A stretch of 64,000 nt of DNA. It comes from an uncultured delta proteobacterium. GTDB lineage: Bacteria > Myxococcota_A > UBA9160 > SZUA-336. Position 1 is the stretch's first letter. Each line of letters begins with the position of its first letter. Under the pieces are notes generated by a model. It was not told where the DNA came from, ran no database searches, and saw nothing but the letters and a program-made list of their open reading frames with translations. Positions 1-64,000 of this stretch are shown here, one piece after another. The stretch is from contig CAVPHD010000012.1 of NCBI GenBank assembly GCA_963704165.1, positions 1-64,000 of the forward strand. The letters run 5' to 3'. Position numbers and translations under genes: made by a program.

Positions 1-2387
<2,387 letters not shown>

Positions 2388-2426
2388 ACGCCGCCAACGC
2401 CGGGCAAGCATGCTGATGAGGCAGGC

Positions 2427-3265
2427 ATGACGATGCGGTTTCCAGCCGAACGCTATCTGGACTGCCTCGGCATCGGTGCGGTGACGCCCGATGCGGACGG
2501 GCTTGCGCGCCTGCAGTCGGCGCAATTGCACGCCTTTGCGTTCGCCAATCTCGACAGCTATCTCGGCGCCACGCCGTCGCTCGACCTGGCGGCGATCCTG
2601 GAGAAGATGATCGTCGACAAGCGCGGCGGCTACTGCTTCGAGCAGAACCTCCTGTTCGACGCCGCCTTGCGCCATTTCGGCTTCGACGTGACGCGCATCA
2701 TGGCGCGTGTGCGCATGGGCCGACCGCGCGGCGGTGCACGCTCGCATCTCGCCATGAAGGTCGCGATCGGCAGCGATCGCTGTGCTGGCAGACAGCGGTT
2801 TTGGCGGCCCGGCGCCCAACGCGGCCGCTGCGTCTTTCGGTAGGCGAGCGAACAGGCCGACACCTATGGCCTTTTCCGTCTGGTCGCCGATGATGAAACC
2901 GGAGAAACCGTGTTGCAGCGCCGCAAGCCCGATGACGGCTGGTTCGATCTCTACGGTTTCATCGAGGAACGCGTGCAGGACGACGACATCGAGGCCGGCA
3001 ACGTGCTGTGCTCGGCCTGGGCCGCGACACCCGATCGCCAGCCACCTGATCCTCAGCCGGCGTTCGGCCAGCGGCCACGTCGGCGTGCGCGACACCACCG
3101 TCACCGACACCGCCGCCGGTCGGCATCGACACGATCACGCAGATTGCGACGCCGCGCGCGCTTGCCGATCTGCTACGCAATCGCATCGCCATCGTCGGTC
3201 AGCGACATTCGAGCTTGACCGGATCGGCGCGCGGGCTGGGCATCAAGGACGACGTGGCCGCCTGA
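2427..3265 (+). CDS. Arylamine N-acetyltransferase family protein (frameshifted)
   Basis: FAFANLD and RGGYCFEQN catalytic Cys motif, then SHLAM and ADSGFGG (His/Asp triad region). Confidence 0.85.
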
Positions 3266-3320
3266 GCGCGCTTTTCGCGCAGCAGCGACAGCAGACAATG
3301 CAGGGACCGGAGCATCGACA

Positions 3321-4783
3321 ATGGGCAAGGTAACCGGTTTTCTCGAAATCGACCGGCAGCGCACGAAGTACCAGCCGGCGTCCGACCGCATCCGGCATTT
3401 CCGCGAGTTCACCCTGCCGATGTCGGACGAGGAGTGGTCAGAAGCAGGCGGCGCGCTGCATGGATTGCGGCGTTCCCTATTGCCACGGCCCGACCGGCTG
3501 CCCGGTCCACAACCAGATCCCCGACTGGAACGATCTCGTCTACAACGGCGATTGGGAAGAGGCGATCCGCAACCTGCACTCCACCAACAACTTCCCCGAA
3601 TTCACCGGCCGCATCTGCCCGGCGCCGTGCGAGGAGGCCTGCACGCTGAACCTCGAAGACGCGCCGGTCGCCATCAAGACGGTCGAAGCAGGCCATTGCC
3701 GACAAGGCCTACGAGCTCGGCTGGGTCGCGCCGCAGCCCGCCGAAACGCAAAACCGGCAAGACGGTCGCGATCATCGGCTCCGGCCCCGCCGGCATGGCC
3801 GCGGCGCAGCAGCTGGCCCGTGCCGGCCATGATGTGCATGTCTATGAGCGCGAGAGCCGACGCCGGCGGCCTGCTGCGCTACGGCATTCCCGACTTCAAG
3901 ATGGAGAAGCATCACATCGACCGCCGCGTCGAGCAGATGGAAGCCGAAGGCGTGACCTTCCACTGCAACGTCAATATCGGCGTCGACAATCGCGTCGCAG
4001 GAATCTGCTCGGCCATGGACGTACGATGCGGTGCTGTATCGCCGGCGGCTCGGAAACAGCCGCGCGATCCCGGCATTGCCGGGCAGGACCTCGAGCGGCG
4101 TGCACTGACGCCATGCCCTATCCTGGTGCAGCAGAACCAGCGCGTGGGCGGCGAAGACATCGCCAGATCGCCTGGCCGTCGACCGATTCTTGCCGGCGGC
4201 AAGCATGTGGTGGTGATCGGCGGCGGCGATACGGCGTCCGACTGCGTCGGCACCTCCTTCCGCCAGGGCGCGCTGTCGGTGACCCAGCTCGACATCCGCC
4301 CGCAGCCGCCGGAAGAGGAAGACAAGCTGACCGTCTGGCCCTACTGGGCGACCAAGATGCGCACATCCTCCGCGCAGGCCGAAGGCGCGGAGCGCGAGTT
4401 CTCGGTCGCGACGCTTGGCATGGGCGGCGAAGAACGGCGTGCTGACCGGCGTGAAGTGCGCGCGGTCGACGAGAAGCGCAAGCCGATCGCCGGAACCGAG
4501 TTCATCATCCGGGCCGATCTGGTGCTTCATCGCCATCGGCTTTTCCGGGCCGATCGACGAACGGCATTGCTCGATGCAGTTCGGCGCAGAGCTTTCCCGC
4601 GACCGCGCGCGACAACATTCGTGGCCAACGACGAGGACTACCAGACCTCGGTCGACGAAGCTGTATGCGGCCGGCGACGTGCGCCGTGGCCAGTCCCTGG
4701 TGGTCTGGGCAATCCGCGAAGGTCGCCAGGCGGCCCGCGCCATCGACCAGGATCTGATGGGCGCAACGATCCTGCCGCGCTGA
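3321..4783 (+). CDS. gltD: Glutamate synthase small subunit (frameshifted)
   Basis: [72 protein letters not shown]. Confidence 0.95.
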
Positions 4784-4799
4784 TCCGGCCGCGGTACGA

Positions 4800-6000
4800 C
4801 CGGTCCCCCGTGAGAAAGCTGGCGGCACAGACACCTTGGCGCTGCTTCGTCGGTTGCGTCTGCTCGTCGGCTCGGCTGCCAGCCTTCGTCCCGTCCGCTG
4901 GCACACCGCCAACCGTCGGCAACGCCACACCCTCCACCACACCTGCTGGTACGCGCTTTCCTCGTCCTTGGCTTGACGGGCGTCTCGTCTGGTCCACCGG
5001 CGAGAGCACCCGCTTCCCGCCGCGATCGGCCCGGTCAGGTCGATCACGTAGCCGATCCTGGTCTCGCGCGGGTCGGGCCGCCGGTGCTTGTGCCGATCAG
5101 CCCGGCAGCATCGCAGCGAGCCGTCGTGCCCAGCAAGCGCCCACCTGCCGTTCCACGTAGAATGCCATCTTTGCGCGATCCCGCACGGGTGAAGTTGACC
5201 CATCATTGCGACGCATCAGACGCTTCGCTGCCCGTTGAGTCAGGCCCGTAGGCGGCGTCGCGCTCGTTCTCGTCGAGGAAGCTCGTCCATATATCGAGGA
5301 ACGATGCCGCCGCGATCTTCGACGCTTCACGGTAGAGCCCGTTGAGATGGAGAAAATCCGTTCGCATCTTGCTCGAGCTCGACGGCGCCAGACCGACCCA
5401 TATGATCGGGATCCTCGGCTCGAAACGGTATCCAGGATGTGGGTGATCCGCGATTTGTACAGCGTTTCCCACTCCGGCGACCGGAACGGTGGCGCTCCCG
5501 CTCGTACGCATGCGCTGCCGGTCATTGATCCCGATCGACATCACACTACGTCGATCCGCGTGCCTTGTCGGCCAGCGTCTCGTCGATCTTGGCCGGCCAG
5601 TCGAAGAGATCGTCGCGTACCAGACCGGATGACCCTCGGCGATCGAGTCAGACGGTGATCGTCGTGTCTTCTGCCAGCGTCTCTTCAAGACCCTTGGTAA
5701 GCCCGCGGCCACCGATCGCCGAACACCATCACCACGCGCGCGTCGGGGTCTTTTGGCTTGGACTTCGACCTTGGGCACCGCCGGCTCGGCGCTACGCGGT
5801 GCGGGCGCTTTTCCGGCGCGGTTTTCACGGCGCTTCTGACCCCGTCCGCCCGAAGAGTGCCACGGAAAAATTTCGCCAGCGGATCGACTTGTGCCAGTTG
5901 CACGATCGCCTCGGCCTGCGCGCCTGCACGCGTCGCGCTTGACGGCGCCGCCAGCAGGGCTGCAGCGCAGCAGGCCGCCGAGTCGTCATCGCACGGAAAT
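4800..6000 (-). CDS. SGNH/GDSL-like (DUF459-type) protein; frameshifted, boundaries approximate
   Basis: Fragments KDPDARVVMVFGD, SIGINDRQ, PIIWVGLAP, LNGLYRE, FLDIW...GPD; sits beside the lytic transglycosylase as in Rhizobiales. Confidence 0.65.
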
Positions 6001-6181
6001 ATGCCTGATCCTGCGAATGGCGCATAACATTGTCCCCTGCTTCCACCGCGCCCGCCGCGCATCGGCGCGACCCTAGTCCGTGGCTCGGCAGGTGCGAAAG
6101 CGGTTCGCCGCCACCTGCTGTGCGCTAGCGGCAATGCTTGCGGCAAACTGGGGCAAGTCATATGCGGCTTCGCCCGCGCCG

Positions 6182-7404
6182 TCAACTATCACCGCGCATG
6201 TCCGTTTCAGCACGGCCTGGCTGGAAACCCGTCGCCGACACGCCCGAGGCCTGCTGGATAGGCCCGGATCGCGGCCCGTGTCTTCGGGCCGGCCTTGCCG
6301 TCGGCTCACCGGTGTCGAAACCGCGCCGTGTCAGCAGCGTCTGCAGCTCCTCGGTGTCCTTGCGGCTCATCCCGGTTCGCCCATCCGGCCAGGATCTTCT
6401 CGAAGGGCCCGCCGCCGATGATCCGGTCGGCGAGATGTCCGACACCAAGGGCACAGGCCGTGGCATTGTTGTAGCGCTTGATGACCTTGAAGTTCGGCGG
6501 GCAGCATCAGGAACGCCGGACCACGCGCACCGGCGGGCACGACCAGGATGGCGCGTGTCGCCGGGACCGGGAAGGCCCGCGTCCGCGTGGCCGCGTGACG
6601 CCAAGCTTGCGCCATTCGGCGAGGCGTCGTCGGTGCGCTGCGTCAGGCGGGCGCCGGTGAGTTGAAGTTGCGCGGCAGACCCACCTCGTAGCCCCAGGTC
6701 TCGCCGGGCCGCCAGCCGCTCTCCGCAGGTAGTTCGCGGTCGAGGCGAGCGCGTCGGGAAGTTGCACCAGATGTCTGCCTGCCGTCGCCGTCGAAGTCGA
6801 CCGCTAGCTGCGGTAGCTCGAGGGCATGAACTGGGTGTGGCCCATGGCGCCGGCCCAGGAGCCCTTCCGTCTTTCGCCGGGTGTCGTATGCCGCTCTCCA
6901 GGATCACCAGCGCGTTCAGCGAACTCCTTGCCGAAGAAGTTCCCCGATAACGGTTGTAGGCAAGCGTCGCCAGCGCCCGGATGGCGTTGTTCTGGCCCCA
7001 TGTAGCCGCCATAGTTCGTCTCCATGCCCCACACGGCCGACACCACCTGCCCCTCGACACCGAAGCGCTGTTCGATGTTGGCGATCACCCACGGTACTGT
7101 CGCAGATTCGCACGCCGCTTCTCGACCCGGTTGTCGGACACTGCTGTCGCAGATATTGCCAGATCGGCCTGACGAATTCCGCCTGCTTCTTGGTCAGCGC
7201 GATCACCTTGGGATCAGGCGTCACGCCGCGAAAGGCGCTTTGGTAGGTGGACTGACTGACACCCTTGGCGCGCGCTTCCGGCCACAGACCATTGACGAAG
7301 CGGTTGAAGTCGGCGGCAGCCGGTGTGGCCGCAGCCGAGATGGAATTCAACGCAGCGAAGACGCTTGCAATCAGGCGGTTGAGGGGCATCTGGGGGACAT
7401 CCAT
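6182..7404 (-). CDS. Lytic murein transglycosylase (MltB-like) with C-terminal peptidoglycan-binding domain (frameshifted)
   Basis: Signal peptide, [45 protein letters not shown]. Confidence 0.85.
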
Positions 7405-7425
7405 GGTTGAGGCAGGCTTCGAGGG

Positions 7426-8422
7426 TCAGGCGACGGACTTGCGGGGCGCAAGCTTGAGTTCCCAGCTCGTCGTCGCCAACGATCAGGTCCAGATCGGCAC
7501 GTTGTGGCTGCCAGCCGAGGCCATCGCGGATGGCTGTGGCGCCGGCCACCAATGCTGGCGGGTCGCCGGCGCGGCGCGGCGCCATGCGCACCTCGAAATC
7601 GACGCCCGAGACGCGCTTCACCGCGTCGATCACGTCGAGCACCGAATAGCCCGGCCGTAGCCGCAGTTGAGCGTCGGCACTCGCCGCCGGCGCGCAGGTG
7701 ATCGAGCGCCAGCACATGCGCGCGGACCAGATCGGTGACGTGGATGTAGTCGCGGATGCAGGTGCCGTCCGGCGTCGGATAGTCGGTGCCGAAGACCTCA
7801 AGATGCGCGCGCTCGCCGAGCGCGTCTCGCTGGCGACCTTGATCAGATGGGTGGCGCGCGGCGTCGACTGGCCGGCGCGGCCCTGCGGGTCGGCGCCGGC
7901 GACGTTGAAGTAGCGCAGCGCCACATAGCGAGAGGCATGTGCGCGCGCGCCGCATCGGCAGCATCATCTCGGTCATCAGCTTGGAGCGGCCATAGGGCGA
8001 GATCGGGCGCCAGCAGCGCGCATCCTCGCCGACCGGGATTCGCGGCGGGCATGCCGTAGACCGCCGCGGTCGAGGAGAAGATGAAGTGCGCGCACGCCGC
8101 GATGCGACCGCCGCTCGATCAGGGCGCGCGACTTGACGGTGTTGTTGTGGTAGTAGCCGAGCGGATCGGCGACCGATTCCGGCACCACGATCGAGCCGGC
8201 GAAATGGATGATGGCGTCGACGCCGTGCTCGCGACCAGCTGCGCCGACCAGCTCCTGGTCGCCGCACGTCGCCGACGACCAGTGGGCCTCCGGCGCGACC
8301 GCCCAGCGCGAAGCCGGTCGAGAGGTTGTCGAGCACGACGACGTCTTCGCCCGGCATCGATCAGCCGCCAGCACCATGTGGCTGCCGATGTAGCCGGCGC
8401 CGCCGGTGACCAGAACGGTCAT
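7426..8422 (-). CDS. galE: UDP-glucose 4-epimerase (frameshifted)
   Basis: [61 protein letters not shown]. Confidence 0.93.
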
Positions 8423-8570
8423 GTTCTCTCCCGCGATGCTGCCTGACGGCAACGCAACTCTTGTAGGCGATGTCGCCTGACATCGTCAACCGGACACAGG
8501 ACTTTTCGAAATCCGGTACTCATGATCGGTTAGCAGGTCAATCCAGTTTCCGCCGCCAAGAAACCCCGTC

Positions 8571-9449
8571 ATCCCGATCCGCAAGGCCGTCTTCCCCGTC
8601 GCCGGCCTCGGCACCCGCTTCCTGCCGGCCACCAAGGCGATGCCGAAGGAAATGCTGACGGTCGTCGACCGGCCGGTGATCCAGCACGTCGTCGACGAGG
8701 CGCGCGAGGCCGGCATCGAGCACTTCATCTTCGTCACCGGCCGCAACAAGGGCGTCATCGAGGACCATTTCGACATCCAGTTCGAACTCGAGGCGACGCT
8801 GCGCGCGGCGCGGCAAGACCGCCGAGCTGGCGAGCTCGCCGAAGGACCTGCCCGGGCCCGGCCAGACCGAGCTTCACCCGCCAGCAGGAGCCGCTCGGCC
8901 TCGGCCACGCCGTCTGGTGCGCGCGCGACATCGTCGGCGACGAGCCCTTCGCGCTGCTGCTGCCCGACATGCTGCTTCGCAGCGAACGCCGGGCTGCCTG
9001 AAGCAGATGATCGAGGCCTACGAGGAGACCGGCGGCAACATCATCGCGGTCGAGGAAGTCGATCCGACCAGGACGTCTCCGCAGAACTACGGCATCGTCG
9101 CCGGTCGGCGAGGGCGCCGGCCACGGCTTTCGCATCACCGGCATGGTGGAGAAGCCCAGGCGCCGGGCACCGCCCCCTCAACCTCTTCATCTCCGGCCGC
9201 TACATCCTGCAGCCGGAGATCTTCGATCTGCTCGGCGCATCGAACAGGGTGCTGGAGAAATTAAGTGGACCGACGCTGACGTCCGGATCACCGGAGGCAG
9301 ACGTTCACTGGCGTCAAGTTGAGGGGCGGCTATTTGATTGCGGCAGCAAGATCGGTTTCCTGACCGCCAATGTGGCGTTTGCCCTGGCGCGCGACGACAT
9401 CGCACCGGAGTTCCGTGCAGCCTTGAACGATCTGATCAAGGTCGAGTAG
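8571..9449 (+). CDS. galU: UTP--glucose-1-phosphate uridylyltransferase (frameshifted, start approximate)
   Basis: [66 protein letters not shown]. Confidence 0.92.
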
Positions 9450-9484
9450 CCGTCCGGCAATTGCCGGACGCAGGTCAGCAGGCA

Positions 9485-11155
9485 TCAGCGCTGCAGACGC
9501 AATCCCATTGTCACCGTTGTCTCGTCACTTGACGCGCCGTCGCCACTGGCATGTTCGTGGGTGACATCGGCCACAAGAGCCATCATCCGGTTGAGACGAT
9601 ACTCACCACCGGCTTCGAGCCTCAACGTGTTGCTGGAATCGTCGATGTCGAAGCCGACACCGGCGGTCAGAATGACGTTGCGGCGCAAGGCATGGGCAAT
9701 GCCGGCGCGCAGCGAATAGGCCGCGAAACCACCGTCACCGCCGCTGACGCTTTCATGGATCTCGGATTCGGCCGTGAAGGTGAGCGTCGTCAGTGCGCTC
9801 GCCTCCCAGATCAGCGCACCGCGGACCGGCAGTTCGTCGATCGGATCATAGGAAGGTTCATCCGGCGACTGGCGCTGATAGCCGATCCCGGCCTCGCCCG
9901 ACAGCTTTCCACCCATGCCAAACGTCGCGGCCAGGAGTCAGAACCGACACACCATCCGACCCCAGCCGCAGTCCGCCACTGGACACATCTGTTGCGTAGT
10001 CGCGCGTGTTGATGCCAGCTTGCGCAAACACGCCCAGCCGGTCGGTAATCTCGTAGTCAAGACGCAAATCACCGGCATATTCGCGGTAATCCTGCTCGCT
10101 GCCATCGACCGGCGCGCCGCCGCCCGAAACCCATGTCTCGCCATAGGCAAAGTCCGTGATCGTGCCTGTCACGGTTGCCAGGAAGCGCCCGAAGCGGCGG
10201 CTCAAGGCCGTGACCATCGATACCTCGTCGACAGACGTTTCCTCAAGTGCGGTCGCCGGCAGGTCCGGGTCGGTCGGATTGACCCGGTCGCGCGCATAAG
10301 CGAGTTCGAAACGGGCTACCGTATCGCGGTTGATATCAAGTCGCAGGCCAGCACTTGCATCAAAGCGGGTATCGCTCGAGGGATCACCACTGGAACTTCC
10401 TGATGCACAGCACCGATGCCCTGGCGCTCAACTCATGCCGGCTCCAGTCGCTGACGATCGCGACATCAGGCTGCAAGCGCAGGAAGTCGCTGTCCTCGCC
10501 GGGATCGCTCGCGGTATGTCCGCCACGGATTTCTATCGATGGGGTGACCGTGAAGCTGCCGGCGCGCAAACCCAGCGGTGCATAGGGGTCTTCGACAGAC
10601 GCGCGGGCACGGCGCGCAAACCCCGCCCCAGTGTCCTGATCGAATTCCGGCACCAGATCATCTTCACCGACGGCGTCGATCACCCGGCGCAATCTCCAGG
10701 CCATCTCTGGTGCCATCATCTCGCTGTTGCTGACCGCGCGGCGTGAACACGCCATTGGTGTCGAGCGCCCGCGACCGGTCTCGACCGGCACGCGGCGCCA
10801 GTCCCGAGGCCTGGCTGCGTGACAACTGACCATCCGCTGCCGGTTGGCTATTGGTACCGGGTCGGGCAACACCGATACGTCCCGCCGCTTCTCCACCTCT
10901 CGAGCGCTGCCAGGGTTCACTGCGATATGGGAAGTCGCGGGCGGTTGGGCGCCTGGCCGGTTCCCGCGCGCGGCGATTGCGAGGCCTGGCCCGGGGTCTG
11001 CCACGCCGGTTGTGTATTGGACGGGGCGCCACCACCGGCGGCCGTCGAGCTGGCCATGCCGAGGTCGACTGCGCCTGTGCGTGATGCACGCCGCCCGTTG
11101 CCGCCAGCAGCAGACCGGCCAGCAAACCAGATCGGAACGGGAAACGATTTCGCAC
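9485..11155 (-). CDS. Outer-membrane beta-barrel protein (frameshifted)
   Basis: Signal peptide, DPYAPLGLRAGSF, SDWSRHEL, alternating beta strands, C-terminal GLRLQR; position between galU and kpsF matches Rhizobiales. Confidence 0.7.
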
Positions 11156-11245
11156 GATACAAGGCCTTGCCGGTGCGGGGCTGGATGTCAGTCAACCGCC
11201 GTCCGCACATCGCATTGCAGGGCTTACGTGATGCACGATTTATGG

Positions 11246-11260
11246 TTAATGGCGCGTTAA
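11246..11260. promoter_or_regulatory. CtrA-binding box (TTAA-N7-TTAA)
   Basis: TTAAtggcgcgTTAA; the minus strand reads TTAAC-N6-TTAACCAT; lies between the divergent beta-barrel and kpsF genes. Confidence 0.75.
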
Positions 11261-11375
11261 ATCGGCTTGTGTCTGTCAGCCACGTCAACCCTGTCTGGCG
11301 GCGCCTGCCACGATCTGCTACCACCGCGCCAATACGGCCAATCCTGAAACAACGCGGACCGCGTCGAGACATGCG

Positions 11376-12373
11376 ATGACAGCCAATCCAACTGGCAGAC
11401 GCCCGACACTGATGCCGCCGCTTTCGGCCCGGCGCACGGTTGCCACCGAGCGCAGCGGCTTGGATGCCTTTTGCTTGATGCGCTCGACAACGGTCTGGCG
11501 CGCCCGTGGCCGAGGCGGTCGCCTGCATCAGCCAGGCGAGAGGCCGCGTCATCGTCACCGGCATGGGCAAGAGCGGCCATGTCGGCCTGAAGGTCGCCGC
11601 CACGCTCTCCTCGACCGGCACGCCGGCCTTTTTCGTGCATCCGAGCGAGGCGAGCCACGGCGATCTCGGCATGATCACCCGCGACGACGTGATCCTGGCC
11701 TTGTCCTGGTCGGGCGAGACCCGCGAGCTCGGCTCTATCATCTACTATTCGCGCCGCTTCCGCGTGCCGCTGATCGCCATGACCTCGCGCAGGGTCCACC
11801 CTGGCAAGGCCGCCGGACGTGGCTCTGGTGCTGCCCGACGCGCAAGGAAGCCTGCCCGCACGGCCTCGCGCCCACCACCTCGACCGTGATGCAGCTCGCG
11901 CTCGGCGATGCCTCGCCATGGCGCTGCTCGAGAGCAAGGGCTTCACCGCCGCGACTTCAAGGTGTTCCATCCCGGCGGCCAGCTCGGCGCCCGTCTGAAC
12001 TTCGTCGGCGACCTCATGCACGGCGGCGACGCGCTGCCGCTGCGGCCGCCGACATGCCGATGCAGAGGCCCTCGTGGTGATGACCGAGAAGCCGTTCGGC
12101 TGCCTCGGCGTGGTCGATGCCGAACGGCCGGCTTGTCGGGCATCATCACCGACGGCGATTTGCGCCGGCATATGGGCGACGACGCTCTTGTCGCGGCGCG
12201 TCGGCGAGATCATGACCGCGAACCCGAAGACCGTGCGCCCCGACACATTGGCCGCGCCGCGCTGGAAATGCATCAACGCATCCAAGATCACCGCGCTGTT
12301 CGTCGTCGAGGACGGCCGGCCACCCGTCGGCATCATCCACATCCACGACCTGCTGCGCGCCGGCGTCGCCTGA
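11376..12373 (+). CDS. kdsD: KpsF/GutQ arabinose-5-phosphate isomerase (SIS + CBS domains), frameshifted
   Basis: GRVIVTGMGKSGH, FFVHPSEASHGDLG, SWSGET, FHPGGQLG, GIITDGDLRR, HIHDLLRAGV. Confidence 0.9.
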
Positions 12374-12409
12374 CCCGCCGGCCGACGCATCACCCGTGAG
12401 GCATCGGCC

Positions 12410-12424
12410 TTAAGCGTTGATTAG
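12410..12424. promoter_or_regulatory. Near-consensus CtrA box upstream of the stator genes
   Basis: TTAAgcgttgaTTAG (7 of 8 consensus bases), about 70 nt before the motA ATG. Confidence 0.5.
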
Positions 12425-12495
12425 GAAGCACACGGCTAGTCTGTCCGCAGAAGGCGCCAAGCGCGCGCTTCGCGCAATTCGCGGTGGGCGGATTC

Positions 12496-13268
12496 ATGGA
12501 TCTGGCAACGATCATCGGCATTGTGTTCGGCTCGTTCGTGGTCGGGCTCGCCATCTTTCTGGGTGGCGAGATCGCTGCATTCGTCGACATGCCGTCGGTT
12601 CTGATCGTCATCGGTGGCGCCGCGGCGGCAACGCTTCGTGCGGTTTCCCCTCGGCAAGTGTTCTCGGCCGCTGATCCTGCGGGCGGCCGCGTCGCCTTCA
12701 CCACCGCCGGGTCGAGTCCGCACGATATGATCGAGGAAATTGCCAGCCTGGCCGACATCAGCCGCAAGCAGGGCCCGCTCGGCCTCGAGAGTGTCGAGGT
12801 CGACCACGAGTTCCTCGCCAAGGGTGTCCAGTACATCGCCGACGGCTACGACCAGGACTTCATCCGCGAGTCGCTGGAGCGCGAACGCGACCTGATGCTG
12901 GAGCGCCTGGAGGACGGCCAGCGCATCTTCAAGGCGATCGGTGACGCCGCGCCCGCCTTCGGCATGATCGGCACGCTTGTCGGTCTGGTGCCGATGCTTG
13001 CCAACATGGACGACCCCTCGACGATCGGCCCGTCCATGGCCATCGCCCTGCTGACGACGCTCTATGGCGCCGTCATCGCCAACCTCGTCTGCCTGCCGAT
13101 CTCCGACAAGCTGGACTGCAAGGCCAAGATCGAGGAGGTCAACCTGACCTTGATCCTCGACGGCGTCATGCAGATCCGCGACACCAAGAGCCCGGCCTCG
13201 TGCGCGAGATGCTGACTTCCTACCTGCCCGAGAAGCAGCGCGCCGCAATGGCCGAGGCCGCCGCCTGA
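12496..13268 (+). CDS. motA: Flagellar stator A subunit (PomA/MotA type)
   Basis: MDLATIIG, FVDMPSVLIVIGG, APAFGMIGTLVGLV, IGPSMAIALLTTLYG. Confidence 0.9.
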
Positions 13269-13290
13269 CGCGGCAGGGCCAGGCGCTGAC

Positions 13291-14160
13291 ATGGCACGCA
13301 AGAAGAAGGCAGCGACAGCGCCGGCGCGCCGGAATGGATCGTCACCTTCGCCGATCTGATGTCGCTGCTCGTCTGCTTCTTCGTGCTGATCATTTCCTTC
13401 TCGATCCAGGACAAGCAGAAGCTGCAGGTCGTTGCCGGTTCCATGCGCGACGCCTTCGGCGTCAAGAAGGACAGCCGCAAGGCCGGCATGATCGAGATCG
13501 AGGGCGCGCCGGTGCGCGACTACGTCAAGCAGGTCAGCGCTGGTCGAAAGGGAGAACGATTCCGACTTTGCCGAGGAACGGCCATGAACAGCGCCGCAAG
13601 CAGGGCCCGGAAGCCAACACCCACGAGATCGAGAAGACCGACATCGAGAAGCCGCGCCAGTTCGCCACCGCCGCCGTGTCGCTGCGCCAGGCCTGGCAGG
13701 AAATGCCGGAGATGATGGAAATCTCGAGCCAGATCATCGTCGAGGAAGTGCCCGACGGGCTGAACATCCAGCTCGTCGATCAGGACGGGCGTTCGATGTT
13801 CCCGGATGGGTCGAAGTCCCTATGAGCGCACCCGCATGATCCTGCGCGCCATGGCGCCGGTGATTGTCGCAGACTGCCCAACCGCATCTGATCACCGGCC
13901 ACACCAGTTCCGACCGCTCGCGAGGAACGCCCAGGCTATGGCCGCTGGGACCTGTCGGCCGACCGCGCCAACGCAGTGCGGCGCATGCTGGCAGAGTTCG
14001 GCGTCACCGACGACCGCTTCGCCGAAGTTTCGTCGGCAAGGCGGATCACCGATCCGCTGTTTCCCGACGACACGTTCCTCGCCGCCAACCGGCGCATCTC
14101 GATCCTGCTGCTGCACGAAGCGCCGCCACTGCCGCATCGATCACAAACCCTATCGTACGC
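13291..14160 (+). CDS. motB: Flagellar stator B subunit (PomB/MotB type), frameshifted
   Basis: WIVTFADLMSLLVCFFVLIISFS TM segment with the conserved Asp; OmpA-like C-terminus (ITGHT, WDLSADRANAVR, ANRRISILL). Confidence 0.88.
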
Positions 14161-14164
14161 TCGC

Positions 14165-14633
14165 TCAGGCCTCGGCGCTGTCAGCTTCCACGTTCAGCGT
14201 GCGCGCCATCGCGGACACGACGCGCACCCGCTTGCCCTCCGCCAGATCCGGCCCGCGCACCCGCCAGACAGTGTCGTTGATGCGCACCTTGCCGCGGCCG
14301 TTGAGGATTGGCTCGATCCAGCGTGAAGACCGCCCGACCAAGCCCTCGGCCCGCTTGTTGAGAAACGGCCGGTCCGAATGTTCTCGACCGTCCGCGCCGG
14401 CAAGCGGCGGTAGACCGACGACGCGTGGCGACCGACAGCATCGCCGAAGAAATGCAATTCAGCCTGCCAGGGCATGTCCGTGACAAAGCCGACCAGGCCC
14501 CGACGATCAACGCCGACGCACCCAGCCAAACAGGATCTGGCCCGGCATGCCAGGATTTCCAGCGCCGAGCAGATGCAAGGCCCGAGGATCAATCCAGGCC
14601 CAGGGACCCATGTCGAGATCGGACTGCGACCAT
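14165..14633 (-). CDS. NfeD family protein (frameshifted)
   Basis: Hydrophobic N-terminus, [30 protein letters not shown]; lies immediately downstream of the SPFH gene. Confidence 0.75.
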
Positions 14634-14639
14634 GCGATC

Positions 14640-15637
14640 GCTGCCCTGTGTCTTCTGCGCCGCTGCGCGGCACCCGGGATGCAGGTGCGAAGGCGGCTTT
14701 GTACCTGCCGCCATCGCGCCCGAACACATCCTTGGCGATCTCGCCGATGCCGGCGAGCGGCCGATCACCGAGGTGGCCTCGATCGGCAGGATCAGCACCT
14801 TCTGGTTCGGCGCGGACGCAAGTGCCTCGAGCGCCTCGATATATTTCTGGGCGACGAAATAGTTGATCGCCTGCGACGTCGCCGTCGGCGATCGCCTCGC
14901 GACACCATCTCGGTCGCCTTGGCTTCGGCTTCCGCCAGACGCTCGCGCGCCTCGGCGTCGCGGAAGGCGGCTTCCTGGCGGCCTTCGGCCTCCAGGATCT
15001 GCGCCTGCTTCGCGCCTTCGGCCTGCAGGATCTCGCGACTGCCGCTGGCCTTCGGCTTCGAGGATCTCGGCGCGCTTCTCGCGCTCGGCCTTCATCTGCC
15101 GGCCCATCGACTCGACCAGGTCGCGCGGCGGGTCGATGTCCTTGATCTCGATGCGGGTGATCTTGATGCCCCACGGCGTCGGCCGCCTCATCGACGACGT
15201 GCAGCAGCCGGTCGTTGATCTCGTCGCGATTGGACAGCAGCTCGTCGAGATCCATCGAGCCCATCACCGTACGGATGTTGGTCATGGTCAGGTTGAGGAT
15301 CGCGTTCTCGCAGATCGGACGACCTCGTAGGCGCGCCTGCGCCGCGTCGAGCACCTGGTAGAAGGCGACGCCGTCGACCGCGACCGTGGCGTTGTCCGGG
15401 TGATGACTTCCTGGGTCGGAACGTCGAGCACCTGCTCCATCATGTTCATCTTGCGCGCCGATGCGGTCGATGAACGGAACGATGAGGTTGAGGCCGGGCT
15501 GCAGCGTGCGGGTATAGCGGCCGAACCGCTCGACCGTGTAGTTGTAGCCCTGCGGCACCGTCTTGACGCCGGCAAACAGGACCAGCGATCAGCAGGACGA
15601 CAAGGACGAGACGCAATGAATATCGAAGTCCAAACAT
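14640..15637 (-). CDS. SPFH/band-7 (QmcA-like) protein (frameshifted)
   Basis: [66 protein letters not shown]. Confidence 0.88.
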
Positions 15638-15770
15638 GCGCGACTCTCCACTATGGCCGCGTATCGCCTGCCGGCGCAATGCCGTGCACGGTCGACAAGG
15701 GCAATAGCGCTGCACCGAACAGCGTCGCAGTCGGATGACGATCCTGATATTGCCGCGGTCCGCAGCGGTT

Positions 15771-16842
15771 CTACATCCAGCCCTGCAGTTCGCGCCGCAC
15801 GATCGCCTCGATCACCGCCATGCCCTCTCGGCTGTCGTTGAGGCAGGGGATGTGGGCGAAGTTCTCGCCGCCGTGCTCGTGGAAGATCTCGCCGCTTCGC
15901 CGGCGATTTCCTCCAGCGTCTCCAGGCAATCGGACGACGAAGCCCGGGTTGAACGACGGCGATGCGCTTCACGCCGTCGCTGGGCCAGCTTCTCGACCGT
16001 CTTGTCGGTATAGGGCTGCAGCCATTCCTCCGGGCCGAAGCGCGACTGGAAGGTCAGTCATCAGCCTGTCCTTCGGCCAGCCGAGCCGCTCGCGCAGCAG
16101 CCGCGTCGTCTTCAGGCACTGGCAGTGATAGGGATCGCCCTTGCTCGAAATAGGCTCTGCGGCATGCCGTGAAAGGAGGCGATGACCACTTCCGGCTCGA
16201 AATCGAGCGTCGCCAGATGCGTCTCGATCGAGCGCGCCAGCGCCTCGATATAGACCGGGTCGTCGTGATAGGGCGGCACGGTGCGCATCGCCGGCTGCCA
16301 GCGCATCTTCATCAGCGCGCTCGAACGCCTTGTCGTTGACGGTCGCCGTCGTCGCCGCGGCATATTGCGGATAGAGCGGGAACGAGCAGGATGCGGTCGC
16401 AGCCCTCGTCCTTCAGCGCGTCGATGCGCTCGGCGATCGACGGCTTGCCGTAGCGCATCGCCCAGTCGACCATCGACCGTCGGATGCGCCGGCAGCGCCG
16501 TCGCCAGCTTCTCGCGCCTGCGCGCGGGTGAAGGTGCGCAGCGGCAACTCGTCGCGCTCCTTGTTCCAGATCTGCTGCATAGGCCTTGCCCGACTTGCTT
16601 CGGCCGCGTGTTGAGGACGATGCCGTAGCAGGATCGGCTACCAGATCGCCGCGGCCATTCGATCACGCGCTGGTCGGACAGGAACTCCTTGAGATAGCGC
16701 CGCATCGACCAGTAGTCGGTGCCGTCCGGCGTGCCGAGATTGACCAGCAGCACGCCGATCTTCTGGATTTTCACCGGCGGATGTCCGGCGGCAGACGCGC
16801 AGGCGTTCCTGCAAATCCTCGTGCCAGATCGATGTGGTTCAT
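15771..16842 (-). CDS. hemH: Ferrochelatase (frameshifted)
   Basis: [46 protein letters not shown], [14 protein letters not shown]. Confidence 0.92.
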
Positions 16843-16950
16843 GACGCCCCCAACAAGTACTTTATCAGCGATCGGCGCGCCGCTGTCGCGCACCATCCGG
16901 TGTGTTCAGTCAGATATACGCAGGTCACCGTCAGCGGTTCTTGATCAAGC

Positions 16951-18210
16951 TCAGGAATCAGCAGATTTGGAGATCCGCGCGACAGCGATTGCATCGCGGG
17001 CATCGTCGTACCACACGTCGATCGCCTCGTGCAGGCTGATTTCCATGATGCGCTGCCAACTGTCCACGGTCGCGGCAAGTGCGGTCTGGTTGGCTTGCAC
17101 GAACGCTTCGCGCCCGAGCGCTTCGCTGGCCTCGTTGATGCCGTAGTCGATGGCAAGCCCGACCACCCCGCCGACGACAGCCCCGCCCACAGGACCAAGC
17201 GGCGACAACGCACCGGCAGCCGCCCCGGCCTCGGCCAGTGCCAGCCGCGCCGCCATGGCACTCGCCGCGCGGTGGCTGAAGGTTGCAAGGCCCCGCGCAG
17301 CCGCCAGTTCGATCACCGTCTTGAGCGCAAAGGCACCAATGGTGCCGGCAACAGCCACCGTCCCAAGACCCGTGACCGCATCGAAGGCACGGTCTTCCAT
17401 GAGATAGGTTGGCGCCTGAAAGCGTTGGGCATCCCAATCGAGCGACACCTGTGTCAGGGCGCTGCTCTGGGCGCGCGTACTCAACAAGCCGTCCGGAGCG
17501 TTCCAGAAAAAGTTGCAGGCGCAGATCGCTGGCCGCCAAACTGGCCAGATAGCGTTCATGCGCGCGCCGCGCCGCCGCCTCCATACCCGCTGCCGGATCG
17601 GATCACGCACCTGCGGCCGCAACACCTGTTCGGAATAGTGACGCAGGAAATACGTCTTCAGATCGCGCTCCACAGCCGTTGAAAGCGGTTCGACCTCGCC
17701 CACTTCCAGCAGATGGGACACGGTCGAGACGGTAGCCTCCTTCATCAGCACATATGACCGCTTCCATTCATAGAACCAGTCGGCATAGGCATTGATCGCC
17801 TCATCGCCATTGCCGAACGCGCTTGCAAACATGGCCGCAAGCTCGGCGCTGGCGGCAGCCTTTGCAGCACTGCGCTCCGCCGCGAATGTAAGGAGCGTTT
17901 CGTTGACAAAGCGGTCGGCCTCGCTTTGCTCGACCAGCAACCTCTGCACCTGTCCGTCGGCTCGGCGGTAGACCAGACCGGTGTCGCGTGGCGGGCCTGC
18001 AATCGCGTTCAGGACGCGGGCAAACGAGCCGTCCGGCTGCACCGCACGGCTGTGTTCCAAGTGACGCATCAAGCTGGTGACAAACGTGCCGCCAACAGAG
18101 GCGGCCACCGCACCGGCGACGACAAGAACGAGGCCAAGCGCCAGTGTCCGGCCGAATCCACCACCTCGCCGTTCGCGCTTGCGCGACCGCTTTGGCGTCG
18201 CTTCCGGCAT
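16951..18210 (-). CDS. Hypothetical membrane-anchored helical protein (compensating frameshifts near 17470-17590)
   Basis: Long ORF with N-terminal TM segment and C-terminal Gly-rich hydrophobic hairpin. Confidence 0.6.
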   Translation of the reverse strand: MPEATPKRSRKRERRGGGFGRTLALGLVLVVAGAVAASVGGTFVTSLMRHLEHSRAVQPDGSFARVLNAIAGPPRDTGLVYRRADGQVQRLLVEQSEADRFVNETLLTFAAERSAAKAAASAELAAMFASAFGNGDEAINAYADWFYEWKRSYVLMKEATVSTVSHLLEVGEVEPLSTAVERDLKTYFLRHYSEQVLRPQVRDPIRQRVWRRRRGARMNAIWPVWRPAICACNFFWNAPDGLLSTRAQSSALTQVSLDWDAQRFQAPTYLMEDRAFDAVTGLGTVAVAGTIGAFALKTVIELAAARGLATFSHRAASAMAARLALAEAGAAAGALSPLGPVGGAVVGGVVGLAIDYGINEASEALGREAFVQANQTALAATVDSWQRIMEISLHEAIDVWYDDARDAIAVARISKSADS

Positions 18211-18340
18211 CGGCGGTAGCGGTTCATTTCTCGCGCTGATTGCGGTTTCTCGATTCCATATGTTGTCTATCCAAAAATTGTGTTTCGCCAATCTGCAACC
18301 ACAAGATGCCGGATTTATGGCGTCCATCTTGGCGCGGGCA

Positions 18341-18355
18341 TTAACACGCCGTTAA
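18341..18355. promoter_or_regulatory. CtrA-binding box (TTAA-N7-TTAA)
   Basis: TTAAcacgccgTTAA, about 50 nt upstream of the CheY-like gene. Confidence 0.72.
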
Positions 18356-18406
18356 GTGTCCGCGGCCCACAATACTGCTGCGCTCAAAAGGTAGTGGACC
18401 AGTCTC

Positions 18407-18907
18407 ATGGAAACCGCGACGATCAGCTATGCCGGCAAGTCAGCATTGATCATTGACGACAATGCCTTTTCCCGGCGCCTGTTGCGCGCCATGCTTGAAC
18501 AACTGGGCTTTTCGCGCGTTGTGGAATCCGGAGACGGCTTCTCTGGCGTACAGGACGCCACGACGGCAAACCCTGATCTGATCATCGTTGACTGGATCAT
18601 GCCGGACTTGAGTGGCGAGGATACCGTTCGCAACCTTCTGGCAACAACCGCAGGCAGCACGGTGCCGATCCTCGTGACATCCACCATGGCGAACCGTGAT
18701 GCCATCGTGCGGGCAGCACGTCTGGGGACAGCCGGATTCATTGTCAAACCATTCGCCACACCAACCTTGCGATCACGTCTTGACCGGATTTTCTCGGCAA
18801 TGGAGAAACCCAATGCAGCCGCGCACCTGCCCCGTGCCGACCGGCTCGCGATAGCGGCTTGCCGCCACATTATCCGTTTCAGAGGTTGTACGGCGCTGCC
18901 GGTGTGA
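18407..18907 (+). CDS. Single-domain (CheY-like) response regulator; 3' end uncertain
   Basis: LIIDD, PDLIIVDWIMPDLSG, FIVKPF. Confidence 0.85.
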   Translation: METATISYAGKSALIIDDNAFSRRLLRAMLEQLGFSRVVESGDGFSGVQDATTANPDLIIVDWIMPDLSGEDTVRNLLATTAGSTVPILVTSTMANRDAIVRAARLGTAGFIVKPFATPTLRSRLDRIFSAMEKPNAAAHLPRADRLAIAACRHIIRFRGCTALPV

Positions 18908-19142
18908 AACCAGAATTCGGCGATCGTATTGACGATCGCACTCATCCCTTCAAGTGAATCGACCTTGGAAATGACCGCGTTGGCGCCTTCGTTGTAGGCC
19001 TTGCGCAGAACCGTCTTGTCGGTGCTCGTGGTCAGGACGACGATGGGGATGGGATGAAAGACCGGATGCTGGCGCACCCGGCGGATGAACTCATGCCCGT
19101 CCATCACGGGCATGTTCAAATCCAGCAACACCAGTGACGGGA
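18879..19142 (-). CDS. C-terminal fragment of a single-domain response regulator (Rcp1-like); N-terminus lost at the junction
   Basis: PSLVLLDLNMPVMDG, IPIVVLTTS, AYNEGANAVISK, IAEFWF. Confidence 0.8.
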
Positions 19143-20145
19143 CTAAGACGCGGAAGAGCCGCTGCAGTGTCTCGGCGTCGTGCGGCCGCGCGCGCGCGCT
19201 GAGCTCGGCCAGCGCGTCGGGCGCGGCGTCGATCATACCCGTCGGGTCGTCGACCAGGCGCGCGACCACCAGGTCGCGAAGCTCCGCGAGCAGATCTCCG
19301 GCGAGCCGCGCGGGATCGACTCCCTGCTCGAGCACGCGCCGCAGCGCGACGAGCGCCCCGGCCGGATCGCGAGCGAGCACCGGATCGAGCACGTCGACGA
19401 GGAGCTTGCGATCGATCAGGTCGAGGATCTCGATCGCGTCCTTCTCCGCGATCGTCTTGCCGAGAGCGCTCGTCAGGCGGTCGAGCAGCGTCAGCGCGTC
19501 GCGCGCGCTGCCCTCGGCTTCACGCGCGACGATGCGCAGGACCGACTCGGGCGCCTCGATCCCGTCCGCGCCGCAGATCTTCCGGAGCAGCGTGAGCAGC
19601 TCTGCGTTGCCGAGCCGCCGCAGGTCGAAGCGCTGCACGCGCGAGAGCACGGTGATCGGGATCCTCTGCGGGTCGGTCGTCGCGAAGATGAAGAGACTGC
19701 GCGGCGGCGGCTCTTCGAGCGTCTTCAGGAGCGCGTTGAACGCCGCGGCCGAGAGCATGTGGACTTCGTCGATGATGAAGATCCGGTGCTTGCCGGGCGC
19801 GGCCGCGTAGCGGACGCTCTCGCGGATCTCGCGCACGTTGTCGACGCCCGTGTTGCTCGCAGCGTCGATCTCCTGGACGTCGAGCGACGTGCCCGAGGCG
19901 ATTTCGAGGCACGGCGAGCACGTTCCGCACGGCGTCTCGGTCGGGCCTTGGTCGCAATTCAGCGCGCGCGCGAGGATGCGGGCGAGCGTGGTCTTTGCGA
20001 CGCCGCGCGGGCCGGCGAGCAGCAACGCGTGCGGCACGCGACCGAGCCGAAGCGCGTTGCGCAGCGCCGTCACGACGTGCCGCTGGCCCTCGATTTCGTC
20101 GAAGGTCTTCGGCCGGAATCGGCGCGCGAGAACCTCGTAGCTCAT
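19143..20145 (-). CDS. dnaX: DNA polymerase III tau/gamma subunit, N-terminal ~334 aa; truncated at the junction
   Basis: MSYEVLARRFRPKTF, GPRGVAKTT, Zn-binding cysteines, EIDAASNTGVDNVRE, IIDEVHML, FNALLKTLEEPP. Confidence 0.95.
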
Positions 20146-20181
20146 CTCGGGGGAATCATGTCAGGGGGAAACCTCGGGCGG

Positions 20182-20315
20182 GTCCATCACCGCGGGTGAT
20201 CGCTGGGCCGATCCGACCACCTGGAAAGCGCCGCTACCGTTGCTTCCTTCCGGACCTGGCGGGGTTCACGGACCAACCACCGGCCGGGACCCAGCGATCA
20301 CCGGCGGTGATGGAC
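20182..20315 (-). ncRNA. ffs: Signal recognition particle RNA (4.5S-type)
   Basis: Minus strand reads GTGAACCCCGCCAGGTCCGGAAGGAAGCAACGGTAG (helix 8 / domain IV signature) inside a long hairpin; directly upstream of dnaX, a common arrangement. Confidence 0.93.
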
Positions 20316-21679
20316 TCTGGGACTCTAACTTGGCACCGCCCGGAGGTAAACCGACCCCGGTCGGCGCTTCGGGCGGCTCGGCCGGCGCTTCGGGCGCTTC
20401 GCGCGTCAGGTGGCGGAGCAGGATCGCGGCGAGCGTGGCCCGCTCGGACAGGCTCGCGAGCTCGACGTACTCCGCGTCGGTGTGAGCGCCGCCCCCGCGC
20501 ACGCCCATCGAGTCGAGCGTCGGCAATCCGGCCGCGGCCGTGATCGAGCCGTCGGTGACGCCCGCGGAGTGCGCGGACTCGGGCGATCCGTAGCCGAGCC
20601 GGGCCGAGAGCCTGCGGTGCGCGTCGAGCAGCTTCGTGACCTCGGGCGTCACGGGCTTCGGCGGTCGGTGGAGCATGCCCCAGAGCTTCGCGCTCGTGTC
20701 CGCGCCATCGTTGGTGATCGCGATGCGCTCGAGTGCGCGCTGAACTTCATTGCCCTGTTCGATCTCGTCGTAGCGCACGTCGATCCACGCCTCGGCGTGG
20801 GCGGGAACGATGTTGCGCTTGGTGCCGCCCGAGATCGTGCCGACGTTCAGGATGATGCCGCGCTGGTAATCGGTGAGCGACTCGACCGCGATCACCTTCT
20901 TCGCCAGCGCGACGATCGCGCTGCGCCCGTCTCGCTGCGACGTGGCGACGTGCGAGGCGACACCCTCGACCGAAAGGTGGAACTGGCCGACGCCGCTGCG
21001 CGAGCGCGCCATCTCGCCGGTCTCTCGCGCGGGCTCGAAGACGAATCCGACCTGAGCGTGCCGCGCTTCGGCCTCGATCCTCGCGCGCGAGCCGAGCGAG
21101 CCGATCTCCTCGTCCGAGTTCACGAGCACGGTGTAGTCCGCGCGCGCAAGATCGCCGCTTCCGGCCAGCGCTCCGAGCGCGTAGAGCATGACGACGAGTC
21201 CACCCTTCATGTCGGCCACACCCGGGCCGATCGCGCGGCGCGGGTCGCTTAGGATCGACCGAATAGGTCTGAAAGCCCGAATCCGGCTCGAAGACGGTGT
21301 CGGCGTGACCCAACAGCAGGAAGTGTCGCGCCTGCTCGGGTGCGACCTGCGCTTTGCGCTTGGCCACGATCAATGGGCCGGTGCGCGCGTCCTTGCGGTC
21401 GGGGTAGTCGAGCGGGGCACCGGGCTCGATCGACAGCTCGAAGCCGAGCGCCTGCAGTCGCTCGGCGACGAGCGGCGCGAACGCCTCGAGGCCGGCCGTG
21501 TTCCAGGTTCCGGTGTTCCGATCGACCCAGTCGGCGAGCAGCTTCTCCATCTCCTGCTGCTGCTCCGCGAGCAGGACGCGGATCTCGACGTCCTCCGCGT
21601 CGAGCTCCGCGCGTGCCGACGTGCCGAGAAGCGCGACGAGCGCGAACGCGGCGATCCCGAAGCTCACTCTCCCCCGCAT
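20266..21679 (-). CDS. Secreted M20 family metallopeptidase (carboxypeptidase G2-like); one frameshift near 21248
   Basis: Signal peptide, LLGHADTVF, GPGVADMKGG, NSDEEIGS, FVFEP, GGGAHT. Confidence 0.88.
20322..20350 (-). promoter_or_regulatory. Sigma70-type promoter for ffs
   Basis: TTTACC-17 nt-TAGAGT, ending 6 nt before the 5' base of the SRP terminal stem. Confidence 0.6.
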
Positions 21680-21727
21680 CCGCGCATCTTACACAGCGCC
21701 GGGCGGGCGCGTACAATCCGCCGGGCC

Positions 21728-22666
21728 ATGCGCACCGGACCGAGAGTCTCGATCCCGATCACGCTGACCGTCGCCATCGTCGCGATCACGGTCGTGCTGA
21801 CGGTCGGGTGGCAGATCCTGGTCGTGCGCGAGTTCGAGGCCTTCGCGGAGGGCTTCACGGCGATCCACTGGTCGCTCCTGATCCTCGGTTCGATCTTCTT
21901 CGCACTGATCATCACGGTTCTGATCCTTCAGGCGGTGTGGCTCGTGCGCGAGATCCGCTCGAACCAACGGCAGCAGACGTTCATGGACGCGGTGACCCAC
22001 GAATTGCACACGCCCCTCGCGTCGCTCCGTCTGTACCTCGATACGCTTCGCGGCCGCTCGCTCCCCGAATCACGTCGCGAGGAGTTCCTCGAGATCATGG
22101 CCGACGACCTCGAGCGACTTCAGCGCACGATCGACCAGATCCTGAGCGCCGCGCGAACGGATCTGAAGCGCGTGCTCCGCGACCCGGTCGACATCGGCGA
22201 GCTGCTCGCGAGCTGCGCCGCCGACACCCGCGATCGCTTCGATCTCGACGAGAAGGCGATCTCGCTCGAAGTTCCACCCGGCGCGCGCGTGAAGGGCGAC
22301 GCGGAGCAGCTTCGCGTCGCGTTTCGGAACCTGATCGACAACGCGGCCCGCTACGCGGGCAGCGACGTTCGCGTGAACGTCCGCGTGCGCCCCATCTCGA
22401 CGCGCAAGCTCGAGATCGAGGTCGCGGACCTCGGTGTCGGCATTCCGGCGTCGGCTCTCGACCGCGTCTTCCAGCGCTTCTCGCGCCTGCCCCAGGAGGC
22501 GGTGCGCGCGGCGCGCGGTCTCGGCCTCGGGCTCTTCATCGTTCGGAACGTCGCGCGCGCGCACGGTGGCAACGTGCGGGCCGAGAGCGAAGGCGAGGGA
22601 AAGGGCAGCCGCTTCATCCTCACGCTTCCCGGAAATGTCGACGGAAGAACGCGTCCTCGTCGTTGA
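21728..22666 (+). CDS. Sensor histidine kinase (2 TM, HisKA, HATPase)
   Basis: AVTHELHTPLASL, NLIDNA, DLGVGIP, GLGLGL, GKGSRF. Confidence 0.92.
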   Translation: MRTGPRVSIPITLTVAIVAITVVLTVGWQILVVREFEAFAEGFTAIHWSLLILGSIFFALIITVLILQAVWLVREIRSNQRQQTFMDAVTHELHTPLASLRLYLDTLRGRSLPESRREEFLEIMADDLERLQRTIDQILSAARTDLKRVLRDPVDIGELLASCAADTRDRFDLDEKAISLEVPPGARVKGDAEQLRVAFRNLIDNAARYAGSDVRVNVRVRPISTRKLEIEVADLGVGIPASALDRVFQRFSRLPQEAVRAARGLGLGLFIVRNVARAHGGNVRAESEGEGKGSRFILTLPGNVDGRTRPRR

Positions 22667-23357
22667 AGACGAGGAGCACCTCGCGCGAGGCCTGGCCTTC
22701 AACCTGGAGGCCGAAGGCTACCGCGTCGAGCTGACCGAGCGCGGCGAGGCTGCGCTCACGCGGCTGTCCGACGCGACGGCGCCCCCGATCGATCTGGTTC
22801 TGCTCGACGTGATGCTGCCCGGGATCTCCGGCTTCGACGTCGTCTCGCGCCTTCGTGCGGCCGAGAATCCGGTCCCCGTGCTCCTGCTCACCGCGCGCGA
22901 TGCGGCCGCCGACATCGTGCGGGGGCTCGACCTCGGCGCCGACGATTACTTGACCAAACCTTTCTCGCTGCCGGTTCTGCTCGCGCGCGTACGGACGCTC
23001 CTGCGCCGGATCGCGCGCCCCGAAGAGGACAACGAGCCGCCCGCACCGTTCGTGATCGGCAGCGCGACCGTGCGCCCGGATCGCTTCGAGCTCGAGCGCG
23101 ATGGCCGCGCGATCTCGATCACGGCGAAGGAGCAGGCGCTGCTCCTGCTGCTCTGGGCGCGTCGCGGCACCGCGGTATCCCGCGGCGACATCCTTCAGGA
23201 GGTCTGGGATCTCAATCCCGAGACGCGGACGCGCGTCGTCGATACCTTCGTGCTGCGGCTGCGCAAACTGATCGAGCCGGATCCGTCCGCTCCGCGCCAC
23301 CTGCTCTCGGTGCGCTCGTTCGGCTACAAGCTCGTCGCGGATCCCGTTTCCGACTGA
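22635..23357 (+). CDS. OmpR-family response regulator
   Basis: VLVVEDE, DVMLPG, GADDYLTKPF, winged-helix TRVVDTFVLRLRK. Confidence 0.93.
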   Translation: MSTEERVLVVEDEEHLARGLAFNLEAEGYRVELTERGEAALTRLSDATAPPIDLVLLDVMLPGISGFDVVSRLRAAENPVPVLLLTARDAAADIVRGLDLGADDYLTKPFSLPVLLARVRTLLRRIARPEEDNEPPAPFVIGSATVRPDRFELERDGRAISITAKEQALLLLLWARRGTAVSRGDILQEVWDLNPETRTRVVDTFVLRLRKLIEPDPSAPRHLLSVRSFGYKLVADPVSD

Positions 23358-23392
23358 GCGCTCGCGTCCGGCCCTGGGCTAGAGTTCCGCGC

Positions 23393-24058
23393 GTGAAGCG
23401 CGCGGCGCCGCTCGAGCTCGTGATCTTCGATTGCGACGGCGTGCTCGTCGACAGCGAGCCGATCTCGAATCGCGTGCTCGCCGCCGAGCTCTCGCGGATC
23501 GGGCTCGCGACGACCGCCGAGTCGTCGATGCGCGACTACATGGGCCGTTCGTGGTCCGCGTGCGTCGAGATCTTCGAGAGCCGGCTCGGCCGGCCGCTTC
23601 CCGCGGACTTCACGACGGGCTTCTTCGATCGCCTCGAAGCGGCGCTCCGCGCCGAAGTCCAGCCGGTGGCCGGGATCCACGCGGCGCTCGCGCGGATCTC
23701 GACACCGACGTGCGTCGCTTCGAGCGGCCGGCGCGACAAGATGGCGGTCACGCTCGGCGTGACGGGGCTCTTGCCGCACTTCGAGGGACGGATCTTCAGC
23801 GCGGCCGACGTCGCGCGCGCGAAGCCGTGGCCCGACCTCTTCCTGCACGCCGCCGCCACGCTTCGCAAAGCGCCAGCCGCGTGCGTCGTGGTCGAGGACA
23901 GCCCGCGCGGGGTCGAGGCCGGCGTCGCGGCCGGTATGCGGGTGCTCGGGTACGCGGGGCGCAACGACGCCCGCGAGCTCGAGGCCGCCGGCGCGGAGGT
24001 CTTCACCGACATGGCCGAGCTTCCCGATCGCCTCGGCGAGCCGCTCCGAGGCGTGTAA
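23393..24058 (+). CDS. HAD-superfamily hydrolase
   Basis: IFDCDGVLVDSE, KPWPDLF, VVEDSPRG. Confidence 0.92.
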   Translation: MKRAAPLELVIFDCDGVLVDSEPISNRVLAAELSRIGLATTAESSMRDYMGRSWSACVEIFESRLGRPLPADFTTGFFDRLEAALRAEVQPVAGIHAALARISTPTCVASSGRRDKMAVTLGVTGLLPHFEGRIFSAADVARAKPWPDLFLHAAATLRKAPAACVVVEDSPRGVEAGVAAGMRVLGYAGRNDARELEAAGAEVFTDMAELPDRLGEPLRGV

Positions 24059-24180
24059 CGAAACGCCGGTCTCGCGCGTGAATCCTTCGAGCGGAGTGGT
24101 TCCGCGCGAGGAGAACGAGATGGCGAAGTCTGCACGGGTGGTGGTGGTCGGCGGCGGCCGCATTCGCGGCGCGTCCCGGC

Positions 24181-25200
24181 TCAGCCCATCGGGTAGAGCA
24201 GCTCCCGAGTCACCGCATCGCAAGCCTTGAGCACGTCGGCCGGGAGCTTCACGTCCGCCGCCTTCAGTGAGTCGTCGAGCTGATCGACGCGCGTCGCGCC
24301 GATGATCGTCGAGCCGACGAAGTCGTGCGCGAGCGACCAGGCAATCGCGAGCGTGACGAGCGGCAGCCCCGCGTCGGCGGCGATCTTCGCGAAGCGCTCG
24401 GTCGAGCCGAGCGTCTTCTCGTTGACGAAGCGCGCCGTCATGACGGCGCCGCGCACCGCGTCCTTCCGGTAGGCGGAGAAGCGCGCGCCCTCGGGAAAGG
24501 CTCCGCCGTCGTACTTGCCCGAGAGCACGCCGCCCGCGAGCGGGCTGTACGGAAGCAGGCTCACGTTCTCGCGCCGGCACACCGTCGCCAGCTCGTCCTC
24601 GAAGCGGCGGTTCAAGAGCGAGAAGTTGTTCTGGATCGTCTGGTAGCGGACCGAGCCCGTTCGCTCCGACGCCCAGAGGTTCTTGGTGAGGCCGTACGCG
24701 GTCTCGTTGCTGCAGCCGACGTAGCGGACCTTGCCCGCCGCCACGACGCGATCGAGCGCCTCCATCACCTCGTCGGCGGGGAGATCCGGATCGGGCCAGT
24801 GCGTCTGGTAGAGATCGATGTAGTCGGTGCCCAGGCGCACGAGGCTCGCGTCGACCGCGCGCTCGACGTTGTGCCGGTCGAGCGAGGTCCGCCCGCCGCG
24901 CACCGCCGCGCGGAACCAACCGCCGCTCGGGCCGGCGATCTTCGTGGCGATGAACACGGTGTCGCGGTGTCCGCGCTTCGCGAGCCAGCGACCGACGATC
25001 TCTTCGCTCTTTCCCGCCCAGCGTGGATCCGGCGGCACCGGGTAGATTTCGGCCACGTCGTAGAAATCGACGCCGGCCGCGTCCGCACGATCGAGGATCG
25101 CGAGGCTCTCCTTCTCGTCGGCCATGCTGCCGAAGGTCATCGTTCCCATGCAGATCTCGGAAACGAGAAGACCCGTCTTGCCCAGCCTGCGGTTCTTCAT
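24181..25200 (-). CDS. Aldo/keto reductase (Tas-like)
   Basis: SEICMGTMTFG, DVAEIYP, DYIDLYQTHWP, YSPLAGGVLSGKY. Confidence 0.92.
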   Translation of the reverse strand: MKNRRLGKTGLLVSEICMGTMTFGSMADEKESLAILDRADAAGVDFYDVAEIYPVPPDPRWAGKSEEIVGRWLAKRGHRDTVFIATKIAGPSGGWFRAAVRGGRTSLDRHNVERAVDASLVRLGTDYIDLYQTHWPDPDLPADEVMEALDRVVAAGKVRYVGCSNETAYGLTKNLWASERTGSVRYQTIQNNFSLLNRRFEDELATVCRRENVSLLPYSPLAGGVLSGKYDGGAFPEGARFSAYRKDAVRGAVMTARFVNEKTLGSTERFAKIAADAGLPLVTLAIAWSLAHDFVGSTIIGATRVDQLDDSLKAADVKLPADVLKACDAVTRELLYPMG

Positions 25201-25265
25201 GGCGCCTCCGGATGCGGTGAGCGCATCAGCATACACGAGCCGGGCGCGCGGACTTCGCGTGCGGA

Positions 25266-25769
25266 TCAGCGCCCGGGCGCGGGAAGCGAGTCGGGCGTCG
25301 GCAGGTTCGAGCGGTCCGCGGGCGAGACCTGATTCCAGAGCTGTCGATACGCGAAGCGCGCCTCGCGCAAGACCTCCGGATCGCTGACGCCCGCGCGCTC
25401 GCCATCGGTCACGACCAGACGAGCGGCGTTCGCGAAGACGATCACATCGGCGCGTCGCGGCAGCGTGTAGCGCGGCCAGATCTCGAGCAGGCTCGCGCGC
25501 AGCCTCGACGGACTCGAGAATGCGTTGTTCGCGAGGCGGATCGTCCGCCGCTCCGCGACGACGACGAGATCCGCGCACGTGATTCCATCGCAGACCGCGA
25601 CCGGATCGTGGACGAAGCGCACGTCGGGAGCGAACTCGAAGCCGGCGTGCCGGAGGTCCGCGAGCGCCGGTTCGATCTCGGGTGTGCGATCGACGGGCCG
25701 GAAGAGCGCGCACCCGGCGAGCGCTGCACCGACGAGAATCCAGGTCGCGTGAAGACGCAACGCCGGCAC
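25266..25769 (-). CDS. Hypothetical lipoprotein
   Basis: Lipobox LAGC after a hydrophobic stretch; ORF fills the gap between the helicase and AKR genes. Confidence 0.6.
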   Translation of the reverse strand: MPALRLHATWILVGAALAGCALFRPVDRTPEIEPALADLRHAGFEFAPDVRFVHDPVAVCDGITCADLVVVAERRTIRLANNAFSSPSRLRASLLEIWPRYTLPRRADVIVFANAARLVVTDGERAGVSDPEVLREARFAYRQLWNQVSPADRSNLPTPDSLPAPGR

Positions 25770-25770
25770 G

Positions 25771-27258
25771 CTAGCGCGAGTTGCGGCCTCCGCCGCCGCC
25801 CCGGCGACGGCGTCCGCGCGGACGAGATCGATCCGAGCGATCGGCGTCATTCGGAACGCCGTCCTCGGACTCGCGCTTCTCGGCCTCGGGAGGCTTCTCG
25901 TCGCGCACCGGCGTCGCTACGTGGCGATGCTCGAGATACTCGTAGAGCACGGCCGAAAGCAGTCGCCGACCCTCCGGAGTCACAGCGAGCGCATCGACGG
26001 TGGCCAGATGCGTCTCCTCGCGCGCGGGCCGATCGGCGAGCGGGATGTCACGCAGGTGATGTTCGATGTCGACGCCGAGTCGCCCGGCCTCACGCCGGGC
26101 GACCTCGGCCTCGGTCGGCAGCTTGCGCTCGGGAATGACGATCCGATTGACCTTCTGCAGCGATCGGAAGTTCCCGATGTCGAGGCCCGAGACCAGCGAG
26201 ATCGCGGTGCCGGACTTTCCCGCGCGGCCGGTGCGGCCGGTACGGTGGGTGTAGACCTCGGGCGTGACGGGCGATGTGTACGAGATCACGTGCGAGAGAT
26301 CGCTGATGTCGATTCCTCGCGCCGCGACGTCGGTGGCGACGAGCACGCGCAGCTCGCCCGCCTTGATCCGCTTCATCACGGCCTCGCGCGCAGCCTGGGT
26401 CATCTCGCCCTGGATCATGTCCGCATCGATCTCGTGGCGCTGCAGGAATCGCGTGACGAAACGAACGTCGTCGCGGGTATTGCAGAAGACGAGCGCGGAG
26501 TCGGGATCCTCGTAGCGGAGAATGCGAAGCAGGGCCTTCTCCTTCTCGTTCGCCGCCACGATGAAGTGCCAGTGCTCGATCTCCTCGGGGGCGCGCACGC
26601 CGCCCGAAGTGAGCGAAACGAACTCGGGCTCGGTCAGGAACACCCGCGCGAGCGAAACCACGCGTTGCGGCATCGTGGCCGAGAAGAGACCGGTGACCCG
26701 CTTCTTGGGCAGGTACTTCTGCAGCTCCCGCATGTCGGGCCAGAAGCCGAGCGAGAGCAGCTCGTCGGCCTCGTCGAAGACCAGCACGCGCAGCTTGTCG
26801 AGCTTCAGGTTTCCGGAACCCAGGTGATCGAGCAGCCGGCCCGGTGTGGCGACGACGATCTGCGCACCGCGGCCGAAGGCGTCGAGCTGCGGCCCGTAGG
26901 CGGTGCCGCCGTACACGGCCACCGTCTCGATGTCGAGGTACTTGCCCATCAGCTTGATCTCGTTCTCGATCTGCAGCGCGAGCTCGCGCGTGGGCGCGAG
27001 CACGAGCACCTGCGGTGCGCGCAGCTCTGGATCGATGATCTCGAGCGACGGCAGGCCGAAGCCTCCGGTCTTGCCGCTGCCGGTCATCGCCTGTGCGATC
27101 AGGTCGCGACCGCGGCGCATGACGGGGGTGACTCGCCGCTGCACGGGCATCGGGGCCAGCCAGCCCATCTCGGTCACGGCCCGTTGGATTTCCGGGGCAA
27201 ACGTCTCGAAACTGGTCAGTTCTTCGGGGAGCGCCGCTTCGGCGCCGGGTTCGGTCAT
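25771..27258 (-). CDS. DEAD-box RNA helicase
   Basis: Q motif, AMTGSGKT, PTRELA, TPGRL, DEAD, SAT, ARGID, HRTGRTGRAG; basic C-terminal tail. Confidence 0.95.
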   Translation of the reverse strand: MTEPGAEAALPEELTSFETFAPEIQRAVTEMGWLAPMPVQRRVTPVMRRGRDLIAQAMTGSGKTGGFGLPSLEIIDPELRAPQVLVLAPTRELALQIENEIKLMGKYLDIETVAVYGGTAYGPQLDAFGRGAQIVVATPGRLLDHLGSGNLKLDKLRVLVFDEADELLSLGFWPDMRELQKYLPKKRVTGLFSATMPQRVVSLARVFLTEPEFVSLTSGGVRAPEEIEHWHFIVAANEKEKALLRILRYEDPDSALVFCNTRDDVRFVTRFLQRHEIDADMIQGEMTQAAREAVMKRIKAGELRVLVATDVAARGIDISDLSHVISYTSPVTPEVYTHRTGRTGRAGKSGTAISLVSGLDIGNFRSLQKVNRIVIPERKLPTEAEVARREAGRLGVDIEHHLRDIPLADRPAREETHLATVDALAVTPEGRRLLSAVLYEYLEHRHVATPVRDEKPPEAEKRESEDGVPNDADRSDRSRPRGRRRRGGGGGRNSR

Positions 27259-28427
27259 CAGATCGGCTCGATCCTCTCGTGGTCTACGCGGGACAGTGTC
27301 GCTTCGACGAGCATCTTCACGTCCAAGCCCTGCTCGATCGCCTCGATCGGCCCGGGCCGCGTCCACGTGGCGGGCTGCCGCGGCATCAGGAAGCTGCAGC
27401 AGTCCTCGTCGGGCTCGATCGAGATCTCGTAAGTCCCGATGCGCCTGGCGAGATCGATGATCTCGGCCTTGTCGCTCCCGACGAGCGGTCGGAGCATGGG
27501 CAGGGTAGCCGCCCGGTTGATCGTGTCGAGGTTCGCGAGGGTCTGCGACGAAACCTGTCCGACACTGTCGCCGGTCACCAGGGCCAGCGCCCCCTCGCGC
27601 TCGGCGAGCGCCTCGGCGATTCGGACCATGAACCGGCGGTACAGGATGATGCGCGGCTCCGCGGGCGCGTCTCGCACGAGCACCTGCTGGAGCTCGCCGA
27701 ACGGCACCATGAAGAGGCTCGCAGGTCCGGTCCACGCGGCGAGCCGGGTGAGAGCGTCGCGCACCTTTCGCTGCGATGCATTGCTGGTCCACGGCGCGCT
27801 GTGGAAGTGGACGAAGGAGAGCTCGCAGCCGCGTTTCGCGAGCAACCACGCGGCGACCGGCGAATCGATGCCGCCCGAGACGAGCGCGAGTGCGCGACCC
27901 GAGGATCGCACGGGCAGCCCGCCCGGGCCCGGGCTCCGCTCGTGCAGCAGGATCGCCTCGCCGTGAAGCAGGTGCAGATCGACCCAGAGCTCCGGGCTCC
28001 CGAGATCGACGCGCGCTCCGGTCCGCGCCGCGATGCGCGCACCGAGCTCGCTCGCGAGTTCGTTCGAGCGGAACGGCAGCGACTTGTCGATGCGCCGGAC
28101 GCGCACGCCGAAGCTCGTGAACGCGCGGCTGGCGACGAATGCATCGACCGCGGCGGTGATCGCCTCGCGTGTCGGCTCGAAGGTCGTGGCGACACTGAAG
28201 TACGCCACCCCGAAGACCCGCCCGAGTCGCCGGACGATCTCGTCGTGATTCGCGCCTTCGGGCGCCTCGAGCAGGATGCGCCCGTACAACCGCCGCGCCT
28301 GCGCGCGACCGAGCGGCGCGAGAGCGCGCACGAGGTTCTCGCAGAGCGTCTTCTCGAAGCGCGGGCGGTTGCGGCCCTTCAGCCCGACTTCGGCGTAGTG
28401 CACGACCAGCTTCACGGTCGGGATCAT
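27258..28427 (-). CDS. thiI: tRNA 4-thiouridine synthase (THUMP + PP-loop, no rhodanese domain)
   Basis: EVGLKGRNR, SGGIDSPVA, GDSVGQVSSQT, PDEDCC. Confidence 0.93.
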   Translation of the reverse strand: MIPTVKLVVHYAEVGLKGRNRPRFEKTLCENLVRALAPLGRAQARRLYGRILLEAPEGANHDEIVRRLGRVFGVAYFSVATTFEPTREAITAAVDAFVASRAFTSFGVRVRRIDKSLPFRSNELASELGARIAARTGARVDLGSPELWVDLHLLHGEAILLHERSPGPGGLPVRSSGRALALVSGGIDSPVAAWLLAKRGCELSFVHFHSAPWTSNASQRKVRDALTRLAAWTGPASLFMVPFGELQQVLVRDAPAEPRIILYRRFMVRIAEALAEREGALALVTGDSVGQVSSQTLANLDTINRAATLPMLRPLVGSDKAEIIDLARRIGTYEISIEPDEDCCSFLMPRQPATWTRPGPIEAIEQGLDVKMLVEATLSRVDHERIEPI

Positions 28428-28430
28428 ACG

Positions 28431-29306
28431 TCAGCGCTGGCAATGCGGGCAGAAATGACTGCTCCGCGCGCCGATCACGATCCGCCGGATCGGGGTGCCG
28501 CAGACGAGGCACGGCTGGCCGCCGCGCGCATAGACCCGTCGCTCGTCCTGGTAGGCACCGTCGGCGCCATCGGGCGCGAGGTAGTCGCTGATCGACGATC
28601 CACCGGTCTCGATCGAGCGCAGCAGGACCCGACGCGCAGCCGTCGCGAGCGCCTCGCAGTCCCGGCGCGAGAGTCGACCGGCGGCGCGACGCGGCCGAAC
28701 CCGGGCCAGAAACAGCGCCTCGTCCGCATAGATGTTGCCGATCCCGGCGATCACGTCCTGCGCGAGCAGGACGCTCTTCACCGGCACGCGGCGCTTGCGC
28801 GTCGCTTCGAAGAGCTCGGCACCCGTTGCCTCGAGGGCGTCGACGCCGAGCCTCGCGATGCGCGGATCGCTTTCTCCCTTCTCGAGCAGCTTCACCTTTC
28901 CGAACTTGCGCACGTCGCGGAAGATCAGCTCGGCATCTCCGTCGTCGAACGCGAGCCGCAGGTGCGTGTGCGCGTCGGGCCGGAAGCGCGCCTGCTCGTC
29001 GGGCGCGAGGGCGCCGCGCGTCGCGGCGGAGAGCAGACGAATCGAGCTCGCGTTCCCGGTGAAGAGCTGCCCCGACATGCCCAGGTGCAAGAGCAGGCGC
29101 CGCCCGTCGCAAAGACCCGCGAGCAGGTACTTCCCGATCCGCTCGAGTCCGACCACGCGTGCGCCCGGCAACTCGCGTTCGAGTCGCGCGGGCGGCGTGA
29201 GGAAGAAATAGCTCGGTCGGGTCGTGTGCACCTTCGCGATCCGCCGGCCGACGAGAGAGGGAGCGAGCTTTCTGCGCGTGACCTCGACCTCGGGGAGCTC
29301 CGGCAT
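28431..29306 (-). CDS. mutM: Formamidopyrimidine-DNA glycosylase
   Basis: MPELPEVE, HLGMSG, GIGNIYADE, C-terminal Zn finger. Confidence 0.95.
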   Translation of the reverse strand: MPELPEVEVTRRKLAPSLVGRRIAKVHTTRPSYFFLTPPARLERELPGARVVGLERIGKYLLAGLCDGRRLLLHLGMSGQLFTGNASSIRLLSAATRGALAPDEQARFRPDAHTHLRLAFDDGDAELIFRDVRKFGKVKLLEKGESDPRIARLGVDALEATGAELFEATRKRRVPVKSVLLAQDVIAGIGNIYADEALFLARVRPRRAAGRLSRRDCEALATAARRVLLRSIETGGSSISDYLAPDGADGAYQDERRVYARGGQPCLVCGTPIRRIVIGARSSHFCPHCQR

Positions 29307-29355
29307 GTGAACAGCTTCCTCCCGGGCATCGCTTCGCGCTAGGGTGATCGACGGA

Positions 29356-31155
29356 ATGAAGGAACGGGTCTTCGGAATCGAGACGGAGTACGCACTGATC
29401 TTCCATCCGCGAGGATCGAAGACGACGAAACCCACGAATCTCGAGCTGTACCGCCGATTCGAGTCCGCGCTGCTCGGGCGGGTGCGCACGCTCCCGCACG
29501 GCTTCACCTGGCTTCGCGAGAAGGGCGGCCGATTCCTCGAGAACGGCGGCACCTTCCACTACGAAGCGACGGCCGAGGATTTCGAGAACGGACTCATCGA
29601 GATGGCGAGCCCCGAGTGCCGCGACCCGTTCACCCTGCTCGCGCACGAGCGCGCGAAGGACGAGCTGGTCGAGGAACTCTGCGACGACGTGAACCGTCAG
29701 CTCGAGCTCGCGGGCTTCCGCGGCGAGGCGCGCGTGGGGAAGAACAGTGTCGATAGTCAGGGACACACGCTCGGCTCGCACGAGAGCTACTGGGTCGAGG
29801 ATCCGCTCGGCGCTCTCCGGCTCGCGCTCTTCGTCCCGGTCTGGCTCGGGCTCTGGATCGTGTCGTTGCCGGTCGTGGCCTGGCTTCTCGTGCTCCGAAT
29901 CGGCCTGCTCGCGCTCGTGCTCGGCGTGGGCACGATCCTGCTCGGCGCGGGTGCGCTGCTCCGCCTGGTGCGCCCTGCTCTCGGTCAGCGGCTCTTCGCC
30001 TGGATGGAGCGATTCGCGCGCGAGCTGGAGCAGCATCCGGGCGAGCTCGCGCGGCGCGTCCAGACCCTGGCCGCGCCGCTCTACCCGCTCATGCGCCTCC
30101 ACTCTTTTGTGTACGATCGATTCCACTTCCTCGCGATCCGCCGCGACCTGACGGCATTCCTGGTGACGCGCACGCTGTACACCGGCGCGGGCGAGCTCGG
30201 CTTCGACGGCGGGCCGCTGTTCCGGCTCGCGCAGCGACCTCCGTTCCTGAAGGCCCTGGCGCGCATCTTTCCCGACGACGACGCGCGACCGCTCTACGAG
30301 ATGCGCGATCTGTTCTTCCAACCCTGGTCGGCGCTGCGCACTCGACGACGGCTCCACCTGTTGATCGGCGACGCGAACATGTCGGAATGGGCGCAGGCGC
30401 TCCGCGTCGGCGCGACCTCGCTCGCGCTCGAGGTGATCGAGGCGGGCACGCCGCCGGGTTGGCCGGTGCTCGCGCGACCGCTCGAGACCCTGCGGGCGAT
30501 CAATCTCGATCCAGATCTCGACGCGACCCACGAGCTGGTGGATGGAACGCGCGCGAGCGCGCTCGAGATCCAGCGGCGGATTCTCGCCTTCGTGCGCGAG
30601 CGGCTCGAAGCCGATCCCACGCCCCTCGAGAGCTGGAAGGCGCGCGTGATCGAGATGTGGCAGGAGACCCTCGACGGCCTGCGACGCGATCCCGACTCCC
30701 TCTCGGATCGCATCGACTGGCTCGCCAAGCGCCGGCTCGTGCTCGCGGAGCTACCCGAGCCCGAGGACCGTGCGGCGCTCCGCGCACGCGGCACCGACGT
30801 GATGAGCGACGGCCCGACGCTCGGCGAAGCCGACCTTCGCCTCCGCGATTGCGCGTTTCGCGCGCGGCGGATCGACCTTCGCTTTCACGAGCTCGGTCCG
30901 CGCGGCGGCGCGAGGCGGCTCGAGCGCCTAGGGCGCCTACGGCGGATCACGCGGCCCGAAGAGGTCGCTCGCGCGCGTACCGAGCCGCCCGTCGACACCC
31001 GAGCCTTCGCGCGCGGGCAGGCAATCAAGTTCGCCCACGCGAACGCGGTCTCCGGCCGGGCGGCCTGGGACCGGGTGCGCGTCGGAAAGCTCGGCCGCCA
31101 GAAGCTGCGCGACCCGCTGGACAGCGGATCGGCCCCGGTCTTCGACGATTCCTGA
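29356..31155 (+). CDS. PafA/Dop (Pup-ligase) family protein with an internal transmembrane insertion
   Basis: [76 protein letters not shown]. Confidence 0.88.
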
Positions 31156-31194
31156 GGGCCGGACTCGGGCGGGGGGCTTGGCTACGTTCGGGGA

Positions 31195-31482
31195 ATGAAC
31201 ATCACCCGCGAGACGGTGCTCTACGTCGCCCGGCTGGCGCGCCTTCGACTCGAGGACGAGGAAGTGCCGAGGATGCAGCGCGACCTCGATGCGATCCTCG
31301 ACTACGTGGCAACGCTGCGCTCGCTCGACACGACCGGAGTTCCGCCCACGACGCACGTGCTCGAAATCGCGACGCCGCTGCGCACGGACGAGGTTCGCGG
31401 CGTGCTGCCGGTGGCCGAGGTGGTTCGCAACGCGCCGCAGCACGACGAGAGCTCGATGATCGTGCCGAAGGTGCTCGAGTGA
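31195..31482 (+). CDS. gatC: Asp/Glu-tRNA amidotransferase subunit C
   Basis: [24 protein letters not shown]...VPKVLE. Confidence 0.93.
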
Positions 31483-32951
31483 ACGATCCGTGGAAGGCGG
31501 GGCTGGGCGAGCTCGCGCTGCAGGTAGCGAGCGGCGCCGTCTCGTGCCGCGAGATCGTCTCCGCATCGCTCGCCCGCATCGAACGCCTCGACGGAGAGAT
31601 CGGCGCTTTCCTGCGAGTTCGCGGCGAAGCCGCGCTCGCCGAGGCGCGCGCGGCGGACGAAGCCCGCGCCGCAGGCCGGGCCCGGTCGCGGCTTCACGGC
31701 CTGCCGATCGCGGTGAAGGACATTCTCGCGTCACCGGAGTTCGAGACGACCTGCGGCTCGCGCATCCTCGCGGGCTTTCGCGCGCCGTACGAGGCGACGG
31801 TGCTGCGTCGGCTGCGCGACGCGGGTCTGGTGGTGATCGGCTCGACCAACATGGACGAGTTCGCGATGGGTGGATCGACCGAGAACTCGGCCTGGAAGAA
31901 GACGAAGAACCCGTGGGATCCGACGCGCGTCCCCGGTGGCTCGTCGGGCGGAAGCGCGGCGGCGGTGGCAACGCGGTTCGTGCCCGCCGCGCTCGGGACG
32001 GACACGGGCGGCTCGATCCGCCAGCCTGCGGCACTGTGCGGTGTCACCGGGTTCAAGCCGACCTACGGCCGGGTCTCGCGCTACGGCCTGGTCGCCTTCG
32101 CAAGCTCGCTCGACCAGATCGGCCCGATCACGCGCTCGTGCTCCGACGCCGCGCTCCTGCTCGGCGTGATCGCGGGTCACGATCCGCACGACGCCACCTC
32201 GTACCCGGATGCGGCACCGAACTGGCTCGCCGCGCTGACCGGCGACGTCGATGGCCTGAGGATCGGCATCCCGCGCGGGTTCTTCGACGGCGAAGGCGCC
32301 GATCCCGAGACGATGGCGCGAGGACGCGAAGCGCTGCGCGCGTTCGAGAGCCTGGGGGCGAAGACCGTCGAGGTCGACCTTCCGAACAGCGCCTTCGGCA
32401 TCGCCACGTACTACTTGATCTGCACCGCCGAGGCCTCATCGAACTTGTCGCGCTACGACGGCGTCAAATTCGGGTTCCGCGCCAGGAGCGAGACGCTCGA
32501 CGAGATGTACGAGAAGACCCGTTCGGAAGGATTCGGCGCCGAAGTCAAACGACGCATCCTGCTCGGCACCTATGTGCTCTCGGCCGGCTATTACGACGCC
32601 TACTACCGGAAGGCGCAGCAGGTGCGGACGCTGATCCGCCGCGACTTCGAGCGGGCGTTCGAGGGTTGCGATCTGATCGCGACACCGACGACGCCGGGAC
32701 CGGCGTGGCCGCTCGGTGAGCGGGTCGACGACCCGCTGCGGATGTACCTGGCCGACGTCTACACGGTGACTGCGAACCTCGCGGGTCTGCCCGCGCTCTC
32801 GATTCCCTGCGGGGTCACGGGCGCCGGGCTTCCCGTCGGCGTGCAGCTGATCGGACGGCCGCTCGACGAGGCGACGGTCCTGCGCGCGGGCGATGCGTTC
32901 CAGCGTCGGACGGCGTTTCACGAACTCGTCCCCGCGGAGTTCGCGCGTTGA
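31479..32951 (+). CDS. gatA: Asp/Glu-tRNA amidotransferase subunit A
   Basis: [58 protein letters not shown]. Confidence 0.95.
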
Positions 32952-34993
32952 AGCGCGCGCTTCTCGTCGCCGCTGCGCTCGCTGCCCTGCTCGTGATCCT
33001 CTCGGGTGTCGCGCTCTACTTCTTCGACGCGGAGACGCTGCGCGAGCCGCTGCAGCAACAGGCCAGCGCCGCACTCGGCCGCGAGACGACGCTCGGTCGG
33101 ATCTCGCTCACGCTCTTCCCGCTTCCGGCGGTGAAGGTGAACGAGATCCGCATCGCCGGGCCCAAGCCGGCGGATCGGCCGTTCGCAGAGATCGCCGAGC
33201 TCCGGCTCCGCGTCGCGATTCTGCCGCTGCTCGCGGGCCAGGTGGTGCTGCGTGCGCTCGAGGTCGATTCGCCGCGGGTGCGCGTACCGTTCGACAAGTC
33301 GGGCAAGCCGATCCTGCCGCGACCCGCGCCCGCGATCCCGAAGCCGAAGACGCCCGCCGCGCCCGAGCCGGGCGGGGCGAAGGCGAAGGCGCCCGAGCCC
33401 GGACCCGCCCTGGCCGTCGATCGAATCGCGATCTACGGCGCGCGCATCGAGGCGGGACCGTGGCTGATCGAGAACGGAGACGTCTCGGGCCGGCTCACGC
33501 TCGATGGCACCGGGACATTCCACTTCGATCTCGATCTTCCGGGCCTCGGTGAGCTGCGCAACGGCGAGGTTCGCGTTTCCGGCATTTCCGGAGACGCCCC
33601 CGAGATCGCGGCGGAATGCGATTTCAGCGCGGATCTCGCCGCTCTCCGGACCCGCTTCGGGCTCGCGCAGGAGATCTCGGGCGGAGCGCGCGGTGAGTTC
33701 GAAGTCCAGATCTCGGGCACGGACCTGCGAGCGGCGAAGGCGAACGTCGACGTGCCCGACCTGCTCGTGCGTTCCGGAGATCTGGTCGTCTCGGGACCGG
33801 CTCGCGGTCACGCGGTGCTGGGTGAGAGCTATTCGTTCGACCTCAGTGACACGCGCGTCGAGAAGACGGGCTTCTTCGCGAAGCCCAAGCGCACGCCGCT
33901 CTCGGTCACGGGTTCACTCGGCCGCGAGCCGAATCTGTCCTCGTTGCGCGAGGCGCTCGTGAAGATCGGAACGAACGTGATCCCGCTCGGGTTCGATCTC
34001 ACCAAGCGGCCGCTGCGCATCCAGGTGCGGAGATCGGCGATCGATCTCGCTTCGCTACGCGAGCTGCTTCCGCCCGACCGTCCCGCGCTCGGCGGGCACT
34101 TCCACGTCGAGGCGCTCGACGTGCAGCTCGACCCGCTTCGAATCCAGGGGAACGCAGGACTCGACCAGGTCGAGACGAAGCTCGAGCACGGTCCGATCCG
34201 CATATCGGGTCCCCTGCGCGGGCTCGGCCAGAAGGTCGCCCTCGAGAACGGAAGCGCGGTCGTCGGCGATCAGACGATCACGATCGACGCGACGTACGAC
34301 CTCGAGTCCGGGGCGATCGATGCGAGCTACGACACGGCGAACAGCCAGCTCGGCGCGATGCTCGCCGCGTTGTCGGGGCGCAGCGAAGTCGACGGCACAC
34401 TCACGTCGAAGGGAAAGCTCGCGGCCTCGAGCGCCGACGTGCGAGCGCTCGCGGGAGCCGGCCGGATCGACATCCGACCAGGACGCATCCAGGGGTTCTC
34501 GCTCGCGAAGTCGATGATGGGCGCGCTCGCCGGGCTGCCCGGACTCGCGGCGACGGCGAGCGGCAAGGATCTCTCGCGCTACGACGACGAGCGCTTCGAA
34601 CTCCTCTCGGCCGACTATCGCATCGCCGACGGTCGGATCTCGACGGAGAACCTCGAGCTCGTCTACCAGAACGCGAAGGCATTCCTGCACGGCTCGGTCG
34701 GAATCAGCGATCGCAGCCTCGACCTCGCCGGGCGCGTCGTGCTCACGCGCGAAGCGGACGCCGAGCTCGCGGGCGAGAAGCGTGCGAAGGAACGCGTGAT
34801 CCCGATCGCGCACATTACCGGCACGATCGACGCGCCGCGCATCGTGCTCGACCAGAAGACCCTCGCAGCCCTCGCGCTCGCCTACAGCGGGAACGAGAAA
34901 GTGCGCGGGCAGATCGACAAGGCGCTCGGACCCGGTGCCTCGGAGGCCGTCGAGGACCTGCTCGGAAACATCCTCGGCGGGAAGAAGAAATAG
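32948..34993 (+). CDS. AsmA-family (bridge-like lipid transfer) protein
   Basis: N-terminal anchor, AALGRE..LG, long beta-rich body, C-terminal HITGTIDAP. Confidence 0.75.
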
Positions 34994-36048
34994 CCGGCGC
35001 GAGCTTCTTCACGGTCCGCCTCGCGGGAGATGCGGTCGAGCTTCTCGACCAGCGCCGTCTCCCCGGCGAGGAGCGCTACCTCCGGCTCTCGAGCGCGGAG
35101 GAGGTCGCACGCGCGATCGAGGACATGGCCGTGCGCGGGGCGCCCGCGATCGGCGTCACGGCGGCGATGGCGATCGCCGTCGAGTTCGCGCACGCCGCGG
35201 ATTCCGATCTCGGCGCGGTGCTCGAGCGCACGTGCGCGCGCCTCGCGCGTACGCGGCCGACCGCGGTCAACCTGTCCTGGGCGCTCGAGCGCATGGCGCG
35301 CGATCTCCGCGCGGGAATCGCAGACGGTTCGAGCGCGCGTGAGCTCCGCGCTCGAGCGCGCGACCTCGCGCAACGGATACACGACGACGATGTCGCCAGC
35401 TGTCGCGCGATCGGTGATGCCGGTGCCGCACTCCTGCCGTCGGCCGCCCGCGTGCTCACGCACTGCAACGCGGGCGCGCTCGCGACTGCCGGCTACGGGA
35501 CGGCCCTCGGCGTCGTGCGGAGCGCCGCGCGCATCGGTCGGCTATCGCTGGTTCTCGCCCAGGAGACGCGTCCGTTCCTGCAAGGCGCACGGCTCACGAG
35601 CTGGGAGCTCGCGCGCGACGGGATTCCCGTTCGGCTCGTCACGGACGGCATGGGCGGCGCATTGATGGCCCGCGGTGATATCGATGCGGTCGTCGTCGGC
35701 GCGGATCGGATCGCGGCCAACGGCGACGTCGCGAACAAGATCGGTACGTACACGTTGGCGGTGTTGGCGCAGGTGCATCGCCTGCCGTTCTATGTCGCGG
35801 CTCCGCTCTCGACCGTCGACCTCGCGACACCGACCGGGCGCGAGATCCCGATCGAAGAGCGCAGCTCCGACGAGGTCACGCGATTCGCCGGCCAGCGAAT
35901 CGCACCCGAAGGTGTGATCGCCCTGCACCCCGCCTTCGATGTGACTCCCGCCACACTCGTGACCGCGATCGTGACGGAGCGAGGCGCCGTGTTCCCACCC
36001 TACGACGTGGGTCTCGCGACTCAACGGCGTGAGGCGGAAGGCCGATGA
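34990..36048 (+). CDS. mtnA: S-methyl-5-thioribose-1-phosphate isomerase (apparent ATA start)
   Basis: LLDQRRLP, MAVRGAPAIG, TRPTAVNL, THCNAGALAT, GADRIAANGDVANKIGTY. Confidence 0.93.
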   Translation: MAGASFFTVRLAGDAVELLDQRRLPGEERYLRLSSAEEVARAIEDMAVRGAPAIGVTAAMAIAVEFAHAADSDLGAVLERTCARLARTRPTAVNLSWALERMARDLRAGIADGSSARELRARARDLAQRIHDDDVASCRAIGDAGAALLPSAARVLTHCNAGALATAGYGTALGVVRSAARIGRLSLVLAQETRPFLQGARLTSWELARDGIPVRLVTDGMGGALMARGDIDAVVVGADRIAANGDVANKIGTYTLAVLAQVHRLPFYVAAPLSTVDLATPTGREIPIEERSSDEVTRFAGQRIAPEGVIALHPAFDVTPATLVTAIVTERGAVFPPYDVGLATQRREAEGR

Positions 36049-36090
36049 CTCCGTTGAACCCCGTCCCGTCATCCGCGGAGCAGGCAAGCT

Positions 36091-37947
36091 TTGGAAGTCC
36101 TGATCGTCGAAGACAATCGAGCGCTCGCCCGGTCGCTCGCGCATGCGCTCGAGCAAGCCGGCTACAGCTGCCGTCAAGCCCACGACGGCATCGCTGCGCT
36201 CGCGGCCGTCGGCAAGGCCGCCCCTGATCTGATCCTGATCGATCTGCTGCTGCCTCGAAAGGACGGGCAGAGCGTGATCGCGACGCTCCACGCCGCCGAC
36301 GCGACGCGCAGCATCCCGATCATCGCGATGAGCGGAGTCTTTCGCGGAGCCGATCCGGCGAAGAGCGTCATCAACGCGGGTGCTCGGGCGTTCCTCGAGA
36401 AGCCGTTCGAGATCGCGGAGCTTCTCGATCGGGTCTCGCGCCTGATCGGTCGGCCGATCGCAACCAAGACCGAGCCTTCGGCCGACGCGCTCGATCTCGC
36501 GAAGGTGCCGGCGATCGAGGTGCTCTGGAGCGCGATGCAGGCTCGCACCACCGGCGCGGTCCACTTCGAGTTCGGAAAGCGCCACAAGGTCGTCATCCTG
36601 GATGCGGGCCGACCCCTCGCGGTGCGTTCGAACCTGGCGCGCGAATCCCTCGGCCGGCGGCTTCGCGAGGCCGGCATGATCGACGAGCAGATCTTCGAAG
36701 TGGCGCTGCGGAACTCGAAGGCGACCGGAAAGCGCCACGGCGAGGTCCTGGTCGAGATGGGTGCGATCGGAGAGCGCGAGCTCGATGCCGCGCTCGCGGC
36801 GCAGTCGGCCGACAAGCTGCTCGACGTCCTCAGCTGGAGCGAAGGCCGCGCGTGGACACAACCCGGTGTACGGTCGATGAGCCTGTCTTCGGAGCTCTCG
36901 GGATGGACGCCGCGCGGGACGGTTCTCTCCGGGGTCGCTCGCGTGCAGGCGGCGATGATCGCGAAGCGCCTCGAGCCGTTTCTCGACTGCGAGGTCTCGC
37001 GAGAGAACCTCCACCTCGAGGACGATGAGAACACCGGCCCCGCGGCAGAGCTCTGGAATGCGCTCGATCGGCCGCAGCCCGTTCGGAGCCTGATGGGAGC
37101 GCACGCACCGGCTCTGTATGGGCTCTGGCTGATCGGCGTGCTCGACCTGCGCGCCGGCGGCGCAGCCGCGCCAGCGTCGCTTCCGGGCGTGGGCGCCAGC
37201 GCCGTCGAGGTCGAGCTGGAAGCGAAGCTGAACGAGGCGCTCCGCTCGTTCGAGGGCGCAAATCACTTCCAGGTTCTCGGGCTCGACACGAACGCGAGCG
37301 ACGACGACGTGCGCACGGCGTTCATGGCACTCGCAAAGGTCTTCCACCCCGACAAGGTCGGCCGGCGTGCACCCGGGCTCACGGAGCTCGCGGGTCGCGT
37401 CTTCACGCGCATCGCCGAGGCGAACGACGTGATCGGGCGCGCCGACGCGCGCGCAGCCTACACGCGCAAGCTGCAGGGCAGGCAAGACGCCTCGCTGGAT
37501 CGTCAGGCGGTGACTCGAATCCTGACCGCCGAGCAGCAGTTCCGGCGCGCGGAGGAGGCAGTCCGGAGAAAGGAATGGGACTCGGCACTCGAGAGCGTGC
37601 GCTGGGCGCTCGACCTCGACCCCGAGGAGGGAGAATTCCACTCGCTGCGCGGCTGGGTCATGTTCCTGAAGCAGCAGAACGAAGGCGGCGGCGATCCCGA
37701 GGCAGCGGTCGCACACTTGAAGCGAGGCATCGCGCTCGCTCCGCAGTCGCCCACCGGCTACTTCTACATCGGCCAGATCCGGAAGGCTTGCGGAGATGCG
37801 GCCGAAGCGGAGAGAATGTTCCGCAAGGCGATCGAGGTCCGGCCCAATCACGTCGATGCGCTGCGCGAGCTCCGTCTCATGCAGCTTCGACGGACCAAGG
37901 GCGAGGACACGATCGCGGGAAAGCTCTTCGGGAGGAAGAAGAAGTAG
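36091..37947 (+). CDS. Multidomain REC - DUF4388-like - DnaJ(J) - TPR protein
   Basis: N-terminal receiver (VEDN, DLLLP, EKPF), SNLARESLG segment, J-domain HFQVLG...FHPDK, C-terminal TPRs. Confidence 0.8.
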
Positions 37948-38867
37948 TGGGCGTCGAGAAGACCGAGAGCGTCTGGCTCAACTCCAAGTTGATCCCTTGG
38001 GACGATGCCAACGTGCACATCCTCACCCACACGCTTCACTACGGGCTCGGGGTCTTCGAGGGTATCCGTTGCTACCGCGCCGACGACGGGCGCAGCACCG
38101 TCTTCCGGCTGAGGGAACACGTCGAGCGGCTCCACCTGTCGGCGAAGATCGTCGAGATCGCCATGCCCTACACCCGCGAACAGGTCGAAGCGGCGATCCT
38201 CGAGACGCTGCGAGCCAATGGGATGGCGGAGGGCTACATCCGCCCGATCGTGTACCTGGGCGCGGGCGCAATGGGGCTCCTGCCCAAAGACAATCCTACG
38301 CAGCTCGCGATCATCGTCTGGCCGTGGGGAGCGTACCTGGGTGACGAGGGGCTCGAGCGCGGCATCCGCGCCAAGGTCTCTTCGTACACACGCCACCACC
38401 CGAACGTGTCGATGACGAAGTCGAAGACCTGCGGCGACTACGTGAACTCGATCCTCGCCAAGCGTGAGGTCACGCGGCAGGGCTACGACGAAGCGATCAT
38501 GCTCGACACGAACGGCCTGGTCGCGGAGTGCAGCGGCGAGAACATCTTCATCGTGCGACGCGGCGTGCTGAAGACGCCCCCGCTCGTGTCCGTGCTCGAG
38601 GGCATCACGCGTGACTCCGTGATGAGGATCGCGCGCGACAAGGGCATCGAAGTCGTCGAGGCGAGCCTGACGCGCGACGAGGTCTACTGCGCGGACGAGG
38701 TCTTCCTGACCGGAACGGCGGCCGAGCTCACGCCCGTGCGCGAGATCGACGATCGCCAGATCGGCGCCGGCTCGCGCGGGCCGATCACGAAGACGATCCA
38801 GACGACCTTCTTCGACGCCGTCCACGGCCGCGACCGCAAGTACGAGAGCTGGCTGACGCCGGTCTGA
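37947..38867 (+). CDS. ilvE: Branched-chain amino acid aminotransferase
   Basis: [47 protein letters not shown]. Confidence 0.95.
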
Positions 38868-38903
38868 GCGTCTCGCCGCGAATCGGCGAGAGCGACCGAT
38901 CCG

Positions 38904-40436
38904 TCAGCCGATCGCGAAGCCGAAGATCTCGTCGAGGACGCGGTCTCGCTGCGAGTCGGTCAGGCCTTCGTCGATCGGCAGCAAGAGACCCGTCGCGCGC
39001 GCATGCTCGGCCGCGGGCAGAGCCGCGAGCTCGCGATCCGTGAGCGGAAGCCGCAGGCGCCTCGTCTCGATTCCGCTCTCGGCGAGCAGCTTGGCGAGAT
39101 CGTCGGCCGCGGTGCGGGCGAATCGCGTCAGGCGAAGCAGGTAGTCGGAGTAGGTCGAGAGCGCGTGCTCGGGCGTCGGCGGGACGCGGAACGCGTCGTA
39201 GCGTGAGAACTCGGCGGAGTACGCGCTCGCGAGCCGGCGACGCGCGGAAATCCGGTCGTCCCAGTGGACGAACGCGCGGCGAGCCGCGCCCGCGAGCCCA
39301 TCGCCGATGCGCTGCTCCGAGAGTCGGGGCGCCAACGCCTCCGCCAGCTGCGCCGGCAGCGCGACGAGGCAGGCCTGGTAGCCGGGCGCGTGCGCGCCCA
39401 GCGGCAGCCGGAAGATGCAGACACAGGGACTGCGACCGAGCCGCGAGCCGTCGAACCGGGCGCCGAGGCTCTCGCCGCCATCCTCGAAGAGCTCGAGGCC
39501 GCGCTCCTCGGCCAGACCGTAGAGGGCGTCGAGCTCGGCGGACTGGCCGAGCGGGTGCGCGACGAGGATCGCTCGCGTTCGCGAGCCGATGGCGGCGGCG
39601 GCCGCGGCGGCCGAGAGCGTCAATCGTTCCGGATGAACGTCGGCGAAGACGGGTCGCAGGCCCGCCGCACGCAGCGCCTCGAGCGCAACGGCGGAAACCA
39701 CCCCGGGAACGACCACCTCGTCGTCGGGGCGCAGTCCGATCTCGCCCGCGAGCGCGACGAACGCTTCGCCGGGCGAGCGCAGCGCGAGCACTCGATCGGC
39801 ACCGAGATACGCGGCGACCTCGCGCTCGAGCGACTCGGTCTCCGGGCCGGGATCGGGACTCGCGACGAGATGTGCGAGACGGTCGCCGTCCGCGCGAGGG
39901 CTCTCGAAGCGGACGATTCCGGGCGCCTCCTCGCGCGCAGGTACGAGCTCGTCGAGAAACGACTCGAGGCACTCGCCGATCGAATCGACCATACACTGAT
40001 ACGCGTCGGCATCATCGGCGCCGGGCGCGATCCCGGCGATGTCGCGTTGGAACACATCCTGACCGCGCTGACGCAGGACGATTCCCGGACAGCCGGGACT
40101 GGAGAAGCGATCGAGGACTTCGACCAGACCCAACCGGCAGTTCCCCGCGATCGAGACGGGCACGGACCCACTCGCCCCGAGCGCGATCGCGAGATCCGGG
40201 CGGATCCGATCCTCGAGCCAGCGTACGATCTCCTCGCCGAGTTTCTGTCCGTTCCGCGCCGGGATCCCGGCGCGGTCGCAGATCTCGAGGACTTCGGGAC
40301 AGAAGTCGCGCTCCGAACCGTTCTCGACGCCGATGAACGCGACCACGCGGTCCCCGCGCTCGAGCAAGCGCTCGAGCACGCACACCGCGCGATAGGTGCT
40401 CCCGATCAGCAGGATTCTCGGTCCGTTCGAGCTCAT
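38904..40436 (-). CDS. Fusion of formyltransferase-like and DegT/DnrJ aminotransferase-like domains; catalytic motifs degenerate
   Basis: N-terminus resembles ArnA/Fmt but lacks NxHxSLLP; C-terminus has PVFADV, TRAILVAH and FEDGGESLGA but no PLP Lys. Confidence 0.75.
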   Translation of the reverse strand: MSSNGPRILLIGSTYRAVCVLERLLERGDRVVAFIGVENGSERDFCPEVLEICDRAGIPARNGQKLGEEIVRWLEDRIRPDLAIALGASGSVPVSIAGNCRLGLVEVLDRFSSPGCPGIVLRQRGQDVFQRDIAGIAPGADDADAYQCMVDSIGECLESFLDELVPAREEAPGIVRFESPRADGDRLAHLVASPDPGPETESLEREVAAYLGADRVLALRSPGEAFVALAGEIGLRPDDEVVVPGVVSAVALEALRAAGLRPVFADVHPERLTLSAAAAAAAIGSRTRAILVAHPLGQSAELDALYGLAEERGLELFEDGGESLGARFDGSRLGRSPCVCIFRLPLGAHAPGYQACLVALPAQLAEALAPRLSEQRIGDGLAGAARRAFVHWDDRISARRRLASAYSAEFSRYDAFRVPPTPEHALSTYSDYLLRLTRFARTAADDLAKLLAESGIETRRLRLPLTDRELAALPAAEHARATGLLLPIDEGLTDSQRDRVLDEIFGFAIG

Positions 40437-40596
40437 GACTTCTCGCGACCCCGAAAAGCAATCCGCGTGCCCGCGACAGGAGCGACGGTGGCGGAAGCGC
40501 TGCGACAGACGCGCCGCGAAACGTCTTGATTCCGGCACGGAGCGTCAGGATTCGAACGCCCGGCGGCGACGCGTCGGCCCGTGCTAGGTTTTTGGC

Positions 40597-41751
40597 GTGA
40601 GCCTCCACGTCCCCCGCAATCCCACACGTCGAGTGCAGGCCGGTCCGGTCGCGATCGGCGCGGGCGCCCCGATCACCGTGCAGAGCATGTGCGCGACCCA
40701 CACCCAGAACGTGGCCGCGACGGTGGAGCAGGCGGAGGCGCTCGCCCGCGCCGGCGCCGCACTCGTACGCGTGGCGGTGGACAGCAAAGCCGATGCCGAA
40801 GCGCTGGCCGAGATCCACGCGCGAACGCCCGTGCCGCTCGTCGTCGACCTGCAGGAGAGCTATCGCCTCGCGCCCGCGGTGGCGAAGCACATCGCCAAGC
40901 TGCGCTACAACCCCGGCCACCTGCACCACCACGAGCGTGGCCGCAGCACGCGCGACAAGGTCGCCTGGCTCGCCGACGTCGCGGGCGCCGCCGGATGCGC
41001 GCTTCGGGTCGGCGTGAACTGCGGCTCGGTCGCGCCCGAGTACGACGAGCGCTTTCCGGGCGACTCGATCGGCGCGATGGTGGCGTGCGCCGTCGAGCAC
41101 TGCGCGCTCCTCGACGAGCTGGGGTTCACGAACTTCGTCGTGTCGCTCAAGGATTCCGATCCTGCAAAGGTGATCGAGGCGAACGAGCGCTTCGCGCGCG
41201 AGCGTCCGGACGTTCCCCTCCACCTCGGCGTCACCGAAGCGGGACTCCTGCCGATGGGCGAGATCAAGACCCGGATGGCCTTCGAGAAGCTGCTCGCACG
41301 CGGCATCGGCGACACGCTCCGCGTCTCCCTCACGCTCCCCAACGATCGCAAGGACGAGGAGGTCCGGGTCGGTCTGCGCATCCTCGCGGACGTCGAGGCC
41401 GGGCGTTTTCTCACGGTCCCCGATCTCGAGGGCCTCAACATCATCTCGTGCCCATCGTGCTCGCGCGTCGAGAACGAGGCGTTCGTCGAGCTGGCCGAGA
41501 AGGTCCGAGATCTGACCCGCTACGCGGCCGACTACGACGTCACGATCGCCGTCATGGGCTGCCGCGTGAACGGTCCCGGCGAGACCGACGACGCGGACCT
41601 CGGACTCTGGTGCGGACCCCGCGCCGTCAATCTGAAACGCGGCGGCGAGAAGCTCGGCGCCTTCGGCTACGACGAAGTTCTGGTGCGACTGAAGGACGAG
41701 CTCGATCGCATCATCGCGTCGCGCGTCCGGCGCGGCGAGGTGCAGGCGTGA
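40597..41751 (+). CDS. ispG: HMBPP synthase
   Basis: [45 protein letters not shown]. Confidence 0.95.
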
Positions 41752-42131
41752 GACTCCTGCACACGATGCTTCGAGTCGGAGATCTCGAGCGATCGATCGC
41801 GTTCTACACCGGACCGCTCGAGATGAAGCTCTTGCGAAGACGCGATTTCCCGGGAGGCCGATTCACGCTCGCGTTCCTCGGGTACGGCAGTGAAAGCGAG
41901 ACGGCCGTGCTCGAGCTGACACACAATTGGGACACCCCTCGCTACGAGATCGGCACCGGCTACGGCCACGTGGCGATCGCCGTCGACGACATCCACGCGA
42001 CTTGCGCGCGGATGCGCGACGACGGAGTGAAGATCACACGCGAGCCCGGTCCGATGCAGCACGGCACGACGGTCATCGCCTTCGTCGAAGATCCAGACGG
42101 TTACAAGATCGAGCTCATCCAGCGCCCGTGA
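41748..42131 (+). CDS. gloA: Lactoylglutathione lyase
   Basis: [41 protein letters not shown]. Confidence 0.95.
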
Positions 42132-42173
42132 CCGAAGGAGCGCGTCGCGCGGCGATCCGCGCGGCGGAGCTCC

Positions 42174-43136
42174 TCAGGCGAGCTCCCAGCGCCCGCTCGT
42201 CAGGCTGCGGTAGCCCGCGTGGATCCAGGCGAGCGTCTGTGCACCGGAATCGATGCGACGCTCGGCGCTGCGGCACTCGCGCAGGAAGTCGTTCATGACC
42301 GCGGCGAGCGTGGTGATCGAGTCGAGCTCGGCGGCGATGATCTCTTCGCGACCGTCCTCGTGACGCAGGACCGCTTGCGCGTTGCCGAGCACGATCTCGC
42401 CGCGATCGCCGATGCAACGCGCGATCGGCCGAATCGGAAGGTCGTTCCACGAGACGCGAAGCATCCCGACGACGCCTCCGTCGTGCTCGGTCTCGATCCA
42501 CGCCTCGTCCTCGACGTCCGCGCCCTGAAGGTGGGCGGCGTCGATCACTCGAATGCGCCGGACCGGGCCCGCGAAGGATTCGACCGCATCGAGCGCATCC
42601 TGCCCGAGCTCCATCCAGACTCCGCCACCCGAGAGCGCGGGGTCGCCGCGCCAGCCTTCGCGCGCGTCGCGCTTCACGCCCAGCGATATCTCGACCGCGC
42701 AGAGCCGGCCGATTGCGCCCGCGTCGATCCGCTGGCGCGAAGCCGTCACGGACGCCGCCGAGCGCAGACGACTGCCGGTGACGACGCAGCGGTCGGCGCG
42801 CTCGGAGATCTCCGCGATCCGGTCCGCGTCTGCGGGGGTGGTCGCCAGCGGTGGCTCGAGCAGCAGATCGACGCCCGCGCGGAGGAGCGGTTCGGCGAGC
42901 TCGAGATGAAGGGACGGCGGCGTGCATACGAGCGCGATGCGCGGAACGCAGCCCGCGTCGAGCATCGCGATCACGCTCGCGAAGCCCCTCGCCCGCGTCC
43001 CTCGCGTCCGTCCCAGGTCCGGATCGACCACCGCCTCGAGGGAGATCTCCGGGAATTCCGCTAGCAGCTCGAGCCAGTCGCGGGCCGCGCGTCCGGCTCC
43101 GATCAACGCAATCGACTTCACCAGCACCGCAGGCAT
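42174..43136 (-). CDS. Gfo/Idh/MocA-family oxidoreductase-like protein, catalytic motifs degenerate
   Basis: IGAG Rossmann start, CTPPSLH, EPP in place of EKP, GGGVWMELGQDALD in place of GGG..DxxxH. Confidence 0.8.
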   Translation of the reverse strand: MPAVLVKSIALIGAGRAARDWLELLAEFPEISLEAVVDPDLGRTRGTRARGFASVIAMLDAGCVPRIALVCTPPSLHLELAEPLLRAGVDLLLEPPLATTPADADRIAEISERADRCVVTGSRLRSAASVTASRQRIDAGAIGRLCAVEISLGVKRDAREGWRGDPALSGGGVWMELGQDALDAVESFAGPVRRIRVIDAAHLQGADVEDEAWIETEHDGGVVGMLRVSWNDLPIRPIARCIGDRGEIVLGNAQAVLRHEDGREEIIAAELDSITTLAAVMNDFLRECRSAERRIDSGAQTLAWIHAGYRSLTSGRWELA

Positions 43137-43199
43137 CGTGGCCTCCTCTGAATCACTCGACGACAGAACGGGCCAGCGCTCTCGGGAGCGCCGATTCGA

Positions 43200-44471
43200 C
43201 TAGACGGCGGCAGCGGTCTCGCGCGCGAGCGTCACGTCCGAATCCCAGCCGACGCGGCGCGGATACGCCTGCGCGGAGTTGCAGAGCAGCACGCGCGTGT
43301 TCGGAATCCGCGTGGGCAGACGCCTCGAGAGCTGGCCGAGCAGCGTGATCGGCTCCGCGTGCCTGTCTCGGGTCACGTATACGCCGTCGATCGCGGCCGT
43401 ATCGAACTTCGGGAACCAGCGCGTGATCGTATTCACCGCCTGTTTGCCGAGCACGTCTTCGGGCAGATTGAACGAATCCGTGTGCGGACCGCAGTCCCCT
43501 CGGACGTAGATCAGGTGCCAACCCTCGATCGACTCACTCGACGCGACGTGGGTGGCCTCGACCACCAACTGGAACGGGGTCGTGTTTCCGATCAGCGCGG
43601 TCTGATAGTGCGGACCGAGCCTGCGCCGCGACACGATCAGAGCCGTCACCCGGCCCTGGTACGGAACGTCCAGGTTCGGCAGCTCGCGTGCCAGGCGCGG
43701 GCGCGCGAGCTTGGCGAGCTCGCCCGGTGCCAGGGTCGAGATCACGCTGTCGAAGCGCTCCTCGGTGCCGTGAAGCTCGATGCTCGCGTGCGTCTCCGAG
43801 GTCTCGACCGCGCTCACGAAAGCGTGCAGCCGCACCTCTCCGCCGCGCTTTTCGATCGATCGGCGCAGCCGTTCCGCGAACCAGATTCCACCACCGCGCA
43901 GGTAGCCGAAGAGCTCGCGCCGGCCGGTTTGGTAGGCATTGAGCTGGCGCCAGGCCCAGTACGCGGGGACTTCGTCCACGTACTCGCCGAATCGGCTCTC
44001 CAGGAACGGGCGCCAGGACGACTCGTAGACACGGCGTCCGAAGATCCGCGGCAGCCATTCGGAGACCGACACGGTGTCCAGGTGCAGCGCGTAGCGTTTC
44101 AGCTTCGTCGCGTACGCGAGGCCCGCCGCAGCGCGCAAGCCATCCACCGGGCTGAGGCCGAGGCAGCGAAGGAGATCCCGGGTAGTGGACACCGGGTAGT
44201 GTCGACCCTCGATCGCCACGGCCGAGCGCGTCGGCTGCCACGAAACGCGGCCAAGGCCGCCGAGCTCACCGAGCAGTCCACACAATGCGGTGTCGGTGTT
44301 CCGGAGGGCGTGCGAGCTGCCGTCGAGACGCAATCCCGAATGTTCGATCGGCGTGCCGCGCGGGCCGATCCAGCCGGATGCCTCGAGCACGACCGGAATG
44401 TGCCCCGCCTTGGCCAGGTAGTGCGCACACGCCAGTCCGGCGATGCCACCGCCGAGAATCGCGATCCTCAT
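43200..44471 (-). CDS. FAD-dependent oxidoreductase (amine oxidase / protoporphyrinogen oxidase-like), divergent
   Basis: MRIAILGGGIAGLACA, FGYLRGG, FDSVIST, SAQAYP. Confidence 0.8.
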   Translation of the reverse strand: MRIAILGGGIAGLACAHYLAKAGHIPVVLEASGWIGPRGTPIEHSGLRLDGSSHALRNTDTALCGLLGELGGLGRVSWQPTRSAVAIEGRHYPVSTTRDLLRCLGLSPVDGLRAAAGLAYATKLKRYALHLDTVSVSEWLPRIFGRRVYESSWRPFLESRFGEYVDEVPAYWAWRQLNAYQTGRRELFGYLRGGGIWFAERLRRSIEKRGGEVRLHAFVSAVETSETHASIELHGTEERFDSVISTLAPGELAKLARPRLARELPNLDVPYQGRVTALIVSRRRLGPHYQTALIGNTTPFQLVVEATHVASSESIEGWHLIYVRGDCGPHTDSFNLPEDVLGKQAVNTITRWFPKFDTAAIDGVYVTRDRHAEPITLLGQLSRRLPTRIPNTRVLLCNSAQAYPRRVGWDSDVTLARETAAAV

Positions 44472-44931
44472 CCGACTACTCCCGCTCGCCCCGAAACGCG
44501 ACCGGCGATCCGCTCCAATCGCCCGTCCAGCGCACTCGGCTCTCGCAAGCGAGATGCCAGCTCGATCGATCGCATGGGGGGGTGAGTGACGAGACGGCCA
44601 CCGCGTCGCTGGGTGTCCAACATCCACAGGCAGAAACGGACTCAATGAAGCCAGTCTCTTGGCGAATCATACACGAACAGACGCGAACGTTGGGACAAAT
44701 TCCTGGCGGGGCTCCCGAAGATACGAGCCCGCTTCTGACACACGTCGCGCGGATCGAGTGTGCCGTGGGTTCGCTTAGTGGGAGCGCACTTCCCAGTTCC
44801 AGGCGGGGAAGCGATCGTCGTGCGCAACCGACACGAGAAGTGATTGGAATCGCTTTGCTTGTTCGCTCCGGTGCCGGGCAGATGAGACGCGCGGTCGGAG
44901 GAGCGCGTAGACTCCGACGAGGAGGATACGC

Positions 44932-45843
44932 ATGGCATCCGTCGCACTTCCGGCCGTGAGCCTCGCCGCCGTTCCGGGTCGTCGCCGCGCGACGCTCGAG
45001 CTCGCGCGAGAGATCGAACGCCGCGGTTTCGCCGGGATCTACTGCCCGAGCTTCGGGGATGGCCTCGGTCTCTGCGAAGCGCTCGCATTCGCGACCGAGC
45101 GAATTCCGTTTGGCACGAGCATCGCCAACATCTACGTGCGACACGTCGCGGACTACGCGCAGACGGCCTCACTGATCCACGAGCTCTCCGGCGGGCGATT
45201 TCGTTTCGGCGTCGGCGTCTCGCACGGACCGGCTCTCGACCGTCTGGGCGTGAAGGCGGGGCCACCGCTGGGCGACATGCGCGCGTTCGTCTCATCGCTG
45301 CATGCGAACCCACGCCTCGGAGAGCAGCCACCGGTGGTGCTCGCGACGCTGCGCAAACGGATGATCGGGCTGGCCGCCGAGGTCGCGCAGGGGATGGTCT
45401 TCGCGAACGGCGCGCGCTCGCACATGCGCGAATCTCTCGAAGCGCTGCCGGCGTCCCGCGCGAACGACCCCGCGTTCTTCATCGGCAACATGATTCCGAC
45501 CTGCATCTCCGACGACGTCGCGGCCGCGGCGGCGACGAACCGACGCACGCTGATCGGCTACGTCTCGATGCCGAACTACCGCAACTACTGGCGCGAAGCC
45601 GGCTACGTCGAAGAGATGAACGCGATCGAGGCGGCGGTGACGGCGAAGGACTTCGAGCGCGTCCCGGCGCTGATGACCGACCGCTGGCTCGCGGACGTCA
45701 CCCTCTTCGGCCCCGCCTCGCGCGTTCGCGAGGGCCTCGAGGCATGGTACGACGCGGGTATCCGCACGCCGATCCTGGTGCCCTCCTCGGCGGCCGGCAA
45801 TCAGATGAAGGCGTTCGAAGAGCTCTTCGCCTGCATGTCGTAG
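44932..45843 (+). CDS. LLM-class flavin-dependent oxidoreductase
   Basis: ATERIPFGTSIANIY, ELSGGRFRFGVGVSH, PNYRNYW. Confidence 0.85.
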   Translation: MASVALPAVSLAAVPGRRRATLELAREIERRGFAGIYCPSFGDGLGLCEALAFATERIPFGTSIANIYVRHVADYAQTASLIHELSGGRFRFGVGVSHGPALDRLGVKAGPPLGDMRAFVSSLHANPRLGEQPPVVLATLRKRMIGLAAEVAQGMVFANGARSHMRESLEALPASRANDPAFFIGNMIPTCISDDVAAAAATNRRTLIGYVSMPNYRNYWREAGYVEEMNAIEAAVTAKDFERVPALMTDRWLADVTLFGPASRVREGLEAWYDAGIRTPILVPSSAAGNQMKAFEELFACMS

Positions 45844-45850
45844 CGGGGCG

Positions 45851-47281
45851 CTAACGGCCTCGGCGCTGGATGCTCTGGGTGGACAGGTAGTCGCGCGACT
45901 CCTCGGCGTCGGGAGGATCGCTGCGCAGCGCGTACGACTCGCGCAGCCAACCACCGCCCTGCCCGGCGATCGAGAAGCTCTGTGCGACCGGGAGCATGAC
46001 GCCAAAGCCCGTCCCGCTGCCCGCCCACTTCGGATCGACCAGATCGTCGGCGCTGAAACGCCCGGTGAAGATGCCGACCTCGTAGATGCCGCCGCTCCCC
46101 CGTCGAGAGATCCAATACAGCGGCTGGAGCGTCAGCCCGTCGATCCAGAGCGCGATCGTACGGACGGCGCCTTCCTTGTCCCGGCGCTCGCCGGCGAGCA
46201 CGAGCGCGCGGCGCAGCTCCCAGCGATCGGAGGCGAGCGAGAGCCCGCTCGGGCCGTAGTTCCGATCGGCATCGCTCGGATAGCCGCGTGCGTTCCCGTT
46301 CACGGGCGCGAGCACGTCTCGCACGCCGTCGAGCTTCCAGGTGTACGCGTTCGGGCGGATCAGGAGCCCGACGAATCCGCGCCGGATCGGCTCGGCCGCG
46401 GTCATCGCGGGATTGCCGACGTCGGACATCTGGTCGCTCAGCGTCATGCCGATGTTGTCGAGCGAACGGCCGCGCGTGTAGCTCGGCAGATACACACCCT
46501 CGTTCTGCTGCGGCGGGGCACGGCGCACCTTGCGCTGGCCGGGGAGGTAGACGAAGACGTCGTCGGCCTGCTGGTAGTTCGTCTCGACGGCGGTCTTCTG
46601 GAACTGGCGCCACGCGAGTCCGCGCGCGCTCTCCGGTGCCGTGAACGCACCGCCGGCGGCGAAGCGCTCGTCGCGGCCGGCACCCATCCCATCGGGCACA
46701 CCGTGCAGCGGCATCAGGAAGATGCTGCCGGTGAATTCGCTCACTCCGCGGCCGCCGCCCGTGATCTCCGAGACCCGGAACCCGCCGCGAAATCCCGAGC
46801 CCATGTACCGGTAGCGGTAGTTCCAGGCCCAGCGCGCACCCGCGTCAGGTGCGTCATCGGCGATACTCTCGGGCGCGAACGGCAGGCCCGTGCCGACGTA
46901 GCCCGAGAGATTTCCTTCGGGATCGAGGGAGGCCTTGCCCGAATTCGCGGCCGTCGCCCCGGTGAAGTACCCCGGTGCGGGGTAGCGCCGATAGCACGGA
47001 CCCACCTCGAGCTTCATGCCCTCGAAGAAGAAGACGTCGCGGCGCTCCCAGACTTCGTCCGGCAGCCAACCGCGAAGTCGCTCGATGTTCTCGATCTCGA
47101 CGAGATCCCCCGGCCGCCACACGGGCGGGATGACGTCCTCTGCGCCCGGTCCGGAGTCCGGTCCCTGCTGGATCGCGCGCGCTGCGCATGCGCCCTCGGG
47201 CGGAACCTCGAAGGCCCTGGCCACCGGAGCGATCGCGAAGGCGGCGGTCAGGATCGCGAGTGCGGCGGTGTTTCGAATCAT
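45851..47281 (-). CDS. Secreted DUF1329-like protein
   Basis: Signal peptide, GLPF...AWN, DDVFVYLPGQRKVRR, WELRRA. Confidence 0.75.
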   Translation of the reverse strand: MIRNTAALAILTAAFAIAPVARAFEVPPEGACAARAIQQGPDSGPGAEDVIPPVWRPGDLVEIENIERLRGWLPDEVWERRDVFFFEGMKLEVGPCYRRYPAPGYFTGATAANSGKASLDPEGNLSGYVGTGLPFAPESIADDAPDAGARWAWNYRYRYMGSGFRGGFRVSEITGGGRGVSEFTGSIFLMPLHGVPDGMGAGRDERFAAGGAFTAPESARGLAWRQFQKTAVETNYQQADDVFVYLPGQRKVRRAPPQQNEGVYLPSYTRGRSLDNIGMTLSDQMSDVGNPAMTAAEPIRRGFVGLLIRPNAYTWKLDGVRDVLAPVNGNARGYPSDADRNYGPSGLSLASDRWELRRALVLAGERRDKEGAVRTIALWIDGLTLQPLYWISRRGSGGIYEVGIFTGRFSADDLVDPKWAGSGTGFGVMLPVAQSFSIAGQGGGWLRESYALRSDPPDAEESRDYLSTQSIQRRGR

Positions 47282-47344
47282 CGGCCGGCAGGGTATCGGA
47301 TCGTCGGGCGATCTCACGCTAGCTTCGGACGAGAGGGAGCCTCC

Positions 47345-47581
47345 ATGCCTTCGACCGAGATCGCGCGCGCACTCGAAACCGGTCAGCCCGTGCGCCTGCA
47401 CGCGGGTGACGGCGAGGTGATCGTCGCGCGAATCCTGTCGTACGACGAGGACGAGATCTGCTTTCTGGTGGTCACGTCGTCGCGGCCGGAGCGCTACGCC
47501 GTCTGTGACTCGACGGGCTTTCGGCGTCGCTGGGAGGAGATCGAGCGCGCGGTGCTCGTCTCAGCTCGCAAGAAGCGCTAG
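47345..47581 (+). CDS. Small hypothetical protein, possible Sm/Hfq-like fold
   Basis: 78-aa ORF with an upstream GGGAG SD; PVRLHAGDGEVIVARILSYD pattern. Confidence 0.55.
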   Translation: MPSTEIARALETGQPVRLHAGDGEVIVARILSYDEDEICFLVVTSSRPERYAVCDSTGFRRRWEEIERAVLVSARKKR

Positions 47582-48328
47582 CGCCTCGGCGTGCAAGAGG
47601 CCGTTCGTCGTCACGAGACTGCCGCCGTAGATCGACCGTTCGCCGTTCTGCGTCGTCGCCCTTCCGCCCGCCTCCTCGACCAGGACCTGGAGCGCGGCGA
47701 TGTCCCAGGGCTGTACGATCGGATCGACGGCGATCTCGCCCGATCCCGCGGCCACGAGGCAATGCTGCCAGAAGTCACCGAAACCGCGCTGGCGGTGCGT
47801 CGCTTTCGCGAGCTGGTGCAGCCCGGGCGGCGTGCGGCCGCCCTCGTATCCGCCGAGGCTGCCGTGGAAGAGCTGTGCGTGCTCGAGCTGGCGGACGGCC
47901 GACACCTGCAGGCGTCGCTCGCCCTGAAAGGCACCGTGGCCCCGAGAAGCGTGCCAGCGCGTTCCAAGCTCCGGCGCGCTCACGAGGCCGGCCACGACTT
48001 CGGCCTCGATCTCGATCGCGAGCAGCGTCGCGAAGACCGGAATGCCGCGCACGAAGTTCGCGGTCGCGTCGATCGGGTCGATGATCAGGCGCGCGCTCGA
48101 CCGGCCGATCTGCTCGCCCTGCTCTTCGCCGAAAACGCCGAGGTCGGGGTGCCGCTCCGCCACGAGCTTGCGCGCGGCGCTCTCGATCTCGCGGTCGGCC
48201 TCGGTGACCAGGCTGCGGTCGGGCTTCTGCTCGACTCGCAGATCGACGCGGCGGAACAGCCGTCGTGCGATCTCGTCGGAGCGGTCTGCGATCTCTCCCA
48301 GCAGCGGGAGCCAGTCGGAAGTCGGCAC
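47561..48328 (-). CDS. hisN: Histidinol-phosphatase (inositol monophosphatase family)
   Basis: VTEADRE, GEE, IDPIDATANFVRG, GFGDFW, PWDIAAL. Confidence 0.8.
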   Translation of the reverse strand: MPTSDWLPLLGEIADRSDEIARRLFRRVDLRVEQKPDRSLVTEADREIESAARKLVAERHPDLGVFGEEQGEQIGRSSARLIIDPIDATANFVRGIPVFATLLAIEIEAEVVAGLVSAPELGTRWHASRGHGAFQGERRLQVSAVRQLEHAQLFHGSLGGYEGGRTPPGLHQLAKATHRQRGFGDFWQHCLVAAGSGEIAVDPIVQPWDIAALQVLVEEAGGRATTQNGERSIYGGSLVTTNGLLHAEALALLAS

Positions 48329-48360
48329 GAACCGAAGACTAGCAGCAGAGCCGGCGCAGC

Positions 48361-48969
48361 TCAGGCCGAGTCGGCCCCGCGCACGCGGTCGAGCGCACTC
48401 GTCAGCGCTTCGAGCACGCTCGCCGCGCTCGTCGTCGGCGACAGCGGCACGGCGATCGCGACCATTGCGATCGAGGGGCGGACTCGCTCCGGGCCGAGCG
48501 AGATCTCGTGCGCCTCGAGCAACGTGTGCAGTCGCTCCGAGACCGGGGAAAGCAGGGCCTCTTCGCAGCCGGGAAGAACCGCCGCGATCTGTGCCTCGCC
48601 GAGTCGCCCGACGTCGTCGCTGCCGCGGACGCGGCGGCGAAGCTCGGCAGCGAGGTCCGCGACCGCACGCTCGCAGGCCTGCGCGCCCGCGACGTCCTGG
48701 AGCGACTTCCAGCTCTCGAGCTCGAAGGCCACGAGCCCGATCTCACCGCGGCGCTGTTGCGCGCGCGTCATGAAGGCGCCGAGCAGACGTTCGAGCGACG
48801 AACGCACCAGGAGCGGCGAGTCCGCCTCGCGCTCGAGCTGCGAAGCGAGGAGTCGGCGCAAGTCGTCGAAGGCGCCGCGCGAATCGCCGTCGGAGTCCGG
48901 ATCTTCGGCGATGCGCGATCCCTGCGGCCCACTCGGCCGATTTCCGACGATCCGTTGCCAAGGCTTCAC
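48361..48969 (-). CDS. Stand-alone degenerate GGDEF-domain protein with intact RxxD site
   Basis: LRRRVRGSDDVGRLGEAQIAAVLPG aligns with RxxD-x5-GGDEF. Confidence 0.7.
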   Translation of the reverse strand: MKPWQRIVGNRPSGPQGSRIAEDPDSDGDSRGAFDDLRRLLASQLEREADSPLLVRSSLERLLGAFMTRAQQRRGEIGLVAFELESWKSLQDVAGAQACERAVADLAAELRRRVRGSDDVGRLGEAQIAAVLPGCEEALLSPVSERLHTLLEAHEISLGPERVRPSIAMVAIAVPLSPTTSAASVLEALTSALDRVRGADSA

Positions 48970-49104
48970 ACTAGACGCGATCGGACGCGCCTCGCCGAGA
49001 ATTGAGTGCAGCGCTTGCCGGGAGCCCTGCCGAGGCGCTAAACCACGCCGGGGTGCCCGCGCGACGCGCGCATCTGCGAGCCATCGGGTCCATAGGAGAG
49101 CGCA

Positions 49105-51107
<2,003 letters not shown>

Positions 51108-51111
<4 letters not shown>

Positions 51112-52361
51112 CCCTGGCGCGCGCGCCGCTCGGTCTGGCGCGAGCACTCGGGCTCGTGCTCCTCGCCGGTTGCGCGACGTTCTCGCCCTCGCTCGACGAG
51201 GTCTACCGCGACCGCGAGGTCGTCGGCCGGGAGTCCGGACTCGAACCGGTGACGCTGCTCGCGATCGGCGACATCGGCGAGCCCCACGGCCGCGACCCGC
51301 GCCTGCACGCGTCGATGTCGCGGCGCCTCGAGAACTCCGCCGGCGCGCCGATCCTGGTGCTCGGCGACGTGTTCTACAGCCACGGCCTGCTCGGGTTCTG
51401 TCGCGGGAAGAAGGGGCGGGTCTCGAGGCTCGACTGCGAGCGACCGGGACCGGTCGATCGGCAACTCGACGCAATCTTGGGTCCATACGCGCGCAAGCTC
51501 ACGGGCCATCCCGTGATCGCGCTTGCCGGAAACCACGACCACTACGGGGACCCTCTCTCGACGGAGAACGCGTGCGCGAAGATCCCACCGCTCGGAGCGG
51601 GGTGGCGTTACGTCGCGCGTGGCTGCGAGATCGGGGACTCCCGGCCGATCGCCGTGCTCGACGCCGGATCGGTGATCGTGGTGATGGCCGACTCGCAGGA
51701 GATGATTCGCGACGGCGACTTCCGCGAGCGCTCGAACGCCGCGCTCCACACGGAACTGGCAAGACTGCGGCAAGAGCGGCCGGAAGCGTGGATCGCGCTC
51801 GCGCTGCACCACCCGCTCGAGAGCTACGGGCTGCACAACGGCGCGGAGCTCGCCACCGCATTTCACAAGGACACCTACGCGCTCCTCGCGCCGATCACGC
51901 TGCCGCTCGAGTGGGCGTTGAACGGCAACGGCCAGCAGGTCTACGGAGTCGGCAACCGCGGATTCCGTCGCGGCGTGTACGGCGCGCTCGAGGACGCCCC
52001 CGTGGACGTGGTCCTCTCCGGCCACGACCACAGCCTGCAGCTGATCGAGCTCGATCATCCGGGCGCCCGCTGGCAGATCGTTTCGGGCTCCGGCGCCAAG
52101 CACTCGCGCGTGAAGCGCTTCGGGCTCGACTTCCTGTGGATGAACCGTCTCGCGCGCTTGGTCGGACTGCGCGACGCGCTTCCGTCCGTCGGGCACCGGC
52201 TGGTCTTCGCCGCGGGCGAGGGCGACGACAAGAAGCGCGCGGGCTACGGCTACGCGGTGCTCGTCGCCTCGCCCGAGGTCCTGCGCGTCGAGTTCTGGGA
52301 TCTCGCGGTGTCTACACCGATCGGCGTCGCCGAGCTCCGGCGTCCGCCGCCCGGGCGCTGA
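51108..52361 (+). CDS. Metallophosphoesterase lipoprotein (apparent CTG start)
   Basis: Lipobox LAGC; IGDIG, LGDVFY, AGNHD, HHP, SGHDH. Confidence 0.85.
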
Positions 52362-52376
52362 TCCGCCCGAGCCGCG

Positions 52377-52622
52377 TCAGGCGCGGCGTTCGAGCTTCGC
52401 CGAGTCGTCGTAGAGCTTTCGCACCGCCACCTGACCGGGCTTGCCGACGGCCAGGCAGAGCTCGCAGAGCGTGCACTCGTCGAGGTTCTTCTCGACCACG
52501 GAGAGCGCGCCCTCGGCCCCGACCGCGAAGATGTCGACGGGACAGACTTCGGCGAGCTTACGTGCGGCAGCCGGGTCGCGCGCGAGCGCGGGATCCACTT
52601 CGACCGAGATGAAGAGCGCCAT
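52377..52622 (-). CDS. Single-cluster [4Fe-4S] ferredoxin
   Basis: EVCPVDIF ... ECTLCELC. Confidence 0.85.
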   Translation of the reverse strand: MALFISVEVDPALARDPAAARKLAEVCPVDIFAVGAEGALSVVEKNLDECTLCELCLAVGKPGQVAVRKLYDDSAKLERRA

Positions 52623-52627
52623 CGGAC

Positions 52628-53527
52628 TCACCTCCCCAGCTTTTTCTTGACCAGCGCCGGGATGTCTTCGATGCGCTCCGCGACGCCGATGCCCGCCGCT
52701 CGCATGCGCTCGATCTTCTCCGCCGTCGTGTCGGCCTTGCCCTCGACGATGGTGCCCGCGTGGCCGAAGCGCATGCCGGGCATCGCGTCCATGAACCGAC
52801 CCGCCATGAAGGCGACGACGGGCAGCCGCGAGCGGTTGTCCGTCACCCAACGCGCGAGGTCGGCCTCCATGCGGCCGCCCGGCTCGGAGTAGATCGCGAT
52901 CGCTTCGGTCTCGGGGTCGGCCTCGAAGAGCGGCATCAGCTCGGCGTAGCTCGAGCCGATGATCGCGTCGCCGCCGATCGAGACCGCGGTGGACTGACCG
53001 AGTCCCGCGGCCGAGAGGGTGTTGCAGATCTCCGTCGTCATACCGCCCGAGCGCGACATCACGCCGACGTGTCCCTTGGTGAAGGCCTTGCGCGCATCGA
53101 CGGCGCGCCCGCCGAGACCGCCGATCTTCGCCTCGCCCGGCGAGAGCACGCCGAGACAGTTCGGGCCGATGATCCGGGCGCCGCGAAGCTCCGCCAGCTC
53201 GACCATCTGCGCGACCTCGAATCGCGGGATGTTCTCGGTCACGATCACGAGCAGCTTCACGCCCGCCTCGATCGCCTCGAACGCCGCGTCGCGCGCGAAG
53301 GCGGGCGGAACCGAGATCACCGACGCATCGACCCGCGTCTTCTTCGCGACCTGCTCGACGGTGTCGTAGACCGGCACGCCGTGCACGTCGCGTCCGCCGC
53401 GACCCGGTGTGACTCCGCCGACGATCTTCGTTCCGTAGTCGAGACACTCGCGCGTCATCGAGACCGCTTCGCGCCCGGTGATTCCCTGGATGATGCAGGT
53501 CGTGTCGGCGGTGATGAGGATCGACAC
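52628..53527 (-). CDS. sucD: Succinyl-CoA synthetase alpha-like subunit (atypical)
   Basis: QGITG, GGVTPGRGG, IGPNC, SRSGGM, FGHAG phospho-His motif. Confidence 0.8.
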   Translation of the reverse strand: MSILITADTTCIIQGITGREAVSMTRECLDYGTKIVGGVTPGRGGRDVHGVPVYDTVEQVAKKTRVDASVISVPPAFARDAAFEAIEAGVKLLVIVTENIPRFEVAQMVELAELRGARIIGPNCLGVLSPGEAKIGGLGGRAVDARKAFTKGHVGVMSRSGGMTTEICNTLSAAGLGQSTAVSIGGDAIIGSSYAELMPLFEADPETEAIAIYSEPGGRMEADLARWVTDNRSRLPVVAFMAGRFMDAMPGMRFGHAGTIVEGKADTTAEKIERMRAAGIGVAERIEDIPALVKKKLGR

Positions 53528-53529
53528 GC

Positions 53530-54735
53530 TCAGGACCTCTTCATCTTGGCGACGGCGCGGCCCGCGGCCTCGTACATGGAGACGCTGCGGTCGCAGAACT
53601 CGACGCCGTACTTGCCGAGCAGCTTGAAGCCCTCCTGCTCCCAGGACCCGGGAATGCGGAAGATCGCGATCTTCTCCGCGGGATCGTGACCCGATTCGAC
53701 GACGCCCTTGATCACGCCGCGCGCCACCATGTCGACGCGCGTGTTCGATACCACGTTCATCATCACCGCGATCTTCTTCACGCCGGGTTTTCCGAGGATC
53801 AGCTTCGTCAGCGCCGCGACCTTGCCCACGCTCGGGTTTCCGCCGATCTCGCAGTAGTTCGCCGGATCGCCGCCGTGATTCCGCACGGCGTCGAAGAGCG
53901 TGAGCGAGCCACCGCCCGCGCCGATGATCAACCCGAGCGAGCCGCCGAACTCGGTCACGTTGCCGGCGACGCCGCGGTGGTCGGCGGCGTTGATCGCCGC
54001 GCCGTCGAGCTCGAACTTCGTCGGCGGTCGCGCCATTCGCGTCTCGTCGTCGCCGATCTCGAGCTCCTTCAGGAGCTTCCCGTGCTGCGAGCGGGCTTCC
54101 GCTTCCATGTCCACGTGGGCGTCGAGCGCGACGAAGCTCCCGTCCGCGAGCTTCGCGAGCGGATTGATCTCGGCGAGCGTCAGCCCGTACTGCATGAAGA
54201 TGCGGGCGAGCGGCGCGACGAAGCGCACGAGCGCGTTCACGTCCGAGCCCGTCGCGAGCTGCGCGACGAGCTGCTTCGCGCGGAACTCCGAGAACGGCAG
54301 GAGCGTCGAGAAGTGCTTCTTCGCGATGTGATCGGGGTGCTTCTCCGCGACCTCCTCGACGTCGATCCCACCCATGTCGGAGAGGATCATGACGGGGCGC
54401 TTGGCGATCCCGTCCCAGGTGACGCCGAGGTAGTACTCCTGCACGACGGGTTGGCGGCTCTCGACGAGCACGCCGCGCGGCTTGTGCCCGTTGATCTCGA
54501 GCCGGAGGATCTTCTCGGCGGCCTCCGCAGCCTGGTCGGCCGTCTCGGCGAAGAGCACGCCGCCGGCCTTCATCCGCCCACCCGAGAGCACCTGGCTCTT
54601 CAGCACCGTCGGGCCCGCGATCGCGGCCGCGATCCGACGCGCGTCGTCGGCCGACTTCGCGAGCTTCGAGCCCTTCGGCAATGCGACGCCATGGCGCGCC
54701 AGTAGCTGCTTCGATTCGTACTCGTAGAAGCGCAA
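53530..54735 (-). CDS. sucC: Succinyl-CoA synthetase beta-like subunit (atypical, TTG start)
   Basis: FYEYESK, KSQVLSGGRMKAGGV, GGIDVEE, AEINPL, NYCEIGGNP. Confidence 0.8.
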   Translation of the reverse strand: MRFYEYESKQLLARHGVALPKGSKLAKSADDARRIAAAIAGPTVLKSQVLSGGRMKAGGVLFAETADQAAEAAEKILRLEINGHKPRGVLVESRQPVVQEYYLGVTWDGIAKRPVMILSDMGGIDVEEVAEKHPDHIAKKHFSTLLPFSEFRAKQLVAQLATGSDVNALVRFVAPLARIFMQYGLTLAEINPLAKLADGSFVALDAHVDMEAEARSQHGKLLKELEIGDDETRMARPPTKFELDGAAINAADHRGVAGNVTEFGGSLGLIIGAGGGSLTLFDAVRNHGGDPANYCEIGGNPSVGKVAALTKLILGKPGVKKIAVMMNVVSNTRVDMVARGVIKGVVESGHDPAEKIAIFRIPGSWEQEGFKLLGKYGVEFCDRSVSMYEAAGRAVAKMKRS

Positions 54736-54828
54736 CGGAGGTACCTCCCGCGGGGCGAACCTTTTTACTCCACGAGCGCCAAAGGGGCAATTCTCGGAAC
54801 GCCGATACGAAGCCAGAGGAGACAGGCC

Positions 54829-55071
54829 ATGGGGAAGGCGATCGGCATCCTGATGATCGTGCTCGGGGTCTGGATCGGGATGGAGATCTTCACGAAGGGA
54901 ATGGATGGCGCGTTCGGCGGCCTGTTCACGCTCGGCAGCGACCGCGAGCCGAACACGACCGCGGAGCCTCCGGTCCAGCGCATTCGCGCGCGCGTGCAGC
55001 GCGACATCACGAGCGGTCTCGCGCGTTCCGGTGCCGGCTTCGAGGCCGACGAGAGCGACGACGACGAATAG
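54829..55071 (+). CDS. Small single-TM protein with acidic tail
   Basis: GAGGAG SD, N-terminal hydrophobic helix, ends EADESDDDE. Confidence 0.6.
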   Translation: MGKAIGILMIVLGVWIGMEIFTKGMDGAFGGLFTLGSDREPNTTAEPPVQRIRARVQRDITSGLARSGAGFEADESDDDE

Positions 55072-55097
55072 TCGCGGCGATGCACGGCGCCGTGGCG

Positions 55098-55853
55098 CTA
55101 GAGATTTCCCTTGTGCTGACCGCCGTCGATCGCGATCACGGCACCGGTGATCCAGCTCGCGCGCGGTGAGGCGGCGAAGACGATCGCGTTCGCGACCTCC
55201 TCGGCGGTGCCGAGGCGGCCCCACGGGATCGAGGCCTTGATCGCATCGTAGAAGGCCCGATTGCCGTTGCGGACCTGTTCCCACATTCCACCGGGAAACT
55301 CGATCGATCCCGGCGCGATCGTGTTCACGCGGATCTTCGCGGGTGCGAGCGCGATCGCGAGCGTCTTCGAGTGACTGATCAGCGCGGCCTTCGCGGCCGC
55401 GTACGCGGGTGGACTTCCCGCCTCGAGCGCCGACGTGGACGAGATGTGCAGGATCACGCCGCCGCCCTGCGCCTTCATCCACGGAACGACCTTCCAGCTC
55501 GCGCGTACGCTCGCCATCACGTCGACGTCGAACGAGAGCTTCCAGCCGTTCTCGTCGTCGCTGACGCCGAATCCGGAGGCATTGTTGACGAGCACGTCGA
55601 TGCGGCCGAGCGCGGCGCGCGTGCTCTCGAGAAATGCGTCGAGCTCGGCGGGCTCACCGACGTCGGCGGTCTGCGCGTGCACGTTCACGCCGAGCGCACG
55701 GATCTCCCCGGCGGTCGCTTCGAGCGCCTCCGATCCGCGCGCGCAGATCGCGAGCTGCGCGCCTTCGGCAGCGAAGGCCCGTGCGGCGGCGTGGCCGATG
55801 CCCTTGCTGCCACCGGTGATCACGACGACCTTGTCCCGAAGTCCGAGGTCCAC
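55098..55853 (-). CDS. SDR family oxidoreductase
   Basis: TGGSKGIG, LVNNA, YAAAK, ASWITG..IAIDGG. Confidence 0.92.
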   Translation of the reverse strand: MDLGLRDKVVVITGGSKGIGHAAARAFAAEGAQLAICARGSEALEATAGEIRALGVNVHAQTADVGEPAELDAFLESTRAALGRIDVLVNNASGFGVSDDENGWKLSFDVDVMASVRASWKVVPWMKAQGGGVILHISSTSALEAGSPPAYAAAKAALISHSKTLAIALAPAKIRVNTIAPGSIEFPGGMWEQVRNGNRAFYDAIKASIPWGRLGTAEEVANAIVFAASPRASWITGAVIAIDGGQHKGNL

Positions 55854-55862
55854 AGGTCGTTC

Positions 55863-56339
55863 CTAGCTCGAGAGCAGCGCTTCGAGGTCCGGCCAGTCGA
55901 TCGAAGACTGCGCCGCGAACGCGCGCATCAAGAGCTCTCGCCGCTCGGGATCCGCGCCCTTTCGGAAATCCGCGACGATCTTCGCCAGATCGGCGGGCTT
56001 CGGACACTCGGGAGTGGCGCTCGAGAGCACACCCTTCTCGTGCTCGAGCCCGAGAGCGTCGAGCCACGCGGCGAGCAGCTCGCCGTGGTACTCGAGGAAG
56101 TACTCGGCCAGGACTTCTTCGGCCACGGCCGCCATCGCCGTACGCGAGAGCGCCTGGCGCATCCACTCGGCCTGGCGTTTGCGGGGCTGCCGGCGCAGGA
56201 AGACCGGGCGAAGCCGGAACGCGCCGGAGGCCGCGGACAGGGCGATCTCTTCGACACCGGGCGCCTGCTCGTGGATCTCGGTCAGGAACGCCAGTGCCGC
56301 CTCGGGACCCATGCGCGCGAAAATCTCGTTGGACCTCAT
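55863..56339 (-). CDS. Hypothetical protein
   Basis: 158-aa helical ORF co-oriented with the SDR gene. Confidence 0.65.
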   Translation of the reverse strand: MRSNEIFARMGPEAALAFLTEIHEQAPGVEEIALSAASGAFRLRPVFLRRQPRKRQAEWMRQALSRTAMAAVAEEVLAEYFLEYHGELLAAWLDALGLEHEKGVLSSATPECPKPADLAKIVADFRKGADPERRELLMRAFAAQSSIDWPDLEALLSS

Positions 56340-56464
56340 CTGGCCGGGATCATACCCGTCGCGCGCACCCCGGCCAGCCGGAGTTGCGGATCAATCGACT
56401 CCGCCGCTCGGCCGATGAGATCCCGACGGGAACCCCTCCGATTCGGACGGGCGGAGATTCAACC

Positions 56465-56777
56465 ATGGATCCGATCCGAAGCAGCTACGAATCCGATCCG
56501 GACATGATCGAGATCGTCTGCGACTTCGCGCGCGAGTTGCCGGCGCGTGCGGCCAAGGTCGAGGCGCTGCGTCGAGGCGCGATCGTTCTCCGATCTGCAG
56601 ACGCTCGCGCACCAGCTCAAGGGCGCGGGCGGCGGCTACGGCTTCGCGCAGATCACGGAGGCCGCGGGACGCCTCGAACAGACCCTGAAGTCCGGCGCGT
56701 CGGACACGCTGACGAAGGACTGCGCCGTGGAGCTCTGCGCGATCCTGCGCGCCGTCGTGGTGCCGGAGACGCGTTGA
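56465..56777 (+). CDS. Hpt domain protein (frameshift near 56570)
   Basis: AHQLKGAGGGYGF. Confidence 0.85.
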
Positions 56778-57746
56778 ATCCACAGGTCCCCAATCCCAAT
56801 CGCGTGCTCGTGATCGACGACGAGGAATCGATCCACAAGCTCGTCGTCGCGCGGCTTCGGCCCGAAGGGCTCGAGGTGATCAGCGAGTTCGACGGCGAGC
56901 GCGGAATCGAGCGCGCGGTCTCGGGCCAGCCGGACGTGATCCTGCTCGACATCGGACTGCCCAACGTCGACGGCTTCGAGGTCTGTCGGCGCCTGAAGGA
57001 GCATCCGTCCACGCGCAACATCCCGATCATCTTCCTGACCGGCACGACCGACACCGAGTCGAAGGTGCGCGGGCTCGACCTCGGTGCCGTCGACTACGTG
57101 ACCAAGCCCTTCGATCAGGTCGAGCTGCGCGCGCGCGTGCGCGCGGCGCTCCGCACCAAGCGTCTGCAGGACATCCTCGAGCAGCAGTCGTTCCTCGACG
57201 GACTCACGGGTCTCTGGAACCGCTCCTACCTCGACCGCAGGCTCGAAGCGGAGCTCAACGTCGCGCGGCGCTACGGACGGCCGCTGACGCTCGTGCTCGC
57301 CGACGTCGATCACTTCAAACGCGTGAACGACAGCTACGGGCACCTCTTCGGCGACATCGTGCTGCAGGGCATCGCCGAGGGCCTGCGCGCCTACGCGCGA
57401 CGCTCCGACATCGTCGCGCGCTACGGCGGCGAGGAGTTCGCGATCCTGCTCACCGACACGACGCTTGCGAGCCGCCGTCCACGTCTCGGAGCGCTTGCGC
57501 ATGTCCGCGGAGAGCCGCCACTTCGAGGCGCGCTCGGAGGTCGTGAGCGTGACGGCGAGCTTCGGTGTCGCGTGCAGCGAGGAGATCGGCAGCGAGCTCA
57601 CGCCCGAGGAGCTGATCCGCGCCGCCGACCTGGCGCTCTACGCGTCCAAGGACGCCGGGCGCAATTGCGTGCACATGTACCGAAACGGAGAGCTGATCCT
57701 GACGACCGGCGATCCGGAAGCTCTCGAGCGCTCCGAAGAGGAATAG
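56774..57746 (+). CDS. REC-GGDEF diguanylate cyclase (WspR/PleD-like); frameshift near 57468
   Basis: VIDD, DIGLP, TKPF; DGLTGLWNR, DVDHFKRVND, RRSD I-site, GGEEF. Confidence 0.92.
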
Positions 57747-57806
57747 AGCAGCCGCGCGCGGACTTCGGCTAGCCGCGCCCGGGGGCATTGTGCGAGGTTC
57801 TTCGTC

Positions 57807-58595
57807 GTGAGCGCAGCGACCCCGTTTCGATTTCATCTGCCGCTCGATCTACGCGAGCCGGTCGTGATTCTCGCGTACGCGGGCTGGAACGACGGAGGTG
57901 AAGCGGCGACGACGGCGGTGGCGCATCTGCTCGAGACGTTCAGCGCGCGCAAGGTCGCGACGCTCGAGATGGAGGAGTTCGTCGACTATACGGTCGTGCG
58001 CCCGCACGTGCGTCTCTCCGATGCCGGCGAGCGGCAGATCCGATGGCCCGACCACGAGTTCTTCGCGATCCGCTCCGAGACGAGTCCGTTCGATCTCGTC
58101 GTCGGCCTCGGCGTCGAGCCGCATCTGCGCTGGCGTGCGTTCTCGGCCGCGATCGTCGATCTCGTCGATCGGATCGACGCGAAGCTCGTGATCCTGCTCG
58201 GCGCATTCCTCGACGAGGTCATCTATTCGCAACCGATCCAGGTGATCGGCGGTAGCACGAATCCCGAACTCGTCTCGCGATTGGAGCTCCCACCGTCGCG
58301 CTACGAGGGACCGACCGGAATCGTCGGCGTGCTCGGTGACGCGCTGCAGGTCGCAGAGGTCCCCACGCTCTCGCTCTGGGCGCGGCTGCCGCACTACGTG
58401 CAGGAGCTTCCGAACTCACGCGCCGCGCTGGCGCTCTTGCAGCGAGTCGAAGCAACCACCGGCTTCCCGCTCGACAAGACGGCGCTCGAGAGCGCGGCGG
58501 CGACCTTCGATCAGGAGGTCTCGGAAGCGATCGCCGCCGATCCACAGCTCTCCGCCTACGTGCGCGAGCTGAAGCGTCGCGCGTTCTCGCAGTAG
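57807..58595 (+). CDS. PAC2 family (proteasome assembly chaperone-like) protein
   Basis: AYAGWNDGGEAA, DYTVVRP, GVEPHLRW, YEGPTGIVGVL, LPHYV, AYVRELK. Confidence 0.85.
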   Translation: MSAATPFRFHLPLDLREPVVILAYAGWNDGGEAATTAVAHLLETFSARKVATLEMEEFVDYTVVRPHVRLSDAGERQIRWPDHEFFAIRSETSPFDLVVGLGVEPHLRWRAFSAAIVDLVDRIDAKLVILLGAFLDEVIYSQPIQVIGGSTNPELVSRLELPPSRYEGPTGIVGVLGDALQVAEVPTLSLWARLPHYVQELPNSRAALALLQRVEATTGFPLDKTALESAAATFDQEVSEAIAADPQLSAYVRELKRRAFSQ

Positions 58596-58607
58596 GCGCA
58601 GAGCGCG

Positions 58608-59460
58608 CTAGAACAGCTGCTCGAAGATGCGTCGAGTCGCGGGCGAGCGATTCAGCGTGTAGAAGTGCAGACCGGGCGCGCCGCGCCGCAGCAGCTCGCG
58701 GCATTGCGCGGTCGCCCACTCGATGCCGATCTCGAGCGTGCGCTCGTCGTCGGATCCCGCTTCGTCGAGCGCACGGCCGAGCACTTCGGGAATGCGTGCA
58801 CCGCAGAGCGTGGTCATGCGCCGGATCGAGGCCGTGCTCACGACCGGCATGATTCCCGGGACGATCGGCACCGTGATGCCAGCCGCGCGCGCGCGCGCGA
58901 CGAAGTCGAAGTAGTCCGCATCGTCGAAGAAGAGCTGCGTGATCAGGAAATCGACGCCCGCCCCCACCTTCTGCACCAGCATCGCGAGGTCGTGCTCGGG
59001 ACTCGGGGCGCTCGGGTGCTTCTCGGGGTAGCACGCGGCCCCGACGCAGAACTGCTTTCGCGGACGGATCAGCTCGACGAGCTCGTTCGCGTAGCGCAGC
59101 GAGCCGGGCGCCGGCTGGTAGTTCGTCGGGCTGGTCGCCGCCGAGCGCGAGCACGTTCTCGATTCCCGCGGCCTCGAGCTGATCGAGGGTCCCGCCCAGA
59201 TCTTCGCGCGTCGAGCCAACGCAGGAGAGATGCGCCATCGCGGTGAGGCCGATCTCGTCCTGGATGCGAGTGACCAGTTCCACCGTCTTGCGCCGCGTGG
59301 AGCCACCCGCGCCCCAGGTCACCGACACGAACGCCGGCGAGAGCCCCTCGAGCTCGGCGATCGTGCGGAAGAGCGAATCGAATCCCCCGTCCGTCTTCGG
59401 AGGGAAGAACTCGAACGAGATCACGGGCGATCCCTTGCCGAAGCGCTCCGCGATTCTCAT
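58608..59460 (-). CDS. metF: 5,10-methylenetetrahydrofolate reductase (frameshift near 59125)
   Basis: SFEFFPPK, SVTWGAGG, AHLSC, ACYPEKH, ITQLFFD, HFYTLN. Confidence 0.93.
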
Positions 59461-59527
59461 GACTTCTCCGCCAGCGCGCGCCTGTCGCGCCTCAAGACGA
59501 CTCGAAACGACTCCGATTCTATCCGGA

Positions 59528-59881
59528 GTGAGAGTATCCGCGCGCGCACGACGACGAGTCCTCACCTCGCGCGTTCCGATCCGCTTCATGGCGGAGGGAA
59601 CCGAGGGACTCGGTCACTTGAAGAACGTCTCGCGCTCCGGAATGTGCGTGCGCTCCGTGGACATCCCGCGACCCGGCGTGGCGATCGCGCTTCAGTTCGA
59701 GCTGCCGACGACGGGAGCGCTCGTGGATCTGCGCGGCGAGGTGCGGTGGAGCAGCGACCGGCTGAGCACGGTCGGCCTTCAGTCGGGGTTCGGCGTGCTC
59801 CTGCACGAGCCGCCTCCGCAGTTCCGTGAGTTCCTCCGCTGGGCGATCGAGCAGCTCGAGAAGGAAGACGGGCGCCCGTAG
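59528..59881 (+). CDS. PilZ domain protein (start uncertain)
   Basis: Arg-rich RARRR, NVSRSG, GEVRW, GFGV. Confidence 0.8.
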   Translation: MRVSARARRRVLTSRVPIRFMAEGTEGLGHLKNVSRSGMCVRSVDIPRPGVAIALQFELPTTGALVDLRGEVRWSSDRLSTVGLQSGFGVLLHEPPPQFREFLRWAIEQLEKEDGRP

Positions 59882-59906
59882 CTTCGGCTGTGCTATGCAG
59901 GCGCGC

Positions 59907-60587
59907 ATGCCGCGCCCGGGCACCGATCGGCTGATCCTCCCGCTCGACGTCGATTCGCTCGCGCAGGCGCTGCCCTGGGTTGCTCGCCTGCGCGGCTGCG
60001 TCGGGATCTTCAAGGTCGGGCTCGAGCTCTTCTCGGCCGCCGGGCCCGAAGCCGTTCGTGCGGTGCGCGACGCGAGCGGCGCCGGCGTCTTCCTCGACGT
60101 GAAGCTCCACGACATTCCTGCGACCGTCGAGGGCGCGGCGCGAGCGCTTCGCGGACTCGGTCCGGCGATGCTCACGGTGCACACCTCCGGGGGCAAGGCG
60201 ATGCTCGAAGCGGCCGTGCGCGGCGCGGGTCCGGACGTGCTCGTGCTCGGAGTCACGAAGCTCACGAGCCTGCACGCGTCCATCGACGAGATCTGCGACC
60301 TCGCAGGCCAGGCACGCGACGCCGGATGTGGGGGGATCGTCTGCTCCGGGGCCGAGGCGGCGGCGGTTCGCCGGGCCGTCGGTCCGGCGCTGCGGATCGT
60401 CTGCCCCGGAGTCCGCCCGATCGGCGGCGATGCAGGTGACCAGGCGCGGGTCGTCACGGCAACGGCTGCGATCGAAGCGGGCGCCGACTACGTCGTCTGC
60501 GGCCGGCCGATTCGCGACGCCGCCGATCCCGTGGCCGCGGCGAACGCGATCGCCGACGAGATCGCGCGCGCCCTCGCGAAGCGCTGA
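59907..60587 (+). CDS. pyrF: Orotidine-5'-phosphate decarboxylase
   Basis: FKVGLELF, FLDVKLHDIPATV, PGVRP, DQARV, GRPI. Confidence 0.95.
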   Translation: MPRPGTDRLILPLDVDSLAQALPWVARLRGCVGIFKVGLELFSAAGPEAVRAVRDASGAGVFLDVKLHDIPATVEGAARALRGLGPAMLTVHTSGGKAMLEAAVRGAGPDVLVLGVTKLTSLHASIDEICDLAGQARDAGCGGIVCSGAEAAAVRRAVGPALRIVCPGVRPIGGDAGDQARVVTATAAIEAGADYVVCGRPIRDAADPVAAANAIADEIARALAKR

Positions 60588-60594
60588 CCCCAAA

Positions 60595-60639
60595 CGAAAC
60601 CGGCCGGGGACCCCCGCGTGGAGATCCCCGGCCGTTTCG
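60595..60639. terminator. Hairpin between convergent pyrF and pilY1; probable bidirectional terminator
   Basis: CGGCCGGGGA/TCCCCGGCCG stem extended by CGAAA/TTTCG. Confidence 0.7.
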
Positions 60640-60654
60640 CCTCGGACGTTCGAG

Positions 60655-63600
60655 CTAGAAGTTCTGGCGCCAGTAGATCATGTCGACCGGATCCAGCGTC
60701 AGACCGCCACCGTCGGGGTTCGTGACCTCGCCCGTAGACGTCTGCGCGGTGATCCGCACGATGATCCGGCCCGTCGAGTCGCGCGAGACGGTGATGCGCG
60801 GATCCGTCGGCGCGCCATTTCCGATGATTCGCGTGCGCACCATTTGGTTGACGTTGACCGGATCGTTCAGCGCAGCCGCTCCGTCGTCGAGCGACCAGGC
60901 CCATTCCGCCGTCTTGCCGCCGATGTAGCAGTTCGCGGAGGCGACGGCGCCCGGCTCGTCCGGAGTGTACGAGACGGTCGCCACGTTCCCGCTGAAGATC
61001 AGGTGGTTCGTGATGAACTTCTCGCCATCCGGCACACGGAAGAAGTAGCCCTCGTCCGTCGTGTTCGGATCGGTCGCCAGTCCCGTCATGTCCGTCAGCC
61101 GGCCGTGGCCGGACAGCGGTACCGTGGCGGGCCAGAGCGGCTCCTCGTAGATCGGGTACGTCACCGGGAATGCACCCGCACCCGTCGGCGTTCGATCCTT
61201 CAGCACCCAGAAGCGGTTGTTGTCGTCGTACCGGCCGACGAGGCTGTTCGGATCGTTCGGGTCCTCCTCGCCGCGATAGCCGAGGTTCGCGCGCTCGCCG
61301 CTCGCGAAGCTCAGCGTGAGGATGCGGTTGTTGAACGCCGCGGCCGCGCTCTGGAAGATGCTGTGGTAGTGGAGGACGCCTCCGGACGTCGTCGCGACCG
61401 GCGACTCGAAGATCACGCCGGCCGGCCAGGTCGAGTTCGGCACCACGCCCGCGACCGGCACGCCGACCTCCGACAGGTCCCACTTCCACATCTGTCCGCC
61501 GAGATCGCCGATGTACACGACGTCCGCGAACCCGTCGAAGTTCAGGTCGAGGACCGCCGGCTCCGCCGGGATCGCGTACCGCATCTTCGAGAAGGTCGCG
61601 CTGTTCGGATCCTGCGACAGACGCGCGAGGATCGTCCCGTCCTTGACGCGCACGATGTAGACGCCGCGTCCCTTCGTGGTGTAGGAGCCGGAGTTCGGAT
61701 CGTTCGTGTAGGACGCCAGGTTCGGATCACCCTGGGCCCGATAGCCGGCACCGAAGATCGCGACCCACTCCTCGATGCAGTCGCCGTCGCCGTTGTCGAG
61801 GCCACAGCGATCTCCGTAGCTGAGACCCGCGCGCAGCTTCACGCGCGTGAGGACCGGCTTGGACCAGGTCTCACCCAGACCCGCGTGCGTGAACTCCCAC
61901 ATGAAGCGCGGGTACGGGCCGTGATAGCCGGCCGTCGCGGTCGGATCCGTCACGTCGAGCGCGAGCACGCTCTCGCCGCCCTCGCGAAGCGGGGTGAGCA
62001 GGACCGTGGTCCAGTCCGTGCCCTCCTTCGTCCCGTTCATGTTGTAGTCGATCCAGACGTCCGCAGCGGCCGCGGCGCCATCGACGGTGTAGATCTTTCC
62101 GTTGTCCCACTTCGGCAGGTCCTTGATCTTCGAGAGCACTCCGCCGGGGATGTAGGCGAAGCGCTCCGTCCCGTCGCCGGCCGAGTAGTACTCGTCGCCG
62201 GTCACGCTCGGGCTCGGATCGACGAAGCTGCCGGCCGAGAAGGCGTGCAGCATGCCGTCGTTGGCGCCGACGTACATGACGCGGTCGCGGTACTTGTGCG
62301 TGTACATGAAGGTTCCGCTCGTGGTCTGCGGTCCGTAGCCCGTCTCGTTGCGCAGGTAGGTGAGCGCCGGGCCGATCGCCAGCGGGTTGGAGTGGAAGAT
62401 GTCGCCGAGCACGAACTCGCGCGGATCCGTGGTCGAGAGGTCTTCGTCCTCGTCGAAGGCGTCGAGGCCGTGCGTGAAGTTCACGATCGCGTCGGCGAGC
62501 TGCTCGGCGGTCGTGAAGTCGATCACGGCCGGATCCTGCGGGAACTGAGGCTCTTCCGAGAGAGCCACGCCGAGATCGGTCGCCGTGATCCCCGCCACCG
62601 TGAACGGCGCGCGGGCACTGGACTTGGTCGTGTAGATCGTGCGCGAGTTGTAGGCCGCGAGCAGCGTGTCGGATGCGTCCCAGAAGGGATTGCGCGGCTC
62701 GTAGAACAGGTTGGTCAGCGGATCGATCGCCGGCGAATTGGCCGCGTCGACGACGGTCAACGTCTCGTCCACACGGAACGCCTGGAGGTGTCCCGGCCAG
62801 AGCGATCGGCGACCGCCCGGCGCGAAGTACGCCGTATAGAAGCCGTCGCCGTACAGGGTGCGGCTCGCGGGAACGTTCGCCGCCGTCAGCGTCGCGTTGC
62901 GCCGCAGGATGTCGGTGACCGCGGTGCTCAGCACCGCGGCGAGCTCGTCGGCGTCGCTCGACGAGTAGTACTCGCCGTCGCCGCGATCGGCCGCGTGCTG
63001 AAGGAGGGGCGAGTCGAGCGAGAAGCCGACCGTGTAGGTGATGGCGTTCTGGGTGCCGGTGATCGTCGGACGCAGATCGGTGGCGAAAAGATAGGCCGCC
63101 ACGTCGTCCGTGTAGTCGCCGTCGCCGTCGATGAAGGGACCGATCGTGTTCGTGAAGGAGGTGCCGTGGTGGTTGTTCGCGTCCGAGGTCGGCAGACCGT
63201 CGGTCACGACGACGATGAAGATCTTGTCGCACTGGGTGGCGACGGGGCTCTGCGGCGCGGACGAGGCCGTCACCGTGGAGCCGCTCGTGTTGCGGTTGTA
63301 CTGAGCGTACCAGCCGGGCGACGTCCCGAGCCGGCTCGCGCCGGCGAGGTAGCGACCGACGTCGACGAGTGTTTCGGAAAGCGGCGTGGAGCCCGAAGCC
63401 GGCATCACGGCGACCTGCGCGAGCAGGGAGACCTTGTTGTTCAGGTCGGCCGGGACGACGACGTAGCCGCCGTTGCTGGCCGAACCGTCGTAGCGCGCGA
63501 GCCCGAACTTGACCTTCGGATCCTGACCGTCGACGTTCATCTCGTTGACCAGCGCCGTCACCGCCTGCTTTGCGGCCGCGAGGCGATCCTGGGCGATGAA

Positions 63601-64000
63601 CGGAACCGGCGTGTTCCCCTTGTAGATCTCGTTCATCATCCAGAACAGGTAGTTCGGCGGATACATCGTCGTCGACGTGTACGAGAGGTCGGGCGTGGTG
63701 ATCGTGGTGAAGGACTGGGTCACCGTGCTGCCACCCTCTCGGCGGCGCGCGCGGTTCGTCGTCGAGCAGCTGAACGCGGACGGGACGTCCGTGCAGCCGC
63801 CCGGCACGTTCCAGCACTTGATCACACTGCCGCTCGAGACCAGGCTGTTGAAGTCGTCGTCGTCGGGGCACGACGGCTGCGAGCCCGGATTCAGCGCGCT
63901 CATGCAGACGGCCTGCGAGTACCCGCTGTTCGAGGACGACGGGAAGATCTGGCAGGTCCGCTCGTAGTTCTCGGTGCTCGTGCCGTTGCCCGTGCCGCTG
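60655..64000 (-). CDS. pilY1: Type IV pilus tip adhesin PilY1/PilC (vWA + beta-propeller); 5' end outside window
   Basis: TPLSETL, VVVTDGLP, LGDIFHSNP, YVGANDGMLHAF, ERFAYIP, LGETWSKP, DLNFDGFADVVYIGDLGG. Confidence 0.92.
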   Translation of the reverse strand, partial: SGTGNGTSTENYERTCQIFPSSSNSGYSQAVCMSALNPGSQPSCPDDDDFNSLVSSGSVIKCWNVPGGCTDVPSAFSCSTTNRARRREGGSTVTQSFTTITTPDLSYTSTTMYPPNYLFWMMNEIYKGNTPVPFIAQDRLAAAKQAVTALVNEMNVDGQDPKVKFGLARYDGSASNGGYVVVPADLNNKVSLLAQVAVMPASGSTPLSETLVDVGRYLAGASRLGTSPGWYAQYNRNTSGSTVTASSAPQSPVATQCDKIFIVVVTDGLPTSDANNHHGTSFTNTIGPFIDGDGDYTDDVAAYLFATDLRPTITGTQNAITYTVGFSLDSPLLQHAADRGDGEYYSSSDADELAAVLSTAVTDILRRNATLTAANVPASRTLYGDGFYTAYFAPGGRRSLWPGHLQAFRVDETLTVVDAANSPAIDPLTNLFYEPRNPFWDASDTLLAAYNSRTIYTTKSSARAPFTVAGITATDLGVALSEEPQFPQDPAVIDFTTAEQLADAIVNFTHGLDAFDEDEDLSTTDPREFVLGDIFHSNPLAIGPALTYLRNETGYGPQTTSGTFMYTHKYRDRVMYVGANDGMLHAFSAGSFVDPSPSVTGDEYYSAGDGTERFAYIPGGVLSKIKDLPKWDNGKIYTVDGAAAAADVWIDYNMNGTKEGTDWTTVLLTPLREGGESVLALDVTDPTATAGYHGPYPRFMWEFTHAGLGETWSKPVLTRVKLRAGLSYGDRCGLDNGDGDCIEEWVAIFGAGYRAQGDPNLASYTNDPNSGSYTTKGRGVYIVRVKDGTILARLSQDPNSATFSKMRYAIPAEPAVLDLNFDGFADVVYIGDLGGQMWKWDLSEVGVPVAGVVPNSTWPAGVIFESPVATTSGGVLHYHSIFQSAAAAFNNRILTLSFASGERANLGYRGEEDPNDPNSLVGRYDDNNRFWVLKDRTPTGAGAFPVTYPIYEEPLWPATVPLSGHGRLTDMTGLATDPNTTDEGYFFRVPDGEKFITNHLIFSGNVATVSYTPDEPGAVASANCYIGGKTAEWAWSLDDGAAALNDPVNVNQMVRTRIIGNGAPTDPRITVSRDSTGRIIVRITAQTSTGEVTNPDGGGLTLDPVDMIYWRQNF

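Follow-up and report, generated by a model that had tools for sequence, protein, structure and literature searches.

A putative membrane-anchored enzyme of the Pup-ligase family without an adjacent tag gene, in a deltaproteobacterial genome that carries a complete Pup-proteasome operon

In this study, a stretch of 64,000 nucleotides from an uncultured delta proteobacterium (the window) was investigated around a gene of the Pup-ligase family. The gene lies at 29356..31155 on the forward strand and encodes an enzyme of 599 aa (P0001), delimited by its reading frame, Pfam and homologues; the ATG at 29356 agrees with the homologue starts, and an in-frame GTG is present at 29344. Both the frame and the ordered PafA/Dop motifs listed by the original prediction were confirmed, and the Pfam Pup_ligase search it had proposed returned PF03136 over residues 4-574 (268.4 bits, E 1.6e-79, gathering cut-off 25; profile positions 1-440 of 441 covered). 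The divergent fpg/mutM gene upstream (28434..29306, reverse strand) leaves only 49 nt between its start codon and that of the enzyme, so an upstream tag gene has no room here. Downstream, gatC and gatA (31195..32951, forward strand) begin 39 nt after the enzyme gene; this synteny is conserved within one family only and is not counted as part of the enzyme system. A search of 29150-31400 gave neither a sigma-70 promoter nor a terminator. The neighbours are housekeeping genes and give no target protein. At 36091-37947, a protein of 618 aa was also observed, which combines receiver, DUF4388, DnaJ and TPR domains. The enzyme had been described as an orphan, which holds for the flanks examined (21.7-38.9 kb of the window) but not genome-wide, as a complete Pup-proteasome operon lies on contig C5.

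Within the protein, the N-terminal half of the catalytic cradle (29374..29793, forward strand) harbors E9, E11, E70, E82, T138, H142 and E143, placed in register with residues named in PMC8599861, PMC7947786 and PMC5952411. The C-terminal half of the catalytic domain and the small C-terminal domain (30127..31116, forward strand) contain R294, R311, R317, W324, R331, R332, H334, D339, R549, W571, R573 and R575. Between them, after core strand 4, stands a predicted membrane anchor of about residues 149-257 (29800..30126, forward strand), which exceeds the canonical enzymes by approximately 110 residues, near the 120 or so extra residues first estimated. Matches to the solved PafA and Dop sequences are interrupted at residues 148-256, and the spacer from the strand-4 motif to LxTR has a median of 123 aa in close and in distant insert-bearing relatives alike. 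The predicted hydrophobic stretch of about 50 aa after SHESY was found at residues 157-203 (29824..29964, forward strand), with a Kyte-Doolittle 19-mer maximum of 2.61 and one charge, R181, at a central polar position that is Q, R, L or P across the family. The run displays conserved P161, W163, W167, S/T170 and P172, and was detected in 120/120 homologues (query counted) among the matches listed from 240 relatives. In the 116 aligned homologues among these matches, no indel was observed within 146-198, and 39 members carry a 13-residue insertion at 198-209.

Since the run has a low hydrophobic moment, is Arg-rich on both sides and is followed by a return arm that is basic and amphipathic (mean hydropathy -0.4 to 0.3, moment 1.1-1.35), both ends of the insert are likely cytoplasmic. 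The 47 residues have length for at most two membrane crossings. AlphaFold modelled the enzyme with a pLDDT of 92.3 and a pTM of 0.92, giving a continuous helix at 153-205 and amphipathic return helices at 207-226, 228-238 and 242-256; the sister-clade protein P0131 was modelled with helices at 149-173, 175-197, 204-222 and 226-255, the run being broken by one residue only, and both models were built without a membrane. Of the transmembrane hairpin originally proposed, the hydrophobic run is retained, but the two models give a long helix with a return arm and no short hairpin. Region 151-264 matched long helical hairpins at Z 6-8, which is uninformative on function. We regard a tight transmembrane hairpin as somewhat probable, and a re-entrant or in-plane anchor as a real possibility short of an even chance. 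Precedents that would fit the two topologies are CetA, whose run of 36-38 residues with a polar residue at its centre makes a true transmembrane hairpin (available text of PMC2628428), and PglC, which was predicted to span the membrane but is re-entrant, a topology that comes with a break at a proline and with amphipathic helices (available text of PMC6133551).

To place the residues, the PafA and Dop of this genome served as a bridge, with alignment and motif counts in place of superposition; three partial proteins were removed to give a first alignment of 117 rows and a fourth to give the 116 rows of alignment A1, all from among the matches listed. The comparison of the AlphaFold model with PafA and Dop that had been suggested revealed the same fold, the best structural matches being Dop 9cku at Z 43.6 (rmsd 2.2 over 378) and PafA-Pup 4bjr at Z 39.8 (rmsd 2.9 over 435). 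In the 116 aligned homologues among the matches listed, the equivalents of the five Mg-binding side chains that the available text of PMC8599861 lists for Dop (E9, E11, E82, H142 and H334), as well as R294, R311, R317 and R332, were observed at 100% each. The cradle of glutamine-synthetase type is complete, with GhExE, the strand-3 Glu, the strand-4 His and the strand-5/6 Arg and His. As predicted, the catalytic Asp of LYLD (PafA D57/D64) is replaced, by Glu70 in 116/116 of the aligned homologues among the matches listed. Glu was also found in 98% of 59 other insert-bearing enzymes, and Asp in 100% of 23 insert-free enzymes; by this alignment, the change is a trait of the whole insert-bearing lineage and not particular to the window protein. 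The HPEY and RDEPH histidines are likewise replaced, as had been noticed, the latter position being mostly Trp; the available text of Cui et al. (PMC8599861) has the RDEPH His of Dop stacking on the nucleotide-pocket Trp. Moreover, Ser/Thr stands for the ATP-binding Arg of NGAR, and Asp149 for the Arg130 substrate contact (the R137 position).

Comparatively, the window clade keeps more canonical residues than its insert-bearing relatives. Position 138 is Thr in 93%, resembling the canonical Ser/Thr (95%), and no residue exceeds 16% there in other insert-bearing enzymes; its equivalent, Ser119, lines the Pup-tail pocket in the available text of PMC5952411. Between the 15 clade rows and the 59 other insert-bearing rows, R317 stands at 100% versus 3%, D318 at 100% versus 5%, R331 at 100% versus 6% and H334 at 100% versus 32%, the alignment of the distant insert-bearing group being uncertain near 311-334. 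At positions 144, 292 and 295, the canonical residue was lost in the window clade only. The 23 insert-free enzymes share 87 conserved columns, of which 62-70 are matched by the clade rows and 48-68 by the other insert-bearing rows; overall identity to canonical enzymes is no more than 0.326 in the clade, against 0.306 in the others. The three substrate-contact regions named in the available text of bioRxiv 10.64898/2026.04.10.717840 carry invariant clade-specific residues in the aligned homologues among the matches listed.

On the family models, the enzyme scored 188.1 bits for TIGR03686 (PafA) and 182.7 bits for TIGR03688 (Dop), below the equivalog cut-offs of 551.3 and 492.3, respectively. 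By these cut-offs and its sequence features, it is classed as a PF03136 member that is neither PafA nor Dop. The beta1-beta2 spacer, taken at first as PafA-like and short, turned out to be intermediate, with 52 aa (51-56 in the clade) against 39 in the genome's own PafA and 71 in its own Dop. The Dop-loop of 40-65 residues before strand beta2 is absent, and a shorter conserved segment with L46, P47, R54 and K56 is found there. In the 116 aligned homologues among the matches listed, F60, the equivalent of PafA F47, is kept in 99%, and R573 and R575, the equivalents of R442 and K444, in 100% and 96%. The available text of PMC10465538 attributes target recognition by PafA to the basic residues R137, R207, R218, R442 and K444, and four of these five are kept (R317, R331, R573 and R575), with Asp149 at the R137 position. 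The alpha-loop is the main ligase/hydrolase switch in the available text of Hecht et al. (PMC7947786); of the PafA-specific alpha-loop residues given in its Table 1 (H174, W176, E177, S180 and others), none was matched in the window enzyme. Its loop shows F297 (93%), A/S/T300 and I304 (84%) in the 116 aligned homologues among the matches listed, a hydrophobic pattern that is Dop-like, with a modelled strand at 298-303 that is also present in the sister-clade model. The equivalents of R317 and H334 hold the catalytic phosphate in Dop (available text of PMC8599861). The sequence signs for the direction of the reaction are mixed, those of a ligase being F60, R573, R575 and the lack of a full Dop-loop, and those of Dop the alpha-loop and strand 298-303.

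With reference to distribution, 240 relatives were found among 7,997 scored candidates, the 120 listed sharing 53-87% identity (query aside), and a profile search of 1.84 billion representatives disclosed many insert-bearing proteins of 540-680 aa. A quick IQ-TREE analysis of 45 rows, with the insert removed, a midpoint root and several rows of odd composition, placed 30 insert-bearing rows on one side against 15 insert-free rows (SH-aLRT 100), with the 7 window-clade rows as a clade (100) inside the insert-bearing side; FastTree with 97 rows gave the same grouping less firmly. The window protein shares a branch (SH-aLRT 100) with insert-bearing enzymes that adjoin a tag gene and belong to the same phylum. 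The clade was recorded in 31 out of 201 class genomes, chiefly in two families, and in 5 out of 12 genomes of this genus. Against three same-genus orthologues, silent changes in the core exceed residue changes (130-154 vs 84-95), and on this pattern the clade gene is an accessory gene under purifying selection. Canonical PafA/Dop genes are near-universal in the order (a PF03136 gene in 31 out of 32 genomes), and PF03136 genes occur in most sampled class genomes. A metagenome scan of 4 out of 64 parts recovered mostly canonical enzymes, with the insert at 4 out of 80 loci. One clade gene (G441:C6:130904-132713) is in two pieces, possibly through a frameshift or an assembly error, and another genome (G014; C31, C32, C10) has a pair of canonical pup genes along with a second PafA-like gene.

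This genome (G000) contains three PF03136 genes, two of them in an arc-dop-pup-prcB-prcA-pafA operon on contig C5 (G000:C5:102476-109024; L007:6477-13025), between ftsK-lolA and mreB, and the third, the window gene, unlinked on contig C12. Since the full operon with PafA and Dop lies on another contig, the window gene is a third paralogue. The Pup of C5 has 85 aa, matches Pfam Pup and ends in QRGGE. A genome scan for small reading frames with Pup-like endings and for prcA, prcB and mpa, as had been proposed, recovered this Pup and the full operon; 34 reading-frame ends in the genome are Pup-like, and only the C5 Pup is tag-like. The original prediction was to fall if a standard Pup-proteasome operon lay elsewhere and the enzyme used its Pup as an ordinary PafA does: the operon was found, and the enzyme may use its Pup. 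The tag had been called unknown, a description that the scan does not bear out, as the only Pup-like tag found is the canonical one.

Comparison of homologue neighbourhoods, also proposed earlier, detected no upstream tag in the clade, at 34 distinct loci (3 of them with less than 200 nt upstream), and one at 9 of 9 distinct other insert-bearing loci. We built a PxGGE tag profile from the eight tags of such tag-pair genomes, and in 301 genomes it recovered only its eight training tags (E 4e-14 or better, by construction), the next match being at 1e-3; this match, in G012, was rejected as a shadow frame of a longer gene whose end is not GGE. In the clade genomes, the profile matched in 0 of 24 at E 0.01, 11 of these reaching 90% completeness or more at a contamination of 5% or less, and among the 56,656 reading-frame ends of this genome the best match reached only 0.56. 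As a positive control, the untrained tag of L150 was recovered at E 2.3e-5; completeness of this genome is 84%, and a tag diverged beyond the reach of the profile would escape it. A DNA pattern for PxGG[EQ]-stop in 32 genomes, which also admitted TGG, gave background-level counts and was set aside. Canonical Pup was found in 26 of the 30 other genomes of the clade, the four without it being 58-75% complete, and in none of the 8 tag-pair genomes. Because the canonical genes are near-universal in the order, this co-occurrence comes close to a single evolutionary event and is weak evidence.

Other candidates near the gene were rejected. A short frame ending in FGE that overlaps the 3' end of the enzyme gene is absent from three same-genus loci, and GatC, which ends in Glu, adjoins at 19 of 34 loci, all of one family, a family-level synteny. 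Of the 13 loci without gatC for which upstream DNA is available, 9 have a rhomboid gene in that DNA, co-oriented with the enzyme gene, and the gatC and rhomboid arrangements are each probably one ancestral arrangement. In the second subclade (L017, L018, L096, L240, L244, L253-L256), this long rhomboid-domain gene is often accompanied by a peptidase C26 gene downstream on the opposite strand. The enzymes of L234, L235 and L237, all from a single genus, have Gly-Glu at their own C-terminus, a trait unconserved in the clade.

Outside the class, a distant insert-bearing enzyme was disclosed in eight of 301 phylum genomes, each with a single PF03136 gene, no canonical Pup, and a gene of 50-65 residues ending in (V/I)PxGGE directly upstream of the ligase. 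A ninth tag-bearing insert locus, L150, is metagenomic, with a tag of PxGGE type. Altogether these private tags (L098-L104, L106 and L150, directly upstream of insert-bearing ligases) have about 50-65 aa and end in (V/I/A)PxGGE; the four tested gave no Pfam match. They are near-neutral, with a net charge between +1 and -3 over the final 30 residues, against -8 for canonical Pup. Since the tag-pair genomes have one PF03136 gene beside a Glu-ending tag, ligation is suggested as the inherited reaction. At three of the eight tag-pair loci, a gene for a YhhN-family membrane protein follows the ligase (L099:2811-3863, L102:3183-3821 and L106:554-1189), with an NAD-binding protein gene upstream; Pfam confirmed two of the three, all belong to one family, and no YhhN neighbour was seen in the window clade. 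Apart from this lineage, L149:1315-4500 (G102:C42) harbors a second, divergent pair of insert-free Pup-ligase-family genes flanking a small gene that ends in QTGGQ and adjoining a sensor-kinase-like gene, and G306:C161 has a similar extra pair.

With regard to function, we tentatively favour, at slightly less than an even chance, a membrane-anchored Pup ligase that would use the resident canonical Pup in trans on membrane-near proteins, as read from sequence and models. The insert would hold the catalytic cradle at the cytoplasmic membrane surface, and ATP and Mg would serve to phosphorylate Pup on its C-terminal Glu; as this Pup ends in GGE, deamidation would be unneeded. Glu70, standing for the catalytic Asp, would activate a lysine on a membrane or membrane-bound target, and the resident Dop and ARC-proteasome would then handle the conjugate. 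As to its origin, a pair of tag and membrane ligase, in a lineage that also had the Pup-proteasome, may have given up its private tag gene and switched to the resident tag. This reading draws support from the lack of a detected private tag, the canonical Pup of the genome and the retention of the canonical R317, D318, R331, H334 and Thr138. Against ligation, the alignment sets the Dop-like alpha-loop, the Asp-to-Glu change, the loss of the NGAR Arg, Asp149 at the Arg130 contact and the three canonical positions lost in the window clade only. Moreover, the canonical residues kept by the clade may simply be ancestral, and two of them, R317 and H334, are as necessary to Dop as to PafA. The membrane-tethered isopeptide or amide ligase first predicted therefore keeps its PafA/Dop fold, its insert and its intact-looking active site, but loses its unknown tag.

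The opposite reaction is also conceivable, in which a membrane-anchored depupylase or editing enzyme would remove Pup from membrane conjugates and shield membrane proteins from a promiscuous soluble PafA. The alpha-loop and its strand, the higher structural match to Dop, the retention of R317 and H334, mostly lost in the sister enzymes, and the soluble PafA already present in the genome are all consistent with it. We nevertheless consider it unlikely: the full Dop-loop is missing, F60, R573 and R575 are of PafA type, and the lone enzymes of the tag-pair genomes are best read as ligases. The sister-clade model has the same strand, and its relative L150 adjoins a Glu-ending tag, so that the modelled strand would be no mark of a hydrolase.

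Likewise unlikely is a ligase of the same anchoring with another glutamyl donor, be it a diverged private tag, another protein with a C-terminal Glu or a small glutamyl compound. Near-neutral private tags accompany all other insert-bearing enzymes that have context, and a switch to canonical Pup would demand real rewiring; the clade-specific invariant residues in the three substrate-contact regions, as delimited in the available text of bioRxiv 10.64898/2026.04.10.717840, and the lack of linkage to pup at all loci seen point the same way. On the other side stand the tag profile, which had a working positive control and matched in none of 24 clade genomes, and the family-bound synteny of GatC, the neighbour that ends in Glu.

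Still less probable is a catalytically weak or dead membrane adaptor binding Pup or pupylated proteins. The substituted catalytic Asp, the missing NGAR Arg and the patchy gene distribution would agree with it, but metal ligands and four active-site arginines are invariant in 116 proteins down to 53% identity, among the matches listed, and silent changes outnumber residue changes. A tag is conjugated to a lipid in the case of Atg8, and YhhN acts on ether lipids. By analogy, an Atg8-fashion transfer onto a membrane lipid amine is hinted at by the Asp-to-Glu change across the membrane-anchored lineage (98-100%; 100% among the matches listed), which may shift the nucleophile position, and by the YhhN neighbours; it is the most improbable of the readings, as the arginines by which PafA contacts protein targets (R207, R218, R442 and K444 in the available text of PMC10465538) are kept as R317, R331, R573 and R575, and the YhhN loci belong to one family outside the clade.

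Returning to the ligase that would use canonical Pup, a wider proposal can be made. In eukaryotic cells, ER-associated degradation offers a comparison for the tagging and proteasomal destruction of membrane proteins. A bacterial route of this kind, in which a membrane ligase, captured from a tagging pair free of the proteasome and rewired to Pup, would mark inner-membrane proteins for ARC extraction and the proteasome in a Gram-negative lineage, is doubtful, though the upstream rhomboid protease gene of the second subclade would agree with a role in membrane quality control. To our knowledge, Pup systems have been described with one ligase, PafA, for all targets; were the route true, two ligases differing in reach would serve a single Pup system, contrary to this rule. 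Should canonical Pup be used, the enzyme would be the easiest member of the insert-bearing lineage to assay, its tag, eraser, ATPase and protease being of known types in the same genome; membrane proteins could be marked for the proteasome, and a membrane-tethered proximity ligase would be on offer. Should it not be used, an orphan enzyme under strong selection is left.

Membrane-type Pup ligases as such have been described. Iyer, Burroughs and Aravind in 2008 (PMC2588565) reported ligases of Plesiocystis and Rhodopirellula with four predicted transmembrane segments right after core strand 4, adjoining pup and a membrane-protein gene and unlinked to proteasome genes, and suggested the modification of membrane proteins; the homologues of planctomycetes and deltaproteobacteria mentioned in the original prediction are these. 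The available text of Hecht et al. (PMC7947786) uses the single planctomycete homologue as an outgroup. In the literature searched, with most subscription journals outside the search, we found no report of a tagless membrane paralogue beside a full Pup-proteasome and no bench test of membrane-anchored Pup ligases, and a search for Pup ligase with Myxococcota returned no paper.

Compared with PafA (C. glutamicum 4BJR and 4B0T; TIGR03686), the window enzyme shares the fold, the metal ligands, the equivalents of R201, R207, R218, R442, K444 and F47 and the lack of a full Dop-loop, but is only about 30% identical, has Glu for Asp, has lost the NGAR Arg, differs in the alpha-loop, carries the 110-residue insert and has a shorter C-terminus. 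With Dop (9CKU and 4B0R; TIGR03688) it has in common the fold, the Mg ligands, the equivalents of R227 and H241 and the hydrophobic pattern of the alpha-loop, and differs in the spacer (52 against 71), in Glu for Asp, in the PafA-type basic residues of the C-terminal domain and in the insert. Like the ligases of Plesiocystis pacifica and Rhodopirellula baltica, it has an insert right after strand 4, a predicted anchor at the cytoplasmic face and no linkage to proteasome genes; this kinship rests on insert position and gene layout, their sequences being outside the tree. Unlike them, it has no adjacent pup and lies in a genome with a full Pup-proteasome operon, canonical PafA and Dop. Its insert consists of one 47-residue run and an amphipathic return arm instead of four predicted transmembrane segments, and in place of the linked membrane-protein gene its locus has fpg and gatC, with rhomboid at 9 of 13 non-gatC clade loci. 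From the tag-adjacent insert enzymes it is set apart by the more canonical active-site residues that it keeps. In summary, the clade departs from both patterns, one ligase per Pup system and a pair of tag and membrane ligase without a linked proteasome, being a membrane-type enzyme without its own tag in genomes with a complete Pup-proteasome; the membrane insert itself was already known, and what differs is this tagless branch inside Pup-proteasome genomes.
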